This document shows positions 1 through 62,635 of a DNA stretch of 62,635 nucleotides, in pieces (the first letter of the stretch is position 1; every line of letters starts with the position of its first letter). This DNA comes from an uncultured virus (IMG/VR IMGVR_UViG_3300024255_000007). Its lineage: Duplodnaviria > Heunggongvirae > Uroviricota > Caudoviricetes. The notes beneath the pieces are model-generated. The model did not search any database and had not been told where the DNA came from. It saw nothing but the letters and a program-made list of their open reading frames with translations. Both the position numbers and the translations under genes were made by a program. The stretch lies in the IMG/VR virus record IMGVR_UViG_3300024255_000007. The stretch is one strand, 5' to 3'.

Positions 1-1
1 C

Positions 2-3000
2 GCCGAATACTGTTTCGTTATCTAGTAAAACTACATGTTCTTTTTGAACAAGTGGTAATTTTATATGATAAATGCCGTCTTGCGTATTCTTTGGTAATAT
101 TCCAAAAGTATTTTGGTTATCTCTTACAATACTAGTAAACGATTTGTCAAGTCTTGTACCGTCTGATTTAAACAACGAGTAATCGTAAAACTTATCAAAT
201 ATATCGTCAACTACACAATAATCTTTTGAAAATGTTATTTCAGAAGCTGCTGGGCTTAATGACAGAACTGATCCAGCTGCCCAATTCTGTGTAGTCCAAA
301 ATAAGAATTCTTTTACAGACAAGCTCCAATTTGACACTTGACTAAGCTCATCATTGTAATAGTTAAACTCAAATCCTTTTTCAACTAGGCTTGCTTCGTA
401 TCCTAGTAAAAAGTCAATTACTTCTTGTCGAGTTTTTAGTAATGTTCCGTAAGGTATAGATAACTCACGTGTTGTAAACTCTCTTCTAAGTATTGCAGAG
501 CTACCTCCTATAAGTGGAAGTGTTGCAATCTGTTGAAACTTTTCTACATCTATCGTAGTTCCACTTACATGACTTTCTTTACATCTATAAAATGATCCAG
601 AAAATCTAACATTTTGTGATTTAACATACTGTTTTCTTTCACTCCACTCAACAAATGTTTCGCTTATGCCGCCTATGTTAATACTAGGATCATTTGCTCT
701 TACAAATGGTTGTTTGTACTCAAAAGTTGCTTTTTCTCTATCATATCCTCTAATAATAAATCCGTTAGACTGTTTTTCAACTATAACTCCGCTATAACTT
801 ATCGTAGTAACAGGTGAGCTGCTATTTAAAAATACTTTATAGTTTTCTTGCGGGACAAATACATTTCCTTTATTTAAAGGTGTACGTGAATCTAGTATTA
901 ATTTAAATTTTTCTTGCTCAGTAAATCCGCCTACTTTTAAAGATATTCTATTATTAATATTTGATATTAAATTTTGATATGATTTATAATTTGAAGTAGT
1001 ATTACTTGCAAGATAATTATAAACAAAATTTACTAATCCGCTAGTTGTCTGACGGGTATTATCTTTTACTGTATTAGGAAATACAATATCTTTTAATCTA
1101 ATACAGTTATTAGTTTTTGTTGATACTAGGTTTCCAACTAAATCACGTTTGATACGACTAATGTCAAAGCCTATACCTAGTACTTTAGCAGGTTGATTTA
1201 ATACCCAACTTAGTAACACTGCAAACGGATATTCAGCTGATTTTCTCCATGCTGTTTCTGCTGGGTTGCCGTCACCATATCCAAATAATTCTTTTGTAGG
1301 ACCAGCAACATAATTTTGTGCAAAGTTACTTTCTAATGGACTTAATAATACTCCTGTGTCATCTACAGGAATATGGTTTACTAGCCCAGGTCTTGAATAT
1401 TTTTTATTTGATTTTATTGCGGAAGACGGATCTCTAATTATACCGTTTTGTAAATCTTCCCAAAGTAATGTGTTACTTCTAGTATATGGTGAAGGACCGT
1501 ATTCATCTTTCCACCATTTTGGTTCTATTGTAAATCCTAACATTTCCCAAGGGTGTGTGTGAGGACGATCAGTATCATATGCTTGTATATAAACCTGTCT
1601 CCACCAACCTGGTAACTGATTACCTTGTGGTGAAATCATAGTTTTGTAATTATATGTAAAACTATTACCTTCAATATAATATTCATTTGAAGTATAATCA
1701 GGATTACCAGCAAGTGTAGTCCATTGTATAAAGTCAGCAGTATAAGATTTGTCTATAGCTTTTTTAGTAAACTTAGTATCTCTATATTCGCCGCCAATAA
1801 AATCATGTATGTCTAGTAGGTTAGTATTATACGCTTGTTTTAAATTATTAAAAATTCTTAATTCTAGTTCTAATATTAAATCATCTCTAAAATCGTCATA
1901 TGCTTTAACAATACTTCCGTCGTGTCCTTGAATCATTGTTACTGGTTCAATGTATGTATTATCAGTAAAAATCTTAGGCTGGTACTTAGGGTATAAACCT
2001 AACTTAGTTGGAGTTGCTGGAACATAGCATCCATCAGTTGATTCATATTCATAGATTTCAATAATATCGCCTGGTGCTTTAGTAGCTGTAATATTAACAA
2101 AACCTTCATCGTTAAATGTATAATCTTTACCATGTGTTAATTGTAATCCATTAAGGTATACTAACACTGCTTTTTCAGTTAACGATGTTATACTAAAAAT
2201 TTCATTTAGTGCATAATAATTTGTATCGCTTGAACTTACATTATGTTCAGTACGTAAGTATCCTGATACCGGTACCATATCTGTAAAATAAAATGGCATA
2301 CTGTCATTTTTTTCTGCATTTATAGTAGAGAATATTTTATCTACAGTCTGTTTTACTGGACCGTCATAACCTAAATTATTTGCAGTTTGTAAAAACAATC
2401 TTTTAAATTTTGCATATTCTAATCTAGAATATCTTATAGCCTTTACTACATTTGCTTCTTTATTAGTAATATGGAATAATGGTAAATTGATAGGGCCACT
2501 ATGTTTTACAAATCTAGTACCAAATCTATCAACATCGCCTAAATCTCGCAAGTTGCTTGATCCAGGGTATACATTACCGTTATATTGGTTAGTGTTTTGT
2601 ACAATAGTACCAACATGATCAATAACTTCACCTAAAGTAAAGCTTGCCATATCATCGTTTAATGGATTTCTTTCTAAGTTATGAGCAAGCTCATAATAGC
2701 CGTTACTATTTGCAGTTGCAGAACTATAACAATTTAATTGTAAAACGTCATCTACAGATAAATCATTTTCAAATCTTATAAATGCTACATCATTAATAAT
2801 GTCTATTGTATAATGTAAATCTTTCTTTTGAATATTATTATTTAAAATTACTTTTACATCTAAATCTAACAATAAGCCGCTGTTATCAAAAACGTCAACT
2901 GCAAAATTATTAACTTGATCACCTGCAATGTATTGTCTAATAACTGCTTGTTGGCTTAATTTTCTACCCTTACTCCATCCATTCTGATTAGTAAAATTTG

Positions 3001-5047
3001 TTCTATCTCTAAATTTCTTTAGATATAGTGCATTACTTTTTATTGTGGATAATACAGTATTATTTTGGTATGTATAACTTTCAGTTATCAACGAAAAGTC
3101 AAAAAGTATGTCGCCGAGATTTTCTATATTTTTATAAGATAATCCAAAACCTAATTCGCTATCTGTTGCTTCTTGTGTATTTTGCACATAAGAAAAAATA
3201 CTATTACCTGTAAAATCGCTCGACGTATATAATTCTTTATCTGATATACTATTGCCAGTATCGTCAAATAAGTCAAATAGCGGTTGCTGATTTGTAGCAG
3301 TTTTATCTTGACCTTGTTTCCAGTCTGTTCCGTCATAATACCAAGATGTACCTTTTTGTAAAGTGCCATTTGTTATTAATAGTGTTTCATTTTCTAAAGG
3401 AGTAGTATCAGCTTCTTCAATTAAACTTATTATACGTCCTTTATCTTGAACTGTTATAAAATTAACTTTATATATTTTATTTTTTACTAATATGTCAGTA
3501 TCGGCAGCAAACAATATACGCATACCTTCTGATATATCTACGCCATCAATATTATATCCTAACGATCCTTCAATAGTACTAAAAACATCCTTTGTAATAG
3601 TATCAATTAAATCAATATCATTTTTTGCCTGTGTACCATATTGGTATAACTTTAATCCTGCTTCAAATTCAATAATAGGACGTGTGGCTCTAAAAGTTTG
3701 ATCAATTACTGCTGGTTGTCCATTGTATTCTGCACTTTTTTCTATTACATCTCTGTGGAACCATCTATTATATCTGCTCCAAGGATTTCTATCTACGCTA
3801 GATCTATTAATTACAATATAATCTTTTACTCCAGCAAAACTATTTGCATTTTCAAAAGGCATACGATCAAAACCTTCGGAATCAAATTCAATTTGGATAT
3901 CGTCTACATATGCAGCAGGAATAGTTAAATTATCTTCATTAATTAATTTAATTTTTTCACCAACGCCTTCAACATACCAAGCGCCTGTTGCATACTGTGT
4001 AGGAGATACTTCTCCTACAAACTCAACTTTTAATCCATTTGTAAATTCAACACCATTGGCACTTCTATAAGTTTTCTTTCCAATAATATCATTAATATCA
4101 ATACTTGTGTTTTCTTCAATATCAAATACTTTTACTAGCCCGCTAGTATTAATGCTAGTTTTACTTGCATAATATAATCTATCAGGTGCTTCGTAAGCAA
4201 CAGTAAGTTCTATTGTTCCTTCTTCAACATTTACAGGTGGAATTTCATTTCCATCTAAATCAAATGCTTTCATACTTTCAATATATACTGAACTTATACT
4301 TTCACCTGCTGATTCTGCTGTAAGTAATCGGTAGGTCCCAGTATTGTCAATTTCTATTTCATACTGAACATCTGCAAAGTTTAGATTAGTGTTAAAACTA
4401 AATGGATGTCCTGGAGTATTAATTTCAAAGATATATTTCTGACCTCTAAAAAGTCTAAGATCAGGATTAGGTGTAAAGCCAGGAGGAGAAAACAAATAAA
4501 CTGTATTATCGTCTTGTTCTTCTGCGGTTACAACATATGTACTTTGTACTGTGTTGTTTTCGCCTGCAACATTAACTGTCTGTGCTCCGTACGGTAACCA
4601 ATAGTATTCACGGAAATTAACAAACTTATCCCAATCAATATTTGGGTTCCATGAATAGTATTCTTGCGAGTTTAATAAACTTTGATTACTAACGTTACCA
4701 TTAAAGTTTGATATTTGGTTTATATAATCAGGATAGTCTTTATAAAATTGTACATTGCCTAAATCATCAGTTACAACTGCTGCTGGTTCAAGTTGTCTAT
4801 TTTGACGTTGCTCACTTACATCATTTATGTAAGTGTCGTTAGCTCTAAAACTTTTAGCAGTCTTTCTTCCATAATACCCTTCAACTTTAGTTGCAACACC
4901 TGGTTGTAACATTTGATCAATTGTACTAGAAAGTATTTTTTGATTTGCATTTGTTCTAAAATATTTAGGTAAAAGATCTACACTTTTTCTATTTTCATTA
5001 GAATTTAACGGTACTGGACTCTGCGATTGATTTTTATTATAAGCCAT
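2..5047 (-). CDS. Giant baseplate wedge-type structural protein (gp7-like position), 5' part only; runs off the left edge
   Basis: Not in the ORF track because there is no stop in the window. ATG at 5047-5045 overlaps the TAA of the gp6-like gene (TAATG). It reads MAYNKNQSQSPVPLNSNENRKSVDLLPKYFRT...WDKFVNFREYYWLP and is still open at base 2 (...LPLVQKEHVVLLDNETVFG). The middle was only spot-checked. The function is inferred from its position after gp6. Confidence 0.75.
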   Translation of the reverse strand, partial: MAYNKNQSQSPVPLNSNENRKSVDLLPKYFRTNANQKILSSTIDQMLQPGVATKVEGYYGRKTAKSFRANDTYINDVSEQRQNRQLEPAAVVTDDLGNVQFYKDYPDYINQISNFNGNVSNQSLLNSQEYYSWNPNIDWDKFVNFREYYWLPYGAQTVNVAGENNTVQSTYVVTAEEQDDNTVYLFSPPGFTPNPDLRLFRGQKYIFEINTPGHPFSFNTNLNFADVQYEIEIDNTGTYRLLTAESAGESISSVYIESMKAFDLDGNEIPPVNVEEGTIELTVAYEAPDRLYYASKTSINTSGLVKVFDIEENTSIDINDIIGKKTYRSANGVEFTNGLKVEFVGEVSPTQYATGAWYVEGVGEKIKLINEDNLTIPAAYVDDIQIEFDSEGFDRMPFENANSFAGVKDYIVINRSSVDRNPWSRYNRWFHRDVIEKSAEYNGQPAVIDQTFRATRPIIEFEAGLKLYQYGTQAKNDIDLIDTITKDVFSTIEGSLGYNIDGVDISEGMRILFAADTDILVKNKIYKVNFITVQDKGRIISLIEEADTTPLENETLLITNGTLQKGTSWYYDGTDWKQGQDKTATNQQPLFDLFDDTGNSISDKELYTSSDFTGNSIFSYVQNTQEATDSELGFGLSYKNIENLGDILFDFSLITESYTYQNNTVLSTIKSNALYLKKFRDRTNFTNQNGWSKGRKLSQQAVIRQYIAGDQVNNFAVDVFDNSGLLLDLDVKVILNNNIQKKDLHYTIDIINDVAFIRFENDLSVDDVLQLNCYSSATANSNGYYELAHNLERNPLNDDMASFTLGEVIDHVGTIVQNTNQYNGNVYPGSSNLRDLGDVDRFGTRFVKHSGPINLPLFHITNKEANVVKAIRYSRLEYAKFKRLFLQTANNLGYDGPVKQTVDKIFSTINAEKNDSMPFYFTDMVPVSGYLRTEHNVSSSDTNYYALNEIFSITSLTEKAVLVYLNGLQLTHGKDYTFNDEGFVNITATKAPGDIIEIYEYESTDGCYVPATPTKLGLYPKYQPKIFTDNTYIEPVTMIQGHDGSIVKAYDDFRDDLILELELRIFNNLKQAYNTNLLDIHDFIGGEYRDTKFTKKAIDKSYTADFIQWTTLAGNPDYTSNEYYIEGNSFTYNYKTMISPQGNQLPGWWRQVYIQAYDTDRPHTHPWEMLGFTIEPKWWKDEYGPSPYTRSNTLLWEDLQNGIIRDPSSAIKSNKKYSRPGLVNHIPVDDTGVLLSPLESNFAQNYVAGPTKELFGYGDGNPAETAWRKSAEYPFAVLLSWVLNQPAKVLGIGFDISRIKRDLVGNLVSTKTNNCIRLKDIVFPNTVKDNTRQTTSGLVNFVYNYLASNTTSNYKSYQNLISNINNRISLKVGGFTEQEKFKLILDSRTPLNKGNVFVPQENYKVFLNSSSPVTTISYSGVIVEKQSNGFIIRGYDREKATFEYKQPFVRANDPSINIGGISETFVEWSERKQYVKSQNVRFSGSFYRCKESHVSGTTIDVEKFQQIATLPLIGGSSAILRREFTTRELSIPYGTLLKTRQEVIDFLLGYEASLVEKGFEFNYYNDELSQVSNWSLSVKEFLFWTTQNWAAGSVLSLSPAASEITFSKDYCVVDDIFDKFYDYSLFKSDGTRLDKSFTSIVRDNQNTFGILPKNTQDGIYHIKLPLVQKEHVVLLDNETVFG

Positions 5048-8000
5048 TAGTAACTATATCCTCCGTTACTGGAACTACCTGATGAGCTGCTTGATGTATT
5101 AGAACTACTTGTTGGTGTAGCTGATGCGCTTGTTATTCCTGTATTTTGGGATAACGACGAACTTGTAATTACGTTACCAGTAGCATTTAATCTAGTAGCA
5201 GTAATTTCATCTATTAACTCTACGTCTGCAACTGTTGCTGAGTTTATAAAAATTTCATCTGATTCAGACTTTATTTCAAATAAACTACCAAATGTCTGAC
5301 TTGATTGTTTCGGAACAATTAACATTGTAACTAAATCTGGAGCAAGCCTACTCATTACATATGTTACTAGTTCTTGGAAATAAAATGTATCGCCAAATTC
5401 CCAGTTTTCTAATGCAAAGTATTGATTAATTGCATCAATAACTCGTGTTCTTATATCGTTATCATTTAATACTTGATCTTTATTCTTAACTAATTTGAAC
5501 GTAGCCTGTAAGTCACTGTTTGCATAGTTTCCAAACAACGGTTTGTATTTTACTGGGTGATAAATTATTTCATCACTAATAGATTTAATTTTGTTTAGTT
5601 CTGCACCGTAGCTTCTATACAATTCGTCGGAACTAGGAGGCAATGGTTTAGAGTTTAGTTGACCATCTAGATACAATCTAAATTGTCTATCATACTCTTT
5701 AGTTAATAAGAAACTATCAATTAAGTTACTTGCACTTGGATCAATTCTTGCATTAGTATCTGCTACATGCACATACTGGAATTTAATTTCATCTCTACCA
5801 ACAAATGCTCTGTAATTAGCAGTAAGTCTTAATTCAGGAACACTTGATACTAATGTTTTAAATGTATTTGTTTCATGGAAGTAAAATAACTGACCGTCAT
5901 CGTACTGACTATAAGCACCTACAGGTCCATCGTATTTTGTAGGACTAACGTCAACTACGTGTACATTAAGATCAGTTTTAGAAATGTATCTAAAATCTTC
6001 AGTGCCTGCTTGTGTTCTATATTTTTCTAAAAATACATATGGCGTATCTGCATTTATATCTGGATCAATACAGTACTGCTCAAATAATTCTGGATCATCA
6101 ATTGTGTCATCATTGTCAGAGTTAGCAAAAGTTACTTCTATTTTAGTACTATCAATGTATCCTTCAGCATCTCTATATTCTTGTAAAGTTTCCCAATCAA
6201 ATGTTCTTGAAAAATTATTAATGCTGCCTGGTCTAGTATTAATACTTAATACACTAATTTTATCTTTAATAAGTTTACCAGTCTTTGCATCAAATATTTT
6301 ATCATTATCGTCATACCAAAATCTTATTTCTTTATCGCTTTCAAATACATATCTTAACATTCTATAAGTTACTGTATAAATTTCACCATCAGTTTCAAAA
6401 AGAATTATCCAACTTGAGTCAAGATTTTGATTACTTAAATCACCTGTAAATCCTGAAGAAAAGTTATTTCTTTTATTAATATTAGTTTCTTTTATTAGTC
6501 GCCACTGTCTAAGATTGCGATCATAACGTAATCCAAAATCATTATAAGCAAATGTTTGATCTATAATTTCAGTCTTTACGTCATCTAATAAACTAGTTGC
6601 TAACTTTGGACGCACTTGCGACAACTGTGCCCCTGTCGGTATATCATCACTTAGTGTAATCGCACCAAGATTAGTATCTGTAGATGTAATGCCATCTGAT
6701 TGTACTTGTATTACTTTGGTCCAAATGTATTCTCTTGATCCTGGGTGATCTGCTAAACCAGACATAATTGTTCCGTCTGCCATAAAGTGTTGCGGAGTCC
6801 CGTCTTGTAGTGGCGGTGCTATAAATTTAATTACAGCGCCTGGTTCAACATAACGCAATGAGGTTGCTGTGAATCCGCCAACTTGAAATGTTTGATTATC
6901 AATGTCATCAAAAAATCCTGTAAATGTATTAACATCACGACTCACACTATTCCAGTATACTCCTAGATCAATAGTATTAACTGTTGATAATTTGTCTAAG
7001 TAAAAATGTTTTACTTTTTTATCAGTTAATATTGGCTCAATAGAATTAATAATTACGCCTTCAATATCTGTTTGGGTATCAAATGTAAAATTTGTCTTGC
7101 CTGTAATTTCTTGTTTATAAACTATACCGTCATTTCCGTATAAGTTAGTGTTAGAGTATTTTCCAGTAGCATCAATTAAATCAAAATATCTTGATATCCC
7201 GCTTGATGTACGGTTAACACTTTTAACTTTTACAATATCTTGGCTTACTCCAAGTGGACCTATGTTATAGTCCTCTCCTGTGATCATTCTATTTTGAGTA
7301 TAGTATGTCGACGGAGCACTTCTTTTTATACTTTCATTAGTTTCACTAGTTTCACTGTTGCTTACAGTATATTCTAATCCAAGTGTAAGAGTTAATGTAT
7401 GCACTTTGCCGGCTTTACTTAGATAACTAATATCAATTTCAACACCATTAACAGACTGTGGTGAAATAATCATTTTTCTATTACCACTAGTTCTGTAATA
7501 AATCTTAAAATTACCTTTAGGTAAATTGCCAAATACACCATCGCTAAAAATTAAATTTATTCTATCATCTACTCTAGTTGTTACACTATAGACATTACGT
7601 ATTTTTTTACTTAAACTATTATAGATAATGTTGTTACCTTCAACAGCATCTAGCTTGGTCCAAAATTCGTTTTCATTTCCATTAGCGTCTAGTTTGTATA
7701 ACCAAACATCGCTATTGTTTATGTTTGTTGAGTCAATTGCAATTGTTTGATTTGAAGTTGGTTGTGATATACTAAAATCACCAGTGTTTAAAACACCTTG
7801 TCTAAAGTGTGCAAAAAATCCACTATTTGAACTACCAGCACCTTGGCCGTCATCTCTATATAGGAATGCAAAGTTGTTACCCGGAATTGGTGGTTCTTCT
7901 TGTATATCACCATCATTAATATCAGTACTTACAACTTGAAACGGAGTAGACTTTGCTTCAATAGCTTTATTAAAACTATATACCGGAACATTAGTGTTTA

Positions 8001-8574
8001 TACCGTTTACTCTATATTGCTCTGTAGAAATTCCGTTTACATCTTCTTTTTTATTAGGTCTTCCAAATACTCCGTTTACTGGTAAAGACGTATTCATTAT
8101 TTTAATAAATTGTTCATACCAGTTTGCGTTTGTGCTGTCATTCCATTCAATAGTTTGCCCAGCAAGGTTAACTCCATTACTATCTAATACATCTTCTGTT
8201 GTTTTAATAGCAGAAAACTTTAACAACCCGTTGGCTGCTTGATTACGTTTTGGATTATACGATAACAAACGTGCAAGACGTAAGATGCTTTCTCTACGCT
8301 CTGCTAATTCAAGATAGTTTTCACGTGCATTTAGATCAATACGGAATGCAAGATTTTGACCTAAGAACGCAATGAGGTCAATTAATGCAAGATATTCTGA
8401 ACTTTCAATGTAGTCGTTAAAGTCTTCAGGATAATTTCTCCTGAGATAATTAATCATTGTTCTGCGTAGATTGTCAAAGTCGTAGCTTTGGAAATCTGCA
8501 TTACGGAAAGTTTGGTATACACGTTTCCAATCTTCCGCAACTAGTAATCTATTCTGTCTATCTGTTGCTGACAT
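5047..8574 (-). CDS. gp6: Baseplate wedge subunit, T4 gp6-like
   Basis: 1175 aa. N-terminal 'DFDNLRRTMINYL...EDFNDYIESS...ENYLELAERRESILRLARLLSYNPKR' and 'TQNRMITGEDY' are typical of the gp6/baseplate-J family. Adjacent to a gp25-like gene. Confidence 0.85.
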   Translation of the reverse strand: MSATDRQNRLLVAEDWKRVYQTFRNADFQSYDFDNLRRTMINYLRRNYPEDFNDYIESSEYLALIDLIAFLGQNLAFRIDLNARENYLELAERRESILRLARLLSYNPKRNQAANGLLKFSAIKTTEDVLDSNGVNLAGQTIEWNDSTNANWYEQFIKIMNTSLPVNGVFGRPNKKEDVNGISTEQYRVNGINTNVPVYSFNKAIEAKSTPFQVVSTDINDGDIQEEPPIPGNNFAFLYRDDGQGAGSSNSGFFAHFRQGVLNTGDFSISQPTSNQTIAIDSTNINNSDVWLYKLDANGNENEFWTKLDAVEGNNIIYNSLSKKIRNVYSVTTRVDDRINLIFSDGVFGNLPKGNFKIYYRTSGNRKMIISPQSVNGVEIDISYLSKAGKVHTLTLTLGLEYTVSNSETSETNESIKRSAPSTYYTQNRMITGEDYNIGPLGVSQDIVKVKSVNRTSSGISRYFDLIDATGKYSNTNLYGNDGIVYKQEITGKTNFTFDTQTDIEGVIINSIEPILTDKKVKHFYLDKLSTVNTIDLGVYWNSVSRDVNTFTGFFDDIDNQTFQVGGFTATSLRYVEPGAVIKFIAPPLQDGTPQHFMADGTIMSGLADHPGSREYIWTKVIQVQSDGITSTDTNLGAITLSDDIPTGAQLSQVRPKLATSLLDDVKTEIIDQTFAYNDFGLRYDRNLRQWRLIKETNINKRNNFSSGFTGDLSNQNLDSSWIILFETDGEIYTVTYRMLRYVFESDKEIRFWYDDNDKIFDAKTGKLIKDKISVLSINTRPGSINNFSRTFDWETLQEYRDAEGYIDSTKIEVTFANSDNDDTIDDPELFEQYCIDPDINADTPYVFLEKYRTQAGTEDFRYISKTDLNVHVVDVSPTKYDGPVGAYSQYDDGQLFYFHETNTFKTLVSSVPELRLTANYRAFVGRDEIKFQYVHVADTNARIDPSASNLIDSFLLTKEYDRQFRLYLDGQLNSKPLPPSSDELYRSYGAELNKIKSISDEIIYHPVKYKPLFGNYANSDLQATFKLVKNKDQVLNDNDIRTRVIDAINQYFALENWEFGDTFYFQELVTYVMSRLAPDLVTMLIVPKQSSQTFGSLFEIKSESDEIFINSATVADVELIDEITATRLNATGNVITSSSLSQNTGITSASATPTSSSNTSSSSSGSSSNGGYSY

Positions 8575-8594
8575 TTGCGTTCCTCTGTTATACT

Positions 8595-8603
8595 GTATTT
8601 ATT
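8595..8603 (-). promoter_or_regulatory. T4-type late promoter box (AATAAATA)
   Basis: TAAATA on the minus strand ~20 nt upstream of the gp6-like start, followed by a GAGG SD. Confidence 0.6.
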
Positions 8604-8630
8604 TGATTTGTAAACTACGTATTTTATTTC

Positions 8631-9077
8631 TTAGCTCAATAACCCGTTAGATTGATCAAACTGTAATCGCATAGTTTCTGCAATACTGTAGTTCAAATAA
8701 ATCAATACACATTCAATTTGTATTCCACTTTCGTACTCTGATACAATAACTTGATCTACGTTAACTCTAGGATCATAGTTAATAATATCTTCTATATTTT
8801 TTGTAATAGCAGCTTTTAAGGAATCAGTTAGTGGATCAAAAATTACGTCCCATATAATTGTGCCAAATTCAGGATTTTCTAATTTTTCACCTTGCCGTAT
8901 ATGAAAGTGATTAATAATATCCTGTTTTATAACTGCAAGATCATATAATCTAAATCCATCATTTTCTGGGTTAACTGTAGATATACTTCTATATGCAGCA
9001 TTACTTGCCGGTGTTTCTACCGACTGTGCTGTTTTTACATTTACACGCTTATATAAATTTTTCTCTAATGTACTCAT
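8631..9077 (-). CDS. gp25: Baseplate wedge subunit gp25-like (GPW/gp25 family)
   Basis: 148 aa with 'IKQDIINHFHIRQGEKLENPEFGT...I.NYDPRV', the gp25 family pattern. Confidence 0.9.
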   Translation of the reverse strand: MSTLEKNLYKRVNVKTAQSVETPASNAAYRSISTVNPENDGFRLYDLAVIKQDIINHFHIRQGEKLENPEFGTIIWDVIFDPLTDSLKAAITKNIEDIINYDPRVNVDQVIVSEYESGIQIECVLIYLNYSIAETMRLQFDQSNGLLS

Positions 9078-9086
9078 AATTTTTCC

Positions 9087-11513
9087 TTACTGCGGACCTG
9101 AATTTCTTGTTGGCGGTGCGCCGGCTTGATCGTTAGGTGCTGGACGTAATGCTCTGATAGCAGCAATAACTGTATTTGTTGCAACAAGAGACTTGTTTAG
9201 TCCGTCGCCTGCATAGTAACTTTCTTCTGCATTGACCATACGGAACTTGCCCTGTGTTCTACTACACACTGGCATCGATGCCCATTCTTGTGCTATATTA
9301 ATTGCAAATCTAGCTTCCGTAATCGAACCAGCAATATATTGGGCAATTCTTCTGCGTCTTAATAGAGCATTAGCTAATCTATCTTGTACTTCCGCATTAT
9401 ACACTTCATCTACACTTGCAGCACCTTCTGCTACTAGACTACGTAATGTACTTCTAATGATTTGATACTTACCTGCTGCACTACTTGCGCTACCTAGTAC
9501 ATCTGTGCTATGATCTCCCCATTGTAGAACTTCTGTAATAGTACATGCAGATAAGTCTTTTCCTAAATATTCTTTTGTAGTAATCTTGCTATTACTAAAC
9601 ACAGTATCATAATTTGCTCCAGATTCAGCTTGTGCAATTATATTCAATAAATCTCCGCCTGGTCCAACACTACTATAATCAGGTGTTACTGTAACCGGCG
9701 CTGTTCCGTTTACACTTGGTGCTGCACCAAATCCGCCTGCTTCTCGAGTTCCTCCTGCCCCACTCTTTTGGAAAGTGTCAGGAGTTCTAATATTGATAGT
9801 ATCAATAAACGGTGAAGTATTTTGTTGATCGGTTTCCGCTTTCTTGAATTTTAACGGATCTAAATTTTCATGTTGGCTCCAAGGTTCATGACTTGGCATT
9901 CTTCTTACTATAGTGTTTACATCATCTGGCGTAAACACTCCAGGATTAGTAACCGGCAATCCATGAGTTTTAAGTAGTGCTACTTCTGTTGCGTCTGCAG
10001 GATCATTTGCACTACCTGCTGCGGCTGACTGACCACTATTCCAATATATTGTAGTAGCATCTCCTGCTAATTGTGTGTCGGCTTGTAAGTCTATGTTTGT
10101 GCCAGCTCCTAAGCTAACTTTTGCGCTTGCTTTTACATTAATATTTCCGCTTGTTGCTTCTGCATTAATGTCTCCGCTTGCTTTTAAATCTACTGTGCCT
10201 CCTGTAGCATGTAGTTTAAACGATGCATCAGTAGTAGTGTTAATTTCTCCTATTACATGAGAGTTGTGTGTTCCTTTAGTATAATCATCTCTATTAGATT
10301 CAACGTGAATTTTCATGTTTTCGTCAGCACGAAGATTCATATCGTTCTTGCTTTCTATTTGTACATTGCCGCTTGTTCCGCCTGTAGATAAACCATCTGA
10401 AAATCTTGCACTAGCTCGTATATTAACATTTCTTCCGCCTTCGATATTTACATCGCGATCGGCTGTAAAGTTTAGATCATTGTCGCTGTGAATGCTTACA
10501 CTATCATTAGCATATACATCAATTTTACCATCGCTTGATAATTCTATCCACGCTGTTCCTCGTGAATTACCAATGTAAATGAAATCTTCTGTATTGTGCA
10601 TTAGTATTTGATGACCGCTACGTGTTCTAAGTCTTGTTAGTTCATTTTGAGGAAGTGTAGGATCGCCGCCTGTTTCGCCGCCTTCTACATTTACATACGA
10701 AGGTGGACCTTGTTCAGCTGTTGTTTTTCTTAAAAGTTTATCGTCGCCGTCGTCCATAACTATCGATGCACCACCTAAGCGGTTTACAAATCTATTTGAT
10801 CTTGCATCTAGTTGGCCTGATTGCCCTTTTGGTGCGCCGTTACGTTTATCAATCGGTCCTGGCGTACTCCATCCATATACACTACTAGGTAAATCTCTTC
10901 TAGCACTAGTAGTTGTTAATCCTCTTGCTTCGTCTTGAATAAGTCCTTGTATTTCTAAAACTTGAGTAAAATCTTTATTGTAAGGTTTTTTGAATTTAGT
11001 AGGATCTGCACGAGTTCCGGTTTCAATTTTTTTATTGTATTCACCTACGGGTAATTTAGATCCTTTTAAATTACTTGGAGTTGCATCTGTTGTTATTTCA
11101 GTACTTGCACGGCCATCAGGAACCATAAAATTCATATATGCATCTTGTATACAGCCAATCCAATAACAACGAGAAATATCACCGTTTACAAATAAAACTA
11201 ATACTCGTGTTCCCGGGTCCGGTGGCACTGCCCAAAAACCATAACTTTTTTGTGTTGAACTATATCCGTCATTACCCTGTGTATGCTGAAATCCTGTAGT
11301 TCCGTAAAACGGTGATAGATATCTTGCTTCAATACTATTACCTATTTTTTCTGGTATACTACCGGCATCGCTTCTTCTTAGAATATCAACTAATAATCCG
11401 CCTTGATAATTAGGATCAAGTGTACTAACTACAATTGCTTCAAACGGACCGTTTCCGTGGGTAGCAATTTCATTTGCAAGTACGTTTTGATTTGTCCTTC
11501 TACTTACTGCCAT
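9087..11513 (-). CDS. gp5: Baseplate central spike gp5-like, with C-terminal lysozyme-like domain
   Basis: N-terminal OB-fold pattern (DP..G...PPDPGTRVLVLF.NGD...YWIGC), a beta-helix region (RTRSGHQILM...), and a C-terminal 'IAQAESGANY...AAGKYQII...QD...EWASMP' resembling lambda R/GH104-type muramidases. Confidence 0.8.
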   Translation of the reverse strand: MAVSRRTNQNVLANEIATHGNGPFEAIVVSTLDPNYQGGLLVDILRRSDAGSIPEKIGNSIEARYLSPFYGTTGFQHTQGNDGYSSTQKSYGFWAVPPDPGTRVLVLFVNGDISRCYWIGCIQDAYMNFMVPDGRASTEITTDATPSNLKGSKLPVGEYNKKIETGTRADPTKFKKPYNKDFTQVLEIQGLIQDEARGLTTTSARRDLPSSVYGWSTPGPIDKRNGAPKGQSGQLDARSNRFVNRLGGASIVMDDGDDKLLRKTTAEQGPPSYVNVEGGETGGDPTLPQNELTRLRTRSGHQILMHNTEDFIYIGNSRGTAWIELSSDGKIDVYANDSVSIHSDNDLNFTADRDVNIEGGRNVNIRASARFSDGLSTGGTSGNVQIESKNDMNLRADENMKIHVESNRDDYTKGTHNSHVIGEINTTTDASFKLHATGGTVDLKASGDINAEATSGNINVKASAKVSLGAGTNIDLQADTQLAGDATTIYWNSGQSAAAGSANDPADATEVALLKTHGLPVTNPGVFTPDDVNTIVRRMPSHEPWSQHENLDPLKFKKAETDQQNTSPFIDTINIRTPDTFQKSGAGGTREAGGFGAAPSVNGTAPVTVTPDYSSVGPGGDLLNIIAQAESGANYDTVFSNSKITTKEYLGKDLSACTITEVLQWGDHSTDVLGSASSAAGKYQIIRSTLRSLVAEGAASVDEVYNAEVQDRLANALLRRRRIAQYIAGSITEARFAINIAQEWASMPVCSRTQGKFRMVNAEESYYAGDGLNKSLVATNTVIAAIRALRPAPNDQAGAPPTRNSGPQ

Positions 11514-14500
11514 TATTGTGGTCCTGTACTATCGTAATCATTTGCTGGAGGTGCGCTTGATTCTTGTTGTGTATTAGTTTGTGTATTAGTTTGTGTATTA
11601 GTTTGCATATTTGCTATTAAAGAACGTATTTTATCTCCAGTTCTAAAATCGTATCTGTTGTCTTGTGGAACTAACGGTAAGTAGGGTCTTAAATCATTAC
11701 CTGATACCTGATTAGTATTACTTACATTATTTGCTACCGGTGCTGCTGGGTTAGTGGTTACTGGAGCAGTTCCGCTTGTTCTTTGTGCTCTAGCATCATC
11801 TGTGCTATCTACTGTATTAGCAGGAGGTGGAGTATTTGTTTGACCTTTACCTCTTGGATCATTAGCATCCGGATTATCAGGCGGAGCTGTTGACTCAGCA
11901 TTTGTTCTTTGTGCTCTAGCCTCATCTGTAGTATCTACGTTTACATTAGAAGGTTGAAATCTAGGTATTGTACCGTCTTTAGGATAATCAAAAGTTCCTT
12001 GTTCATTAGGACCAGCACTAAAATGCATAGCATCAGTTGAACTAGCCCAGTTTCCTCCCCATCCAAGACCGTGTTTTGCTGCTAGTGCTACCATAGCTGA
12101 TCCTGTTCCGTCTAATGGCATATCTGTCCAATCGTCTGTAACTCGCCCTTCTTTACGTACTTGCTTAAAAGGATTTTCTGCAGGATTAATGTCAATTGCT
12201 AGTCCTGCATTATGCCAACTATAAGTAGTTCTACTGTATGTGCCGTCACCGTTATTAATTCCAGCTACGGCCGGGTTTCTATAGCCGCCCATAGATCTAA
12301 TGTCATACCCGTATTCACTTTCAAGTTCGTCTACTAATGCTTGGAAATTTGGAGCCATAACTTTTGCAACTAAGGCACGTTGTCCTGAAGCACTTCGAAT
12401 TTCAGTTAGATCAGTCGTGTCTCCTGCTCCACTTGGATTAGTTGGTGTTGGTGTGCCAGCTGATCCGCCGTTAGATGAATCTTGGCCAACTGTTTCTGGA
12501 CGAGGTTGTTCATTACCACTATTTAGAGATTGTGCATTTTGGTCTTCGCCTACTGCATCTGCTCCACTTGAAGGTATAATATTTGAATAGTCTTCTTGAT
12601 TTTTTCGTCTAATCAAACTTAGTGTTTGTACAAACATATTTTCACGTACAGATGAAACAACTTTTAATACTTTATACACACCACTAAATTGTCCAACTGA
12701 TTGTGTAGCTAACTCTCCTCCTGGAAAGATTGCATACCCATCTGGTCCATAATCTATAGGTGTTTTAAAATTTATTAAAATATCTACTTCTGATCTTTGA
12801 TAATCTAAAGAACCGTCAACTGTTAAACTAGTAGTCTGCCCACTGTTTGCTGCATTATAATTTCCTAATCCACTTGACGGAAGATAATAAGGATCGCCCC
12901 ATATTTCTAATTCAGCAACTATTAAATCAACATCACTATCTAACAATGCACGTTGGAATTGTTTAGCTAGTGCTGCTCCTCTATCTAAATTATAACTACC
13001 GCCGACATATGTTAATGCTGTATTTTGAGGTTGGACTACTGTTTCTGGTACTCCGTTGCCTCCTAATTTTATATTGTATGCCGGTATTCCATTTGCTGCA
13101 ACAATATTTTCTGTATTTCTTGTTTGTTCACCTGCACTAAGTTCACCAAAGTCACCTTGTATTGCTTCAAAGAACGCAGCATTAAATTTTATATCAAATC
13201 CTAAAACATCTTCATTTGCGCCACTGTATATATAATTGTATTCTTTAACAATTTGTTTTTTGCGCTCTTCTGCTGAGTGCGAAGTATTTGGAGCAGGAAA
13301 TACACTTGAATGTACTTCATAAGGAACAATATTAAATACAAAAATTCTAGCTGGTTTTCCTGTTTCTTGTTCAATTTGTTTATCAGGAATAATAAAACAT
13401 TGTGGTTCAATTTTATACCAACGGATCATTCCTTCTCTATCAGCATATTCTATTGCTTCTCGACCGAAAGAACTAATAGTAACTAGTTCTTCAATTATAG
13501 TTTGTATTGATGCTCCAGTATCAAACGTAAATGCAGGTGCGCCTCCTACATTTGATATTTCAACGCCGGCCCTATTATATACTCCAGCTTCGCTATCGTA
13601 AGTATAACGATCTAAACCAAATGGCGAATTTTGTTGAGTATTAGGGAATTTTAATAATGATGCACCTATCGAGCTTACATCGCTTACTGCTGTTGATTTT
13701 AAATTCTCAAATAGTGCGCTTCCGCTTGTGCCAGTGCCAACCGAATTAAAGAATCCAGTTAACTGACCGTCAACTACTTCTTGTAATTCTGCACCTAATC
13801 TAGTTCTAGCTTCTTCTAATTCAGACGTAGTTGCTTGATTAACTGCTGAACTTCCAATATTAGAACTTTGTAATCCATTCTGACTAGTACGCTTTGTTGG
13901 AAATCTAATCATATAATAATCAGTTGCTGATATATTTTTTGCAGAAGCTACTTTTTCTAACGCAGAATTTATAATAGTTGTTAAACTTTGTTCACCTAAA
14001 GATAATGCTTCTAATAGTGTTGTACCGACTATTTGTGCAGGTGCCGGTAATGTTTGTATCTCGTCCATTAACGCTACTTCATTCCACGGAACTGCATGTA
14101 CCTCATAAACGCTGCCTGCTCTCTCTACATCAAAAGTTATTGACACTAAACTCATTGGTATTTTTCTATTTGCTTTTTCGACTAATTCTGCGTTGCCTTC
14201 GTCGTCCCAACCAATAAAGTCTATTTCAAGCATAAACGGCGCTTTTAGATAATTTGCAAATCCCGATTCTAATGCTGCTGCCTGTAGAGACTGTAGGAAT
14301 AATCCCATTGAATAAGGTTCGTGTACTTTAAAACTGAAAGGCATTGCTTGAGCCATACCTGAAGTTTTATTAGGAGCAATAAGTGCTTCAAGTTCAAAGT
14401 CATCAATAAAATATTCTAAGTTACCCGGTAAACCATTGCTTTGTCCTAATGCATCGTAAATAGTCATTACACGTTTATTGTCAATGCCGCCACCGCCGCT

Positions 14501-15157
14501 TCTTAGTATGCTTACATCAGCACCCCTAACTAGATATGTAGTATCTGGAAAATTAATACTATTTGCACTTATAGCACCAAACTGAAATATAGTATTAAAA
14601 CTTGCATACTTCCTTAGTTGGTTCGGCAAAAATTCGTCTTTGGAAATACCAGCAGGTTTTTGTTCTGATTTAGAAGTTGATCCAACTTCGGACCCAGGAG
14701 TTTTATTTACATATGGTATATCTAAATTAATTCCAGCTGCTGAAGCAATGGCGCCTAAGGAGCCTTGAGCCAGTGCATTTTCAATGCCGACGCCCAAATC
14801 AATAGCCTGATTTAATTGCCCTGTTAGAGATGCAATATCTTTATCAAGACTGTCTACTCTGTCTAGTAAACTTGCACCAAACCCTTGTGCAAAGGAATTT
14901 AGACCCGACGGAAATATTGAAGCTAAAGCTGGATCTATATTTGTTAAATTCTTTAGACTAGGAATGTCAATATCCCCTGCAATACCGTTTGCAATATTAC
15001 GCACTTGATTACTAGCATCTTTGATACCATTATCCATACCAATTTTAAGTTGTGCAAGAGATCCTGACGAAAGTAAGTTTGTAGCAGTGTCAGTAACTCC
15101 GTTAGCTTTTGCTAATAAATCCGTTTTTGCTTCTTGTATTATTTTAGGGTTTATCAT
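11513..15157 (-). CDS. Baseplate hub protein (gp27/VgrG-N-like) with C-terminal M15-type peptidoglycan peptidase
   Basis: 1214 aa. Hub-like 'EI.GDPYYL...SGVYKVLKV.S....F.QTL.LIR', then a Zn-peptidase M15 motif set 'R...SWHNAGLAIDINP...GLGWGGNW...DAMHFS'. Confidence 0.7.
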   Translation of the reverse strand: MINPKIIQEAKTDLLAKANGVTDTATNLLSSGSLAQLKIGMDNGIKDASNQVRNIANGIAGDIDIPSLKNLTNIDPALASIFPSGLNSFAQGFGASLLDRVDSLDKDIASLTGQLNQAIDLGVGIENALAQGSLGAIASAAGINLDIPYVNKTPGSEVGSTSKSEQKPAGISKDEFLPNQLRKYASFNTIFQFGAISANSINFPDTTYLVRGADVSILRSGGGGIDNKRVMTIYDALGQSNGLPGNLEYFIDDFELEALIAPNKTSGMAQAMPFSFKVHEPYSMGLFLQSLQAAALESGFANYLKAPFMLEIDFIGWDDEGNAELVEKANRKIPMSLVSITFDVERAGSVYEVHAVPWNEVALMDEIQTLPAPAQIVGTTLLEALSLGEQSLTTIINSALEKVASAKNISATDYYMIRFPTKRTSQNGLQSSNIGSSAVNQATTSELEEARTRLGAELQEVVDGQLTGFFNSVGTGTSGSALFENLKSTAVSDVSSIGASLLKFPNTQQNSPFGLDRYTYDSEAGVYNRAGVEISNVGGAPAFTFDTGASIQTIIEELVTISSFGREAIEYADREGMIRWYKIEPQCFIIPDKQIEQETGKPARIFVFNIVPYEVHSSVFPAPNTSHSAEERKKQIVKEYNYIYSGANEDVLGFDIKFNAAFFEAIQGDFGELSAGEQTRNTENIVAANGIPAYNIKLGGNGVPETVVQPQNTALTYVGGSYNLDRGAALAKQFQRALLDSDVDLIVAELEIWGDPYYLPSSGLGNYNAANSGQTTSLTVDGSLDYQRSEVDILINFKTPIDYGPDGYAIFPGGELATQSVGQFSGVYKVLKVVSSVRENMFVQTLSLIRRKNQEDYSNIIPSSGADAVGEDQNAQSLNSGNEQPRPETVGQDSSNGGSAGTPTPTNPSGAGDTTDLTEIRSASGQRALVAKVMAPNFQALVDELESEYGYDIRSMGGYRNPAVAGINNGDGTYSRTTYSWHNAGLAIDINPAENPFKQVRKEGRVTDDWTDMPLDGTGSAMVALAAKHGLGWGGNWASSTDAMHFSAGPNEQGTFDYPKDGTIPRFQPSNVNVDTTDEARAQRTNAESTAPPDNPDANDPRGKGQTNTPPPANTVDSTDDARAQRTSGTAPVTTNPAAPVANNVSNTNQVSGNDLRPYLPLVPQDNRYDFRTGDKIRSLIANMQTNTQTNTQTNTQQESSAPPANDYDSTGPQ
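11567..11605. repeat. 12-bp tandem repeat x3 (TTGTGTATTAGT), encoding QTNT repeats
   Basis: Seen directly; in frame in the low-complexity tail of the hub protein. Confidence 0.9.
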
Positions 15158-15457
15158 TTATATTCCTAATGAGTTCTTTAATAAAGACTTTTTCGGTACA
15201 TATATTGTTGTTCCTGCTATCATATCGTAAATAGGATCTTTTATAACATCCATATTTCTTTGGGCAAACACCCACCATAACTTTACAGTACCATACAAAT
15301 CATATGCAAGTAGGTCTGGCCTGTGTGTATACTGAGGTTCTATAGTATATTGTGAATCGTCTGCCCTTGCAGGGATTGGACGAATTCTAAGAATATCTAA
15401 TGCACCTAACTGAGTGTATCCTGTTGTACTCCACGGACTAGTTTTTGGGTATTCCAT
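15158..15457 (-). CDS. Baseplate wedge gp53-like / LysM-like small protein
   Basis: 99 aa with 'RPDLLAYDLYGTVKLWWVFAQRN...I.DPI', the gp53/tail-X pattern. Confidence 0.8.
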   Translation of the reverse strand: MEYPKTSPWSTTGYTQLGALDILRIRPIPARADDSQYTIEPQYTHRPDLLAYDLYGTVKLWWVFAQRNMDVIKDPIYDMIAGTTIYVPKKSLLKNSLGI

Positions 15458-16362
15458 TATATAAATCCTCTTCCATCTAGTACATAATTTCCGCTAACAA
15501 ATCCATTTAAATCAAATTGACTAACTTGTCTTCTACTGTAAGTTGGCTTACAAGTTACAGTTATTTGACTCATAGTAGGTACCCATGTTGTTCCGCTACT
15601 ATTGTATGTAGTTGGGATACCCATGTCATTCATTCCTTCACTCTTTGCATTTAATGAAACAGCAATGTAATCTACTTCTACCGGTAAATCGACTGTAAAG
15701 TTAGATATTACAACTGGAATGTTTTTAAAGATATAATCTCCATATCCGTTTAATCTAACTACAGGAGGCGGTGCGCCGTCAGTACCGTAATTCATTTTAG
15801 TAACACTTCTTAGATAATGCATGCATGCAACCCAGTAGCGTCCATCTATATCATTTTCAACTGGAAATTCACCAGTTATTGTCATATCATCGGTGCTACT
15901 ATTTTCGTATACTTGGAAAGGATAGTTTGTATGCACTGGTTGTAAACTATTATAATTTGCACTGTGTGAAATAATTACACTAGGAGTAAGTGGAAATGTC
16001 ATGCTGTTTTGTGTATTTCCAAGTGGTGCTAATAAATCGCTGCCGCTCATTGTCGAAGGAACACTTAACCTAACTCGCCAGTCTGCTTCTGTACTGCTAC
16101 TAAACTCTGCAGATGCAGCTCGTTTTTCTGGACTGTCTTCGCTTGGTAAATTTTGACCTCTAAGTTTTTTTGCAAAATTAAATGGTTCAAATACTGCACC
16201 TACTGAATCAGTTATATCGTTTACAAAATTTGTTACTAAACTAGATCCAAAGTTGCCAGCTGATCCTAAGAATTTTTGTACTGTAGATTCTGCTTCATCC
16301 TTCAACGCACCTTCAGCTTTTGAAACAGCTTGGTCTAGTAAATTTTTTGGATTAAATGCCAT
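15457..16362 (-). CDS. Tail tube initiator / baseplate protein (gp48/gp54-like)
   Basis: 301 aa; 'FPLTP...Y......HTNY...PPPVVRLNGYG...F.N.PVVI' tube-like fold pattern; first gene of the baseplate operon. Confidence 0.6.
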   Translation of the reverse strand: MAFNPKNLLDQAVSKAEGALKDEAESTVQKFLGSAGNFGSSLVTNFVNDITDSVGAVFEPFNFAKKLRGQNLPSEDSPEKRAASAEFSSSTEADWRVRLSVPSTMSGSDLLAPLGNTQNSMTFPLTPSVIISHSANYNSLQPVHTNYPFQVYENSSTDDMTITGEFPVENDIDGRYWVACMHYLRSVTKMNYGTDGAPPPVVRLNGYGDYIFKNIPVVISNFTVDLPVEVDYIAVSLNAKSEGMNDMGIPTTYNSSGTTWVPTMSQITVTCKPTYSRRQVSQFDLNGFVSGNYVLDGRGFI

Positions 16363-16381
16363 ATTAGTTATCTCCTATACA

Positions 16382-16389
16382 CTATTTAG
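16382..16389 (-). promoter_or_regulatory. Late promoter box (CTAAATA) for the baseplate operon
   Basis: TAAATA at 16388-16383, followed by an AGGAGA SD and ATG at 16362. Confidence 0.65.
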
Positions 16390-16418
16390 TTGACAAAATT
16401 AAGTACGTGTATTATAAT
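16390..16418 (+). promoter_or_regulatory. Consensus sigma70 promoter
   Basis: TTGACA (16390-16395), 17 bp, TATAAT (16413-16418); upstream of the late sigma gene. Confidence 0.9.
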
Positions 16419-16441
16419 AAATATAACAATAGGAGACTACC

Positions 16442-17290
16442 TTGAGAAAAAGAAATTATCTAAACAACAAAGATATTTTATTAGAAATACACAGATCTAA
16501 GAATACTTTTAATAGCTATCTAGACAAAGACTTCAACCAGTTTGACATTATTTTACCTAGTGTTGATAAAATTAATAGACTTACTGTTACTGAAGCAAAA
16601 CGTAATAAAGCAAAGCGTTTAAGTACCGAAGCATACGAAACAAGACGTATGGCTGGCGAGAAAGTTAAACAAGCACAGTGTGAAGTTCCTTATACAGATA
16701 TTACAAAAGAAGAACTAATCTTTCGTGTTATGACATTTGATCATATACCTGAAGAGCCTGGACGTAAAAAGAATCCAAAAACAGTTGCAGATACAAAGAC
16801 TAAACTTAATTTTCCACCATTTCAGCATTACAAATATAATGACGAAGGTGAATTAGAGCTAGTAGGCAAAAGTCATTGGGTTGGTGGCATGGAAAATGGA
16901 CACTTTAGTAAAGGTCACGGATGTGCTACAAATAAACTAGCAATGATGTGGATGAAACTAGTCGATCGGTATGCTACAAGAGGCAATGTACGTGGATACA
17001 CTTACAATGATGAAATGAAAGGTCAAGCAATCTTGCAGTTATCACAGATTGGTTTACAATTTGACGAATCTAAGTCGAATAACCCATTTGCGTATTACAC
17101 GGCAGCAGTTACTAACAGTTTTGTACGTGTTATTAATATAGAAAAGCGTAATCAAAACATTAGAGACGACATTTTAGAGATGAACGATATGAGCCCAAGT
17201 TATACTAGACAGATGCAAGGCGAATGGGAAGCTGAAGTTAGAAGAAACGAAGAAGCTGCATTTTCATCATTTAAAGAAAAAAATACTTGA
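16442..17290 (+). CDS. gp55: Late-transcription sigma factor, T4 gp55-like
   Basis: 'YLNNKDIL..I', 'RGYTYNDEM...AILQL...QFDESKSNNPFAYYT....NSFVRVINIEKRNQ' match gp55. TTG start with AGGAGA SD. Directly upstream of gp47/gp46, as in T4-like phages. Confidence 0.9.
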   Translation: MRKRNYLNNKDILLEIHRSKNTFNSYLDKDFNQFDIILPSVDKINRLTVTEAKRNKAKRLSTEAYETRRMAGEKVKQAQCEVPYTDITKEELIFRVMTFDHIPEEPGRKKNPKTVADTKTKLNFPPFQHYKYNDEGELELVGKSHWVGGMENGHFSKGHGCATNKLAMMWMKLVDRYATRGNVRGYTYNDEMKGQAILQLSQIGLQFDESKSNNPFAYYTAAVTNSFVRVINIEKRNQNIRDDILEMNDMSPSYTRQMQGEWEAEVRRNEEAAFSSFKEKNT

Positions 17291-17315
17291 CAGGTGTAAA
17301 TTTAGACTGTATAAT
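17287..17315 (+). promoter_or_regulatory. Consensus sigma70 promoter
   Basis: TTGACA (17287-17292), 17 bp, TATAAT (17310-17315). Confidence 0.9.
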
Positions 17316-17343
17316 TAAACATATTAAATATGGAGTCTAAATT

Positions 17344-18357
17344 TTGTTTAAAAAAGCAGCAGTATTTACAGATATTCACTTTGGATTAAAAAGTAATAGT
17401 CGTGTACACAACGACGATTGCGAAGAATTCGTTGACTGGTTTATCGAACAGGCACAAGCTAACGGTTGCGAAACTGGTATCTTCTGCGGTGATTGGCATC
17501 ACAATAGAAACAGTCTAAACTTAACTACAATGGACGCTACTATACGTAGTTTAGAAAAACTAGGTTCTGCATTTGAACAGTTTTTCTTCTTTGACGGTAA
17601 TCACGATTTGTACTATAAAGACAAGCGTGATATCAATTCAACAGCATTTAGCAAGTATATTCCTGGAATAACATTTGTTGACGAAATTACAACTATAGAT
17701 GATGTAACATTAGTGCCGTGGTTAGTTGGAGACGAATGGAAACAAGTAAGTAAAATTAAGAGCAAATATATATTTGGTCATTTTGAATTACCTAGTTTCT
17801 ATATGAATGCTCTTGTAAAGATGCCTGACCATGGTGACCTTAGAGCAGAACACTTTAAACATCAAGAATATGTGTTTAGTGGACATTTCCACAAAAGACA
17901 AAAACAAGGTGCAATACATTACATCGGTAATGCATTTCCGCACAACTATGCAGACACATGGGACGACGATCGAGGCATGATGATACTTGATCGAGAAAAC
18001 AACAAAGAGCCTGAATATTTAAATTGGCCTAATTGTCCCAAGTATCGTACAGTTAAGTTAAGCCAACTCTTAGATAACACAGATACATTAATTAAAAGTA
18101 AGATGTACCTTCGAGTTGAACTTGATTTACCTGTGAGTTACGAAGAGTCAAGTTTTATCAAAGAAGAGTTTATTAATCGATATAACTGTCGTGAAATAAC
18201 ACTAATACCACAAAAGCAAGTTGAAGAAATATCAACTAATTTAGATATTTCTAGTTTTGTGAGTGTTGACCAAATTGTTGCAGGTGAAATATCAGAACTT
18301 GATACTGACAACTATAATAAAAAAATGTTACTAGATATCTATGATGGATTAGAATGA
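17344..18357 (+). CDS. gp47: Recombination endonuclease subunit, gp47 (Mre11/SbcD-like)
   Basis: Metallophosphoesterase motifs DIHFG, GDWHH, GNHD, GHFE, SGHFH. Confidence 0.93.
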   Translation: MFKKAAVFTDIHFGLKSNSRVHNDDCEEFVDWFIEQAQANGCETGIFCGDWHHNRNSLNLTTMDATIRSLEKLGSAFEQFFFFDGNHDLYYKDKRDINSTAFSKYIPGITFVDEITTIDDVTLVPWLVGDEWKQVSKIKSKYIFGHFELPSFYMNALVKMPDHGDLRAEHFKHQEYVFSGHFHKRQKQGAIHYIGNAFPHNYADTWDDDRGMMILDRENNKEPEYLNWPNCPKYRTVKLSQLLDNTDTLIKSKMYLRVELDLPVSYEESSFIKEEFINRYNCREITLIPQKQVEEISTNLDISSFVSVDQIVAGEISELDTDNYNKKMLLDIYDGLE

Positions 18358-20126
18358 TAAAAATTAAAGACCTTACAGTTAAAAACTTCATGAGTGTTGG
18401 TAATCAAACTCAGGCAGTAGACTTTAACAAAGAACAACTAACATTAGTACTTGGTGAAAATTTAGACCAAGGTGGTGATGACAGCGGATCAAGAAACGGC
18501 ACTGGTAAAACAACTATTATCAATGCACTTTCCTATGCACTTTACGGTCAAGCACTTACTAACATCAAGCGTAATAATCTTATTAATAAGACTAATTCAA
18601 AAGGTATGTTAGTTACACTGCATTTCGAAAAAGCTGGGACCGACTATAGAATTGAACGTGGGCGATCTCCTAATGTATTAAAGTTTTTTGTAGACGATCA
18701 AGAACAAGAAATGATTGACGAGTCGCAAGGCGATAGTCGTAAGACTCAAGAGTCTATCAACGAGCTACTTGGTATGAGTCACGATATGTTTAAGCATGTT
18801 GTAGCACTTAACACTTACACAGAGCCGTTCTTATCAATGCGAGCAAATGATCAACGTGCTATTATTGAGCAGTTGCTAGGTATAACAATATTAACTGAAA
18901 AAGCAGATGCATTAAAAGATCAAGTAAAACTTACTAAAGATGCTATTACACAAGAAACTCTTAAGATTGATGCAATACAAACTGCTAATAGTAAAATTGA
19001 AACAACCATTAAAAGTTTGCAAAGTAATCAAAAGGCATGGCTTTCTAAACGCACTACAGACATTATAAAATTACAAGAAGCAATTGACGAATTAGAACAT
19101 TTAGATATTGAATCTGAATTAGGTCTTCATGAAAAACTGTCAAATTGGACCGAACATAATAATGCTATTTTGGCTCTTAAAAAAGAATTAAGCACATTAG
19201 AGCCAGCACTAGTACGTGCAGACAGGAGTGTTGAAAAAGCACAAAAAGACATCGCAGATTTAGATGATGCAACGTGTTATACATGTGGTCAAGAATTACA
19301 TGCAGATAAAAAAGCAGAGATTGCAGAACGTAAATCTAAAGAACTTGAAGATGCTTTATTGTATCAAAAAGAAGTAAGTAGTAAACTTGTTGATGTTACA
19401 AAAGCACTAGAAGACATTGGTGACATTAACGGCAAGCCTACTACATTTTATGAGACTGCAAAAGAAGCATACGAACATAGACAAAACGTTGATAGTTTAA
19501 AACAAACATGGAAATCTAAAAAAGAAGAACAAGATCCTTATCAATCACAAATTGACGAGTTAAATCATAGTGCTATTCAAGTAATAACTTGGGATAGTGT
19601 AAATGAACTTACAAACTTTAAGGACCACCAAGAATTTTTATTAAAATTGCTAACAAACAAAGATAGTTTTATTCGTAAGAAAATTATTGATCAAAACTTA
19701 GCATACCTAAACAACAGACTTACATACTATCTTGACAAACTAGGTTTGCCGCATCAAGTTACATTTCAAAATGATTTAAATGTTGAAATTACACAACTAG
19801 GGCAAGACTTAGACTTTGACAACTTGTCACGTGGCGAGCGTAACAGACTTATATTAGGCATGAGTTTTGCATTCCGTGATGTTTGGGAAAGTCTATATCA
19901 AGGCGTTAACTTATTGTTTATTGACGAACTTATAGACAGCGGCATGGACACAGCAGGTGTTGAAAATGCACTAAGTGTCCTTAAGAAAATGGCTAGAGAA
20001 CGTGATAAGAATATCTACTTAATATCTCATAAAGATGAATTAATTGGTAGAGTTAATAATGTAATGAAAGTTGTTAAAGAAAATGGCTTTACTAGTTACG
20101 AAAATGATATTGATATTATAGAATGA
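18354..20126 (+). CDS. gp46: Recombination ATPase subunit, gp46 (Rad50/SbcC-like)
   Basis: Walker A NGTGKTT, coiled coil with CYTC zinc hook, signature LSRGE, Walker B LLFIDE, ISH. Confidence 0.95.
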   Translation: MIKIKDLTVKNFMSVGNQTQAVDFNKEQLTLVLGENLDQGGDDSGSRNGTGKTTIINALSYALYGQALTNIKRNNLINKTNSKGMLVTLHFEKAGTDYRIERGRSPNVLKFFVDDQEQEMIDESQGDSRKTQESINELLGMSHDMFKHVVALNTYTEPFLSMRANDQRAIIEQLLGITILTEKADALKDQVKLTKDAITQETLKIDAIQTANSKIETTIKSLQSNQKAWLSKRTTDIIKLQEAIDELEHLDIESELGLHEKLSNWTEHNNAILALKKELSTLEPALVRADRSVEKAQKDIADLDDATCYTCGQELHADKKAEIAERKSKELEDALLYQKEVSSKLVDVTKALEDIGDINGKPTTFYETAKEAYEHRQNVDSLKQTWKSKKEEQDPYQSQIDELNHSAIQVITWDSVNELTNFKDHQEFLLKLLTNKDSFIRKKIIDQNLAYLNNRLTYYLDKLGLPHQVTFQNDLNVEITQLGQDLDFDNLSRGERNRLILGMSFAFRDVWESLYQGVNLLFIDELIDSGMDTAGVENALSVLKKMARERDKNIYLISHKDELIGRVNNVMKVVKENGFTSYENDIDIIE

Positions 20127-20329
20127 ACGATGTACACGACAAACTTGTAAAAGCATACTTAGAGTATTTCAAAGCTAACGAAAAATTTGAATTACGAAAC
20201 TCTGTGCGAACACATAGAGAAGTTAGAAGATGGTTACGCACCATTAGATCTTTATCGTATGATAGAATGGAAGAGATACACGTAAAGCATAATACCAAAA
20301 AAGAGGCAAATAAAAAAGGCACACAATAA
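20123..20329 (+). CDS. Small hypothetical protein
   Basis: 68 aa, ATGA overlap with the gp46 stop, fills the gap to the next gene. Confidence 0.7.
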   Translation: MNDVHDKLVKAYLEYFKANEKFELRNSVRTHREVRRWLRTIRSLSYDRMEEIHVKHNTKKEANKKGTQ

Positions 20330-20337
20330 GTACATTC

Positions 20338-20784
20338 ATGCAGTGGACTTATAAAGGTAAAATAATTGACGAAATACCAGATGAGTACGAAGGCTTTGTT
20401 TATCTTATTACTAACACCACTACAGGCCAAAAATATATAGGTAAAAAACTAGCAAAATTTAAAACTACTAAGCCACCGCTCAAAGGCAGAAAAAATAAAC
20501 GACGAGGCTACAAAGAAAGCGATTGGAGAACTTACTACGGTAGTTCAGATAGACTAAACGCAGATGTAGCAACACTAGGCGAAGACAAGTTTACAAGAGA
20601 AATATTATACCTATGTAAAGGTAGGGGCGAAATGTCCTACATAGAGGCAAGAGAACAATTTGATAGGCGAGTACTTGAAACAGATGATTACTATAATGGT
20701 ATCATTAATGTTAGAGTAGGCGGATCAGACAAACTCAAACAGGCATTGCTAGAACATCACATGCAGGCAAAAAAACCAACTTAA
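20338..20784 (+). CDS. Small stand-alone GIY-YIG family endonuclease
   Basis: 'GFVYLITNTTTGQKYIGKK...W..YYGS...F.REIL...E...YYN' is the GIY-YIG core. At 148 aa it has no obvious extra DNA-binding domain. Confidence 0.8.
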   Translation: MQWTYKGKIIDEIPDEYEGFVYLITNTTTGQKYIGKKLAKFKTTKPPLKGRKNKRRGYKESDWRTYYGSSDRLNADVATLGEDKFTREILYLCKGRGEMSYIEAREQFDRRVLETDDYYNGIINVRVGGSDKLKQALLEHHMQAKKPT

Positions 20785-20788
20785 TCGG

Positions 20789-20817
20789 TTGACAGTTATA
20801 TGTAGATCAACTATACT
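20789..20817 (+). promoter_or_regulatory. sigma70 promoter upstream of a non-coding tract
   Basis: TTGACA (20789-20794), 17 bp, TATACT (20812-20817). Confidence 0.8.
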
Positions 20818-20823
20818 TGTTTA

Positions 20824-21290
20824 TAGGCAGATTTATTATAGCAACAGGCATTCCTAAAAATATTACATACAGGCAAAGCATTCCAACACCTAAGGTTGGC
20901 GGGCCAGTTTAATAATACCGCTGTGGAAAAAGCTCTCGTATAGAAGCACACGTACATATTGATTGACACACCAGAGTGTGGAAGCCATCAAACAAATTGG
21001 GCTTACTAGTTGATATAGATTGCATGTTGGCAGTCGAAAAACACAACACAGTACATAAAAACTCTTTAGCAATAGGAACGAAGCGAGAGGTAGCGCAAGC
21101 GATGTCGACGTAGGTTGGGAAAGGTCAGAGCCCATTGTACTTTGTGTATAAACAATTACCTACTTCCAATGTCTCGGCTGGTGCGACTCACATGAAGCGT
21201 ATTTTGAGATTAGATGGGACCGTAACAGGTTCCGTCTGACTGAAACAATCTACATGAAACTTAAACATTATTACATTCGTAATAATGCAT
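20824..21290 (+). ncRNA. Candidate large structured non-coding RNA (unassigned family)
   Basis: No plus-strand ORF, GC-richer than the flanks, many nested helices with G-U pairs and GNRA loops (see findings). Boundaries are approximate. Confidence 0.6.
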
Positions 21291-21393
21291 TTGTTCATAT
21301 TATAATCACTTCTAACAAACATAATTATAAACGAAGTAAGTAGTTTGAGCGTTAGCGATAACTAATATCTACGAAGTAGATATTCAATAGTAT

Positions 21394-21401
21394 GATAAAT
21401 A
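21394..21401 (+). promoter_or_regulatory. Late promoter box GATAAATA
   Basis: T4 late-like box ~30 nt upstream of ORF 21433. Confidence 0.7.
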
Positions 21402-21432
21402 ACTTTAACTAGTACACAAAGGATTAACTCTG

Positions 21433-22164
21433 ATGAAAATAAATGATCTTCTTAATGAAAATGACTTAGATGAAGCACCAGCTGGAGCGTTAGGTCAAGC
21501 AGCACGTAAAATTGGCTCAGCTGTAGCAGGTAAACTTGGTATGCAAAATGCTGCTGGTAAGATGGCTACTAAGGCTGATGTAGGTGACGAAGCAAATCGT
21601 ATCAAAAGAGAATTAAATCAATTTATGTCAGGAGCAGGTATTAAGAAAAATCAATTAGAACTTAATGACCTAGTTGACTTTTTACAAAAAGCAGGGTTTG
21701 ATAAAAATTCAGTTGTACAAACTGTAAGAAAAATTGTTCCAAAGAAACCTGTTGCAACACCTAAGCCAAATCCAGCTACACTAACAGCTAGTTTAGACAA
21801 TAGTGTTACTGAAGCTGTTGCTCCGCAAGTAATTGATAAAGTTATTATGAGTTTAGTACAACAAGGGTTTAAACAACAAGCACCTGGTCAACAACAGCGC
21901 AGTAAATATGCTACAGATGGCGGTGCACCAGCAGCAGCCGGAAATAACAAAGCTGTAGCACAAGCTATGAACAAGTTTAAATCTACTACTGGTATTAAGA
22001 GTCCTGCAATAGCTGCTAAAGCATTACAAAAAGCAGGCAACGGTGAAGTACTAGCACCTAATGAAAGAAAAGAAATTGCACCGTTATTGGGTAAGTTAGC
22101 ACAAGCTATGAATGACCAAGGTGGTCAGCAACGTATTCTTCAATTGTTTAGACAAGCAAAATAA
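21433..22164 (+). CDS. Hypothetical late protein, possibly an internal head protein
   Basis: 243 aa, Ala/Lys/Gln-rich, late promoter. The N-terminus MKINDLLNENDLDE carries L-x-E motifs like gp21 cleavage sites. Confidence 0.65.
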   Translation: MKINDLLNENDLDEAPAGALGQAARKIGSAVAGKLGMQNAAGKMATKADVGDEANRIKRELNQFMSGAGIKKNQLELNDLVDFLQKAGFDKNSVVQTVRKIVPKKPVATPKPNPATLTASLDNSVTEAVAPQVIDKVIMSLVQQGFKQQAPGQQQRSKYATDGGAPAAAGNNKAVAQAMNKFKSTTGIKSPAIAAKALQKAGNGEVLAPNERKEIAPLLGKLAQAMNDQGGQQRILQLFRQAK

Positions 22165-22165
22165 A

Positions 22166-22396
22166 TTAAAAGAACGGTAATCCTGATTCTTTAGTAGTTT
22201 CTAAATTTCCTTGAATCATTTCGTGAAGAAGTTCACGATCTTCTATACATAAATCAAATGCATGATCAATAGTTAAGCTACCTCGACTAAACCATGCAAA
22301 TTTAAATAGTTCTAATTTTAAATTTTTACACTCGTTTTCAAGGACCTTAACTTCTGCTAATACTTCTTCGACCGTTAAAGTTAAGATCCTTATACG
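22166..22396 (-). CDS. Start-less ORF (76 codons), probable -1 frameshift extension of the gp26-like chaperone (gp51/lambda-T-like position)
   Basis: Manual translation: RIRILTLTVEEVLAEVKVLENECKNLKLELFKFAWFSRGSLTIDHAFDLCIEDRELLHEMIQGNLETTKESGLPFF*. It exactly fills the gap, has no in-frame ATG until codon 60, and is entered by a -1 shift at T_TTT_TTC. Confidence 0.75.
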   Translation of the reverse strand, partial: RIRILTLTVEEVLAEVKVLENECKNLKLELFKFAWFSRGSLTIDHAFDLCIEDRELLHEMIQGNLETTKESGLPFF

Positions 22397-22402
22397 AAAA
22401 AA
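22340..22402 (-). promoter_or_regulatory. Programmed -1 ribosomal frameshift cassette (slippery heptamer plus stem-loop)
   Basis: T_TTT_TTC at 22402-22396, a 4-nt spacer, then AAGGATCTTAACTT (22391-22378) pairing with AAGTTAAGGTCCTT (22353-22340): 14 bp with one G-U. Confidence 0.75.
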
Positions 22403-23241
22403 CTTGATGGGTCAAATATCAAAGGCAGTTCATAGGTTTCAGGAACACCTTTTTCAATTTCCTCCGGAGTTGCATCAACAATCATAGGTTTAATTTTAAA
22501 CTTATCTTTTTGTACTTCGATGTGCTTGCTTATTAGTTCAAAAACAGTTTTTTCACTATTATTAATAAAATCTGCAATCATTGCTGGGTTAACTACAACA
22601 TCTTCACCAACAGTAATGCTAACAATACTTTTTTCTAATGTTCTAACTGTTAGTGCAGTAAGTTTTTTAAAGCTATCTCTAAAAAGTGCTATTTTTTCAT
22701 TTTCAGGCATGTCGTTATTTGACACTGCATTAAAGATACGCTGCTCTTCAAACGTTTCGTTTGTTGTGTCGGTCATTTCTTTATATGTTAGCGGTCTAAC
22801 TTCGAATGATAGTTCGTTAGTATGTAACTGAGTCTCAAATGACTCGACTTGAATAGTATCCAGCAGTCTTATTAAGTCTAAAGAGAATGTTTTTTCTTCT
22901 GATATTACTGGAGTAAATGAACTAATGTCCATATTCTCTCCATATGTAGCAATACGGATAGCAATTAGTATTGCATCAAAGTCTGTACTTGGTGTTTGCC
23001 AAGCATCTTTGATATTAGGAACACAACTTTGAATTAATTCAACAGTTGCTTCGCCGTTTAATAACGCATCTGGTGTTTTAGTCATTAATTCGTCTTTAGC
23101 TGTCATAGCAAATACTGGAATTTCACCTGACTCAGGTAAATCAATAGAGCCTTGTTTCCAAAATTGCCCTTTAGATGGTAATGTAATATAAATTTTAGGC
23201 TGTCTATAAAATTTATGTAACGGATTATTTGTTTCCGACAT
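22390..23241 (-). CDS. gp26: Baseplate hub / tail assembly chaperone, T4 gp26-like
   Basis: 283 aa; 'P.IYITLPS.G...MTAKDE.....D.DAILIAIRIATYGE' is the gp26 family pattern. Divergent from the tape measure gene. Confidence 0.75.
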   Translation of the reverse strand: MSETNNPLHKFYRQPKIYITLPSKGQFWKQGSIDLPESGEIPVFAMTAKDELMTKTPDALLNGEATVELIQSCVPNIKDAWQTPSTDFDAILIAIRIATYGENMDISSFTPVISEEKTFSLDLIRLLDTIQVESFETQLHTNELSFEVRPLTYKEMTDTTNETFEEQRIFNAVSNNDMPENEKIALFRDSFKKLTALTVRTLEKSIVSITVGEDVVVNPAMIADFINNSEKTVFELISKHIEVQKDKFKIKPMIVDATPEEIEKGVPETYELPLIFDPSSFFV

Positions 23242-23252
23242 GTTTTTCTCCT

Positions 23253-23292
23253 GATAAATACAATGTGTAAATATGTATCATATATATTTATA
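23253..23292. promoter_or_regulatory. Pair of opposed late promoters
   Basis: GATAAATA on + (23253-23260) toward the tape measure gene; TATAAATA on - (23292-23285) toward the gp26-like gene. Confidence 0.65.
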
Positions 23293-23319
23293 TACGTAGT
23301 TAATTGGAGAGATGAATAA

Positions 23320-25908
23320 GTGGCAGAAGAAGTCGATATTGGTAATGTAGGCGGCGAAGCCGGAGTAGCTAGTGAAGTTACTCTGCGTAGGCTTCTTGTG
23401 GCTATGGATAAGTTGGCAAAAGCAAATGGCATAAATTCTCCTAAACAACAAGTATTACAAAATTATGAAAAATCACTAAAAACTGCTTCCGGTAGTATTG
23501 CAGACAACACAGAAGAGCGTGATAAAAATACTGCTGCACTGAAAAAGAGCACAAGTACACTATCAGGTTTAGCAGGTAACGCATTTAATGGATTAGTTGC
23601 CGGAATTGCAGGAATTGCAGGTAGTGCAACTGGACTATCTAAACAACTTGTTATGGGAGGCACTAGATTATCTGATTTTGCTGATCATTTACCTGTGGTA
23701 GGAGAGCATTTAGGTAGTTTTACTCGATTCTTAGAAGCGGCAGTGGATAGATTACGTAGTTTTTCCGATGTAGGTATATCTTTTAATAATGATATTAAAG
23801 AAATGGGAAGAAGCTTAGTAACATCAGGTATTAATGCAGAAATACTTGAAAATGCACTAATTGGAAATTCAGATGTAATGAAAATGTTAGGTAGTACTGC
23901 TAGTGAAGGTGCAAAACGATTTATTCAATTAAATCAATCAATGGGGGAGCAAGGATTACGCGGCCAATTGATTGGTATGGGACTTACTGTTGAAGGCGTT
24001 GTGGAAGGTTTAGCAAGCTATACTAGAAACCAAGCACGTTTAGGTAATCTAGAAAGACTATCTAATGATCAATTACTACAAGGTAGTGTAAGTTACATTA
24101 AAGAACTAGATAAACTAACAAAAATTACAGGCATGAATAGAAAAGATGCTGAACAGGCACTTGCTGCAACTCAAGCCGATGCAATGGTTCGTAGTATTAG
24201 ATCTGAAATTCTAGCTAGAAATGGAAATGTAGCTGAATTTGATGCAAACACAGCTAGACTGAGTCAAATAGCAGAGCAAGGCGGCGGCGCAGCAGTAACA
24301 GCACTAAAAGGATTAGCAGATGGAATTGCAAACAATCCATTAGAAGCTTCATTAGTAAGTATGACTGACGGTCTTGCATTAGAAACAATGAAAGCATACC
24401 GAGCAGGAAACTTAACTCAAGAAGAATTTAATGATAGACTAAAACAAATGGGCCCGATGATGGCTGATTTCATGAATAGTCCCGAAGCAATTGGCGGATT
24501 GAGACAATTAGGACATCCGATTGCAGATTTACAAGATAGTGCAGCAGCATTTTTATCTATTACAGACGCATCAGGTAAAGCAGCAGAAGACGAACAAGCA
24601 CAACGAGATGATCTTACAAATGGACTTGCTCAATTTAGTAATATGATTGAACAAATGAGAGCAAAAATTCTTACACCGATGATAGATAAATTAGCACCTG
24701 CAATTACTAATCTATTAGATGGTATGTTTACTGACGAAAAGATACAAGGATTTATTACAAACTTTAATCAATTTGTTGACGAGTTTGCTGCTAATCCTTC
24801 AGGAAAGATTAGCGAAATATATGAAAATATAAAAGATTATTTCTTAGGTGAGCTAGTAGATGTAGATCCAAGAGATCAAGAAACTGATATGCAACGCCAA
24901 GGAGGATTATTTGAAAAAATAGCATCCGGATTTGCTGATATGTATAAATTTGTATCAAATAAGTTCTTAGAACTTGTGGGGTTCGAAACTGGAGAAGGTT
25001 CCGAATCAATATATGCACAATTTTTGAAAAAGATTGGACTTGAAGATTCCGAAACTGCTGGTAAAAGTTTAATGTCACAGGTTATGGACAAATTATTTCC
25101 TCCTGGCGAAGAAGGTGAAAGCTTAGGAGTGCGAATTGGTAACGCATTTGTAGATTCTATAAAAGATTTTATGTCATCCACTGGCGGCACACAATTAGTA
25201 GACACTGTTGGTTATCACTTTGAAGGAGTAATGTTAAGATTACAAGAAGGAATTGATAATAAGTTAGGTGTATTAGATAACGAAAGATTAAGACGAGAAC
25301 GTAAAGACTACGAAATCCGCGGACTTGAGTCTGGAAGATTAGATCCTGCTAATGCTACTTTAGTAAACGAAGATCTACAAAAAAATATTAATAGGTTAGA
25401 GTATATGCAAGGCCAAGTTGTTGGCGAGCAACTACAAGCATCTAATGGTCTCTTTGGTGTAGGTGCAAGAGAAGCAGAAACAGACGAAGAATATGCAGCA
25501 AGGATAGAAGCATTTAGGAACCGACCAATGCCTGCAGATCTATTAGTTGAAATTGCTAAACATAGGGCAATATTAAACCCTGCTGGACAGCCACCACAGT
25601 TTAGGAACGGTACTAACGGATTTAGAGACTTTGGAACAGGTACACTAGCAGAACTACACAATCGTGAAGCAGTTGTTCCTGAAGATAGCAACGCTGGTAA
25701 GTTTTTAGCAAATGCAGATAAGATGCAAGCACAATTAAATTCATTGACAACTAATAATAATGGTGCTACAATTAATCAAGAAGGTGTCATAAATGCTATA
25801 AATCAATTAAATACTACTATGAGTAACACCGCTTCTATTTTAATGTCAATTGAAAAAAATAGTAAGAAACAAATATCTGCACTTGGATCCGTAGGATCGG
25901 TGTATTAA
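23320..25908 (+). CDS. Tape measure protein (gp29-like)
   Basis: 862 aa, helical Ala/Gly/Leu-rich, GTG start. C-terminal 'F..GT.GF.DFG.GTLAELH..EAVVP' motif is common in tape measure proteins. Next to the chaperone gene. Confidence 0.7.
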   Translation: MAEEVDIGNVGGEAGVASEVTLRRLLVAMDKLAKANGINSPKQQVLQNYEKSLKTASGSIADNTEERDKNTAALKKSTSTLSGLAGNAFNGLVAGIAGIAGSATGLSKQLVMGGTRLSDFADHLPVVGEHLGSFTRFLEAAVDRLRSFSDVGISFNNDIKEMGRSLVTSGINAEILENALIGNSDVMKMLGSTASEGAKRFIQLNQSMGEQGLRGQLIGMGLTVEGVVEGLASYTRNQARLGNLERLSNDQLLQGSVSYIKELDKLTKITGMNRKDAEQALAATQADAMVRSIRSEILARNGNVAEFDANTARLSQIAEQGGGAAVTALKGLADGIANNPLEASLVSMTDGLALETMKAYRAGNLTQEEFNDRLKQMGPMMADFMNSPEAIGGLRQLGHPIADLQDSAAAFLSITDASGKAAEDEQAQRDDLTNGLAQFSNMIEQMRAKILTPMIDKLAPAITNLLDGMFTDEKIQGFITNFNQFVDEFAANPSGKISEIYENIKDYFLGELVDVDPRDQETDMQRQGGLFEKIASGFADMYKFVSNKFLELVGFETGEGSESIYAQFLKKIGLEDSETAGKSLMSQVMDKLFPPGEEGESLGVRIGNAFVDSIKDFMSSTGGTQLVDTVGYHFEGVMLRLQEGIDNKLGVLDNERLRRERKDYEIRGLESGRLDPANATLVNEDLQKNINRLEYMQGQVVGEQLQASNGLFGVGAREAETDEEYAARIEAFRNRPMPADLLVEIAKHRAILNPAGQPPQFRNGTNGFRDFGTGTLAELHNREAVVPEDSNAGKFLANADKMQAQLNSLTTNNNGATINQEGVINAINQLNTTMSNTASILMSIEKNSKKQISALGSVGSVY

Positions 25909-25917
25909 GGAAGCTAA

Positions 25918-27663
25918 ATGAGTTGGAAAAAATATTTTACCCCAGTACCAACAGGAGATAACCCAAGCGGAACATTTTCTCCGCTGTCAGGATCTCGAGG
26001 ATATATGCCCGGTCCTGCAGCAAGGAATTATAATTCACATCTTCCTGATGTTTATGTTGGTTCACCAAACCGTATTGAACGTTATGGTCAATACAATACA
26101 ATGGACAGTGACTCAGAAGTAAATGCTGCTTTAGATATTCTTGCTGAGTTTTGTACACAAAAGAATGATCAGAACGGTACTAATTTTAAAATTGATTTTA
26201 GACAAAAGGCAACTAATTCAGAAGTAACAATTATATCACAGTATCTACAACAATGGTGTAAAATAAACAAGTTTGAAACTAGAATGTTTAGACTGTTACG
26301 CAATACATTTAAGTATGGTGATCAAATATTTGTTAGAGATCCAGAAACTAAAAAATTATTTCACGTTGACTGCGCTAACCTTACAAAAATTATTGTAAAC
26401 GAAAGTGAAGGTAAAAGTCCTGAGCAGTATGTTGTTAAAGATATGAATCTTAACTTTAAAGATCTTGTTGCAACAACACCACATCAAACTCAAGGTCAAT
26501 TAAATAACGGCGGACAAGGCAGTTACCAAAGTTCTAGTGCAGGTAAAGGATATCTTGCAGGACAAAGTGCAGGACAAGCAGGCACAAGGTTCAGTAGAGA
26601 AGAAAGTGAAATAACAATTTCATCAGAACACATTTTGCATTTGAGTTTATCAGAAGGCTTAGACAACAACTATCCGTTTGGTAACAGTCTACTTGAAACT
26701 ATTTTTAAAGTTTACAAACAAAAAGAATTACTCGAAGATGCTATTATTATCTATCGTGTACAACGTGCGCCAGAGCGCAGAGTATTCTACGTTGATGTGG
26801 GCAACATGCCTTCACACCTTGCTATGCAATTTGTTGAGCGTGTTAAAACGGAAATACATCAAAGACGTATCCCATCGGCGACAGGCGGCGGTCAGAATGT
26901 CATAGACAGTTCATATAATCCACTGTCAATCAACGAAGATTACTTTTTCCCACAAACTGCTGAAGGGCGTGGATCAAAAGTTGAAACACTACCAGGCGGA
27001 ACTAACCTAGGAGAAATTGATGACCTTAGATATTTTACTAATAAGCTTGTACGTGGTTTACGAATTCCTAGCAGCTACTTGCCTACCGGCGCTGACGATT
27101 CAGCTAGCCAATACAATGACGGTAGAGTAGGTACTGCATACATACAAGAATTACGTTTTAATACATACTGTGAAAGACTGCAAGGTTTACTTGTAGAAGG
27201 TTTTGATCAAGAGTTTAAACGTTATGTATTAGAAAAGGGTGTAAACATTGATACGTCAATGTTTGATTTATCATTCCAGCCACCACAAAACTTTGCAGCA
27301 TATAGACAAAGTGAAATTGATAATGCACGTATTCCTACATTTACACAAATGAGTGCTATACCTTATGTTTCAAATAGATTTGCAATGAAACGTTTCTTAG
27401 GAATGACAGACGAAGAAATTGCAGATAACGAACGTATGTGGCGTGAAGAAAATGACGAAGCTCTAGAGCAACCGCCTACTGACGCAACAGGTGAAATGCG
27501 TTCAGCAGGAGTTACTGGTGCTGGAATTGAAGGCGATTTAGCTGGAATTGAAGACGAAGCATTAGATACAGATATAGAAGCAGGCGGAGATACAACACCA
27601 CCTGACACTGTTACAGGACAAGAGTTAGGTTCTGGAGCAGCAACAACGGACCAAACGGTATAA
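25918..27663 (+). CDS. gp20: Portal vertex protein, gp20-like
   Basis: 'LLEDAIIIYRVQRAPERRVFYVDVGNMP', 'EDYFFP...GRGSKVETLPGG', 'DDLRYF..KL..GLRIP.S' are T4 gp20 hallmarks. Confidence 0.95.
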   Translation: MSWKKYFTPVPTGDNPSGTFSPLSGSRGYMPGPAARNYNSHLPDVYVGSPNRIERYGQYNTMDSDSEVNAALDILAEFCTQKNDQNGTNFKIDFRQKATNSEVTIISQYLQQWCKINKFETRMFRLLRNTFKYGDQIFVRDPETKKLFHVDCANLTKIIVNESEGKSPEQYVVKDMNLNFKDLVATTPHQTQGQLNNGGQGSYQSSSAGKGYLAGQSAGQAGTRFSREESEITISSEHILHLSLSEGLDNNYPFGNSLLETIFKVYKQKELLEDAIIIYRVQRAPERRVFYVDVGNMPSHLAMQFVERVKTEIHQRRIPSATGGGQNVIDSSYNPLSINEDYFFPQTAEGRGSKVETLPGGTNLGEIDDLRYFTNKLVRGLRIPSSYLPTGADDSASQYNDGRVGTAYIQELRFNTYCERLQGLLVEGFDQEFKRYVLEKGVNIDTSMFDLSFQPPQNFAAYRQSEIDNARIPTFTQMSAIPYVSNRFAMKRFLGMTDEEIADNERMWREENDEALEQPPTDATGEMRSAGVTGAGIEGDLAGIEDEALDTDIEAGGDTTPPDTVTGQELGSGAATTDQTV

Positions 27664-27666
27664 ATA
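27659..27666 (+). promoter_or_regulatory. Late promoter TATAAATA
   Basis: Exact T4 late consensus overlapping the portal stop codon, 4 nt before the next ATG. Confidence 0.75.
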
Positions 27667-27670
27667 CAAT

Positions 27671-27916
27671 ATGATACTTAGAGAACTATTTTATTTTGAT
27701 CCAGACACTATTGAGCCTACAGAGGACAATAGGTATGAACCTCAGTATGACGAGTCACCTATTAAGAAAGGTGATACTCGCAAAACCAAATTAACATTAC
27801 GCCAGATAAACAGAATACGTAAAGCAAGCGAACTACATAACAAAGAAGCAAAAGAAGAACTGCAATTTGTAAGACAAATGTATGGCATTGCTAACCAAGC
27901 TGAAGCTGGCATTTAA
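27671..27916 (+). CDS. Small hypothetical head-module protein
   Basis: 81 aa between the portal and scaffold genes; TAATG coupling to the next gene. Confidence 0.75.
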   Translation: MILRELFYFDPDTIEPTEDNRYEPQYDESPIKKGDTRKTKLTLRQINRIRKASELHNKEAKEELQFVRQMYGIANQAEAGI

Positions 27917-28626
27917 TGGCAAAAATAGACAAGACTCAATACACAAAACAAGAATGGCGAGAAATTAGAAACCAACGCCGTATCCAAAAAGTTGTAGAAA
28001 AAAATAAAAAACTTGTCGAAACTAGTCACCGAAAAAATAAAAAAACTGCATTTGTATTAGGCAACGGCACTAGTCGTGCTACAATTGATCCTGCCGATCT
28101 TTGGCCATACGGTAAAACATACGGATGCAACGCATTATATAGATCTTTTGCACCCGACTTCCTTGTAGCAGTAGATGTAAAAATGATATTAGAAATTAAT
28201 AAATCTAAATATCAACATACACATTCAGTATGGACTAATCCTAATAAAAGCTATTCTCACATCAAACATCTAAATTTTTTCTCTCCAAGTAAAGGATGGA
28301 GTAGTGGCCCGACAGCATTATGGTTAGCAAGTCAACATGGTTACGAAACAATTTATATTTTAGGGTTTGATTATAAAGGGTTAAAAGATAATACATCGTT
28401 TAATAACATATATGCAAGTACTATGAATTATAAAAAATCTACAGACGGACCTACTTTTTATGGGAATTGGATGCGCCAAACACGTAGTGTAATCCAAGAA
28501 AACAAAGATATTAACTATGTAAGAATAATAGCATCAGATAATTATTCACCCGACGAACTAAATACTTTTGACAATTATAACGAAGTTCTTGTTGAAGATT
28601 TCACGAAAATGTTCGAAATATCATAG
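27916..28626 (+). CDS. Putative glycosyltransferase-like protein (DUF115/Maf / Cst-II-like Rossmann fold)
   Basis: 'AFVLGNGTSR...GCNALY...D.LVAVD...SSGPTAL.LA...G...IYILGFD' pattern. Confidence 0.6.
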   Translation: MAKIDKTQYTKQEWREIRNQRRIQKVVEKNKKLVETSHRKNKKTAFVLGNGTSRATIDPADLWPYGKTYGCNALYRSFAPDFLVAVDVKMILEINKSKYQHTHSVWTNPNKSYSHIKHLNFFSPSKGWSSGPTALWLASQHGYETIYILGFDYKGLKDNTSFNNIYASTMNYKKSTDGPTFYGNWMRQTRSVIQENKDINYVRIIASDNYSPDELNTFDNYNEVLVEDFTKMFEIS

Positions 28627-28683
28627 TGCCAGCCGAAAACAGCCTGTTTTTGGCCTATTTCTGCATACTTTTTTCCGTATAGA

Positions 28684-28690
28684 GTAAATA
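28684..28690 (+). promoter_or_regulatory. Late promoter box GTAAATA with a leader hairpin downstream
   Basis: TAAATA, then the hairpin TTACCC-AACA-GGGTAA, then an AGGAGA SD and ATG at 28743. Confidence 0.55.
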
Positions 28691-28742
28691 GTATTGACAG
28701 CCTTACCCAACAGGGTAATACATTCATTTATAGGAGAAAACA

Positions 28743-29702
28743 ATGGCAGATCAAAATAAATTTGAAGAAATGCTTGAGCGCCTTATCAACGAAGATAAAG
28801 CAGGTGCAGAAGAGCTTTTCCACGAGATTGTGGTAGAAAAATCACGTAACATATACGAAGGTTTACTAGAGTCAGATCTAGAAGATCTAGACGAAGCTGA
28901 TGACGAAGCAGTAGACGAGTCAGATGATGAAGCAGTAGACGAGTCAGATGACGAAGATCTAGACGAGTCAGATGACGAAGATCTAGACGAGTCAGATGAT
29001 GAAGAAGTTGAAGAAGGATTCGACTTAGGCGAATTTGAAGTTGAAGCTGACCCAATGGACGCAATGATGGGTGGTGACGCAGGCGACGACATGGAAATGG
29101 GCGGCGACGAAGAAGGCGACGACGAAGGTGAAGAAGGTGACATGGAAGATCGTGTAATGGATCTTGAAGATGCGCTAGACGACCTAAAAGCAGAATTTGA
29201 AAAAATGATGGACGGCGACGACGAAGCTGGTGATGATGAAGAAGGCGGAGACGCAGTTGACGACATGATAGACGATGTTGAAGACGAAGCAATTGCTTTT
29301 GAATCAGACGAAGAAGTCGAAGAAGCAACTGACGAAGAAGTTGATGAAAGCAAAAAGTCAGCAGGCGAAACAATGCGCGAGTATGTTGAAAAAGTATCAG
29401 CTACAATGGGTGACACAGGTACTAACGGTACAAAGTCAGCAGTAGCAGGTAAAAATGACATGGGCGGCACAAGTGCTAATATTGCAAAAAATGCAGTAGC
29501 TGGTGATCCAGAAGCAGGCGCAGGTTCAACTGTAAAAGGTTCAGCACTAAGTGATACAAGTGCAAAAGAAGATTCGGCTGGTAACGTAAATGTTCCAGGC
29601 GGTAAAGCTGCTAAAGCAGGCAGCAATCAACCTGGCCACGGCGCTGAGAAAAAGGGCAAGCCAGAGACAGCAGCTAATAAAAAACCAACTATTGGCGGCT
29701 AA
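28743..29702 (+). CDS. Highly acidic prohead core/scaffold protein (gp67-like position)
   Basis: 319 aa, very Asp/Glu-rich with (V/L)DE repeats; directly upstream of the prohead protease; strong SD. Confidence 0.7.
   Translation: MADQNKFEEMLERLINEDKAGAEELFHEIVVEKSRNIYEGLLESDLEDLDEADDEAVDESDDEAVDESDDEDLDESDDEDLDESDDEEVEEGFDLGEFEVEADPMDAMMGGDAGDDMEMGGDEEGDDEGEEGDMEDRVMDLEDALDDLKAEFEKMMDGDDEAGDDEEGGDAVDDMIDDVEDEAIAFESDEEVEEATDEEVDESKKSAGETMREYVEKVSATMGDTGTNGTKSAVAGKNDMGGTSANIAKNAVAGDPEAGAGSTVKGSALSDTSAKEDSAGNVNVPGGKAAKAGSNQPGHGAEKKGKPETAANKKPTIGG
28881..29015 (+). repeat. 21-bp tandem repeat (~6 units) encoding DE(A/D)(V/L)DESD
   Basis: GACGAAGATCTAGACGAGTCAGAT-type units seen directly. Confidence 0.9.
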
Positions 29703-29723
29703 AAAAGACGTTAGGAACCAAAC

Positions 29724-30353
29724 ATGGCCAACTTTTTAAGAGAACATTTGACATTTGACCAAGCAGGCATGGTACTTGAGACCGCGGAAAACTCAAATGG
29801 AGGCAAAGATCTTTACCTAAAAGGTATTTGTATCCAGGGCGGAGTACGCAACGCTAACCAGCGTGTGTATCCTGTAAATGAGATTGGAAGGGCTGTCAAA
29901 ACTCTCAATGATCAAATCAGCGAAGGTTTTAGTGTAATCGGCGAAGTTGACCACCCAGAGGGTCTTAACATTAACTTAGATCGTGTAAGTCATATGATCA
30001 CAGATATGTGGATGGATGGCGATAACGGTTTCGGCAAAATGAAAATCTTACCAACCCCTATGGGACAGTTAGTTAAAACTATGTTAGAAGCAGGTGTTAA
30101 ACTAGGTGTTTCCTCTAGGGGCTCTGGTGAAGTTGACGGTAACGGCAACGTTACTGGTTTTGAAATAATCACTGTGGACGTTGTGGCTCAACCCAGCGCC
30201 CCTGGTGCATATCCAACTCCGATATATGAACATATCATGAATACTCGTGGCGGGATGAAGGCATATGAATTAGCAGAGGCAACAAAAGAAGATGCAAAGG
30301 CACAAAAGTTTTTAAAGAATCAATTGGTTAATATAATCAATGGTCTCCAATAA
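29724..30353 (+). CDS. gp21: Prohead protease, gp21-like
   Basis: 'N.NQRVYP', 'GEVDHP', 'LDRVSH', 'LGVSSRGSG', 'DVVAQPSAP.A'. Confidence 0.95.
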   Translation: MANFLREHLTFDQAGMVLETAENSNGGKDLYLKGICIQGGVRNANQRVYPVNEIGRAVKTLNDQISEGFSVIGEVDHPEGLNINLDRVSHMITDMWMDGDNGFGKMKILPTPMGQLVKTMLEAGVKLGVSSRGSGEVDGNGNVTGFEIITVDVVAQPSAPGAYPTPIYEHIMNTRGGMKAYELAEATKEDAKAQKFLKNQLVNIINGLQ

Positions 30354-30367
30354 ACGAGGAGAATAAT

Positions 30368-31465
30368 ATGTTGGACGCATTAAAATCACTCTTCGAAAGC
30401 GATGCACTTACAGATGATGTAAAAGCAGAACTTCAAGAAGCATGGGAAGCTAAAATCGGTGAAAACCGTAAAGCAGTCACTGCGGAACTTCGTGAGGAGT
30501 TTGCTCAAAAGTACGAGCATGACAAGCAAACAATGGTGGAAGCTATTGACAAGTTGCTTGAGGAACGTCTAGCTGAAGAAATTTCAGAATTTGCAGAAGA
30601 TCGTCAGCAGTTAGCTGAAGCAAAAGCGAAGTATGCTATTGCTATGCGTGAAAACGCAGACCTTATGCAAGGTTTTGTTATGGAACAGCTTAAAACAGAA
30701 GTTTCCGAACTACACGAAGAACGCAAAGCAATGGCTGTACAGCATGCTAAACTTGAAGATTTTGTTGTTGAAGCATTATCTAAAGAAATTGCAGAGTTCC
30801 ACGAAGATAAACAAGACTTAGCTGAAACGAAAGTACGATTAGTACGTGAAGCTAAGGAACACTTCGCTAAGGTCAAAACAGACTTTATCGAAAGAAGTGC
30901 AATAGCAGTATCAGAAACAGTTGACAAAGCTCTACGTAGCGAAATACATCAACTTAAAGAAGATATTGATGAAGCAAGACAGAACGACTTTGGTCGTAAG
31001 TTATTTGAAGCATTCGCAAGTGAATACACAAGTAGCTATCTAAACGAAAACTCAGAAACATCTAAACTTTTAAAAGTTGTCGATGCAAAGAACAAGCAGA
31101 TTAGTGAAGCAAAAGTTGCTGCTAAGAAAGCTATTGAAATTGCAGAAGCACAGCAAAATAAAAATAAAGTACTTTCTGAATCAGTTCGCAGAGAGAAAAT
31201 TATGACAGATCTAGTTGCTCCTTTATCAAAGGATCAGCGCGATATCATGACAGACTTACTGGAAAGTGTACAAACTGACAGATTAAATAAATCTTTCAAT
31301 AAGTACCTACCATCAGTTATTGACGGCAACGGACCAGCGAAGCGCAAGGCAGTCTTATCAGAGGCAAAAGAAATTACAGGCAACAGAACACAAGAAAAAA
31401 CTATGACACCAAAAGCAGACGATTCTAATGTATTAGACTTACGCCGTCTTGCTGGATTAAATTAA
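30368..31465 (+). CDS. gp22: Prohead core scaffold protein, gp22-like
   Basis: 365 aa coiled-coil protein between the protease and the major capsid gene. Confidence 0.8.
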   Translation: MLDALKSLFESDALTDDVKAELQEAWEAKIGENRKAVTAELREEFAQKYEHDKQTMVEAIDKLLEERLAEEISEFAEDRQQLAEAKAKYAIAMRENADLMQGFVMEQLKTEVSELHEERKAMAVQHAKLEDFVVEALSKEIAEFHEDKQDLAETKVRLVREAKEHFAKVKTDFIERSAIAVSETVDKALRSEIHQLKEDIDEARQNDFGRKLFEAFASEYTSSYLNENSETSKLLKVVDAKNKQISEAKVAAKKAIEIAEAQQNKNKVLSESVRREKIMTDLVAPLSKDQRDIMTDLLESVQTDRLNKSFNKYLPSVIDGNGPAKRKAVLSEAKEITGNRTQEKTMTPKADDSNVLDLRRLAGLN

Positions 31466-31472
31466 GGAGATT

Positions 31473-32654
31473 ATGATGTCAGAACTATTAGAAAGTCGCT
31501 GGACAGACACAAAGACTGCTCTTCTTGAAGGCCTAGACGGTAACAAGAAGTCAGTAATGGCTGCCACACTAGAAAACACTCGCAAGTATCTTTCAGAAGC
31601 TGCAACAGCGGGTGCAACAAGCGCAGGTAACGTAGCAACACTTAACCGTGTTATCCTACCAGTTATCAGACGTGTTATGCCAACTGTTATTGCTAACGAG
31701 TTAGTAGGTGTACAACCTATGACTGGTCCAGTTGGTCAGATTCACACACTACGTGTACGTTACGCAGATGCTTTTAACAGCACCAACGGAACAGACACAG
31801 CAGCTGGTGATGAAGCACTAAGCCCATTCAAAATTGCTGAAGGTTACTCAGGTGCCGCAGCAGACGACAGGGCAGCAGCCACAAGCGCATTAGAAGGCGC
31901 GGCAGGCAACAGAATGAGCATTCAGATCTTAAAGCAGACTGTTGAAGCTAAATCACGTAAGCTATCAGCACGTTGGACCTTTGAGGCAGCTCAAGATGCA
32001 CAGTCACAGCATGGTATTGATGTTGAAGCAGAAATTATGGCTGCTCTAGCACAAGAAATTACAGCTGAAATTGATCAAGAAGTATTAGCTTCTTTAGGTT
32101 CACTAGCAGGATCTGCTGCTGAAACTTATGACCAATCAGCAGTAAGTGGCACAGCTACTTTCGTAGGTGATGAGCATGCTGCATTAGCAGTACAAATCAA
32201 CCGCGTAAGTAACTTGATTGCACAGCGTACACGTAGAGGCGCAGGTAACTGGGCAGTGGTATCACCATTTGCACTAACTATCCTACAGTCTGCTACAACT
32301 TCAGCGTTCGCAAGAACAACAGAAGGTACATTCGAAGCACCAACTAACACTAAAATGGTTGGTACATTGAACAATGCAATGAAAGTATATGTAAACACAT
32401 ATGCAGCTGACAGCAGTCCAGTACTTATTGGTTACAAAGGATCAAGCGAATCAGACGCAGCAGCGTTCTATTGCCCATATATCCCACTAATGAGCTCAGG
32501 CGTTGTACTAGATCCAGATACATTTGAACCAACTGTATCATTCATGACACGTTATGGTTATGTGGAACTAAACAACACAGCATCATCGCTTGGTAACGCA
32601 GCTGATTACTTAGGTAAAGTTGACATTACTAACAGTGCAGTAAGCTTCAGCTAA
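31473..32654 (+). CDS. gp23: Major capsid protein, gp23-like
   Basis: 'IRRVMPTVIANELVGVQPMTGPVGQI', 'VEAKSRKLSARWT.E.AQD...HGIDVEAE', 'FYCPYIPL', 'FMTRYG'. Confidence 0.97.
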   Translation: MMSELLESRWTDTKTALLEGLDGNKKSVMAATLENTRKYLSEAATAGATSAGNVATLNRVILPVIRRVMPTVIANELVGVQPMTGPVGQIHTLRVRYADAFNSTNGTDTAAGDEALSPFKIAEGYSGAAADDRAAATSALEGAAGNRMSIQILKQTVEAKSRKLSARWTFEAAQDAQSQHGIDVEAEIMAALAQEITAEIDQEVLASLGSLAGSAAETYDQSAVSGTATFVGDEHAALAVQINRVSNLIAQRTRRGAGNWAVVSPFALTILQSATTSAFARTTEGTFEAPTNTKMVGTLNNAMKVYVNTYAADSSPVLIGYKGSSESDAAAFYCPYIPLMSSGVVLDPDTFEPTVSFMTRYGYVELNNTASSLGNAADYLGKVDITNSAVSFS

Positions 32655-32673
32655 GTTTAATTTATTAAACTAG

Positions 32674-32700
32674 AATAGGCCCTTCGGGGCCTATTTTTTT
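32674..32700 (+). terminator. Intrinsic terminator after the capsid gene
   Basis: AATAGGCCC-TTCG-GGGCCTATT followed by a T tract. Confidence 0.93.
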
Positions 32701-32720
32701 GACTTTTTTTAAAAAAGTGG

Positions 32721-32748
32721 TTGACATTGTTTATAATGATGTTATATT
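32721..32748 (+). promoter_or_regulatory. sigma70-type promoter
   Basis: A-tract, TTGACA (32721-32726), 16 bp, TGn-extended TATATT (32743-32748). Confidence 0.7.
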
Positions 32749-32754
32749 AAGTAC

Positions 32755-32965
32755 ATAAGCTAGACGACGGTTTAGATTAGATAGTGCAAGGAATAAGCAA
32801 CCGCAGCGTTGTAAACTTGGCTAGCACCTGTAGTAGGAGCGCATGAGTGTAGAGATACAAAGATGCGTATTTTGGAAGTAACTTTCCGATGTTAGGCTCT
32901 CCGAACTTAGAAATGAGTTGCTGAGGAGTTGTTGGTAATCATTAATCCCAACCTATCACTTTATT
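32755..32965 (+). ncRNA. Candidate ~200-nt structured non-coding RNA (unassigned family)
   Basis: Own promoter and terminator, no credible ORF, multi-branched helices closed by GATAG/CTATC. Confidence 0.6.
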
Positions 32966-32968
32966 ATT

Positions 32969-33010
32969 AAAAGGTCTACCCACTAATGCGGTAGGCCTTT
33001 TTTCTTTTTC
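32969..33010 (+). terminator. Intrinsic terminator
   Basis: AAAAGGTCTACC, 9-nt loop, GGTAGGCCTTTT, then a long T tract. Confidence 0.85.
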
Positions 33011-33027
33011 TTTTCTGTTAACCCTTT

Positions 33028-33131
33028 GATAAATACTAATGTCAAATAGTGTGCCGCAAGGCGGACTTATGCTGTACCCACAGCGTAGCTCATAGAACGG
33101 GCATTGGACTACTTTTTATAGGAGAAAAAAA
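33028..33131 (+). promoter_or_regulatory. Late promoter GATAAATA plus structured 5' leader
   Basis: Box at 33028-33035, three adjacent hairpins at 33052-33102, then an AGGAGA SD. Confidence 0.65.
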
Positions 33132-33590
33132 ATGGGAAGACCACTAAACAAGAGATTTTTTGCAGATGCTACTACAGGTCCTGGTGCAGGAGATGAAATC
33201 AAAGTTAACTTTCACGACGGAGCAGGCGTTAAAGAAGGCTTCATTGTAAAGCAAAAAGGATCTAAAAGATTCGTATGTTCAGAAACAGGTACGTTAGATA
33301 CATTACATACTTGTGTGCTAACAACTGGCAAATTACCAGCAGCACTAACAGCAGGTGAAATGGCTATTTCATTCAAAATGGATGATGCAGAAACATACAC
33401 AGTAAGTAAAATTTCTGGACGTAAAGTAACACTAGTTGCTCCAAGTGCTACAGGCGCAAACGCATATGACGGAAAGTCAGTGCCATGGAACTTTAGTACA
33501 AGTACTACAGATGGTGCAGCACAAGTTGAAGAAGCTGGTGAAGATGATGTCTCCAACACTGATGATGACGATTTCACAGCAGACGCATAA
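33132..33590 (+). CDS. Hypothetical virion protein
   Basis: 152 aa, late promoter, strong SD, first gene of the appendage cluster. Confidence 0.8.
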   Translation: MGRPLNKRFFADATTGPGAGDEIKVNFHDGAGVKEGFIVKQKGSKRFVCSETGTLDTLHTCVLTTGKLPAALTAGEMAISFKMDDAETYTVSKISGRKVTLVAPSATGANAYDGKSVPWNFSTSTTDGAAQVEEAGEDDVSNTDDDDFTADA

Positions 33591-33601
33591 GGACTGATGT
33601 A

Positions 33602-33964
33602 ATGGAACGACCAATTAATGTTTTTTGGAATTTTTTAAAAAATCTAAAAGATTTGATCGTTTCGGTTAAGATAGGAAACTCTAAGGCAGATCCATTTGGG
33701 TCTGTTTTAGAGCAACTTTCCGATAATACATTTAAGGTTAAAGATAACAACGGAAACATTGGAACATGTACATTAGTATCTAAAGATACAGATGAATTAA
33801 AAGATAACGAAATGTCGTTATATGCAATTTGTTTAAAGATGTGTTCTAGTGTTTTTATAAAGAAAGTAATAAATGATATAATGATAGATTTTAAGAATAA
33901 TAATTATAAGTGGGAACTTGATCATGATTCAACACAATCTATTGTTTTGCTAAGGGATATTTAA
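33602..33964 (+). CDS. Hypothetical protein, diverged paralogue of ORF 33132
   Basis: Shares M.RP.N...G....Q.....F....TC.L......L...EM with the upstream ORF. Confidence 0.65.
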   Translation: MERPINVFWNFLKNLKDLIVSVKIGNSKADPFGSVLEQLSDNTFKVKDNNGNIGTCTLVSKDTDELKDNEMSLYAICLKMCSSVFIKKVINDIMIDFKNNNYKWELDHDSTQSIVLLRDI

Positions 33965-34981
33965 ATGTCAACAAAGTTTTTAAAAATTGGCGGTGATTAC
34001 AAAATCTCTACAGAATCAGGAGGAAGAATAACTCTTGATACAGGCAATGAGATTGGAGATGTTGTTATTACTGGTGATTTAGTAGTACAAGGCCAATCTA
34101 CAGTAGTTGAAACTACTAACATGACCATTGAAGATAATATTATAATATTAAATCAAGGTGAAACAGCAAGCGGCATCACTAGAGGCGGTCAAGCTGGTAT
34201 CGAAGTAGAAAGAGGAACTGACGTTAACGGTAGATGGTTATTTGTTGATGCAATTGATTGGACTGATACTACTGTACCAGGAACTACTAGAAGCGGTGGT
34301 TGGTCTGGTAGGGATACGTCAGGAAATATATTAGGTATTGAAACTGTTAGTATTACAACAAGCGGTAATCCTTTTGCATTTTATATTGATAGTAATAATG
34401 CTAGTGCAAAAATATCTATTGACGGCGCAAACGACTACGAGTTACGAGTAACTGACGATGATGATATTCCGAATAAAAAATATGTTGATGATTCAATTAC
34501 AAACTTCTTTAACGTAACAGTACCAAGCAGGATACAAGAAGGTCCAATTGGTAATTTAACAAAATTTGAAACATTTGATGATTCGCAAACTGGCACACCT
34601 AGTCGTATAGTAGCTACTATCGATGACGTTGATGTAGTTGAAGTGTTTGGCGACTATGCTGACTTGTATGGTTTAAGAATAGAGTCTTTAACTGGACGAG
34701 GCGTTGAGTTAAAAACAACAGAAACAAGCGGTAACGATTTGATACTCGGAGCAATGGGTACAGGTCAAGTTGTTATTGAAGATAATTTTAGAATACAAAG
34801 ATTAGGTCACGAAGGTGATCAAACTACACCTGATAATATTCCTGTACCTGATGAAGGTGTTACAGTTTTTGCAAATACCAGTAATGCTGGAGGTTCTGGA
34901 CTCTTTTTTGTTAATGAAAATTCACAAAGAGATGAACTAGTAAGTAGAAACAGAGCACTTTTGTATAGTATGATTTTTTAA
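33965..34981 (+). CDS. Virion structural protein (fibre/collar-like)
   Basis: 338 aa; 'VITGDLVVQG..T.VETTNMTIEDNIIILN.GE.......AGIEVERG' is a recurrent phage fibre motif. Confidence 0.7.
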   Translation: MSTKFLKIGGDYKISTESGGRITLDTGNEIGDVVITGDLVVQGQSTVVETTNMTIEDNIIILNQGETASGITRGGQAGIEVERGTDVNGRWLFVDAIDWTDTTVPGTTRSGGWSGRDTSGNILGIETVSITTSGNPFAFYIDSNNASAKISIDGANDYELRVTDDDDIPNKKYVDDSITNFFNVTVPSRIQEGPIGNLTKFETFDDSQTGTPSRIVATIDDVDVVEVFGDYADLYGLRIESLTGRGVELKTTETSGNDLILGAMGTGQVVIEDNFRIQRLGHEGDQTTPDNIPVPDEGVTVFANTSNAGGSGLFFVNENSQRDELVSRNRALLYSMIF

Positions 34982-34990
34982 GGAAATAAA

Positions 34991-35371
34991 ATGGCAATAG
35001 TAAATCAAGCAATTATAGATAACGTAGCAAATGCACCTAATAACTTTAGGTATACAATGTTAACAGTACCAGTAGGTGAGCAATGGGCAATTACAAATAT
35101 TCTTGTCTGTAACACTTACAATCCTACTGCTGCAAATCCAGAAAACGAAACTTGTGCATTTGATTTACACCTAGTTCCTAGTACAGGAGCATATGCAGAT
35201 GCTACTACTAGTGTAGTTCGCAGACTGTCTTTACCAGCTGGCGAAACATTTACGTTTGACACTGAGCGTGTAATTTTAGAAGGCGGCGACAGTGTTGTAA
35301 TAAACGGTGAAGCAAGTGTAGGCGGTACAGGAAGACTAGCATGTACAGTGAGCTATATGAAGGTATTATAA
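34991..35371 (+). CDS. Small beta-rich structural protein (paralogue of 45412 and 60425)
   Basis: 'TVP.....AITNILVCN...L.AGET.....E..IL' shared with the other two copies. Confidence 0.7.
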   Translation: MAIVNQAIIDNVANAPNNFRYTMLTVPVGEQWAITNILVCNTYNPTAANPENETCAFDLHLVPSTGAYADATTSVVRRLSLPAGETFTFDTERVILEGGDSVVINGEASVGGTGRLACTVSYMKVL

Positions 35372-35923
35372 ATGAGATTACTTAAGGCACAAAACACTAA
35401 TCTACGCAACATCTACGGAAAAGGTGTTAAGTATGATATTGACGATCAAGTAATTGTTGACTCAACAAATAGTATGCTTGTGCCTAAAGGTACAACAGCA
35501 CAACGCCCAGCTACACCTAATAACGGGCACATTCGCTATAATACATCATTAGATACAGGCGGAGTTGAGATTGGCTTAGAAGCATACAATGACAGTGAGT
35601 GGAGACGTTTACGCTATAAAGAACCAAACACAAATCCAGGCATTGTATGGCAAAACTTAGGTAACGGCGATGCAACCGAAACGGTGTTTGGCATACTTAA
35701 CAGTGGCGATCCGGATTATGTACAACCAGAAGCAGCAGAACATGTAATTGTATTAGTTGAGAACGTTGTTCAACTACCTACAACAAACTATACATTAGAA
35801 CAAAGTTCAGCAGGTAATTTAACAGGACCTAATTCACCGTATGCAGACGGTTGGTATATTAAGTTTACAAGTCCAGTTGATCTTGCTAAGCCTGTAACTG
35901 TAGTACATAACTTCGACAAATAA
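35372..35923 (+). CDS. Virion structural protein
   Basis: 183 aa with the 'PKGTTAQRP....G.IRYN' fibre-joint motif. Confidence 0.7.
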   Translation: MRLLKAQNTNLRNIYGKGVKYDIDDQVIVDSTNSMLVPKGTTAQRPATPNNGHIRYNTSLDTGGVEIGLEAYNDSEWRRLRYKEPNTNPGIVWQNLGNGDATETVFGILNSGDPDYVQPEAAEHVIVLVENVVQLPTTNYTLEQSSAGNLTGPNSPYADGWYIKFTSPVDLAKPVTVVHNFDK

Positions 35924-35926
35924 CCC

Positions 35927-35934
35927 GATAAATA
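35927..35934 (+). promoter_or_regulatory. Late promoter GATAAATA
   Basis: Box, AGGAG SD, ATG at 35953. Confidence 0.7.
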
Positions 35935-35952
35935 CTTGCACAGGAGTAAATT

Positions 35953-38900
35953 ATGTCGCAAGTAGGTAGAATATCAGGACCATTATTACAAGAAAATTTA
36001 ATACGTAACGGTATTGATCTCAGCTTTGAAACTGACTTAATATATCTTGACGTTAGTAGCGGTAGAGTAGGTGTTAAGACTAACTCTCCAAGTAATGAAT
36101 TACAAAATTCTCAAACTACTAGATCTACAAATTTAATTGTAGATACTGAAGCTAATTTTCCAATACTAAATTTTACAAACAGCACAGTGCAACCGTTCGG
36201 CGGCACTAATAATATTGTACTCGATGCAAGGCATAACATTACAGCTAATCGAGTAAAAACAGATAATTTACTAATTGACGACGATCGTATTAGTACATAT
36301 ACTACAGATACTAATATTGAATTAAGACCAAACGGAACTGGTATAACTGAGTTTAATAACTTATGGGTTGAGAATAATCTAAATGTTACAGGTGATGTAC
36401 GATTAGACGGTGACGTTACATTTGGTAATGCAGACACAGATAGTATAACATTTGACGCAGACGTTACATCAAATATTATTCCTGATGCTGACGTAACTTA
36501 TAACTTAGGTACTCCAGGAAAACGCTGGCAGACAATTGAAGCAAGACTATTAAACGGTCAAGACATTGACGCACAAGTTGCTCTTATTGGCAACGTTAAC
36601 ATTGGCACAAGACCTGGTAATTTGTATTATGTGTCAACTAACGGCGATAACGCAAATGTAGGCGATCATCCACAAGGACCATTCCTTACAATTGCGCATG
36701 CGGCATCACAAGCATCAGCAGGCGACACTATTCATATTGCGCCAGGCGAATATGAGGAAATTTGTCCTATAACAGTTCCTCAAGGCGTAACAATAACTGG
36801 TCTTGATTTAAGAAATACTATAGTTAAACCTACGCAAGCTACTAATGCAAATAATATTTTTCTACTCAATGGCGAATCAAGTGTAACTAATTTAACTATA
36901 AAAGATTTTTATACAGGGTATGCATTTAGTTTTGCGCCGAACGCAACAGTAACAAGTCGTAGCCCGTATGTTCAAAACATAACTGTACTTACAAGAGGTA
37001 GCGTAACAAGTGCAAGTGACCCAAGAGGTTTTGCACAAGGTGATGCTGGTAAAGGCGCCCTAGTAGACGGAGCAAGTGTACTAAGCACTAGTAAAGATGC
37101 AAGTATGTTGTTCCATGCTGTAACATTTATTACTCCGGGTGTTGATGCACTTACAATGACTAATGGTGTAAAAGTTGAATGGTTAAACTCGTTTACATAT
37201 TTTGCAAATAGAGGACTGTATGCTGTTAACGGAAGCACAGGACATCTAAGCACAGACGGGTCAACAGTAGACTACGGCGCAGAAATAAGATCAATAGGAT
37301 CTGCAAATGTCTATGGAAATTACGGAGCAGTAGCAGACGGTTCAGATACGTTAATGTACCTTATACAACACAATATGGCATATGTTGGTGTAGGAAAATA
37401 TTCTGATAATGATCCTAGTCGAGTTATACAATCGCAAGAAATATCAAAATTAAACAGTGGTAACATTTATTATCAAACTGTTAATCATGCTGGCAATTTT
37501 AGAATTGGTGATAACTTTTTTATTAACCAAGATACTGGTGAAAGTAGTATTGTAATTAATGAAGGCCAAGTACAAGGCTTTGGTAGGCTACGTGCAACGA
37601 CAAACGGCAACGTAACTATAATTGACGGCGAAGAAGTAAGTACAGGTAATTTATTATTCAATCAAAATACAATATCTTCTGTAATTGGTGATATAAATGT
37701 AGATGCATTTGGCGGAGATATTAATCTACTAGATAATACAAATGTAACTGGCGATGTAGACATTACCGGAGACCTAACGTTCGACGGGCAGTTAAACTTA
37801 ATGGGTAATCAAGCATCTGATACATTAAAATTTAATGTTAATTTTGATCAAGATATTAATCCTAATATTACAAGTTCTTATGATTTAGGATCTTTAAATA
37901 AAAAGTGGAACGGCATTTGGCTTACTGAAGCACAAATAGACGACATACATATTGAAGATAATTTTATTACAACTGATTCAAGCAATGCTGACTTAGATTT
38001 ACGTGCTAACGGCACTGGCGACATTCTTATTCCTAATAACAATGTACAAGTTGATAATAACTTAACTGTAAGTGGCGACACTGATTTACAATCTTTAGAT
38101 GTAACTGGAAATATACAGCTCGTAGGTGATAAAAATACTACAGGCAATATTAGTATTACTAATCTTAATTTAGATGGAAATTTAGTTTCAGGATCTCAAG
38201 TACAACTTGAAGAAATATTAGTTGACGGAAACGTAATTACTACAACTACGTTAAATGCTGATTTAGAGTTACGTGCTGCCGGCACTGGTACTATTAATAC
38301 AAGCGAACAAGTACAAATTAATAATAATTTATCACTGAGTGATTTGTCTGCACCAAACAGTATAATTACTGTAACTGATAATGTTAGGTTTGATACTGCA
38401 AATATAACTAATGTGGTTATACAAGGCAATAAAATAACACATAAGCCTTCAGTTGGTAATGATTATCTTCGGTTAATGAATGTTACAAATATAAGTGCGG
38501 ATACTATTGTACAAAATAATGTAATAGTTAATGGCACTACTGATATTGACAATGTAACGGTTAACGGAAATATTACACAAACTGGAAATAAAACACAAAC
38601 TGGAAATTATACTCTTGCAGGAGAATTTAGTAATTCTAATTTGTATATTGAAGATAATTTTATTACTACAACTGAAAGTAATTCGGATTTAGAATTACGT
38701 GCAAATGGCACTGGTGATATTTTAATTGACACTGACGACACTGTTACAATATCTAATAATTTAACTGTAGGAGGAGTTTTACAATATAACGGCTTCTTGC
38801 AAATTAACGGTGACGTAACTTTACAAGGTAATATTCAAGATGGTAATTTAACTATTACTGAAGATTTTAATGTTACAGGAAATTTAGATGTTACAGGTAA

Positions 38901-40527
38901 CGCACAACTTGAAGAAATACTAATTGACGATAACTTTATTACTACAACTACATCAAATGCTGATTTAGAATTACGTGCAAACGGCACTGGCGATATATTG
39001 TTTACTGAAAATACAGTAATACCAAACACTATGTCCTCGCCTAGTATGGATACTAATAATATTGTTAATTCTCAAATTATTACTTCTAATAAATTTTCTA
39101 CAACTGATAATAATATAACAATAGACGACAATTTTATTACTACAGAATTGTCAAATAGTAATTTAGAATTACGTGCTACTGGAAATGTAGTTTCTCAAGA
39201 AAACACTATTATAAATCAAAACTTAACTGTAAATGGCGATACTGATTTACAAGACACAACTATTACAGGTACAATTACGTATGTTGGGGATAATAATCAA
39301 ACTGGTAATTTAAATTTAACAGGCGACATTAATTTAAGTGGTAATTTTAGTATTACAAACCAACCATTCCTATTTGAAGATATACTTATTGATGGAAATG
39401 TATTAACTACTACTCTTAGTAATAGTAATCTAAGTCTAGAATCTAATGGCACCGGCACTGTAAATTTTGATAGTAATGTTAATGTAACAAATAATTTAAC
39501 AGCAAGAGATATAACAGTAACTGACATTGTTATTAATGACGAATTTGCTTTAGAAAATATGGTAAGTGCAACAGATGTGCAATTATTTGATAACGTAATT
39601 ACCACATCAAACTCTAATTCAAATTTAGAATTACGTGCAGCAGGTACAGGATTTGTTGAGTTACAAAATATTAAATTTAACGAAAACGTAATATCAACAA
39701 CAGATAGTACTATAATACTTAACACAACTAATATAGATATACAATCAAATAGTTCATTACAAATACCAGTTGGAGATATTTCACAAAGAATACAAAGATT
39801 AGCAGATGAGATTATTGATGGCGGCGATGCTGACGATATACTAATAACTGTTTATGACGGTGGTGATGCAACCACAATATTTGGACCAAATGATTTAATA
39901 TTAGATGCTGGAGTTGCTCCAGTACCGTCGGGAAACTTAGGCGATATACGTTATAATAGTCAACTTGGTCTATTTGAAGGCTTCAGTCAAGATTTACAAT
40001 ACTTTGGCGGTGTGTATAGTGCAAATTCACGAACAAACGTATCAACAACAACTAATAATACTGTAGAATTTAATGTTAATAACAGTCTAGTAGGGACATT
40101 AACGTCTACAGAGCTATCTATGACTGGTTTAGACGTCGACGCAATATCTATTAGAAATAACAACATAGCAATATCAGGTGCAAATGATTTAACGTTATCT
40201 CCGCCAGGGACAGGTATTACTATACCAAACGGCTTAAAGTTTGATAATAACATAATATTAAATGAATCAGCAACAGGTCTAGTTATCGGTCAAACAGGCT
40301 TTGGATATACAAAAATTAATTCAACAACAGGTGTAGTTACTCCAGTAGGTGACGAAACAAACAAAGGTGCAACACCGCAGCAAGGTGAAATACGTTGGAA
40401 TACAGCACTGGAAATCCAAGAAGTTTACAATGGTACAGAATGGATTGCAGCTAGGGGTATTGTTGATAATGTTAATGCTTCAGAGTTTGAAGAAATTATT
40501 GATTTTTGGACTCTAGTTCTAGGGTAA
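35953..40527 (+). CDS. Long repetitive fibre/appendage protein with pectin-lyase-like (DUF1565-type) domain
   Basis: 1524 aa; 'YYVSTNGD...G.....PFLTI..A...A.AGDTI...PG.YEE' followed by many 'DNFITT..SNADLELRANGTG' repeats. Confidence 0.75.
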   Translation: MSQVGRISGPLLQENLIRNGIDLSFETDLIYLDVSSGRVGVKTNSPSNELQNSQTTRSTNLIVDTEANFPILNFTNSTVQPFGGTNNIVLDARHNITANRVKTDNLLIDDDRISTYTTDTNIELRPNGTGITEFNNLWVENNLNVTGDVRLDGDVTFGNADTDSITFDADVTSNIIPDADVTYNLGTPGKRWQTIEARLLNGQDIDAQVALIGNVNIGTRPGNLYYVSTNGDNANVGDHPQGPFLTIAHAASQASAGDTIHIAPGEYEEICPITVPQGVTITGLDLRNTIVKPTQATNANNIFLLNGESSVTNLTIKDFYTGYAFSFAPNATVTSRSPYVQNITVLTRGSVTSASDPRGFAQGDAGKGALVDGASVLSTSKDASMLFHAVTFITPGVDALTMTNGVKVEWLNSFTYFANRGLYAVNGSTGHLSTDGSTVDYGAEIRSIGSANVYGNYGAVADGSDTLMYLIQHNMAYVGVGKYSDNDPSRVIQSQEISKLNSGNIYYQTVNHAGNFRIGDNFFINQDTGESSIVINEGQVQGFGRLRATTNGNVTIIDGEEVSTGNLLFNQNTISSVIGDINVDAFGGDINLLDNTNVTGDVDITGDLTFDGQLNLMGNQASDTLKFNVNFDQDINPNITSSYDLGSLNKKWNGIWLTEAQIDDIHIEDNFITTDSSNADLDLRANGTGDILIPNNNVQVDNNLTVSGDTDLQSLDVTGNIQLVGDKNTTGNISITNLNLDGNLVSGSQVQLEEILVDGNVITTTTLNADLELRAAGTGTINTSEQVQINNNLSLSDLSAPNSIITVTDNVRFDTANITNVVIQGNKITHKPSVGNDYLRLMNVTNISADTIVQNNVIVNGTTDIDNVTVNGNITQTGNKTQTGNYTLAGEFSNSNLYIEDNFITTTESNSDLELRANGTGDILIDTDDTVTISNNLTVGGVLQYNGFLQINGDVTLQGNIQDGNLTITEDFNVTGNLDVTGNAQLEEILIDDNFITTTTSNADLELRANGTGDILFTENTVIPNTMSSPSMDTNNIVNSQIITSNKFSTTDNNITIDDNFITTELSNSNLELRATGNVVSQENTIINQNLTVNGDTDLQDTTITGTITYVGDNNQTGNLNLTGDINLSGNFSITNQPFLFEDILIDGNVLTTTLSNSNLSLESNGTGTVNFDSNVNVTNNLTARDITVTDIVINDEFALENMVSATDVQLFDNVITTSNSNSNLELRAAGTGFVELQNIKFNENVISTTDSTIILNTTNIDIQSNSSLQIPVGDISQRIQRLADEIIDGGDADDILITVYDGGDATTIFGPNDLILDAGVAPVPSGNLGDIRYNSQLGLFEGFSQDLQYFGGVYSANSRTNVSTTTNNTVEFNVNNSLVGTLTSTELSMTGLDVDAISIRNNNIAISGANDLTLSPPGTGITIPNGLKFDNNIILNESATGLVIGQTGFGYTKINSTTGVVTPVGDETNKGATPQQGEIRWNTALEIQEVYNGTEWIAARGIVDNVNASEFEEIIDFWTLVLG

Positions 40528-40549
40528 TCACCACTTATTTCCTACATAC

Positions 40550-40673
40550 GATAAATACTATTAATGCAGCATACGACCATTAATGTTGCAGGGTCAAACT
40601 GTGGTTAGCCAGCAAAGAGCGAAAGCTGAAAACTTAGGCTAGAGGGACAGGATCCCCGTGTTAAGGAGAAGAG
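40550..40673 (+). promoter_or_regulatory. Late promoter GATAAATA plus structured 5' leader
   Basis: Box at 40550-40557, several hairpins and a possible pseudoknot, then an AAGGAG SD. Confidence 0.6.
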
Positions 40674-43600
40674 ATGGCTGTTGGTCGCATATCCGGTCCG
40701 CTTTTAAAGTCAAATTTAATTCGTAATGGAATTGATTTAGCTTTTGAGACGGATCTTTTATACCTAGATGTATCTAACGGTAATCCAGCTAATCATAAGA
40801 TTGGTATTAAAACTGTTACTCCGTCACACGAATTACATATTAATGGTACAACCCGAACTAATAATTTACTTGTTGATACACAAGCAGATATTGCTGATAT
40901 TACTATTACTGGCAATACTATTTCTAGTGCAAACACATTAAATTTATTAACTACAGGTACTGATACAGTTGTATATCAAAGGCAACTAGACATTCAGAGT
41001 CTATCACTTTATGACAATGTTATTGAAACTAATGAGTCAAACGCAAACATTGAATTACGTCCAAACGGCACAGGTCAAGTTGAAGTTTATTCAGATTTAC
41101 AAGTTAACGGCGATGTTGACGTAAGTGGTAATGTTACAATTGGCGGCAATATTACACTTGGTGATGCAGACACAGATTCACTAACTTTTGATGCAGACGT
41201 AGCATCACACATTATACCAGACACAACTGACACTTATACACTAGGTACTCCTACAAAGCGTTGGGATAACATCTATGTAAACAGTTTTGTTGTTGATAAT
41301 ATCGACACACAAGACTTAGACGTAGGCGGTGTTGACCTTGGATTACGTCCAGGTAACTTATACTATGTATCTACTAACGGTGACGATACAAACACTGGTA
41401 CACACCCTAATGACCCTGTAGCAACACTAGCTTATGCAGTTAGTATTGCAAGTGCCGGCGATACAGTTTATCTATACCCTGGAACATACGAAGAGATATT
41501 TCCACTTACTGTTCCAGTAGGAGTAACAGTAAAGGGTCACTCATTAAGAAGTGTTACAATTACACCTACATCTGGTACAAATACAAATGATGCATTTTTA
41601 CTTAACGGTGAAACAACTGTTGAAGATGTAACAATAAAAGATTTTTATAGCCCAGGCTATGCATTTAAATATGCAAACAATATGCTTGTTTCAAGCAGAA
41701 GTCCATACATAAGAAACGTAACGGTTATTACAAAAGGTAGTGTATTAACAGCTGAAGATCCTAGAGGCTTTAATCAAGGCGATGCAGGTGCAGGTGCATA
41801 CTTAGATGGTAGTGTTGTTAACGCAAGCTCAAAAGAAGCAGCATGTCTATTCCACGCAGTAACGTTTATTACACCGAATGTTAACGCACTTGTAGCAACA
41901 AATGGTGTTAGAGTAGAATGGTTAAATTCTTTTTCATACTTTGCTGATAAAGGTGTATACGCCTTAGACGGCACAGCAGGAAAATACAACGACGGTAAAA
42001 CACGTATTAGATTAAGTGGCTTATCTGGAACTGCGCCAGCAGCAGCACAAACTGTAACATTTACATCAACTGATAGTTCAACTGTTGTTGGTCCTTTAAC
42101 AATTGAAAGTGTCGAAGGTGGTGACATACTTGTTATAGATAGTAAAGTTACTGGACTAATTGGATTTGATACTACACCAGCAACTATTGCATTTAGCGGC
42201 AGCGGCACTGCTACAACAATTGAAAATCTTGATGTAAGAGACTTTGGTGCTGAAATTAGAATGATTGGTTCAGCTAGTGTTTACGGTAATCAAGGATTAG
42301 TAGGAGACGGACCAGGCGTATTAGTTTATGCTATTGGACACAATCTTGCATACATTGGTAACGGTAAAGAAGTTACTAATGATCCAGGCACAGTTATACA
42401 AGCAAATGAAATAATAGAATTAAATGATTCTAAAATTAGATATAACTCTGTTGACCACGACGGCGACTTTAGAGTAGGCGATTTATTCTTTGTAGACCAA
42501 CAAAGCGGTACAGTTAACTTTGCACTTAACAGTCTAAACATTGATATTACTGACGGTGTAACGTTTAATACAAACGGAAATACAAGTTTTGTAAATGGTG
42601 AAAAAATTGAAATAGGCAATTATCGACTTAGTGGAAATACTATAGAAACACTAGCCGGTGATGTAAATATTGACGCAAACAGCGGAACAATAAATCTACA
42701 AGATAATGTAAATGTAACAGGTAATTTAGATGTCACAGGTAATGTTACAATAGGCGGTAATATTACAATCGGTGACGAAGCAAGCGATACTATCCAATTT
42801 GTTGCAGGCATTGACAGTGACATGATTCCTAGTGAAACTAGTCAGTATAAATTAGGAACTGCGTCTTTACGCTGGAGAAATTTATATGTAGATCAAGCTA
42901 ATATTGACGACATTGAGATACAAGATAACTTCATTACTACAACTACGTCAAATGCTGATTTAGAGTTACGTGCTAATGGCACTGGCAAAATATTAATTCC
43001 TAATAATAATGTACAAATTGATAATGACTTAACTGTAAGCGGCTCAACTAACTTACAAGGTACTACTATTTCAGGTACAGTTACTCATGTTGGCGATACA
43101 ACACAAACTGGTAACTTAGGTATTACTGGCAACTTAACAGTTACACAAGATGTAGATGTTACAGGATCTGCACAGTTTGAAGAAATATTAATTGACGATA
43201 ACTTTATTACTACAACTACGTCAAACACTGATTTAGAATTACGTGCAGCAGGCACAGGAAAAGTTTTAATACCTAACAACGATGTAGAAATTACAAATAA
43301 TTTAGACGTAACCGGTGATATTACAGCTGACAACATTACTGCATCACAAACAATAAATGCTACAGTATTCCAATCAGATGATATACAAATCCTCGGTAAT
43401 ACAATAACAACAACACTTTCTAATAGTGATTTAGAATTAGGCACAAGCGGTACAGGTAGTGTTATTATTAATAATGACACAACAATATCACAAAGTTTAA
43501 CTGTAAACGGTAGTACTGATTTAGATGATGTTACAATTAACGGAAGTGTTATTCAAATTGGTAATACAACACAAACTGGTAATTTAACATTACTAGGAGA

Positions 43601-45407
43601 ATTTACTAACGGTAATATATTAATTGAAGATAATTTTATTACTACAACTGAAAGTAATTCAGATTTAGAACTACGTGCAAGCGGCACTGGTAATATACTA
43701 ATTCCTAATAACGATGTTAGAATTACTAATAACTTATTTGTTAGTGGCGATGCTACACTTGGCGACACAACATTAACTGGTAACGTTGCAATTACAGGTG
43801 ACATTACACAAGCAGGTGAATATACTGTTAACAATAATGTTAATGTAGGTAATAATTTAGATGTTACAGGCACAGCGCAGTTTGAAGAAATATTAATCGA
43901 CGACAACTTTATTACTACAACTACATCAAATGCTGATTTAGAATTACGTGCTAATGGCACTGGCGACATTCTTATTCCTAGTAATAATCTTGTAGTTAAT
44001 AATAACACACAAATTACAGGTCAACTTACAACAACAACTATTGTAAATAGTGGTGTTGTTACATCTGATCAATTTACTACTGGCGATGTATTAATTGACG
44101 ATAACTTTATCACTACTACTCAAACAGACAGTGATTTAGAATTACGTGCTAATGGCACTGGTGAAGTTGTAGTACCTAGTAATAATGTTATACTAGAACA
44201 AAACTTAACTGTAAACGGTGATACTAATTTACAAGACACAACTATTACAGGAACAACTACACACGTAGGTAATACTTCACAGACTGGCGATTATAATTTA
44301 ACAGGCAATCTTACAGTTTCCGGCGGTGTTAATATTACTAGTGCAATGCAATTTGAAAATATACGTATTGCAGGGAATGTTTTAGAAACTACTCTTTCAA
44401 ATAGTAATTTAGACTTACGTGCAAATGGTACAGGCGTCATTGAAATACCAAATAATAATGTTGTTATTAATAACGATCTAAATATTGTTAGCACATTATT
44501 TGTAGAAGATATTGATGCATCTGGGACTATTACTGCAAATAGATTTACTACAGGTGATATTTTAATTGATAGTAATTATATTACTACAACAAATTCAAAC
44601 AGTAATTTAGAACTAAAAACAAGTGGCACTGGTAATGTAGTAATAGATAATTTTGAAATATTTGATAGTACAATAACATCAACTAATGACATTATATTAG
44701 ATCCTGGTTCTGAACATGTAATAATTGATTCCACTGGTGCGTTGAATATACCAGTAGGTTCTACAGGTACTAGACCAGCAGTACTAGCAGCTGGACAAAT
44801 TAGATACAATACTTCTTTACAGAGATATGAAGGATACAATGGATCTAATTGGGTAATACTACAAGGCGTTGAAGATTTAGACGGTGATACTAAAATTACT
44901 GCAGAACTAAACGAAGGTGATAATGACGGAGTAATACGTTTTTACAGTCAAAATGTTTTAGTTGCTGACTTAGATTCAGATAGATTAAATGTTAATAAAT
45001 TAACCGTAGATAATATTACCATAGACAACAATGAGATAAGTAGTAGTGCAGATACAGATTTATTATTAACAGCCCAAGGTACTGGTTCGGTAAGATTTGA
45101 AAATTTTGGAATAAAAAATAATACTATTACAAACACAGTTTCTGATAGTATTACATTATTCCAAAATACTAATAATGGTTATGTCAAATTTGACGGAACA
45201 TTTGGATTAGTTTTACCGGTAGGTACAAGTCCTCAGAGACCCGGCGTTGGTTATAGAGAAATAGGCATGACTCGTTTTAACACTGAAGACCAAAGGGTTG
45301 AAGTATTTGATGGTGTTAACTGGGTAAGTGTCGCAGGTTCGCAAGGGGGTCTAACTCCAGCAGACGCAGAGGATCTTGCAATTGAAAAGGTATTAATATT
45401 CGGATAA
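40674..45407 (+). CDS. Long repetitive fibre/appendage protein, paralogue of 35953
   Basis: 1577 aa; same N-terminus (VGRISGPLL..NLIRNGIDL.FETDL.YLDV), same domain order and repeats. Confidence 0.75.
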   Translation: MAVGRISGPLLKSNLIRNGIDLAFETDLLYLDVSNGNPANHKIGIKTVTPSHELHINGTTRTNNLLVDTQADIADITITGNTISSANTLNLLTTGTDTVVYQRQLDIQSLSLYDNVIETNESNANIELRPNGTGQVEVYSDLQVNGDVDVSGNVTIGGNITLGDADTDSLTFDADVASHIIPDTTDTYTLGTPTKRWDNIYVNSFVVDNIDTQDLDVGGVDLGLRPGNLYYVSTNGDDTNTGTHPNDPVATLAYAVSIASAGDTVYLYPGTYEEIFPLTVPVGVTVKGHSLRSVTITPTSGTNTNDAFLLNGETTVEDVTIKDFYSPGYAFKYANNMLVSSRSPYIRNVTVITKGSVLTAEDPRGFNQGDAGAGAYLDGSVVNASSKEAACLFHAVTFITPNVNALVATNGVRVEWLNSFSYFADKGVYALDGTAGKYNDGKTRIRLSGLSGTAPAAAQTVTFTSTDSSTVVGPLTIESVEGGDILVIDSKVTGLIGFDTTPATIAFSGSGTATTIENLDVRDFGAEIRMIGSASVYGNQGLVGDGPGVLVYAIGHNLAYIGNGKEVTNDPGTVIQANEIIELNDSKIRYNSVDHDGDFRVGDLFFVDQQSGTVNFALNSLNIDITDGVTFNTNGNTSFVNGEKIEIGNYRLSGNTIETLAGDVNIDANSGTINLQDNVNVTGNLDVTGNVTIGGNITIGDEASDTIQFVAGIDSDMIPSETSQYKLGTASLRWRNLYVDQANIDDIEIQDNFITTTTSNADLELRANGTGKILIPNNNVQIDNDLTVSGSTNLQGTTISGTVTHVGDTTQTGNLGITGNLTVTQDVDVTGSAQFEEILIDDNFITTTTSNTDLELRAAGTGKVLIPNNDVEITNNLDVTGDITADNITASQTINATVFQSDDIQILGNTITTTLSNSDLELGTSGTGSVIINNDTTISQSLTVNGSTDLDDVTINGSVIQIGNTTQTGNLTLLGEFTNGNILIEDNFITTTESNSDLELRASGTGNILIPNNDVRITNNLFVSGDATLGDTTLTGNVAITGDITQAGEYTVNNNVNVGNNLDVTGTAQFEEILIDDNFITTTTSNADLELRANGTGDILIPSNNLVVNNNTQITGQLTTTTIVNSGVVTSDQFTTGDVLIDDNFITTTQTDSDLELRANGTGEVVVPSNNVILEQNLTVNGDTNLQDTTITGTTTHVGNTSQTGDYNLTGNLTVSGGVNITSAMQFENIRIAGNVLETTLSNSNLDLRANGTGVIEIPNNNVVINNDLNIVSTLFVEDIDASGTITANRFTTGDILIDSNYITTTNSNSNLELKTSGTGNVVIDNFEIFDSTITSTNDIILDPGSEHVIIDSTGALNIPVGSTGTRPAVLAAGQIRYNTSLQRYEGYNGSNWVILQGVEDLDGDTKITAELNEGDNDGVIRFYSQNVLVADLDSDRLNVNKLTVDNITIDNNEISSSADTDLLLTAQGTGSVRFENFGIKNNTITNTVSDSITLFQNTNNGYVKFDGTFGLVLPVGTSPQRPGVGYREIGMTRFNTEDQRVEVFDGVNWVSVAGSQGGLTPADAEDLAIEKVLIFG

Positions 45408-45411
45408 TAAC

Positions 45412-45741
45412 ATGGCAGCAATTTTAAAAAACAAAGTAATAAAAAACATAGGTGTTTTACCTGTAGATATATTTGAAACAGATGTTACACAGCGAGCAAC
45501 GGTAATTGGCATGAGTATTACAAACTTAACAACAAGTTTTGTTTATGTAGATGTACTAGTGCAAGATGACAGTAGTGTAACTGGATACTATTTGAAAGAA
45601 ACATTATTGCCTGCAAACACAAGTCTACGTGTAGTAGCAACAGGTGAAAAATTGATACTTGCACCTAGTAATAAATTACAAGTAAAATCAAGTGTAAGCG
45701 ATAGCGTAGACGTTATCGTCAGCTTTGCGGAGATTGTATAA
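45412..45741 (+). CDS. Small beta-rich structural protein
   Basis: 109 aa, paralogous to 34991 and 60425. Confidence 0.7.
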   Translation: MAAILKNKVIKNIGVLPVDIFETDVTQRATVIGMSITNLTTSFVYVDVLVQDDSSVTGYYLKETLLPANTSLRVVATGEKLILAPSNKLQVKSSVSDSVDVIVSFAEIV

Positions 45742-46172
45742 TGAGTCATTTTATAGGGAATACACCAGAACAAGTAGCAAACGGATTTATCAAAAGATAT
45801 TTTTACGGTTTACGTAGAAATGATGATGGCGAATTGTTTTTAGTTAGAGTTGACCAATTACAAGGCGGCGACGAAAATGTTGTTGTTATTAACGATTTAG
45901 GTATTGAAGAAGAAAACTTTCCAGACTTTGAAGAAGGTATTGATTTCTTAGACGGTGTAGGTACAGATGGTGCAGTTGTATATCCAAACTTACGTTATCC
46001 ACAACTTAAATGGGACGGTAGAAGCTTAATATATTACATAGAACAAGATACAGGATTTCTTGTTCAACGTATTTCCGAAGGGTATGATTTCCCACAAAAT
46101 ATAAGTTCGCCTGGTTATGGCGAAGGCAAAGATAGCGAAGTAATTACTTCAAACAGTACAACAGATTATTAA
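45741..46172 (+). CDS. Hypothetical virion protein
   Basis: 143 aa, TAATG-coupled within the structural operon. Confidence 0.7.
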   Translation: MSHFIGNTPEQVANGFIKRYFYGLRRNDDGELFLVRVDQLQGGDENVVVINDLGIEEENFPDFEEGIDFLDGVGTDGAVVYPNLRYPQLKWDGRSLIYYIEQDTGFLVQRISEGYDFPQNISSPGYGEGKDSEVITSNSTTDY

Positions 46173-46183
46173 AGGTTTGACCA

Positions 46184-49100
46184 ATGGCAGAATTTAAAAT
46201 TGATAGATTTAAGTATAACTGGAAGGGAGATTGGGCTCCAAGTTCAGATTATAAACGAGACGATATTGCAAGGATAAACGGTAGATCGTATGTGTGTATT
46301 AAAGGTCACACATCATCAGGTGATTTTGGCAGTGACTTAAATGCTACAATACCTAATAGTGTTCCGCCGCAACCAGATCCAAGATGGATCGTAATGACTG
46401 TAAGTAAAAGTTTTATCGGCGAATGGGTAACTGCTACAAATTATAACAAGGGCGATCTTGTTTTAAATGGCGGTACTGTTTGGCTTTGTATTGAAGCACA
46501 TAACGGGCAAAGTTTTGCAACTGAAATTGCAAACTGGGAAGTATTTACTAAAAGCATTAGTTTTGTTTCTAACTGGACACCTAATACTACATATGCACAC
46601 GGTGCTCTTGTAAAGTATAACGGATATGTTTACAAATGTCTAGTAGCACATATTGGTAGTGCTACTTTAGAAGACAACCAAACAGATTGGTTAGAATTTC
46701 ATGTAGGTGACGAATATAGAAATTCTTGGATAACTGAAACCGTTTATAGAAAAAATGATATTGTAAGATATGGTGCTTCTGTGTTCCGTTGTACAGAAAC
46801 TCATACTTCGGGTGTTGTGCAACTTGATGATACAAAGTTTACATTAGAATTTCCTGGTACACAGTTTGACGGTGAATGGTCAAGTTTAACTGCATATAAT
46901 TTAGGTGATATTGTTAGATATGGCGGACATGTGTACTACGCAGTTGCAAACAATATTGATAGCGACCCTAGCAGAGTAACAGCTGGTTATACATCAGGTG
47001 GCGACAGTACCCAAGATTGGATTGTACTTGCAAAAACATATAATTTTAGAGGCGACTGGGATATAACATCTCCTTACAAAACAGGTGACATTGTTGTACG
47101 AGGCGGCTATCTATACCAAATTCTAAGAGATGTTAATATTAACGACGGCGACGATAGTACGTTGGTTTGGCAAGACCCAGAAATATACGAACTAATTATA
47201 CCAGGTAAAAAGTTTGTTGGTCCATGGAGTACTACAGGATATTATGCAGTTGGTGAAATAGTATATCATCTAGGTACTGCATACTTTTGTAATTTTGAAC
47301 ACCAAGCAACTGCTGAAAACTTTCCAGGCGATAACGGAAGCGGCTACGATTATTGGGATATACTTGTACAAGCAGGACAGCCAGGCGGACTTCTAGACAA
47401 GGGTGATTTATTAACATTTGGTTTAAGTAGAACAGGTGCTGATGACGGTAGTACTGTAGGAGACACTAGATTAAAAATAGGCGACGAAGTAGGACAAGCA
47501 TTATCTGTTACTACTGATTTAGATTTATTTTGGAGAAACTTTTTAACTGATAGCGATGTTATATATGTTAGTAACGAAGGAATAAACAGACCAGGTTACG
47601 GTAGAACTCCTTTGCGCCCATTTAAAACAGTTAAGTATGCATCCGAATTTGTTGAAGATAATTTTATAGCTGGCAATCCAGTAAAAATATCAATAGCAAC
47701 AGGCTATTACGAAGAAATTGGTCCAATAACAGTTCCAGCAGGTTGTGCAATAATGGGAGACGAATTAAGATCTACTACAATTGTTGCAAACCCTAGGAAA
47801 CAAGATTACTACGATAATTATAACCAAGTACAAGATTATTTAACATTTACTGAAACATTTATTCTTGACTTATTATTAAATGTTCCAATCACACCATTAA
47901 CAGGTAATACCGAAACACAAGTTTTAAATGGTCCTTTTGGTTCGGAAGACGTAGCACAACGATGTGTTGAATTATTTACAGACTATAAAAATAATGTAGA
48001 ATTTAACGTGTTTACTGGAGAAATTAGTCCAGTAATGACCGGATCTAATACATTAAACGCAGACACTAATTTTGTTAATGGTGGCGAAAATATTAGCCAA
48101 AACATTATTTTTATTAGTGGACAAATTTATGCGTTCTTACTACAAGAAGGGTTTACTGTAGACAAAGACACAGTGTACGAAGATGTAAATTCTATATTTA
48201 GAGGCCTTGCAAGAGATTTGAAATATAGCGGAAACTATGCAACTTTACTTGCATCGAGACGATATATAAATGCTGCCAACGGATCACAAAACGATGATCT
48301 ATTTTGGGTAAGAGATACTACAGGAATTAGACAATGTACATTAAAAGGATTAGTCGGAACGCTTAATCCTCCAGGTGTATTTGACTTATACCAACGTCCA
48401 ACAGGTGGTGCATTTGTTGCATTAGATCCAGGTTGGGGACCAGATGATAGTCGTGTATGGATTAATAATAGATCACCTTATATCCAAGGCGTAACAAATA
48501 TTGGCAGTTCTTGTGTAGGTAAAAAAGTAGACGGCAGCCTACATAACGGCGGCAACAAGTCTATGACATCAAACGATTTTACCCAAGTACTAAGTGACGG
48601 TATTGGCGCTTGGATAACCAATGGGGGCAGAGCAGAACTTGTTTCTGTGTTTACATATTATTGTGCTGTAGGATATTTTGCTGAAGACGGCGGAATTATA
48701 CGTGCTACAAACGGCAACAACTCTTATGGTGATTACGGGTCAATTGCAGACGGAAACGATCCAACAGAAATACCTGATACAGCAACAATATGGAATAGAA
48801 ATAATCAAGCTTTTGTAGACACTGCTGATTCCGGTGGAACAGTAGATAGTATAGCATTGTTTGAATACGAGCATTGTGGCGAGAACTATAAATCAGCATC
48901 GGCTACAATTACAGGTGCCGGCGCTGGCGTTAATGTAGAATTTGATGACTTTAGAGATGGCTCATTATATAATGTTAGACTTATAAACACTAAAGGATCA
49001 GGAAGCGAAGGCGGTACAAATTATCTAGTAAGACAAGGTAACGCCCAAGAAACTTTAGATGCAAGCCAATACTTAAAATTAAGTACAAGTGATGCAACAC

Positions 49101-51655
49101 AATTTTATGAAGATGTTGCAGGCATGAGAATACTAGTTATTCAAGGCACTGGATACGGACAATACGGTTATATATCTGGATACAGTGCAGTAACTAGACA
49201 AGTTACTGTATCAAGAGAATCTGACGATCAGCCAGGGTGGGATCATTTAATTCCTGGTACACCTCTAGTAGCAGCATTTGATTCAACTGCTAGATATAGA
49301 ATAGAACCGAGAATGGCAGTTAGTCATCCAGGGTTTACTTCTACTGTACAAAATTTACCAGCAGAAAGAACATTTATTGACGTTGACTTTGGTGGAATAA
49401 CAAATACTTACGGAGGGTTAACAGGCGGCTTAGGAACTGGCGAAACATTTGGATTACCGCAAATTGAAGCAATATTTAATGTTTCAAGAAGAGGCAGTGA
49501 CTACGTTGTATCTATAAACAATGCCGGTGCTGGATATGCTGAGAATGATAGATTAACTATCAGAGGTGATTTACTAGGAGGTGCAACTCCTGACAATGAT
49601 CTTATAATTGATGTATTAACTACATCAGATGATAGTACAAATAGTATTGCTACTATTAAATCATCAGGTACAGGTAGAGGCGGAAGATTTGTAGCATTAG
49701 CAGATCCAAACTTTGTTGTATACAGTGATACTGGTACTACTTGGCAAGAATCTAATCTTGATATAACAGCAACTTGGATTAAAGTACTTGCTAACAAAAA
49801 TAGATTTATAGCAATAGCATCAGGAACTAATCAATATAACTTTTCTTATACAGGCGAAAACTGGACTACAAGAGCATTACCAGCAACAGAAGACTGGTCA
49901 GATGCAGCAGCAAGTCCAACAGGATTTGTGGTAGTTGCAAACGGAGCAACAGAATTTGCATACAGTACTGACGGTTTAACATGGAGTTCAAGTTCTACAG
50001 TAGCAGCAGACACTTACACTAAAGTTGCATATGGTCAAGGAAGATATGTTTGTATCGCTGAATCAGGTGCTGTTATAACTTCAGATAATAACGGGAACAC
50101 TTGGACATCACGTACTGCTTTACCACTAGGCGGTGCACCGACTATTGTAAGTTTAGTTTACGGAGATAATAGATTTATAATAATTAGATCAGACGGATCA
50201 GTTATGTATAGTGTTGATAAAGGCGAAACTTTTATTCAAGGTGAAAATGTTCCGCAAAATGGCGGATCTAGTTTATCATATGTAGATTGTAAATATGCTC
50301 AAGGTGTGTTTATGGTAATCAGTACTGATGGCGGAACTCCAACAAGTTTAAATGCTACTACTGAAGATGGGCTGGTATGGAGACAAAATAATTTAGCATC
50401 GTCTCAGGCGTGGAAAACGTTATCATTTGCGTCACTTGACGGTGATCCAAAATGGGTGTTACTAGCTGACGGTGTAACATTAGGCGGAGTTGCAAATATT
50501 AAAACAGGTAAGCGAGCAAAACTTAGATCAGATACTTTTACTGGAATATTCCAACGTGTAAAGATATGGGATCCGGGTAGTGGATATTCACCTAATCCTG
50601 ATAATATGACAATTACTGTAACAGACACACAGTTTGTAACAGAGGTCGAACTAGAAAAAAGAATAGGTAATGGAACAATAGCTCAACCTAGCTTTAAGAG
50701 TAGAGGTTCGGGATACAGATCAAATTCTACAGTAGTTACTTTAACTGGTGACGGTTATGCTGATATTATACCAGAAGCTAATACAATAACACTTGCTGGT
50801 GTTGATACAGTTCCAGGTCCAGGTGTTCAAATAAGAATTAATACTATTCTTGATCCTCTTACTGAAGATCCTAGTGATTTAAAATTATTTAACGGTGTTA
50901 AGATAACAGACTTAGGAGATGACGGAACTGGTAATGCAACTAGATTAGTTCAAATGCAAATTTCACCATCTATAGATAATGAAGACAATCTTGCTCACGC
51001 TACAGGTGTTGAATTAAGATCACTATACAGTCAAGCACGAATTACTGGGCACGATTTCCTAGATATTGGTACAGGAAACTTCATTCAATCAAATTATCCA
51101 GAACTATATGCAGACGGAAATTATTTTGTTGCAGCACCTGAAAATGAAGTATATGAAACAAACGGCGGTAGAGTATTTTATACAAGTACAGACCAAGACG
51201 GTAACTTTAGAACTGGTGAATTATTTAGTGTGCAACAGAGTACAGGTATTGTTACTATTAGTGCTGAGTTTTTTGACTTAGACGGGCTTTCAGAACTATC
51301 ACTAGGCGGAGTTAGACTAGGTGGTTCGGGCGCAGCAGTTAGAGATTTTTCTACTGACCCGACTATGTCAGAAGATAGTAATAACGTTGTTCCAACACAA
51401 CGTGCAATTGCAACATTCCTCGCAGACAGATTATCTGTAGGTGGCGAGGATCTTGAAACAAATAGATTAGTTGCTGGTCAAGTTATTATTGGCGGCGAAG
51501 CAAACGAATTTAATATGAATAACGATGAAACATTACAAATAAATGTTCCGGTAGACTTCTCAGGTGTAGATGCATTTGGTAATTTACCTAGGGTCCAAGG
51601 AACATTTTTAAGTCAAATGCTAGTGTTAAAAACATTTAACGACACCACGCAGTAA
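46184..51655 (+). CDS. Giant virion appendage protein (Trp-rich carbohydrate-binding-like repeats, beta-helix, Asp-box/propeller region)
   Basis: 1823 aa; N-terminal 'W.G.W.....Y...D.V...G..Y.C...H' repeats (CBM5/12-like) and 'YS.DG.TW' Asp-box repeats. Confidence 0.75.
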   Translation: MAEFKIDRFKYNWKGDWAPSSDYKRDDIARINGRSYVCIKGHTSSGDFGSDLNATIPNSVPPQPDPRWIVMTVSKSFIGEWVTATNYNKGDLVLNGGTVWLCIEAHNGQSFATEIANWEVFTKSISFVSNWTPNTTYAHGALVKYNGYVYKCLVAHIGSATLEDNQTDWLEFHVGDEYRNSWITETVYRKNDIVRYGASVFRCTETHTSGVVQLDDTKFTLEFPGTQFDGEWSSLTAYNLGDIVRYGGHVYYAVANNIDSDPSRVTAGYTSGGDSTQDWIVLAKTYNFRGDWDITSPYKTGDIVVRGGYLYQILRDVNINDGDDSTLVWQDPEIYELIIPGKKFVGPWSTTGYYAVGEIVYHLGTAYFCNFEHQATAENFPGDNGSGYDYWDILVQAGQPGGLLDKGDLLTFGLSRTGADDGSTVGDTRLKIGDEVGQALSVTTDLDLFWRNFLTDSDVIYVSNEGINRPGYGRTPLRPFKTVKYASEFVEDNFIAGNPVKISIATGYYEEIGPITVPAGCAIMGDELRSTTIVANPRKQDYYDNYNQVQDYLTFTETFILDLLLNVPITPLTGNTETQVLNGPFGSEDVAQRCVELFTDYKNNVEFNVFTGEISPVMTGSNTLNADTNFVNGGENISQNIIFISGQIYAFLLQEGFTVDKDTVYEDVNSIFRGLARDLKYSGNYATLLASRRYINAANGSQNDDLFWVRDTTGIRQCTLKGLVGTLNPPGVFDLYQRPTGGAFVALDPGWGPDDSRVWINNRSPYIQGVTNIGSSCVGKKVDGSLHNGGNKSMTSNDFTQVLSDGIGAWITNGGRAELVSVFTYYCAVGYFAEDGGIIRATNGNNSYGDYGSIADGNDPTEIPDTATIWNRNNQAFVDTADSGGTVDSIALFEYEHCGENYKSASATITGAGAGVNVEFDDFRDGSLYNVRLINTKGSGSEGGTNYLVRQGNAQETLDASQYLKLSTSDATQFYEDVAGMRILVIQGTGYGQYGYISGYSAVTRQVTVSRESDDQPGWDHLIPGTPLVAAFDSTARYRIEPRMAVSHPGFTSTVQNLPAERTFIDVDFGGITNTYGGLTGGLGTGETFGLPQIEAIFNVSRRGSDYVVSINNAGAGYAENDRLTIRGDLLGGATPDNDLIIDVLTTSDDSTNSIATIKSSGTGRGGRFVALADPNFVVYSDTGTTWQESNLDITATWIKVLANKNRFIAIASGTNQYNFSYTGENWTTRALPATEDWSDAAASPTGFVVVANGATEFAYSTDGLTWSSSSTVAADTYTKVAYGQGRYVCIAESGAVITSDNNGNTWTSRTALPLGGAPTIVSLVYGDNRFIIIRSDGSVMYSVDKGETFIQGENVPQNGGSSLSYVDCKYAQGVFMVISTDGGTPTSLNATTEDGLVWRQNNLASSQAWKTLSFASLDGDPKWVLLADGVTLGGVANIKTGKRAKLRSDTFTGIFQRVKIWDPGSGYSPNPDNMTITVTDTQFVTEVELEKRIGNGTIAQPSFKSRGSGYRSNSTVVTLTGDGYADIIPEANTITLAGVDTVPGPGVQIRINTILDPLTEDPSDLKLFNGVKITDLGDDGTGNATRLVQMQISPSIDNEDNLAHATGVELRSLYSQARITGHDFLDIGTGNFIQSNYPELYADGNYFVAAPENEVYETNGGRVFYTSTDQDGNFRTGELFSVQQSTGIVTISAEFFDLDGLSELSLGGVRLGGSGAAVRDFSTDPTMSEDSNNVVPTQRAIATFLADRLSVGGEDLETNRLVAGQVIIGGEANEFNMNNDETLQINVPVDFSGVDAFGNLPRVQGTFLSQMLVLKTFNDTTQ

Positions 51656-51657
51656 TG

Positions 51658-51665
51658 GATAAATA
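51658..51665 (+). promoter_or_regulatory. Late promoter GATAAATA
   Basis: Box, GGAG SD, ATG at 51689. Confidence 0.7.
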
Positions 51666-51688
51666 TATATAACTGGAGTTAAGAACAA

Positions 51689-54600
51689 ATGGCAGAATTT
51701 AAGTTAGGTAGAATACGCTTTGTATGGAAAGGTGACTGGACCACAGGCACTGTTTACTACAAGGATGACGTAATTGCTTTTGGTGGGAAAGCGTATATAT
51801 GTGTAGAAGGACATAGCAGTGATGCTAACTTTTTTACAGATTTAGATGTAGTTCCGACAAAGTGGAATTTAGTTAGTGATGGTCAAACTTGGAAGGGTGA
51901 CTGGTCCAACGGCACATCATATGTGTACAATGATATTGTAAAGTACGGTGCAAGGTTATATATTTGTGATGCCATTCATACTTCTACCACACAGTCCGAC
52001 TCCGAAACATATGTAATCACAGTAGCAGACGACCCTAATGTAAGTAACGGCGTATTTTATATAGACGGCGTTGCGGCTCCAGACATTCAAATGGTAAGAG
52101 GCAACACATATATATGGCAGCAAAATAGTGCTACTAACTTATTCGCTGGTGCCGGCGTTGCTAGACATCCAATGGTTATTAGTACTACTAAAGACGGAAC
52201 ACACAACAGCGGAGCAATATATACTGACGGTGTAACATATTTCCTAGATGCTGTCGAAGTAGTTGATGCCGCAGCATACGATGCAGGATTTGCTGCTGCT
52301 ACTACTAGAGAAATGCGTATTACTGTTCCAGATGACGCTCCAGACACACTTCATTATTTCTGCTATCAACATGCTGGCATGAGCAGCAATGCAAGTGCAG
52401 AAATTATTAGCTTAGGTTTAGAAACAGATTTAGCCAATTGGAATGTATTTGCTGATGGATTAGATTGGAAGGGCGAATGGCACGAAGATTTCCATTACCG
52501 TTTAAGTGATTTTGTTAAGTACGGTAGTGCAAGTTTTGTTTGTATCGATCCGCACCAGTCTACAGGAATTGGCACAGGCTTAGGTTTAGAAAATGACTTA
52601 ATAAAGTGGGACGCATTTAATCAAAGTATCCGCTATCAAAATGAATGGCTTACAAGTAGAAAATATCTTGTTAATGATGTTGTAAAGTACGGTGCGAGCT
52701 TATGGATTGCAACTAGCTATCATACAAGTGCTGCTGCATTTACAGACGATAGTGCAAACTGGGAAAAGTTTGTAGAAGGCTTCCAATTTGAAAATGAATG
52801 GGCATATAATGGTGTTTACCAACCAGGCGACATTGTACGCTACGGTGGTAACCAGTATATTAGTAAAACAGATAACGAAAATGATCGACCAACTGTTGTT
52901 CCAGCAAGCTGGGACCTATTTACTGAAGGATTTAAATTCATCGGCGACTGGGGAGCAGATTCGTCACAATACGAATATCAAGTAGGTAACGTTGTAAGAC
53001 ACGGCGGCTATACATATCGTTGTATTGCAGATCACCAAAACCAAATACCACCTAACGAAGTTTATTGGACAAGATTAAACTACGGTTTTGAGTGGAGAGG
53101 TGAGTGGAGAGATGATGCACAGTATTACGAAGGTGATGTTGTACGTTATGGCGACAATTCATATGTATGTATATTAGGACATATTTCAGAAGGCGACGAT
53201 TATAGTTCACTAAGCTCAGGTGCTGAAGGATCACGCCCAGACTTAGCAGATAGCGGACAGTTTTGGAGTGCATTAGCAATTGGTTCAGAGTCTAGTGTAC
53301 TTACAACCAAAGGCGACCTAGTTTATTATAGTGGTTCAGCACCAACTAGACTACCAGTAGGTAGAGACGGACAAGTATTAACAGTAAGTTCAACTGGTAT
53401 TCCGGAATGGGCATTTATTGGTTCTACTGCTGATGTTTATTATGTTGCAGAACACGGTTTAGATTTACCTGCTCCAATTTATGGTACAACAATTGATAAA
53501 CCTTATAAAACAATTAAGTATGCAGCACAGCAAGTTGAGCAAGGTGCTAGAAATCCAGATGCAGCACAGTTATTAGAACTTAACAGAAGATTTATACAAA
53601 GAGAAATTGTTGAATGGACACAGTACCAAATAACAAATAACCTTGCACCATTTACTACAGCATTTGATTACAAGACAGAAAAATGTGAAAGAGATATGGG
53701 TCTAATCGTTGATGCTCTAATTTGGGATATTACACACGGCGGTAATGTACGTTCTAGAGAAGCAGCATTATCTTATGTAAATGATACAGTAGGATCACCA
53801 TACTTAACACAAAAAGCTGAAACTAATGCTTCTATAAATTACGGCATTACTTTAATTGAAAATATATTAGATCAAACAGCGCCAGCAGTTAACTATCAAA
53901 CAACAAATGGCGATAATAGTACTAGAGTATCAGTACAGTTTACTAATGAATTACTAAGAACAGAAAGTGTTTATGCAGACATTCAAGGTCTAGCAAAGAT
54001 TATTACAGATGCAATAACAGCAGGTGTTGCTACTAATATACCTGAAAGATTAATTAGAAATACATTAATTAAAGTGTCAACCGGAAAGTACTACGAAGTA
54101 CTTCCAATTGTTGTTCCAGCAGAATGCTGTATTATAGGAGACGAACTTCGTTCTACTAATGTACAGCCAAGAACAACTATTAATAGTACATTAACAGACA
54201 AAAAAGACATCAGCTACAGTTACCAAGCAATTAAAAGAATTGAAGCAATTGTAGGAGATGTTGTAATAGGTTCAGCAGTTACTCCAACTACAGGCAATAC
54301 AACAACACAAGATGTTACGTGGCCTTACGCAGAAACTACTCCTGTAGCTACTGAAACAAAGCGCCTAGCAAGAAATATTGCTGACAGAGTTGCAATTGGA
54401 ACAGGTATTAAAGAAAATGCTATTTTACCTAAGCCACATGAGTTAGGTGTACCAGAGTACGGTTATGCAATAGAACTAAATGCTTCTAACAAAGAGTTTA
54501 TACAAGAAGAAATTATTGCATATATTGCAGATCAATATCCAAATCTTGAATATGGTAAAACAAAATGTAAACAAGATGTTGGATTTATAATAGATGCAGT

Positions 54601-57600
54601 TGCATACGATCTAGTTTATGGCGGCAACTGGCAGACATATAATGCTACTAAATCATACTATGACGGTAGTGGAAATGTTAATAAAATAACTGGTTTAATA
54701 ACTAACGGCGATTTTGCAACTACAACTGATTGGACTATTACAAATGGTGCATTTGCAATAACAGGTAACGAACTTGTTGCTGCCGGTGGAACTGCAGGTA
54801 CTGCATTGCAAACTGTTTATACTACGCCAGGTCAAGAATATACAGTAAACGTTTCAGTTACTCATACTGCTGACGGAGCAAGTGTATTTGCAAGAAATCC
54901 AAATTCAGACACAGCATTAGCTACTGCAATAGATCTTACATCTACAAGCAGTGTTTCGTATACGTTTACTGCTACTGCATTGCAAACAGAAATTATTTTT
55001 GAAACTGATGCAGCAGGTATTGTTGATATTGACGATGTAAGTATTGACACTCCGCAAAAGCTTGCTACTATTGCATCTTACGGATACTTGCGTGATTTAT
55101 TACAAACAGTAGGACGTGATATTACAGTTACTCCAACATATCAAACAGGCGTAACACAAATTAGTGGTAAGCCAGGTAATGCAACAGTATCAAACGCTAT
55201 TGCAGCATTGTTTAATAATACAGTTATACCTGCGGTCACTAACGGTATCTCAGCTGCATCGATAACATATCCAAGTGTTGCAGGTGCTTCAGTTGGATTA
55301 CAATCAGATAGCACAAACTTAGTTGCAGCGTTACCAGTTATACAAGAAAAAACAATTGACTTTATAAATGCAAACTTTGGTAGCTTTAAATATAATAGTG
55401 CAAAGTGCCGCAGAGACTTAACAAACATTATTACTGATACAGCATATGATATTGCGCTTGGTACAAACTATAACGCTACATTTAACGGTATTGCTTATCA
55501 GCGCCCAAATAATGCATACAATCTACAAAACCAAAGAGTTGAAACTGTAGGTGCTATTAGAAATGCTAGAGATCAGTATAGAGTTTTACTTGGTTCTGGC
55601 AATGACTTAACTAGACTTAATACTGCATATAACGAAATAGTTGATATTATCCAAAACGGGTCGTTAGGTACAGCAATGCCAGGAGACGGCACAGTTAATG
55701 CATTAGTATTACCAAGCCCAACAGGCGTTGACCAAAATAAAGTAGATGCAAAAGATAACTTACAAGCAAACATTGCTTTTATGAAAGATGATGTTATTGC
55801 GTATATTGCACAAAACTATGGTTCTTTAGTTTATGATAGTACTAAGTGTGCAAGAGATGTAGAATACATTGTTAACGCAGCAAGTTATGATATCTTATAT
55901 GGCGGTAACCAAGCTACTAGTAGAATTTGTGAATCTTATTTTGTAAACGGAACAATACAAGTAGATGGTCAAACTACAGAAACAGCAGCAGCTTACAATC
56001 ACTTAGCAAGCATTATGTCAGATATCGTACAAGAGACTTCTGTAACTGCACAAACTGGAAATACTACACTACAAACTACACTAGGAACACCAGCAAGTGC
56101 AACTGAAGGAAGTGCAGTTCAAGCACTTGTAGAAACAGTTAGTGATGTAATTGACGGTACTACAACATTGTCGGCAGTATTAGGCGCAGTGTCATATCCA
56201 AGTGTAACATGGGCAGATGCTGAATTTACAACTGCTAAAACAACTATTGACAATAGTAGATCAGACGTAATATTAAATGTAATTCAGTTTATTACAAATA
56301 CATACAATGACTTTAAATACGATCATGCTAAGTGTTCTAGAGATTTAGGACTTATAATTGATGCTGCTAGATATGATTGGATGCTAGGAACAAACTATGC
56401 AAGTGTTAATGCAGGCTTGTCTTACTTACGTAGAACTAGTAATAAAGTAACAGGTCCGCAAAAAACAGCAACAATAGCAGCAAATCAATTTGCGCTAGGA
56501 CTAGCTGTTGCAGAAATTTCTGAAGCTACAGCTATTACTGGAATTAATGAAACATGGGATCTAGTACAAGATACAATCTGGGCAGGATCAAATGAAGGTG
56601 GTAATAGACAAACAGACGATATTGAAGTTTATAATGCTGTTAGACAACTAGAGGTGAATAAAGAATTTATTGTAGACGAAGCAATAGCATATGTCAATGA
56701 TTACTTTAGGTCAACTGTAACTGATACTACTGTAACAATTGGTGGTGCATCAGGCGGAGTAGATCTGTATACACTTACTGTTGCAGATACAGGTTGGCTA
56801 AAAGTTGGAATGGAAATAGCATTTGAAAATCCAAATAATATTTTAACAAATACTAACTTCTTCCTAAATAATAAGTTTTATGTTGCTGATGTCTTTAGTG
56901 CTACTGAGTTTGCTGTTTCAAATACAGTAGGCGGCGTGTATGTACAAGTAGACGGAACAAATAACCAGTTTATTGTAAAAACAGCATATACATATAATAG
57001 AGCTATTTGTGCTAGAGATATTAAAGAATATATTAATGCTATGAAATGGGATCTAGTATGGGGCCAGGAATGGAAGAGAACTTACACTAACGATGTTGTA
57101 GTTTATCGTCCTGCTGCTTATAAAACAAGACTTGCAGCAAGATATTATGTAAATGCAATGATAGGATCGCAAGAAGAAGATTTCTATTACTTACGTAATG
57201 GTACAGGATTAAGACTACAAACTATGCAAGGTCTAAATGGTGATCTAGGTGCAAGTAATATATACGGAACACGTAGACCAACAGCAGGAGCATATGCATC
57301 ACTTGATCCAGGTTGGGGTCCAGATGATAAACGTGTATGGATTACTGCACGTTCACCGTATGTACAAAACTGTACAACATTCGGATTTGGTGCAACTGGT
57401 CAAAGAATTGACGGTGCATTGCATAACGGCGGTAATGATTCAATTGTTAGTAACGACTTTACACAAGTCATAAGTGACGGTATTGGCGCACACATTCTTA
57501 ACAACGGTAGAGCAGAACTTGTGTCAGTGTTTACATACTACTCACACATGGGATACTTGGCAGAGTCCGGCGGTAGAGTACGTGCTACAAACGGTAACAA

Positions 57601-60412
57601 TTCATACGGTAAATTTGGTTCTGTAGCAGAAGGTGTTGATCCAGAAGAAACTGCAACATCAGCTGTTGTTGACAATCTTACACAGTATAACGCTACTGTA
57701 GGATTAGTTAACACAGATGCTAACCAAATACTTAACATAGAATTTACACATGCAGGTAATGATTATACTGAAGCTGAACTTGAAATATTCGGCGGCGGTT
57801 CAAACGAAGTTGTAATTACAGACGAATTTAGAGACTTAGGCGTATTTGAAGGTAGAATCATTCCTAGTGAAACTGAAGGTGTTACAACAGGTGGTGCTGG
57901 TTATACAACAGTGTCAAACGTTGCACAGTCAGGAAGCTTAACAGGAATATTTATATCAGCAACAGATGGTAATTTAAGTTCAGCATACCCTGGAACTAGA
58001 ATACAGCTTGTAGGTGGTGCAGGTAATGGACAGTATGCTATTATTCAAACATACGATGCTGGTACTAAAGAAGTAACAGTTACTGAATGGAATCATGTTG
58101 TTCCTGGAACACCTATTGTTGCTCCAAATGCTACAACAACATATCAAATTGAACCAGCAGTAGCATTTAGTGCTCCGACAAATACTGCAACACAAGCAAC
58201 TATAACTTCAAATACTTATACTGATGCAACATATGTTACTACATCGGCGCAATATACTAATGTAGTAACATTAACAGAATCTGATGGTCTTGGAGCAACA
58301 TTTGATGTAACACGTAATGGTGAAAAGTACTATGTAACTCTTAACCAAGGTGGTGCAGGCTACGGAAGACTAAATCATTGTGAAATACCAGGTACGTCAT
58401 TAGGTGGTGCAACTCCATTAAATGATCTAGTAATTACAATTACTACTGTTGATGTAAACGGAGCTGTTGTAGACTTTGACTTTAGCGGCTACGGACAAAA
58501 AGGAGTATTTGTTGCGATACCAGATGCTAATATCGGCGGCGCATATAGTGTTGACGGTGTTACGTGGGTTTCAAATTCATTACCAGATGCTGGAGCAAGT
58601 AACTCTTGGGATAATATTACAAGTGGACTAATAGATGACGGATCGTCAACATTTAAACAAAGTGTTGCTATAGCAATATCCGAAGGCGGCCCTGCTGCAT
58701 ATAGTTTAGATGGTGTAGCATGGACTAGTGTTACGTTACCAGGTACATTTGCAACAGCAGGTGCATCAATGGTTGCATTTGGACAAGTTGCAGAAAGCCT
58801 TGGTAGATTTATTGCAATTAGTGGTAATGATACTGACGTTGTGTATAGTGACAACGGCGGCGTTACTTGGTCAACTACAGGCACAGTTCTTACTGGTACA
58901 AACTATTCTGCACTAGCAAATGGAGCAGGAAAATTTGTAGCTCTTAGAAGCGGTACAACAGATACAATGTACTCTGCGGACGGATTAGTTTGGAGTGCAG
59001 GTACCGGATTGCCAAGCGCACCGTGGATAGACATATCGTGGGGTAATGGTAGATTTATTGCTATTGCTACAGACGGAACAGCAGCATACAGTTTAGACGG
59101 TGTATCTTGGACACAACAAGATTTACCAACTGGTACATATAGTAAAATTGCTTACGGACAAGGAATGTTTGCTGTTACTAGTAACTCTAATGAACTAACA
59201 TATTCTGAATATGGGCTAACATGGGCAACTGAAGGCGGCGCAGGCTTTAACTTTAGTGCAGGCGGTGCAATTGCATTTGGTAACCCAGATAAGACACCAA
59301 AATTTGTAGCAATAGGTTCTGGCATTACTGCTGATGTAATGAATGTTAGATTAGGAGTTCAAGCAAGAGGTCGTGCAAGTACTTCAAATGAGCAAGTATT
59401 TGCTATTAGACTAGAAGAGCCAGGCTCAAACTATACAAGTACTCCAACAATTACTGTAACTGATCCTAACAATACTGAAGATGTAAACATACAAGTACGT
59501 GTAGGAACTGGACTACTTGCTAATCCTACTTTTGCAAATAGAGGAACAGGATTTATTACAGCAACATCAGATGTAAATGAAAATGCATCTAATGGATCTG
59601 CAGACTTCTTCCAATCAGGAGCATTTGTAGCTGTTAAGAGACTAAGTTCAAGACCAGTAGCAGGTTCTAATATTGAATTTACAAGTTTGCCTGGAAGAGT
59701 ATTTAAACTTGTTAATACTGTTAGCTTTAGAGGAACTAACGAAGGTAGCTTTACTGGATTCTTACAAGTTTCGCCAACATTAGAAATTGACGAAGCACCA
59801 GCTGAAGGTACTGAATTAGAACTAAGAATTAGATTTAGTCAGGTACGATTAACAGGACATGACTTCTTAGATATCGGAACAGGTAACTTTGCTGATTCAA
59901 ACTATCCAAATGAAGTAAATGGTCCGCCGGTTAACTTGCCAGATCAAAATAAAGAAACTACTGATAGTGCAGGTGGACGAGTATTCTTCACAGCAACTGA
60001 CCAAGATGGTAACTTTAGAGTTGGCGACTTGTTTAGTATTGAACAGGCAACAGGTGTTGCTACACTTGATGCTGAAGCATTTAATATTGCTGGTCTACAA
60101 GAACTATCACTAGGAACAGTTACACTAGGCGGTAACTCAGCTTCAATTACTGAATTTAGTACAGATCCATTCTTTACTGCAAATAGCGATAGTGTTGTAC
60201 CAACACAGCGAGCAGTTAAAGCATATATCGAAGCACAAATTGGTGGCGGTGGTGCGTCACTTAATGTTAACAGTGTTACAGCTGGTGACATATTCATAAA
60301 TACCAACCAAATAACCACTGTGAGTGGAGAACTAATAAATATCAATGCAAACGTAAACTTTACAAAATCTGTAACAGGTATACCTTTAGCATTGAACTAT
60401 ATGTTGAGATAA
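51689..60412 (+). CDS. Giant virion appendage protein, expanded paralogue of 46184
   Basis: 2907 aa; same MAEFK start, shared 'SNDFTQV.SDGIGA...GRAELVSVFTYY' and 'TGHDFLDIGTGNF' blocks, plus ~1100 aa of inserted domains and repeats. Confidence 0.8.
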   Translation: MAEFKLGRIRFVWKGDWTTGTVYYKDDVIAFGGKAYICVEGHSSDANFFTDLDVVPTKWNLVSDGQTWKGDWSNGTSYVYNDIVKYGARLYICDAIHTSTTQSDSETYVITVADDPNVSNGVFYIDGVAAPDIQMVRGNTYIWQQNSATNLFAGAGVARHPMVISTTKDGTHNSGAIYTDGVTYFLDAVEVVDAAAYDAGFAAATTREMRITVPDDAPDTLHYFCYQHAGMSSNASAEIISLGLETDLANWNVFADGLDWKGEWHEDFHYRLSDFVKYGSASFVCIDPHQSTGIGTGLGLENDLIKWDAFNQSIRYQNEWLTSRKYLVNDVVKYGASLWIATSYHTSAAAFTDDSANWEKFVEGFQFENEWAYNGVYQPGDIVRYGGNQYISKTDNENDRPTVVPASWDLFTEGFKFIGDWGADSSQYEYQVGNVVRHGGYTYRCIADHQNQIPPNEVYWTRLNYGFEWRGEWRDDAQYYEGDVVRYGDNSYVCILGHISEGDDYSSLSSGAEGSRPDLADSGQFWSALAIGSESSVLTTKGDLVYYSGSAPTRLPVGRDGQVLTVSSTGIPEWAFIGSTADVYYVAEHGLDLPAPIYGTTIDKPYKTIKYAAQQVEQGARNPDAAQLLELNRRFIQREIVEWTQYQITNNLAPFTTAFDYKTEKCERDMGLIVDALIWDITHGGNVRSREAALSYVNDTVGSPYLTQKAETNASINYGITLIENILDQTAPAVNYQTTNGDNSTRVSVQFTNELLRTESVYADIQGLAKIITDAITAGVATNIPERLIRNTLIKVSTGKYYEVLPIVVPAECCIIGDELRSTNVQPRTTINSTLTDKKDISYSYQAIKRIEAIVGDVVIGSAVTPTTGNTTTQDVTWPYAETTPVATETKRLARNIADRVAIGTGIKENAILPKPHELGVPEYGYAIELNASNKEFIQEEIIAYIADQYPNLEYGKTKCKQDVGFIIDAVAYDLVYGGNWQTYNATKSYYDGSGNVNKITGLITNGDFATTTDWTITNGAFAITGNELVAAGGTAGTALQTVYTTPGQEYTVNVSVTHTADGASVFARNPNSDTALATAIDLTSTSSVSYTFTATALQTEIIFETDAAGIVDIDDVSIDTPQKLATIASYGYLRDLLQTVGRDITVTPTYQTGVTQISGKPGNATVSNAIAALFNNTVIPAVTNGISAASITYPSVAGASVGLQSDSTNLVAALPVIQEKTIDFINANFGSFKYNSAKCRRDLTNIITDTAYDIALGTNYNATFNGIAYQRPNNAYNLQNQRVETVGAIRNARDQYRVLLGSGNDLTRLNTAYNEIVDIIQNGSLGTAMPGDGTVNALVLPSPTGVDQNKVDAKDNLQANIAFMKDDVIAYIAQNYGSLVYDSTKCARDVEYIVNAASYDILYGGNQATSRICESYFVNGTIQVDGQTTETAAAYNHLASIMSDIVQETSVTAQTGNTTLQTTLGTPASATEGSAVQALVETVSDVIDGTTTLSAVLGAVSYPSVTWADAEFTTAKTTIDNSRSDVILNVIQFITNTYNDFKYDHAKCSRDLGLIIDAARYDWMLGTNYASVNAGLSYLRRTSNKVTGPQKTATIAANQFALGLAVAEISEATAITGINETWDLVQDTIWAGSNEGGNRQTDDIEVYNAVRQLEVNKEFIVDEAIAYVNDYFRSTVTDTTVTIGGASGGVDLYTLTVADTGWLKVGMEIAFENPNNILTNTNFFLNNKFYVADVFSATEFAVSNTVGGVYVQVDGTNNQFIVKTAYTYNRAICARDIKEYINAMKWDLVWGQEWKRTYTNDVVVYRPAAYKTRLAARYYVNAMIGSQEEDFYYLRNGTGLRLQTMQGLNGDLGASNIYGTRRPTAGAYASLDPGWGPDDKRVWITARSPYVQNCTTFGFGATGQRIDGALHNGGNDSIVSNDFTQVISDGIGAHILNNGRAELVSVFTYYSHMGYLAESGGRVRATNGNNSYGKFGSVAEGVDPEETATSAVVDNLTQYNATVGLVNTDANQILNIEFTHAGNDYTEAELEIFGGGSNEVVITDEFRDLGVFEGRIIPSETEGVTTGGAGYTTVSNVAQSGSLTGIFISATDGNLSSAYPGTRIQLVGGAGNGQYAIIQTYDAGTKEVTVTEWNHVVPGTPIVAPNATTTYQIEPAVAFSAPTNTATQATITSNTYTDATYVTTSAQYTNVVTLTESDGLGATFDVTRNGEKYYVTLNQGGAGYGRLNHCEIPGTSLGGATPLNDLVITITTVDVNGAVVDFDFSGYGQKGVFVAIPDANIGGAYSVDGVTWVSNSLPDAGASNSWDNITSGLIDDGSSTFKQSVAIAISEGGPAAYSLDGVAWTSVTLPGTFATAGASMVAFGQVAESLGRFIAISGNDTDVVYSDNGGVTWSTTGTVLTGTNYSALANGAGKFVALRSGTTDTMYSADGLVWSAGTGLPSAPWIDISWGNGRFIAIATDGTAAYSLDGVSWTQQDLPTGTYSKIAYGQGMFAVTSNSNELTYSEYGLTWATEGGAGFNFSAGGAIAFGNPDKTPKFVAIGSGITADVMNVRLGVQARGRASTSNEQVFAIRLEEPGSNYTSTPTITVTDPNNTEDVNIQVRVGTGLLANPTFANRGTGFITATSDVNENASNGSADFFQSGAFVAVKRLSSRPVAGSNIEFTSLPGRVFKLVNTVSFRGTNEGSFTGFLQVSPTLEIDEAPAEGTELELRIRFSQVRLTGHDFLDIGTGNFADSNYPNEVNGPPVNLPDQNKETTDSAGGRVFFTATDQDGNFRVGDLFSIEQATGVATLDAEAFNIAGLQELSLGTVTLGGNSASITEFSTDPFFTANSDSVVPTQRAVKAYIEAQIGGGGASLNVNSVTAGDIFINTNQITTVSGELININANVNFTKSVTGIPLALNYMLR

Positions 60413-60424
60413 TAGGAGAAAGAC

Positions 60425-60745
60425 ATGGCAACCGGAGTTTTAGGAAGAGCAGACTTAGCCGCTGCAACAGACACAGCAGTATACACTGTTCCAGCTGATA
60501 CTTTTAGTGTTATAACAGTTAATGTTGCAAATCGTAACGGTCAAGATAGAGCAGTAAGAATTGCAATATCTGATGGCGCAGTACCAGCATTAGCTGATTT
60601 CATTGAATATGACACTGCATTAATTGGTAACGGTGTACTAGAACGTGGCGGAATAGTTGTAGATGCAAACAAAGTTATTGTTATAAGAAGCAATAGCACT
60701 GATGTATCAGCAGTTATTTACGGCATAGAAACACCAACAGTATAA
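60425..60745 (+). CDS. Small beta-rich structural protein
   Basis: 106 aa; 'YTVPADTFSVITVNVANR...IEYD......GVLER.GIV'; paralogue of 34991 and 45412. Confidence 0.75.
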   Translation: MATGVLGRADLAAATDTAVYTVPADTFSVITVNVANRNGQDRAVRIAISDGAVPALADFIEYDTALIGNGVLERGGIVVDANKVIVIRSNSTDVSAVIYGIETPTV

Positions 60746-60754
60746 GGAGTAGAT

Positions 60755-61642
60755 ATGCGTAGAATTACAACAGGTATTCAAGGTGGACCGATATTAGGTA
60801 CACTTACTGCCGAAGAAAATACTCTAAAATCTATCGAAACTAATATCGATATTATTTTAGATGCAAACGGATCAGGTATTACAAAATGTAATAGCCATTT
60901 GCAACTTAATGCCCAAGGCGAACTTCGACTTGGTGATGCTGATACTAGTGCATACGTTGGCATTAAAGCACCAAATGATGTTACATCGTATACTTTAACT
61001 ATGCCAGCAGCAGCACCAGCAGCAAACGGCTATGCAATGCTAGTAGACACTGGTGGCACTGTAAGCTTCGGAGACTTTAGTATAGAAGCAAATAATAATA
61101 CTACGTCAACAGGCGCATATTATGTCGCCTTAATGGATGATGCTGATGCTGACGATGGAAGTATTAATTCACTAACATATAGTAATGATAAAATAGAATT
61201 TACACCAAGTTCAGGCACATTAAATGTTAATAATATATCTGTAACTGGTATAAGTGCAACAGGAACAAGTACACTTACAACTGTTGATATAAATGCTGGT
61301 AATATAGACGGAACTACTATTGGTAGTGCAAGTGCCGCTAACGGAACATTTGCAACCTTAGTTGCTTCAACTATTACAGAGACTTCGAGTATAACACTCA
61401 AAGAGAATGTTAATCCAATTAATAATGCATTAGACGCTATCATGCAACTTGCAGGTGTAACGTACGATCGTAAAGATGGTTCAAGTAAAATGGAAGCTGG
61501 TCTAATTAAAGAAGACGTTGAAAAGATTTTACCTAATGTAGTACAAGGAAATGGTATCCAGTATACAAAGCTAACGGCTTATTTGATTGAAGCTGTTAAA
61601 ACTCTTACTAAAGAGGTAGAAGAATTAAAAACTCGAGGGTAA
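60755..61642 (+). CDS. Tail fibre protein with C-terminal intramolecular chaperone (peptidase S74-like)
   Basis: C-terminus 'SSITLKENV.PI.NALD.I.QL.GV.Y......AGLI.EDVEKILPNVV...I.Y.KL...LIEAVK.L..EVEELK'. Confidence 0.8.
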   Translation: MRRITTGIQGGPILGTLTAEENTLKSIETNIDIILDANGSGITKCNSHLQLNAQGELRLGDADTSAYVGIKAPNDVTSYTLTMPAAAPAANGYAMLVDTGGTVSFGDFSIEANNNTTSTGAYYVALMDDADADDGSINSLTYSNDKIEFTPSSGTLNVNNISVTGISATGTSTLTTVDINAGNIDGTTIGSASAANGTFATLVASTITETSSITLKENVNPINNALDAIMQLAGVTYDRKDGSSKMEAGLIKEDVEKILPNVVQGNGIQYTKLTAYLIEAVKTLTKEVEELKTRG

Positions 61643-61650
61643 TAATCTAA

Positions 61651-62550
61651 ATGGCAACACTTAAAAATACAATTATTGATGATACAGCTTCAATGAAAAT
61701 ACCAGTAGGAACTACAGGTCAGCGTCCAACTAATCCAGTAAACGGCGACTGTAGGTATAATACTGATCTTGGATATGTAGAATTTTATTACAGAGGATTT
61801 TGGGTAGATGCTAGAACTAATACCGGAGGTATTACTGGTCCAAATCTAGAATTAGTACTAGACGTAGGTAGTTCAGCAAGCTTTACAAGTGGCGGTACAA
61901 ATTGGCTTGATATAAGTGGCAACGACAGACACTTTGTTTGGTCAACTGCAAGAACTATCGGATACGACACAACACACGAACATAATAGCCCGGGTATTCC
62001 ATATATCGAAACAAATGGCGTACGAGCAGAAGGCCCGGCGTCAAATAGTTTTAACATTGATAATAACAGCGGCTATACAGTTTTTATGGTATTTAGACAA
62101 AATAGTCCAAACTCAAGTGGAGCGTTTAGATGGGAAGGTGGCACTGGAGTTACATCATCACCAGGACGAGGAATATTTGCTCACTGTAGTTGGTCAAATA
62201 ATCAAATATATTTTGATCAAGGCGGGTGTTGTGATGCAGACGAAAGAATAGACACTAACTCATCTCCCTACGGAGAACCAATAATGACTCGTTGGAATGT
62301 AATTGCATTTAGGTCTTTAAAAAATAAACAAGCAAGAAGTATTTGGAAAAATGGTATTAATCTTGTAGAAACTGGTACTACTGCTAAAAACATTGATTTA
62401 AACGGAACAGCAGCGCAAGTAGGCAATTGTAGAGAATATGCAAATACATGGGATGCCAAGTTAGCATTTTTTGCAATATATAGTACTGGACTCGATGATG
62501 ATGATATGGTAAGAAATACAGTCGCACTTAGAAACAAGTTTGGGATATAA
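61651..62550 (+). CDS. Fibre-tip / receptor-binding-like protein with LamG (concanavalin-A-like) domain
   Basis: N-terminal 'PVGTTGQRP....GD.RYN' joint, then 'L.LVLD......GG.NW.DISGN..H' and a LamG-type C-terminus. Confidence 0.7.
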   Translation: MATLKNTIIDDTASMKIPVGTTGQRPTNPVNGDCRYNTDLGYVEFYYRGFWVDARTNTGGITGPNLELVLDVGSSASFTSGGTNWLDISGNDRHFVWSTARTIGYDTTHEHNSPGIPYIETNGVRAEGPASNSFNIDNNSGYTVFMVFRQNSPNSSGAFRWEGGTGVTSSPGRGIFAHCSWSNNQIYFDQGGCCDADERIDTNSSPYGEPIMTRWNVIAFRSLKNKQARSIWKNGINLVETGTTAKNIDLNGTAAQVGNCREYANTWDAKLAFFAIYSTGLDDDDMVRNTVALRNKFGI

Positions 62551-62553
62551 AAC

Positions 62554-62635
62554 ATGGCAAATTTAAAAGCAACAACTATTAATGACACAGGCTACTTACG
62601 ATTACCGATAGGTAATGATGCTGAACGCCCGGCTG
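62554..62635 (+). CDS. Partial ORF, paralogue of 61651 (runs off the right edge)
   Basis: MANLKATTINDTGYLRLPIGNDAERPA..., compared with MATLKNTIIDDTASMKIPVGTTGQRP. Confidence 0.75.
   Translation, partial: MANLKATTINDTGYLRLPIGNDAERPA

Follow-up and report, generated by a model that had tools for sequence, protein, structure and literature searches.

What occupies the 648-nt gap (positions 20785-21432) that follows a small nuclease gene in a T4-like large phage? The window analysed here, by which we mean the whole stretch of 62,635 nt, is part of a 124.6-kb virus record that is 34% complete, and the gap is the largest of that entire record when ATG-initiated ORFs of at least 60 aa are counted, with the exception of one 81-aa ORF that lies on the minus strand within the element and is not conserved. 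Upstream of the nuclease lie genes for a late sigma factor, a phosphoesterase and an SMC-type ATPase, the last two of which we take to be gp47/gp46-like, and baseplate and portal genes follow downstream. A first-pass annotation had described the ORF-free stretch as a large, unassigned plus-strand non-coding RNA beginning at 20824, and had put forward two ideas for its function, namely a partner RNA of the adjacent GIY-YIG nuclease and a replication primer. A check of the sequence found every motif that it listed to be in place, and the ORF-free stretch is confirmed as the gap delimited above; one-base indels in the alignments further speak against short ORFs within the element.

The RNA element and its fold

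On comparative evidence, the gap contains a conserved, covarying and pseudoknotted element of ~380 nt (20877-21258) that is common in uncultured T4-like phages, and from an RNA-motif scan of the viral collection we estimate that ~850 stored stretches carry it. The element originally proposed is real, with the qualification that the conserved body begins at ~20877 and not at 20824. Its parts and upstream neighbours are as follows.

20338..20784, plus strand: gene for a small SegE-type GIY-YIG nuclease (148 aa, the size of a catalytic domain), the usual upstream neighbour
20789..20817, plus strand: sigma70-type promoter, inserted with the gene-tail duplication; predicted start near 20824
20843..20897, plus strand: duplicate of the nuclease tail, giving the RNA's first strand, a strand that lies over the stop codon in most relatives
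20877..21040, plus strand: 5' domain with closing pseudoknot 20883-88/21025-30
20898-902/20918-22, 20923-25/20949-51 and 20932-34/20945-47, plus strand: 5' domain helices (covariation)
20956-64/21008-16, 20967-71/20976-80 and 21018-22/21031-35, plus strand: further 5' domain helices (covariation)
21047..21169, plus strand: conserved core with pseudoknot 21047-54/21137-46 and helix 21062-70/21083-89
21091-101 and 21110-15/21158-63, plus strand: variable-length hairpin and helix of the core (covariation)
21116-19/21131-34 and 21075-78/21164-67, plus strand: core helix and possible core helix, both invariant

Positions 20843-20897 are a degenerate duplicate of the tail of the nuclease gene (20738-20790). 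In 97 of 138 distinct loci, the start of the RNA is no more than 30 nt from the end of the nuclease gene at its stop codon, and the window represents a minority arrangement in which the gene tail is duplicated and the sigma70 promoter stands between the copies. This promoter (TTGACA-17-TATACT), previously noted as near-consensus, agrees with the consensus at 11 of 12 positions, and the identical arrangement recurs in 6/8 distinct loci with a gap of 31-170 nt (the window's own included), with a 12/12 match in L131/L214; taken as a class, sites resembling promoters show no excess over chance there (6 against 10.7 expected).

An Rfam search of the region returned no match, either at the gathering threshold or at E<=5, and the models for ARRPOF, GEBRO, PAGEV, GOLLD, ROOL and OLE do not match the element. 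ARAGORN found no tRNA or tmRNA within it; blastn against phage isolates gave one 35-nt match at chance level, and against 72,556 plasmid records none. A group I or group II intron with a GIY-YIG homing endonuclease was considered and rejected, as the element lies between intact ORFs and no Rfam intron matches it. Three matches in GTDB represent the same phage-type locus inside MAG contigs and were not counted as copies in cellular genomes. Our literature search found no description of this RNA; subscription papers fell mostly outside its coverage, and the alignments of PMC10690425, whose accessible portions report 8,495 short IMG/VR candidates, may hold fragments of it. Elsewhere in the window, a 477-nt gap ends in a match to the Rfam freshwater-2 RNA (RF02980, 68.6 bits; positions 33050-33134).

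Folding of the single sequence is no better than chance (z -0.47; for the body, -0.86 on the plus strand and +1.8 on the minus strand), and as such the case for the element stands on covariation. In an alignment of 41 sequences, 73 pairs in 13 helices were 98.2% paired, 23 of them with two-sided changes, and the covariation score was reached by none of 500 shuffles, a result to be read as a consistency check and not as an independent test given that the fold was derived from overlapping sequences. Covariation on 82 representatives (mean identity 74%) gives the helices listed above, including the two pseudoknots. Over the 73 pairs, 304 cells are G-U or U-G and 4 are A-C or C-A, in favour of a plus-strand RNA, and together with the lack of an Rfam match the covariation upholds the description as an unassigned large plus-strand non-coding RNA.

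Among the individual pairings originally proposed, covariation supports the CACAC/GTGTG and GTAGGT/ACCTAC helices, the ATATTGA/TTGATAT stem, the hairpin at 21213-21236 and, on the 82 representatives, GCGG/CCGC. The AAGCC/GGCTT helix is present in the window, but it falls in a variable insert that is missing from several homologues. Three others, CCAAC/GTTGG (20883-20899), the long-range helix TAGATTG/CAATCTA and the pseudoknot CAGTCGA/TCGGCTG, did not hold up in a joint test, in which 437 of 500 shuffles paired equally well, and TGTTG/CAACA was matched by all 500; the actual partner of CCAACA is TGTTGG at 21025-21030. The candidate pairs GGUCAG/CUGAC and GUCGA/UCGGC were dropped, as neither changes on both sides and the cells that fail to pair number 11 and 21, respectively. 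A shorter 5' domain replaces the usual one in 18 of the 138 loci. The core also contains, at 21104-21109, a self-complementary hexamer with a near-invariant TCGA (GTCGAC in 173/207, GTCGAT in 28/207) for which there is no supported intramolecular partner, and through which the RNA might form dimers.

The self-matching segment and the signals beyond it

A guide-like variable segment had been suggested as something to look for behind the nuclease. Such a segment does exist, but what it matches is the element's own 3' flank.

21170..21196, plus strand: upstream copy, with heptamer R1 (21190-21196) at its end; predicted to serve as clamp and primer
21213..21236, plus strand: hairpin between the two copies, its 3' arm overlapping the beginning of the downstream copy
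21232..21258, no strand assigned: downstream copy (predicted DNA target, with the minus strand as partner), ending in heptamer R2 (21252-21258)

The segment 21170-21196 is a wobble-disguised copy of 21232-21258, and R1 and R2 are spaced 49-68 nt apart across homologues. The 294 loci in which the 3' part is complete yield 207 distinct cores. In every one of these the copies agree at heptamer positions 1-6, including 70 of 70 non-consensus letters, and in 202 they agree at position 7. The match ends sharply, position 8 agreeing at chance (44% vs 42%) and positions -3 to -1 in ~0%, and the heptamer is usually closed by C..G (192/207). Sixteen different matched heptamer types occur, with at least 16 changes, or 33 on a rough FastTree tree of 197 rows. 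Longest common substring served to locate the repeats, and one row was shifted manually, a procedure that favours identity; alignment-based covariation had nevertheless flagged the same columns beforehand (identity 1.00 for 21194/21256 and 0.98 for 21196/21258). No third complement on the same strand covaries with the heptamer among 32 of 111 loci in which all variants are covered, and it follows that the partner must be the opposite strand.

The 5' part of the segment is constrained in a different manner. Across 206 of the 207 cores, 593 cells are identical between the copies, 229 are wobble-compatible, none has the reverse polarity and 2 are of another kind; where the copies differ, the upstream one carries G for A or U for C, which are changes that wobble pairing tolerates. 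The upstream segment can pair with the template (minus) strand of the downstream copy over a median of 22 bp (25 of 28 nt in the window). Using RNA:RNA energies as a proxy, and on related rows that do not represent independent events, the upstream copy on the template has a mean of -21.7 against -14.0 for the reverse combination and is better in 206/207 cores; without the heptamer the means are -13.6 and -6.5 (205/207), with shuffled segments at -6.9. Since this polarity fits the upstream copy pairing with the downstream complement, it is the reverse of what we would expect from a rolling cDNA jump. Template-jumping reverse transcriptase systems include DRT2, retrons and telomerase-like enzymes; such a jump was rejected here, with PF00078 found in 0 of 5 records (all incomplete, at 15-85%) while a positive control matched.

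The DNA beyond the downstream copy carries further conserved signals.

21266..21287, minus strand: AT-rich 9-bp palindrome right after R2, with a G..A loop on the minus strand across homologues
21331..21384, plus strand: ACGAAGT...GAGCGTTAGCGA motif with a 9-bp hairpin, C(GAA)G; a candidate site for loading on the strand that is displaced
21395..21401, plus strand: ATAAATA late-promoter-like site of the next gene, assigned from its sequence; outer boundary of the element

Of 212 distinct tails, 119 have a hairpin with a minus-strand G..A loop within 30 nt of R2, where shuffles give 2.3; a motif of GAGYG..AGCGA type occurs in 176 (0.08 in shuffles), and a further hairpin with the G..A loop on the plus strand in 144 (8.6 in shuffles). 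Elsewhere in the 124.6-kb record there is one other match to the motif and one other such hairpin. G..A mini-loops mark hairpins of single-stranded DNA, and we presume the GAGYG..AGCGA-type motif to resemble primosome-assembly (PAS) sites; our literature search found no backing for either the loop type or the PAS likeness. The other match to the motif (window position 16048, minus strand) sits in a structural gene near the coding-strand switch and is probably due to chance. The ATAAATA site resembles the T4 late promoter, and ATAAATA or ATAAGTA is present in 128 of the 212 tails as a raw count taken without a shuffle control.

The nuclease gene and a large part of the element are represented among contigs from RNA libraries, in unstranded data from libraries that may hold DNA and that are blind to strand, transcript ends and level; a lack of cover over the flanking genes was given no weight. 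No joint between R1 and R2 was seen in 8 runs, where coverage is thin. In run X1, a viral-fraction library that we can only guess to be RNA, body contigs covering 20879-21169 reach 900-1250x over a background of ~26x, and the 1251x contig stops one base past R1, with ~18-45x beyond; run X13 does not repeat this. We regard this as a weak hint, which could reflect an RNA that ends at R1 and is either abundant or packaged, but equally a branch in the assembly graph.

The neighbouring nuclease

The upstream gene product is readily assigned by profile (PF19835, E 5.9e-36; phrog_447). AF2 run on the single sequence gave a poor model; the model used here (pLDDT 89.6) has a basic beta-hairpin insert at about residues 40-60, and its best PDB fold match is the I-TevI catalytic domain (E 0.21, prob 0.87), PDB sequence searches having returned nothing meaningful. 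Residues Y22, Y33, G35, E103 and N120 are invariant in 48 sequences, from which no catalytic Arg could be assigned. PHROGs and many GenBank records, including those of isolates H8-H61, label the family 'NAD synthetase', a label that does not fit its GIY-YIG profile and fold.

Could this protein be bound and guided by the RNA, with the 27-nt segment directing it to nick or cut the DNA that flanks the element on its 3' side, an event that could itself start replication or recombination? The linkage of the two is tight. Among the best 80 nuclease loci, the element starts within 200 nt of the stop codon in 78, the remaining two having one intervening ORF and no downstream DNA, respectively; in two RNA-first scans of 120 loci each, the nuclease lies upstream in 70/72 and 49/52 loci with enough DNA, a linkage that holds down to 49% protein identity. 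The overlap of the RNA start with the region of the nuclease stop codon in those 97/138 loci also suits a ribonucleoprotein, as does the architecture of the protein, a lone catalytic domain with a basic hairpin. Proteins that are 98.6% identical accompany different heptamers, which makes it unlikely that the protein reads the repeats directly and is what a reprogrammable guide would permit. In these features the locus resembles OMEGA and HEARO systems, where a structured RNA with a variable matching segment overlaps the end of a small nuclease gene.

The association is nonetheless that of a usual neighbour and not of an obligate partner. The RNA occurs with no nuclease gene nearby in 6 of 138 distinct loci, in both small siphoviruses and a T4-like context; in the latter contigs it lies among unrelated genes with no GIY-YIG gene in the 1.2-2.5 kb upstream, and none was found in G005, a record that carries the RNA (54 kb, 15% complete). 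Conversely, the covariance model has no match in any of five complete genomes of isolates with the nuclease gene (5/5), Melnitz (71% identity) among them, and because the model misses divergent classes, the isolates' lack of the RNA also rests on their short downstream gaps. Other ORFs intervene between nuclease and RNA in some loci. Members of two families of small ORFs, of which one has a Cys-pair motif, occupy that position (L084, L096, L125, L146; L098, L104, L107, L144).

Homologues of the Melnitz protein were scanned at 80 loci, which fall into two groups by neighbouring gene. Behind the nrdB-linked genes there is no model match, and the repeat-hairpin-repeat module occurs in 1/15 loci against 3.2 expected by chance. 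Behind the others, mostly gp46-linked, it occurs in 37/40 (6.5 expected) and, where the core motif of the RNA is absent, still in 23/26 (4.8 expected); the 3' module is as such more widely conserved than the RNA body. The divergent classes use further heptamers with the same pairing polarity in 23 of 24 hand-picked loci, and their bodies adjoin proteins 68-77% identical to the window's nuclease. At least four sequence-divergent structured RNA classes exist at this locus, 0-650 nt behind the GIY-YIG stop codon (L364, L366, L383, L390, L392, L395 and relatives), with only the 3' module in common, and each may be an uncatalogued family.

The co-occurrence of gene and RNA is therefore confirmed as a linkage, with the reservation that each also occurs without the other, and this linkage tracks the conserved gp46 locus of the phage clade, which weakens the idea of an RNA-partnered nuclease. 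So do the module's scarcity in the nrdB-linked loci, the divergence of RNA bodies behind similar proteins, and a locus that is fixed and not mobile. OMEGA and HEARO systems involve RuvC/HNH nucleases and not a GIY-YIG domain, and no Rfam RNA matches here; moreover, the present element keeps a fixed locus (mostly gp46) with one strong copy per record (5/5 related records by the covariance model), its partners occur apart, and its variable segment matches its own flank. Taken together, we consider guidance of the nuclease by the RNA unlikely.

The small siphoviruses deserve separate mention. They carry the RNA just before the terminase genes, and the best example, G006 (25.6 kb, 85% complete, with near-identical L213/L214 covering the missing ~1.1 kb), carries the module and neither a GIY-YIG gene nor a reverse transcriptase; such phages might borrow the nuclease from a helper. 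In scans against PHROGs (27 ORFs) and Pfam (14 ORFs), which exclude the large tail ORF and most ORFs below 80 aa, G006 has no polymerase, primase, helicase or Rep. Just upstream of the RNA, both small-phage types encode a 172-aa ORF (with an HTH-like lead below 0.9) and a 159-aa ORF with no match, the latter showing no likeness to the nuclease, and these could be initiators. G006 (with L216 and L219) and L212 represent ~27-30-kb siphoviruses without recognisable replication genes and with a few ATAAATA sites before genes (on the plus strand of G006, only 4 in 25.6 kb as a raw count). It is possible that they are satellites of T4-like phages, drawing on the late promoters of a helper.

A candidate RNA-primed origin

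The reading best supported by the comparative evidence is the second of the two original ideas, a replication-primer RNA. We propose, with a probability of roughly 0.55, that the element is a ColE1-like RNA-primed replication origin with a programmable RNA-DNA clamp, in which the priming itself is predicted. A folded transcript of ~320-380 nt would be made from the sigma70 promoter or by read-through, and its segment 21170-21196 would be laid on the template strand of 21232-21258, keeping the duplex open. The hairpin at 21213-21236 would sequester the plus strand of the downstream copy, whether as RNA or as displaced DNA, and so free the template, while the wobble disguise would permit RNA-DNA pairing and limit deletion between the DNA repeats. 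A 3'-OH at or in R1 might be generated by RNase H or by exonuclease trimming, or the RNA might make it unaided, with the adjacent GIY-YIG protein as an optional agent; after trimming, the exactly matched 3' heptamer would prime DNA synthesis, and helicase and primase would be loaded at the downstream hairpins and the AT-rich tract. Comparison of homologues establishes the fold, the one-way pairing potential, the concerted 7-nt match, the strand-specific hairpins and the occurrence without a nearby GIY-YIG gene, and an exact 3' end behind a tolerant 5' part would be the profile needed by a primer terminus.

The analogy with known systems is partial. In ColE1, the persistent hybrid cannot do without base pairing between a run of rG in the RNA and a run of dC in the template (PMC4412123), and PMC5043065 describes a persistent hybrid, cleavage by RNase H and priming by Pol I with no plasmid initiator. 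Like RNA II, the element would yield a long folded RNA directed towards the origin with a stretch predicted to pair with nearby template, would need no self-encoded initiator, and would leave a displaced strand for helicase loading. Unlike RNA II, it has no homology to RNA I/RNA II (neither an Rfam match nor a plasmid blastn match), and the fixed G stretch has its counterpart in the predicted clamp, a 27-nt repeat in wobble disguise whose last 7 nt vary freely; the element is, moreover, found in phages. The T4 origins oriF and oriG use R-loops (PMC3016281), and they share with our locus the T4-like phage, the promoter and transcript, the AT-rich downstream tract and an RNA that (here by prediction) primes. 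Those R-loops are independent of sequence, with ~100 bp being enough, in contrast to a ~380-nt pseudoknotted RNA with a specific self-match. Given that in T4 an R-loop origin works without a folded RNA and without any particular sequence (PMC3016281), the ornate body is unaccounted for by the origin model.

Among other structured RNAs, the plasmid motifs ARRPOF, GEBRO and PAGEV (223-349 nt) are likewise tied to replication regions in the accessible part of PMC5737381, where a self-matching segment goes unmentioned; they differ in being plasmid-borne, and their Rfam models do not match. Extrachromosomal mycobacterial prophages have RNA-based origins, which depend on a non-coding RNA but not on a Rep protein; compared by description, they are temperate, carry parABS and have no structure or clamp described in the excerpted text of PMC7157519. 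The trigger of persistent hybrid formation in ColE1 is still called speculative in PMC5043065, and PMC3016281 counts the rules by which R-loops form at T4 origins among the open questions.

Other observations do not add to the proposal. GC skew gives it no support in the window's own record, where the minimum lies 3-5 kb upstream of the element at a coding-strand switch, nor is there a skew switch at the element in G005. The tight GIY-YIG linkage in large phages is not accounted for by the origin model, which leaves it as synteny or optional processing.

After the RNA-guided nuclease, the next alternative is a catalytic RNA that, guided internally by the segment, would nick its own template strand or become joined to it, for which hydrolytic group II-derived ribozymes provide a comparison. 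A multi-pseudoknot core with many invariant unpaired letters, an exact 7-nt guide closed by C..G in 192/207 and the occurrence without a nuclease gene would all suit catalysis, but there is no Rfam ribozyme match and the divergent classes replace the invariant core while keeping only the 3' module, so that we judge this quite unlikely. A transcription device is very unlikely. Here an antisense RNA from converging baseplate genes, or a polymerase jump from R1 to R2, would control read-through where gene blocks meet; the pairing polarity fits both versions and converging genes do follow directly in several genomes, but the 8 runs with their thin cover hold no R1-to-R2 joint, large neighbouring ORFs are co-directional in the small phage and L217, and DNA-type hairpins on both strands are left unaccounted for. 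That the whole structure acts as single-stranded DNA is highly improbable, even though comparative methods cannot reliably separate such motifs from RNA (PMC5737381, accessible part) and the downstream hairpins are of DNA type, given the promoter that precedes the element where a short insert separates it from the gene (6/8, with 12/12 in L131/L214), the strict wobble polarity and the RNA-library contigs over the body. Least probable of all is a packaging RNA, pac-site device or virion-carried RNA, which the position just upstream of the terminase genes in small phages and the very deep body contigs of one viral-fraction library (RNA status guessed) might suggest, but which sits poorly with the lack of an adjacent terminase gene in the window's phage or L217/L270/L277 and with the ends of G006, which lie elsewhere than the element's target site.

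Returning to the RNA-primed origin, it is a doubtful extension that such elements form a superfamily of self-addressing origin RNAs, either ribozymes or working with GIY-YIG, each with a reprogrammable guide and its own primer end and portable between jumbo T4-like phages and tiny ones that lack replication genes. The 16 matched heptamers are natural compensatory variants that make the clamp model directly testable, and if the origins are indeed self-addressing, altering guide and target together would re-address the origin, which might provide orthogonal, re-addressable replicons. Should the GIY-YIG protein or the RNA itself prove to cut, this would constitute new RNA-guided chemistry. If the origin reading is true, it would give a function to an abundant, uncatalogued phage RNA, locate the replication origin of a large uncultured phage clade, and suggest a route by which a ~27-kb phage without replication genes is replicated.
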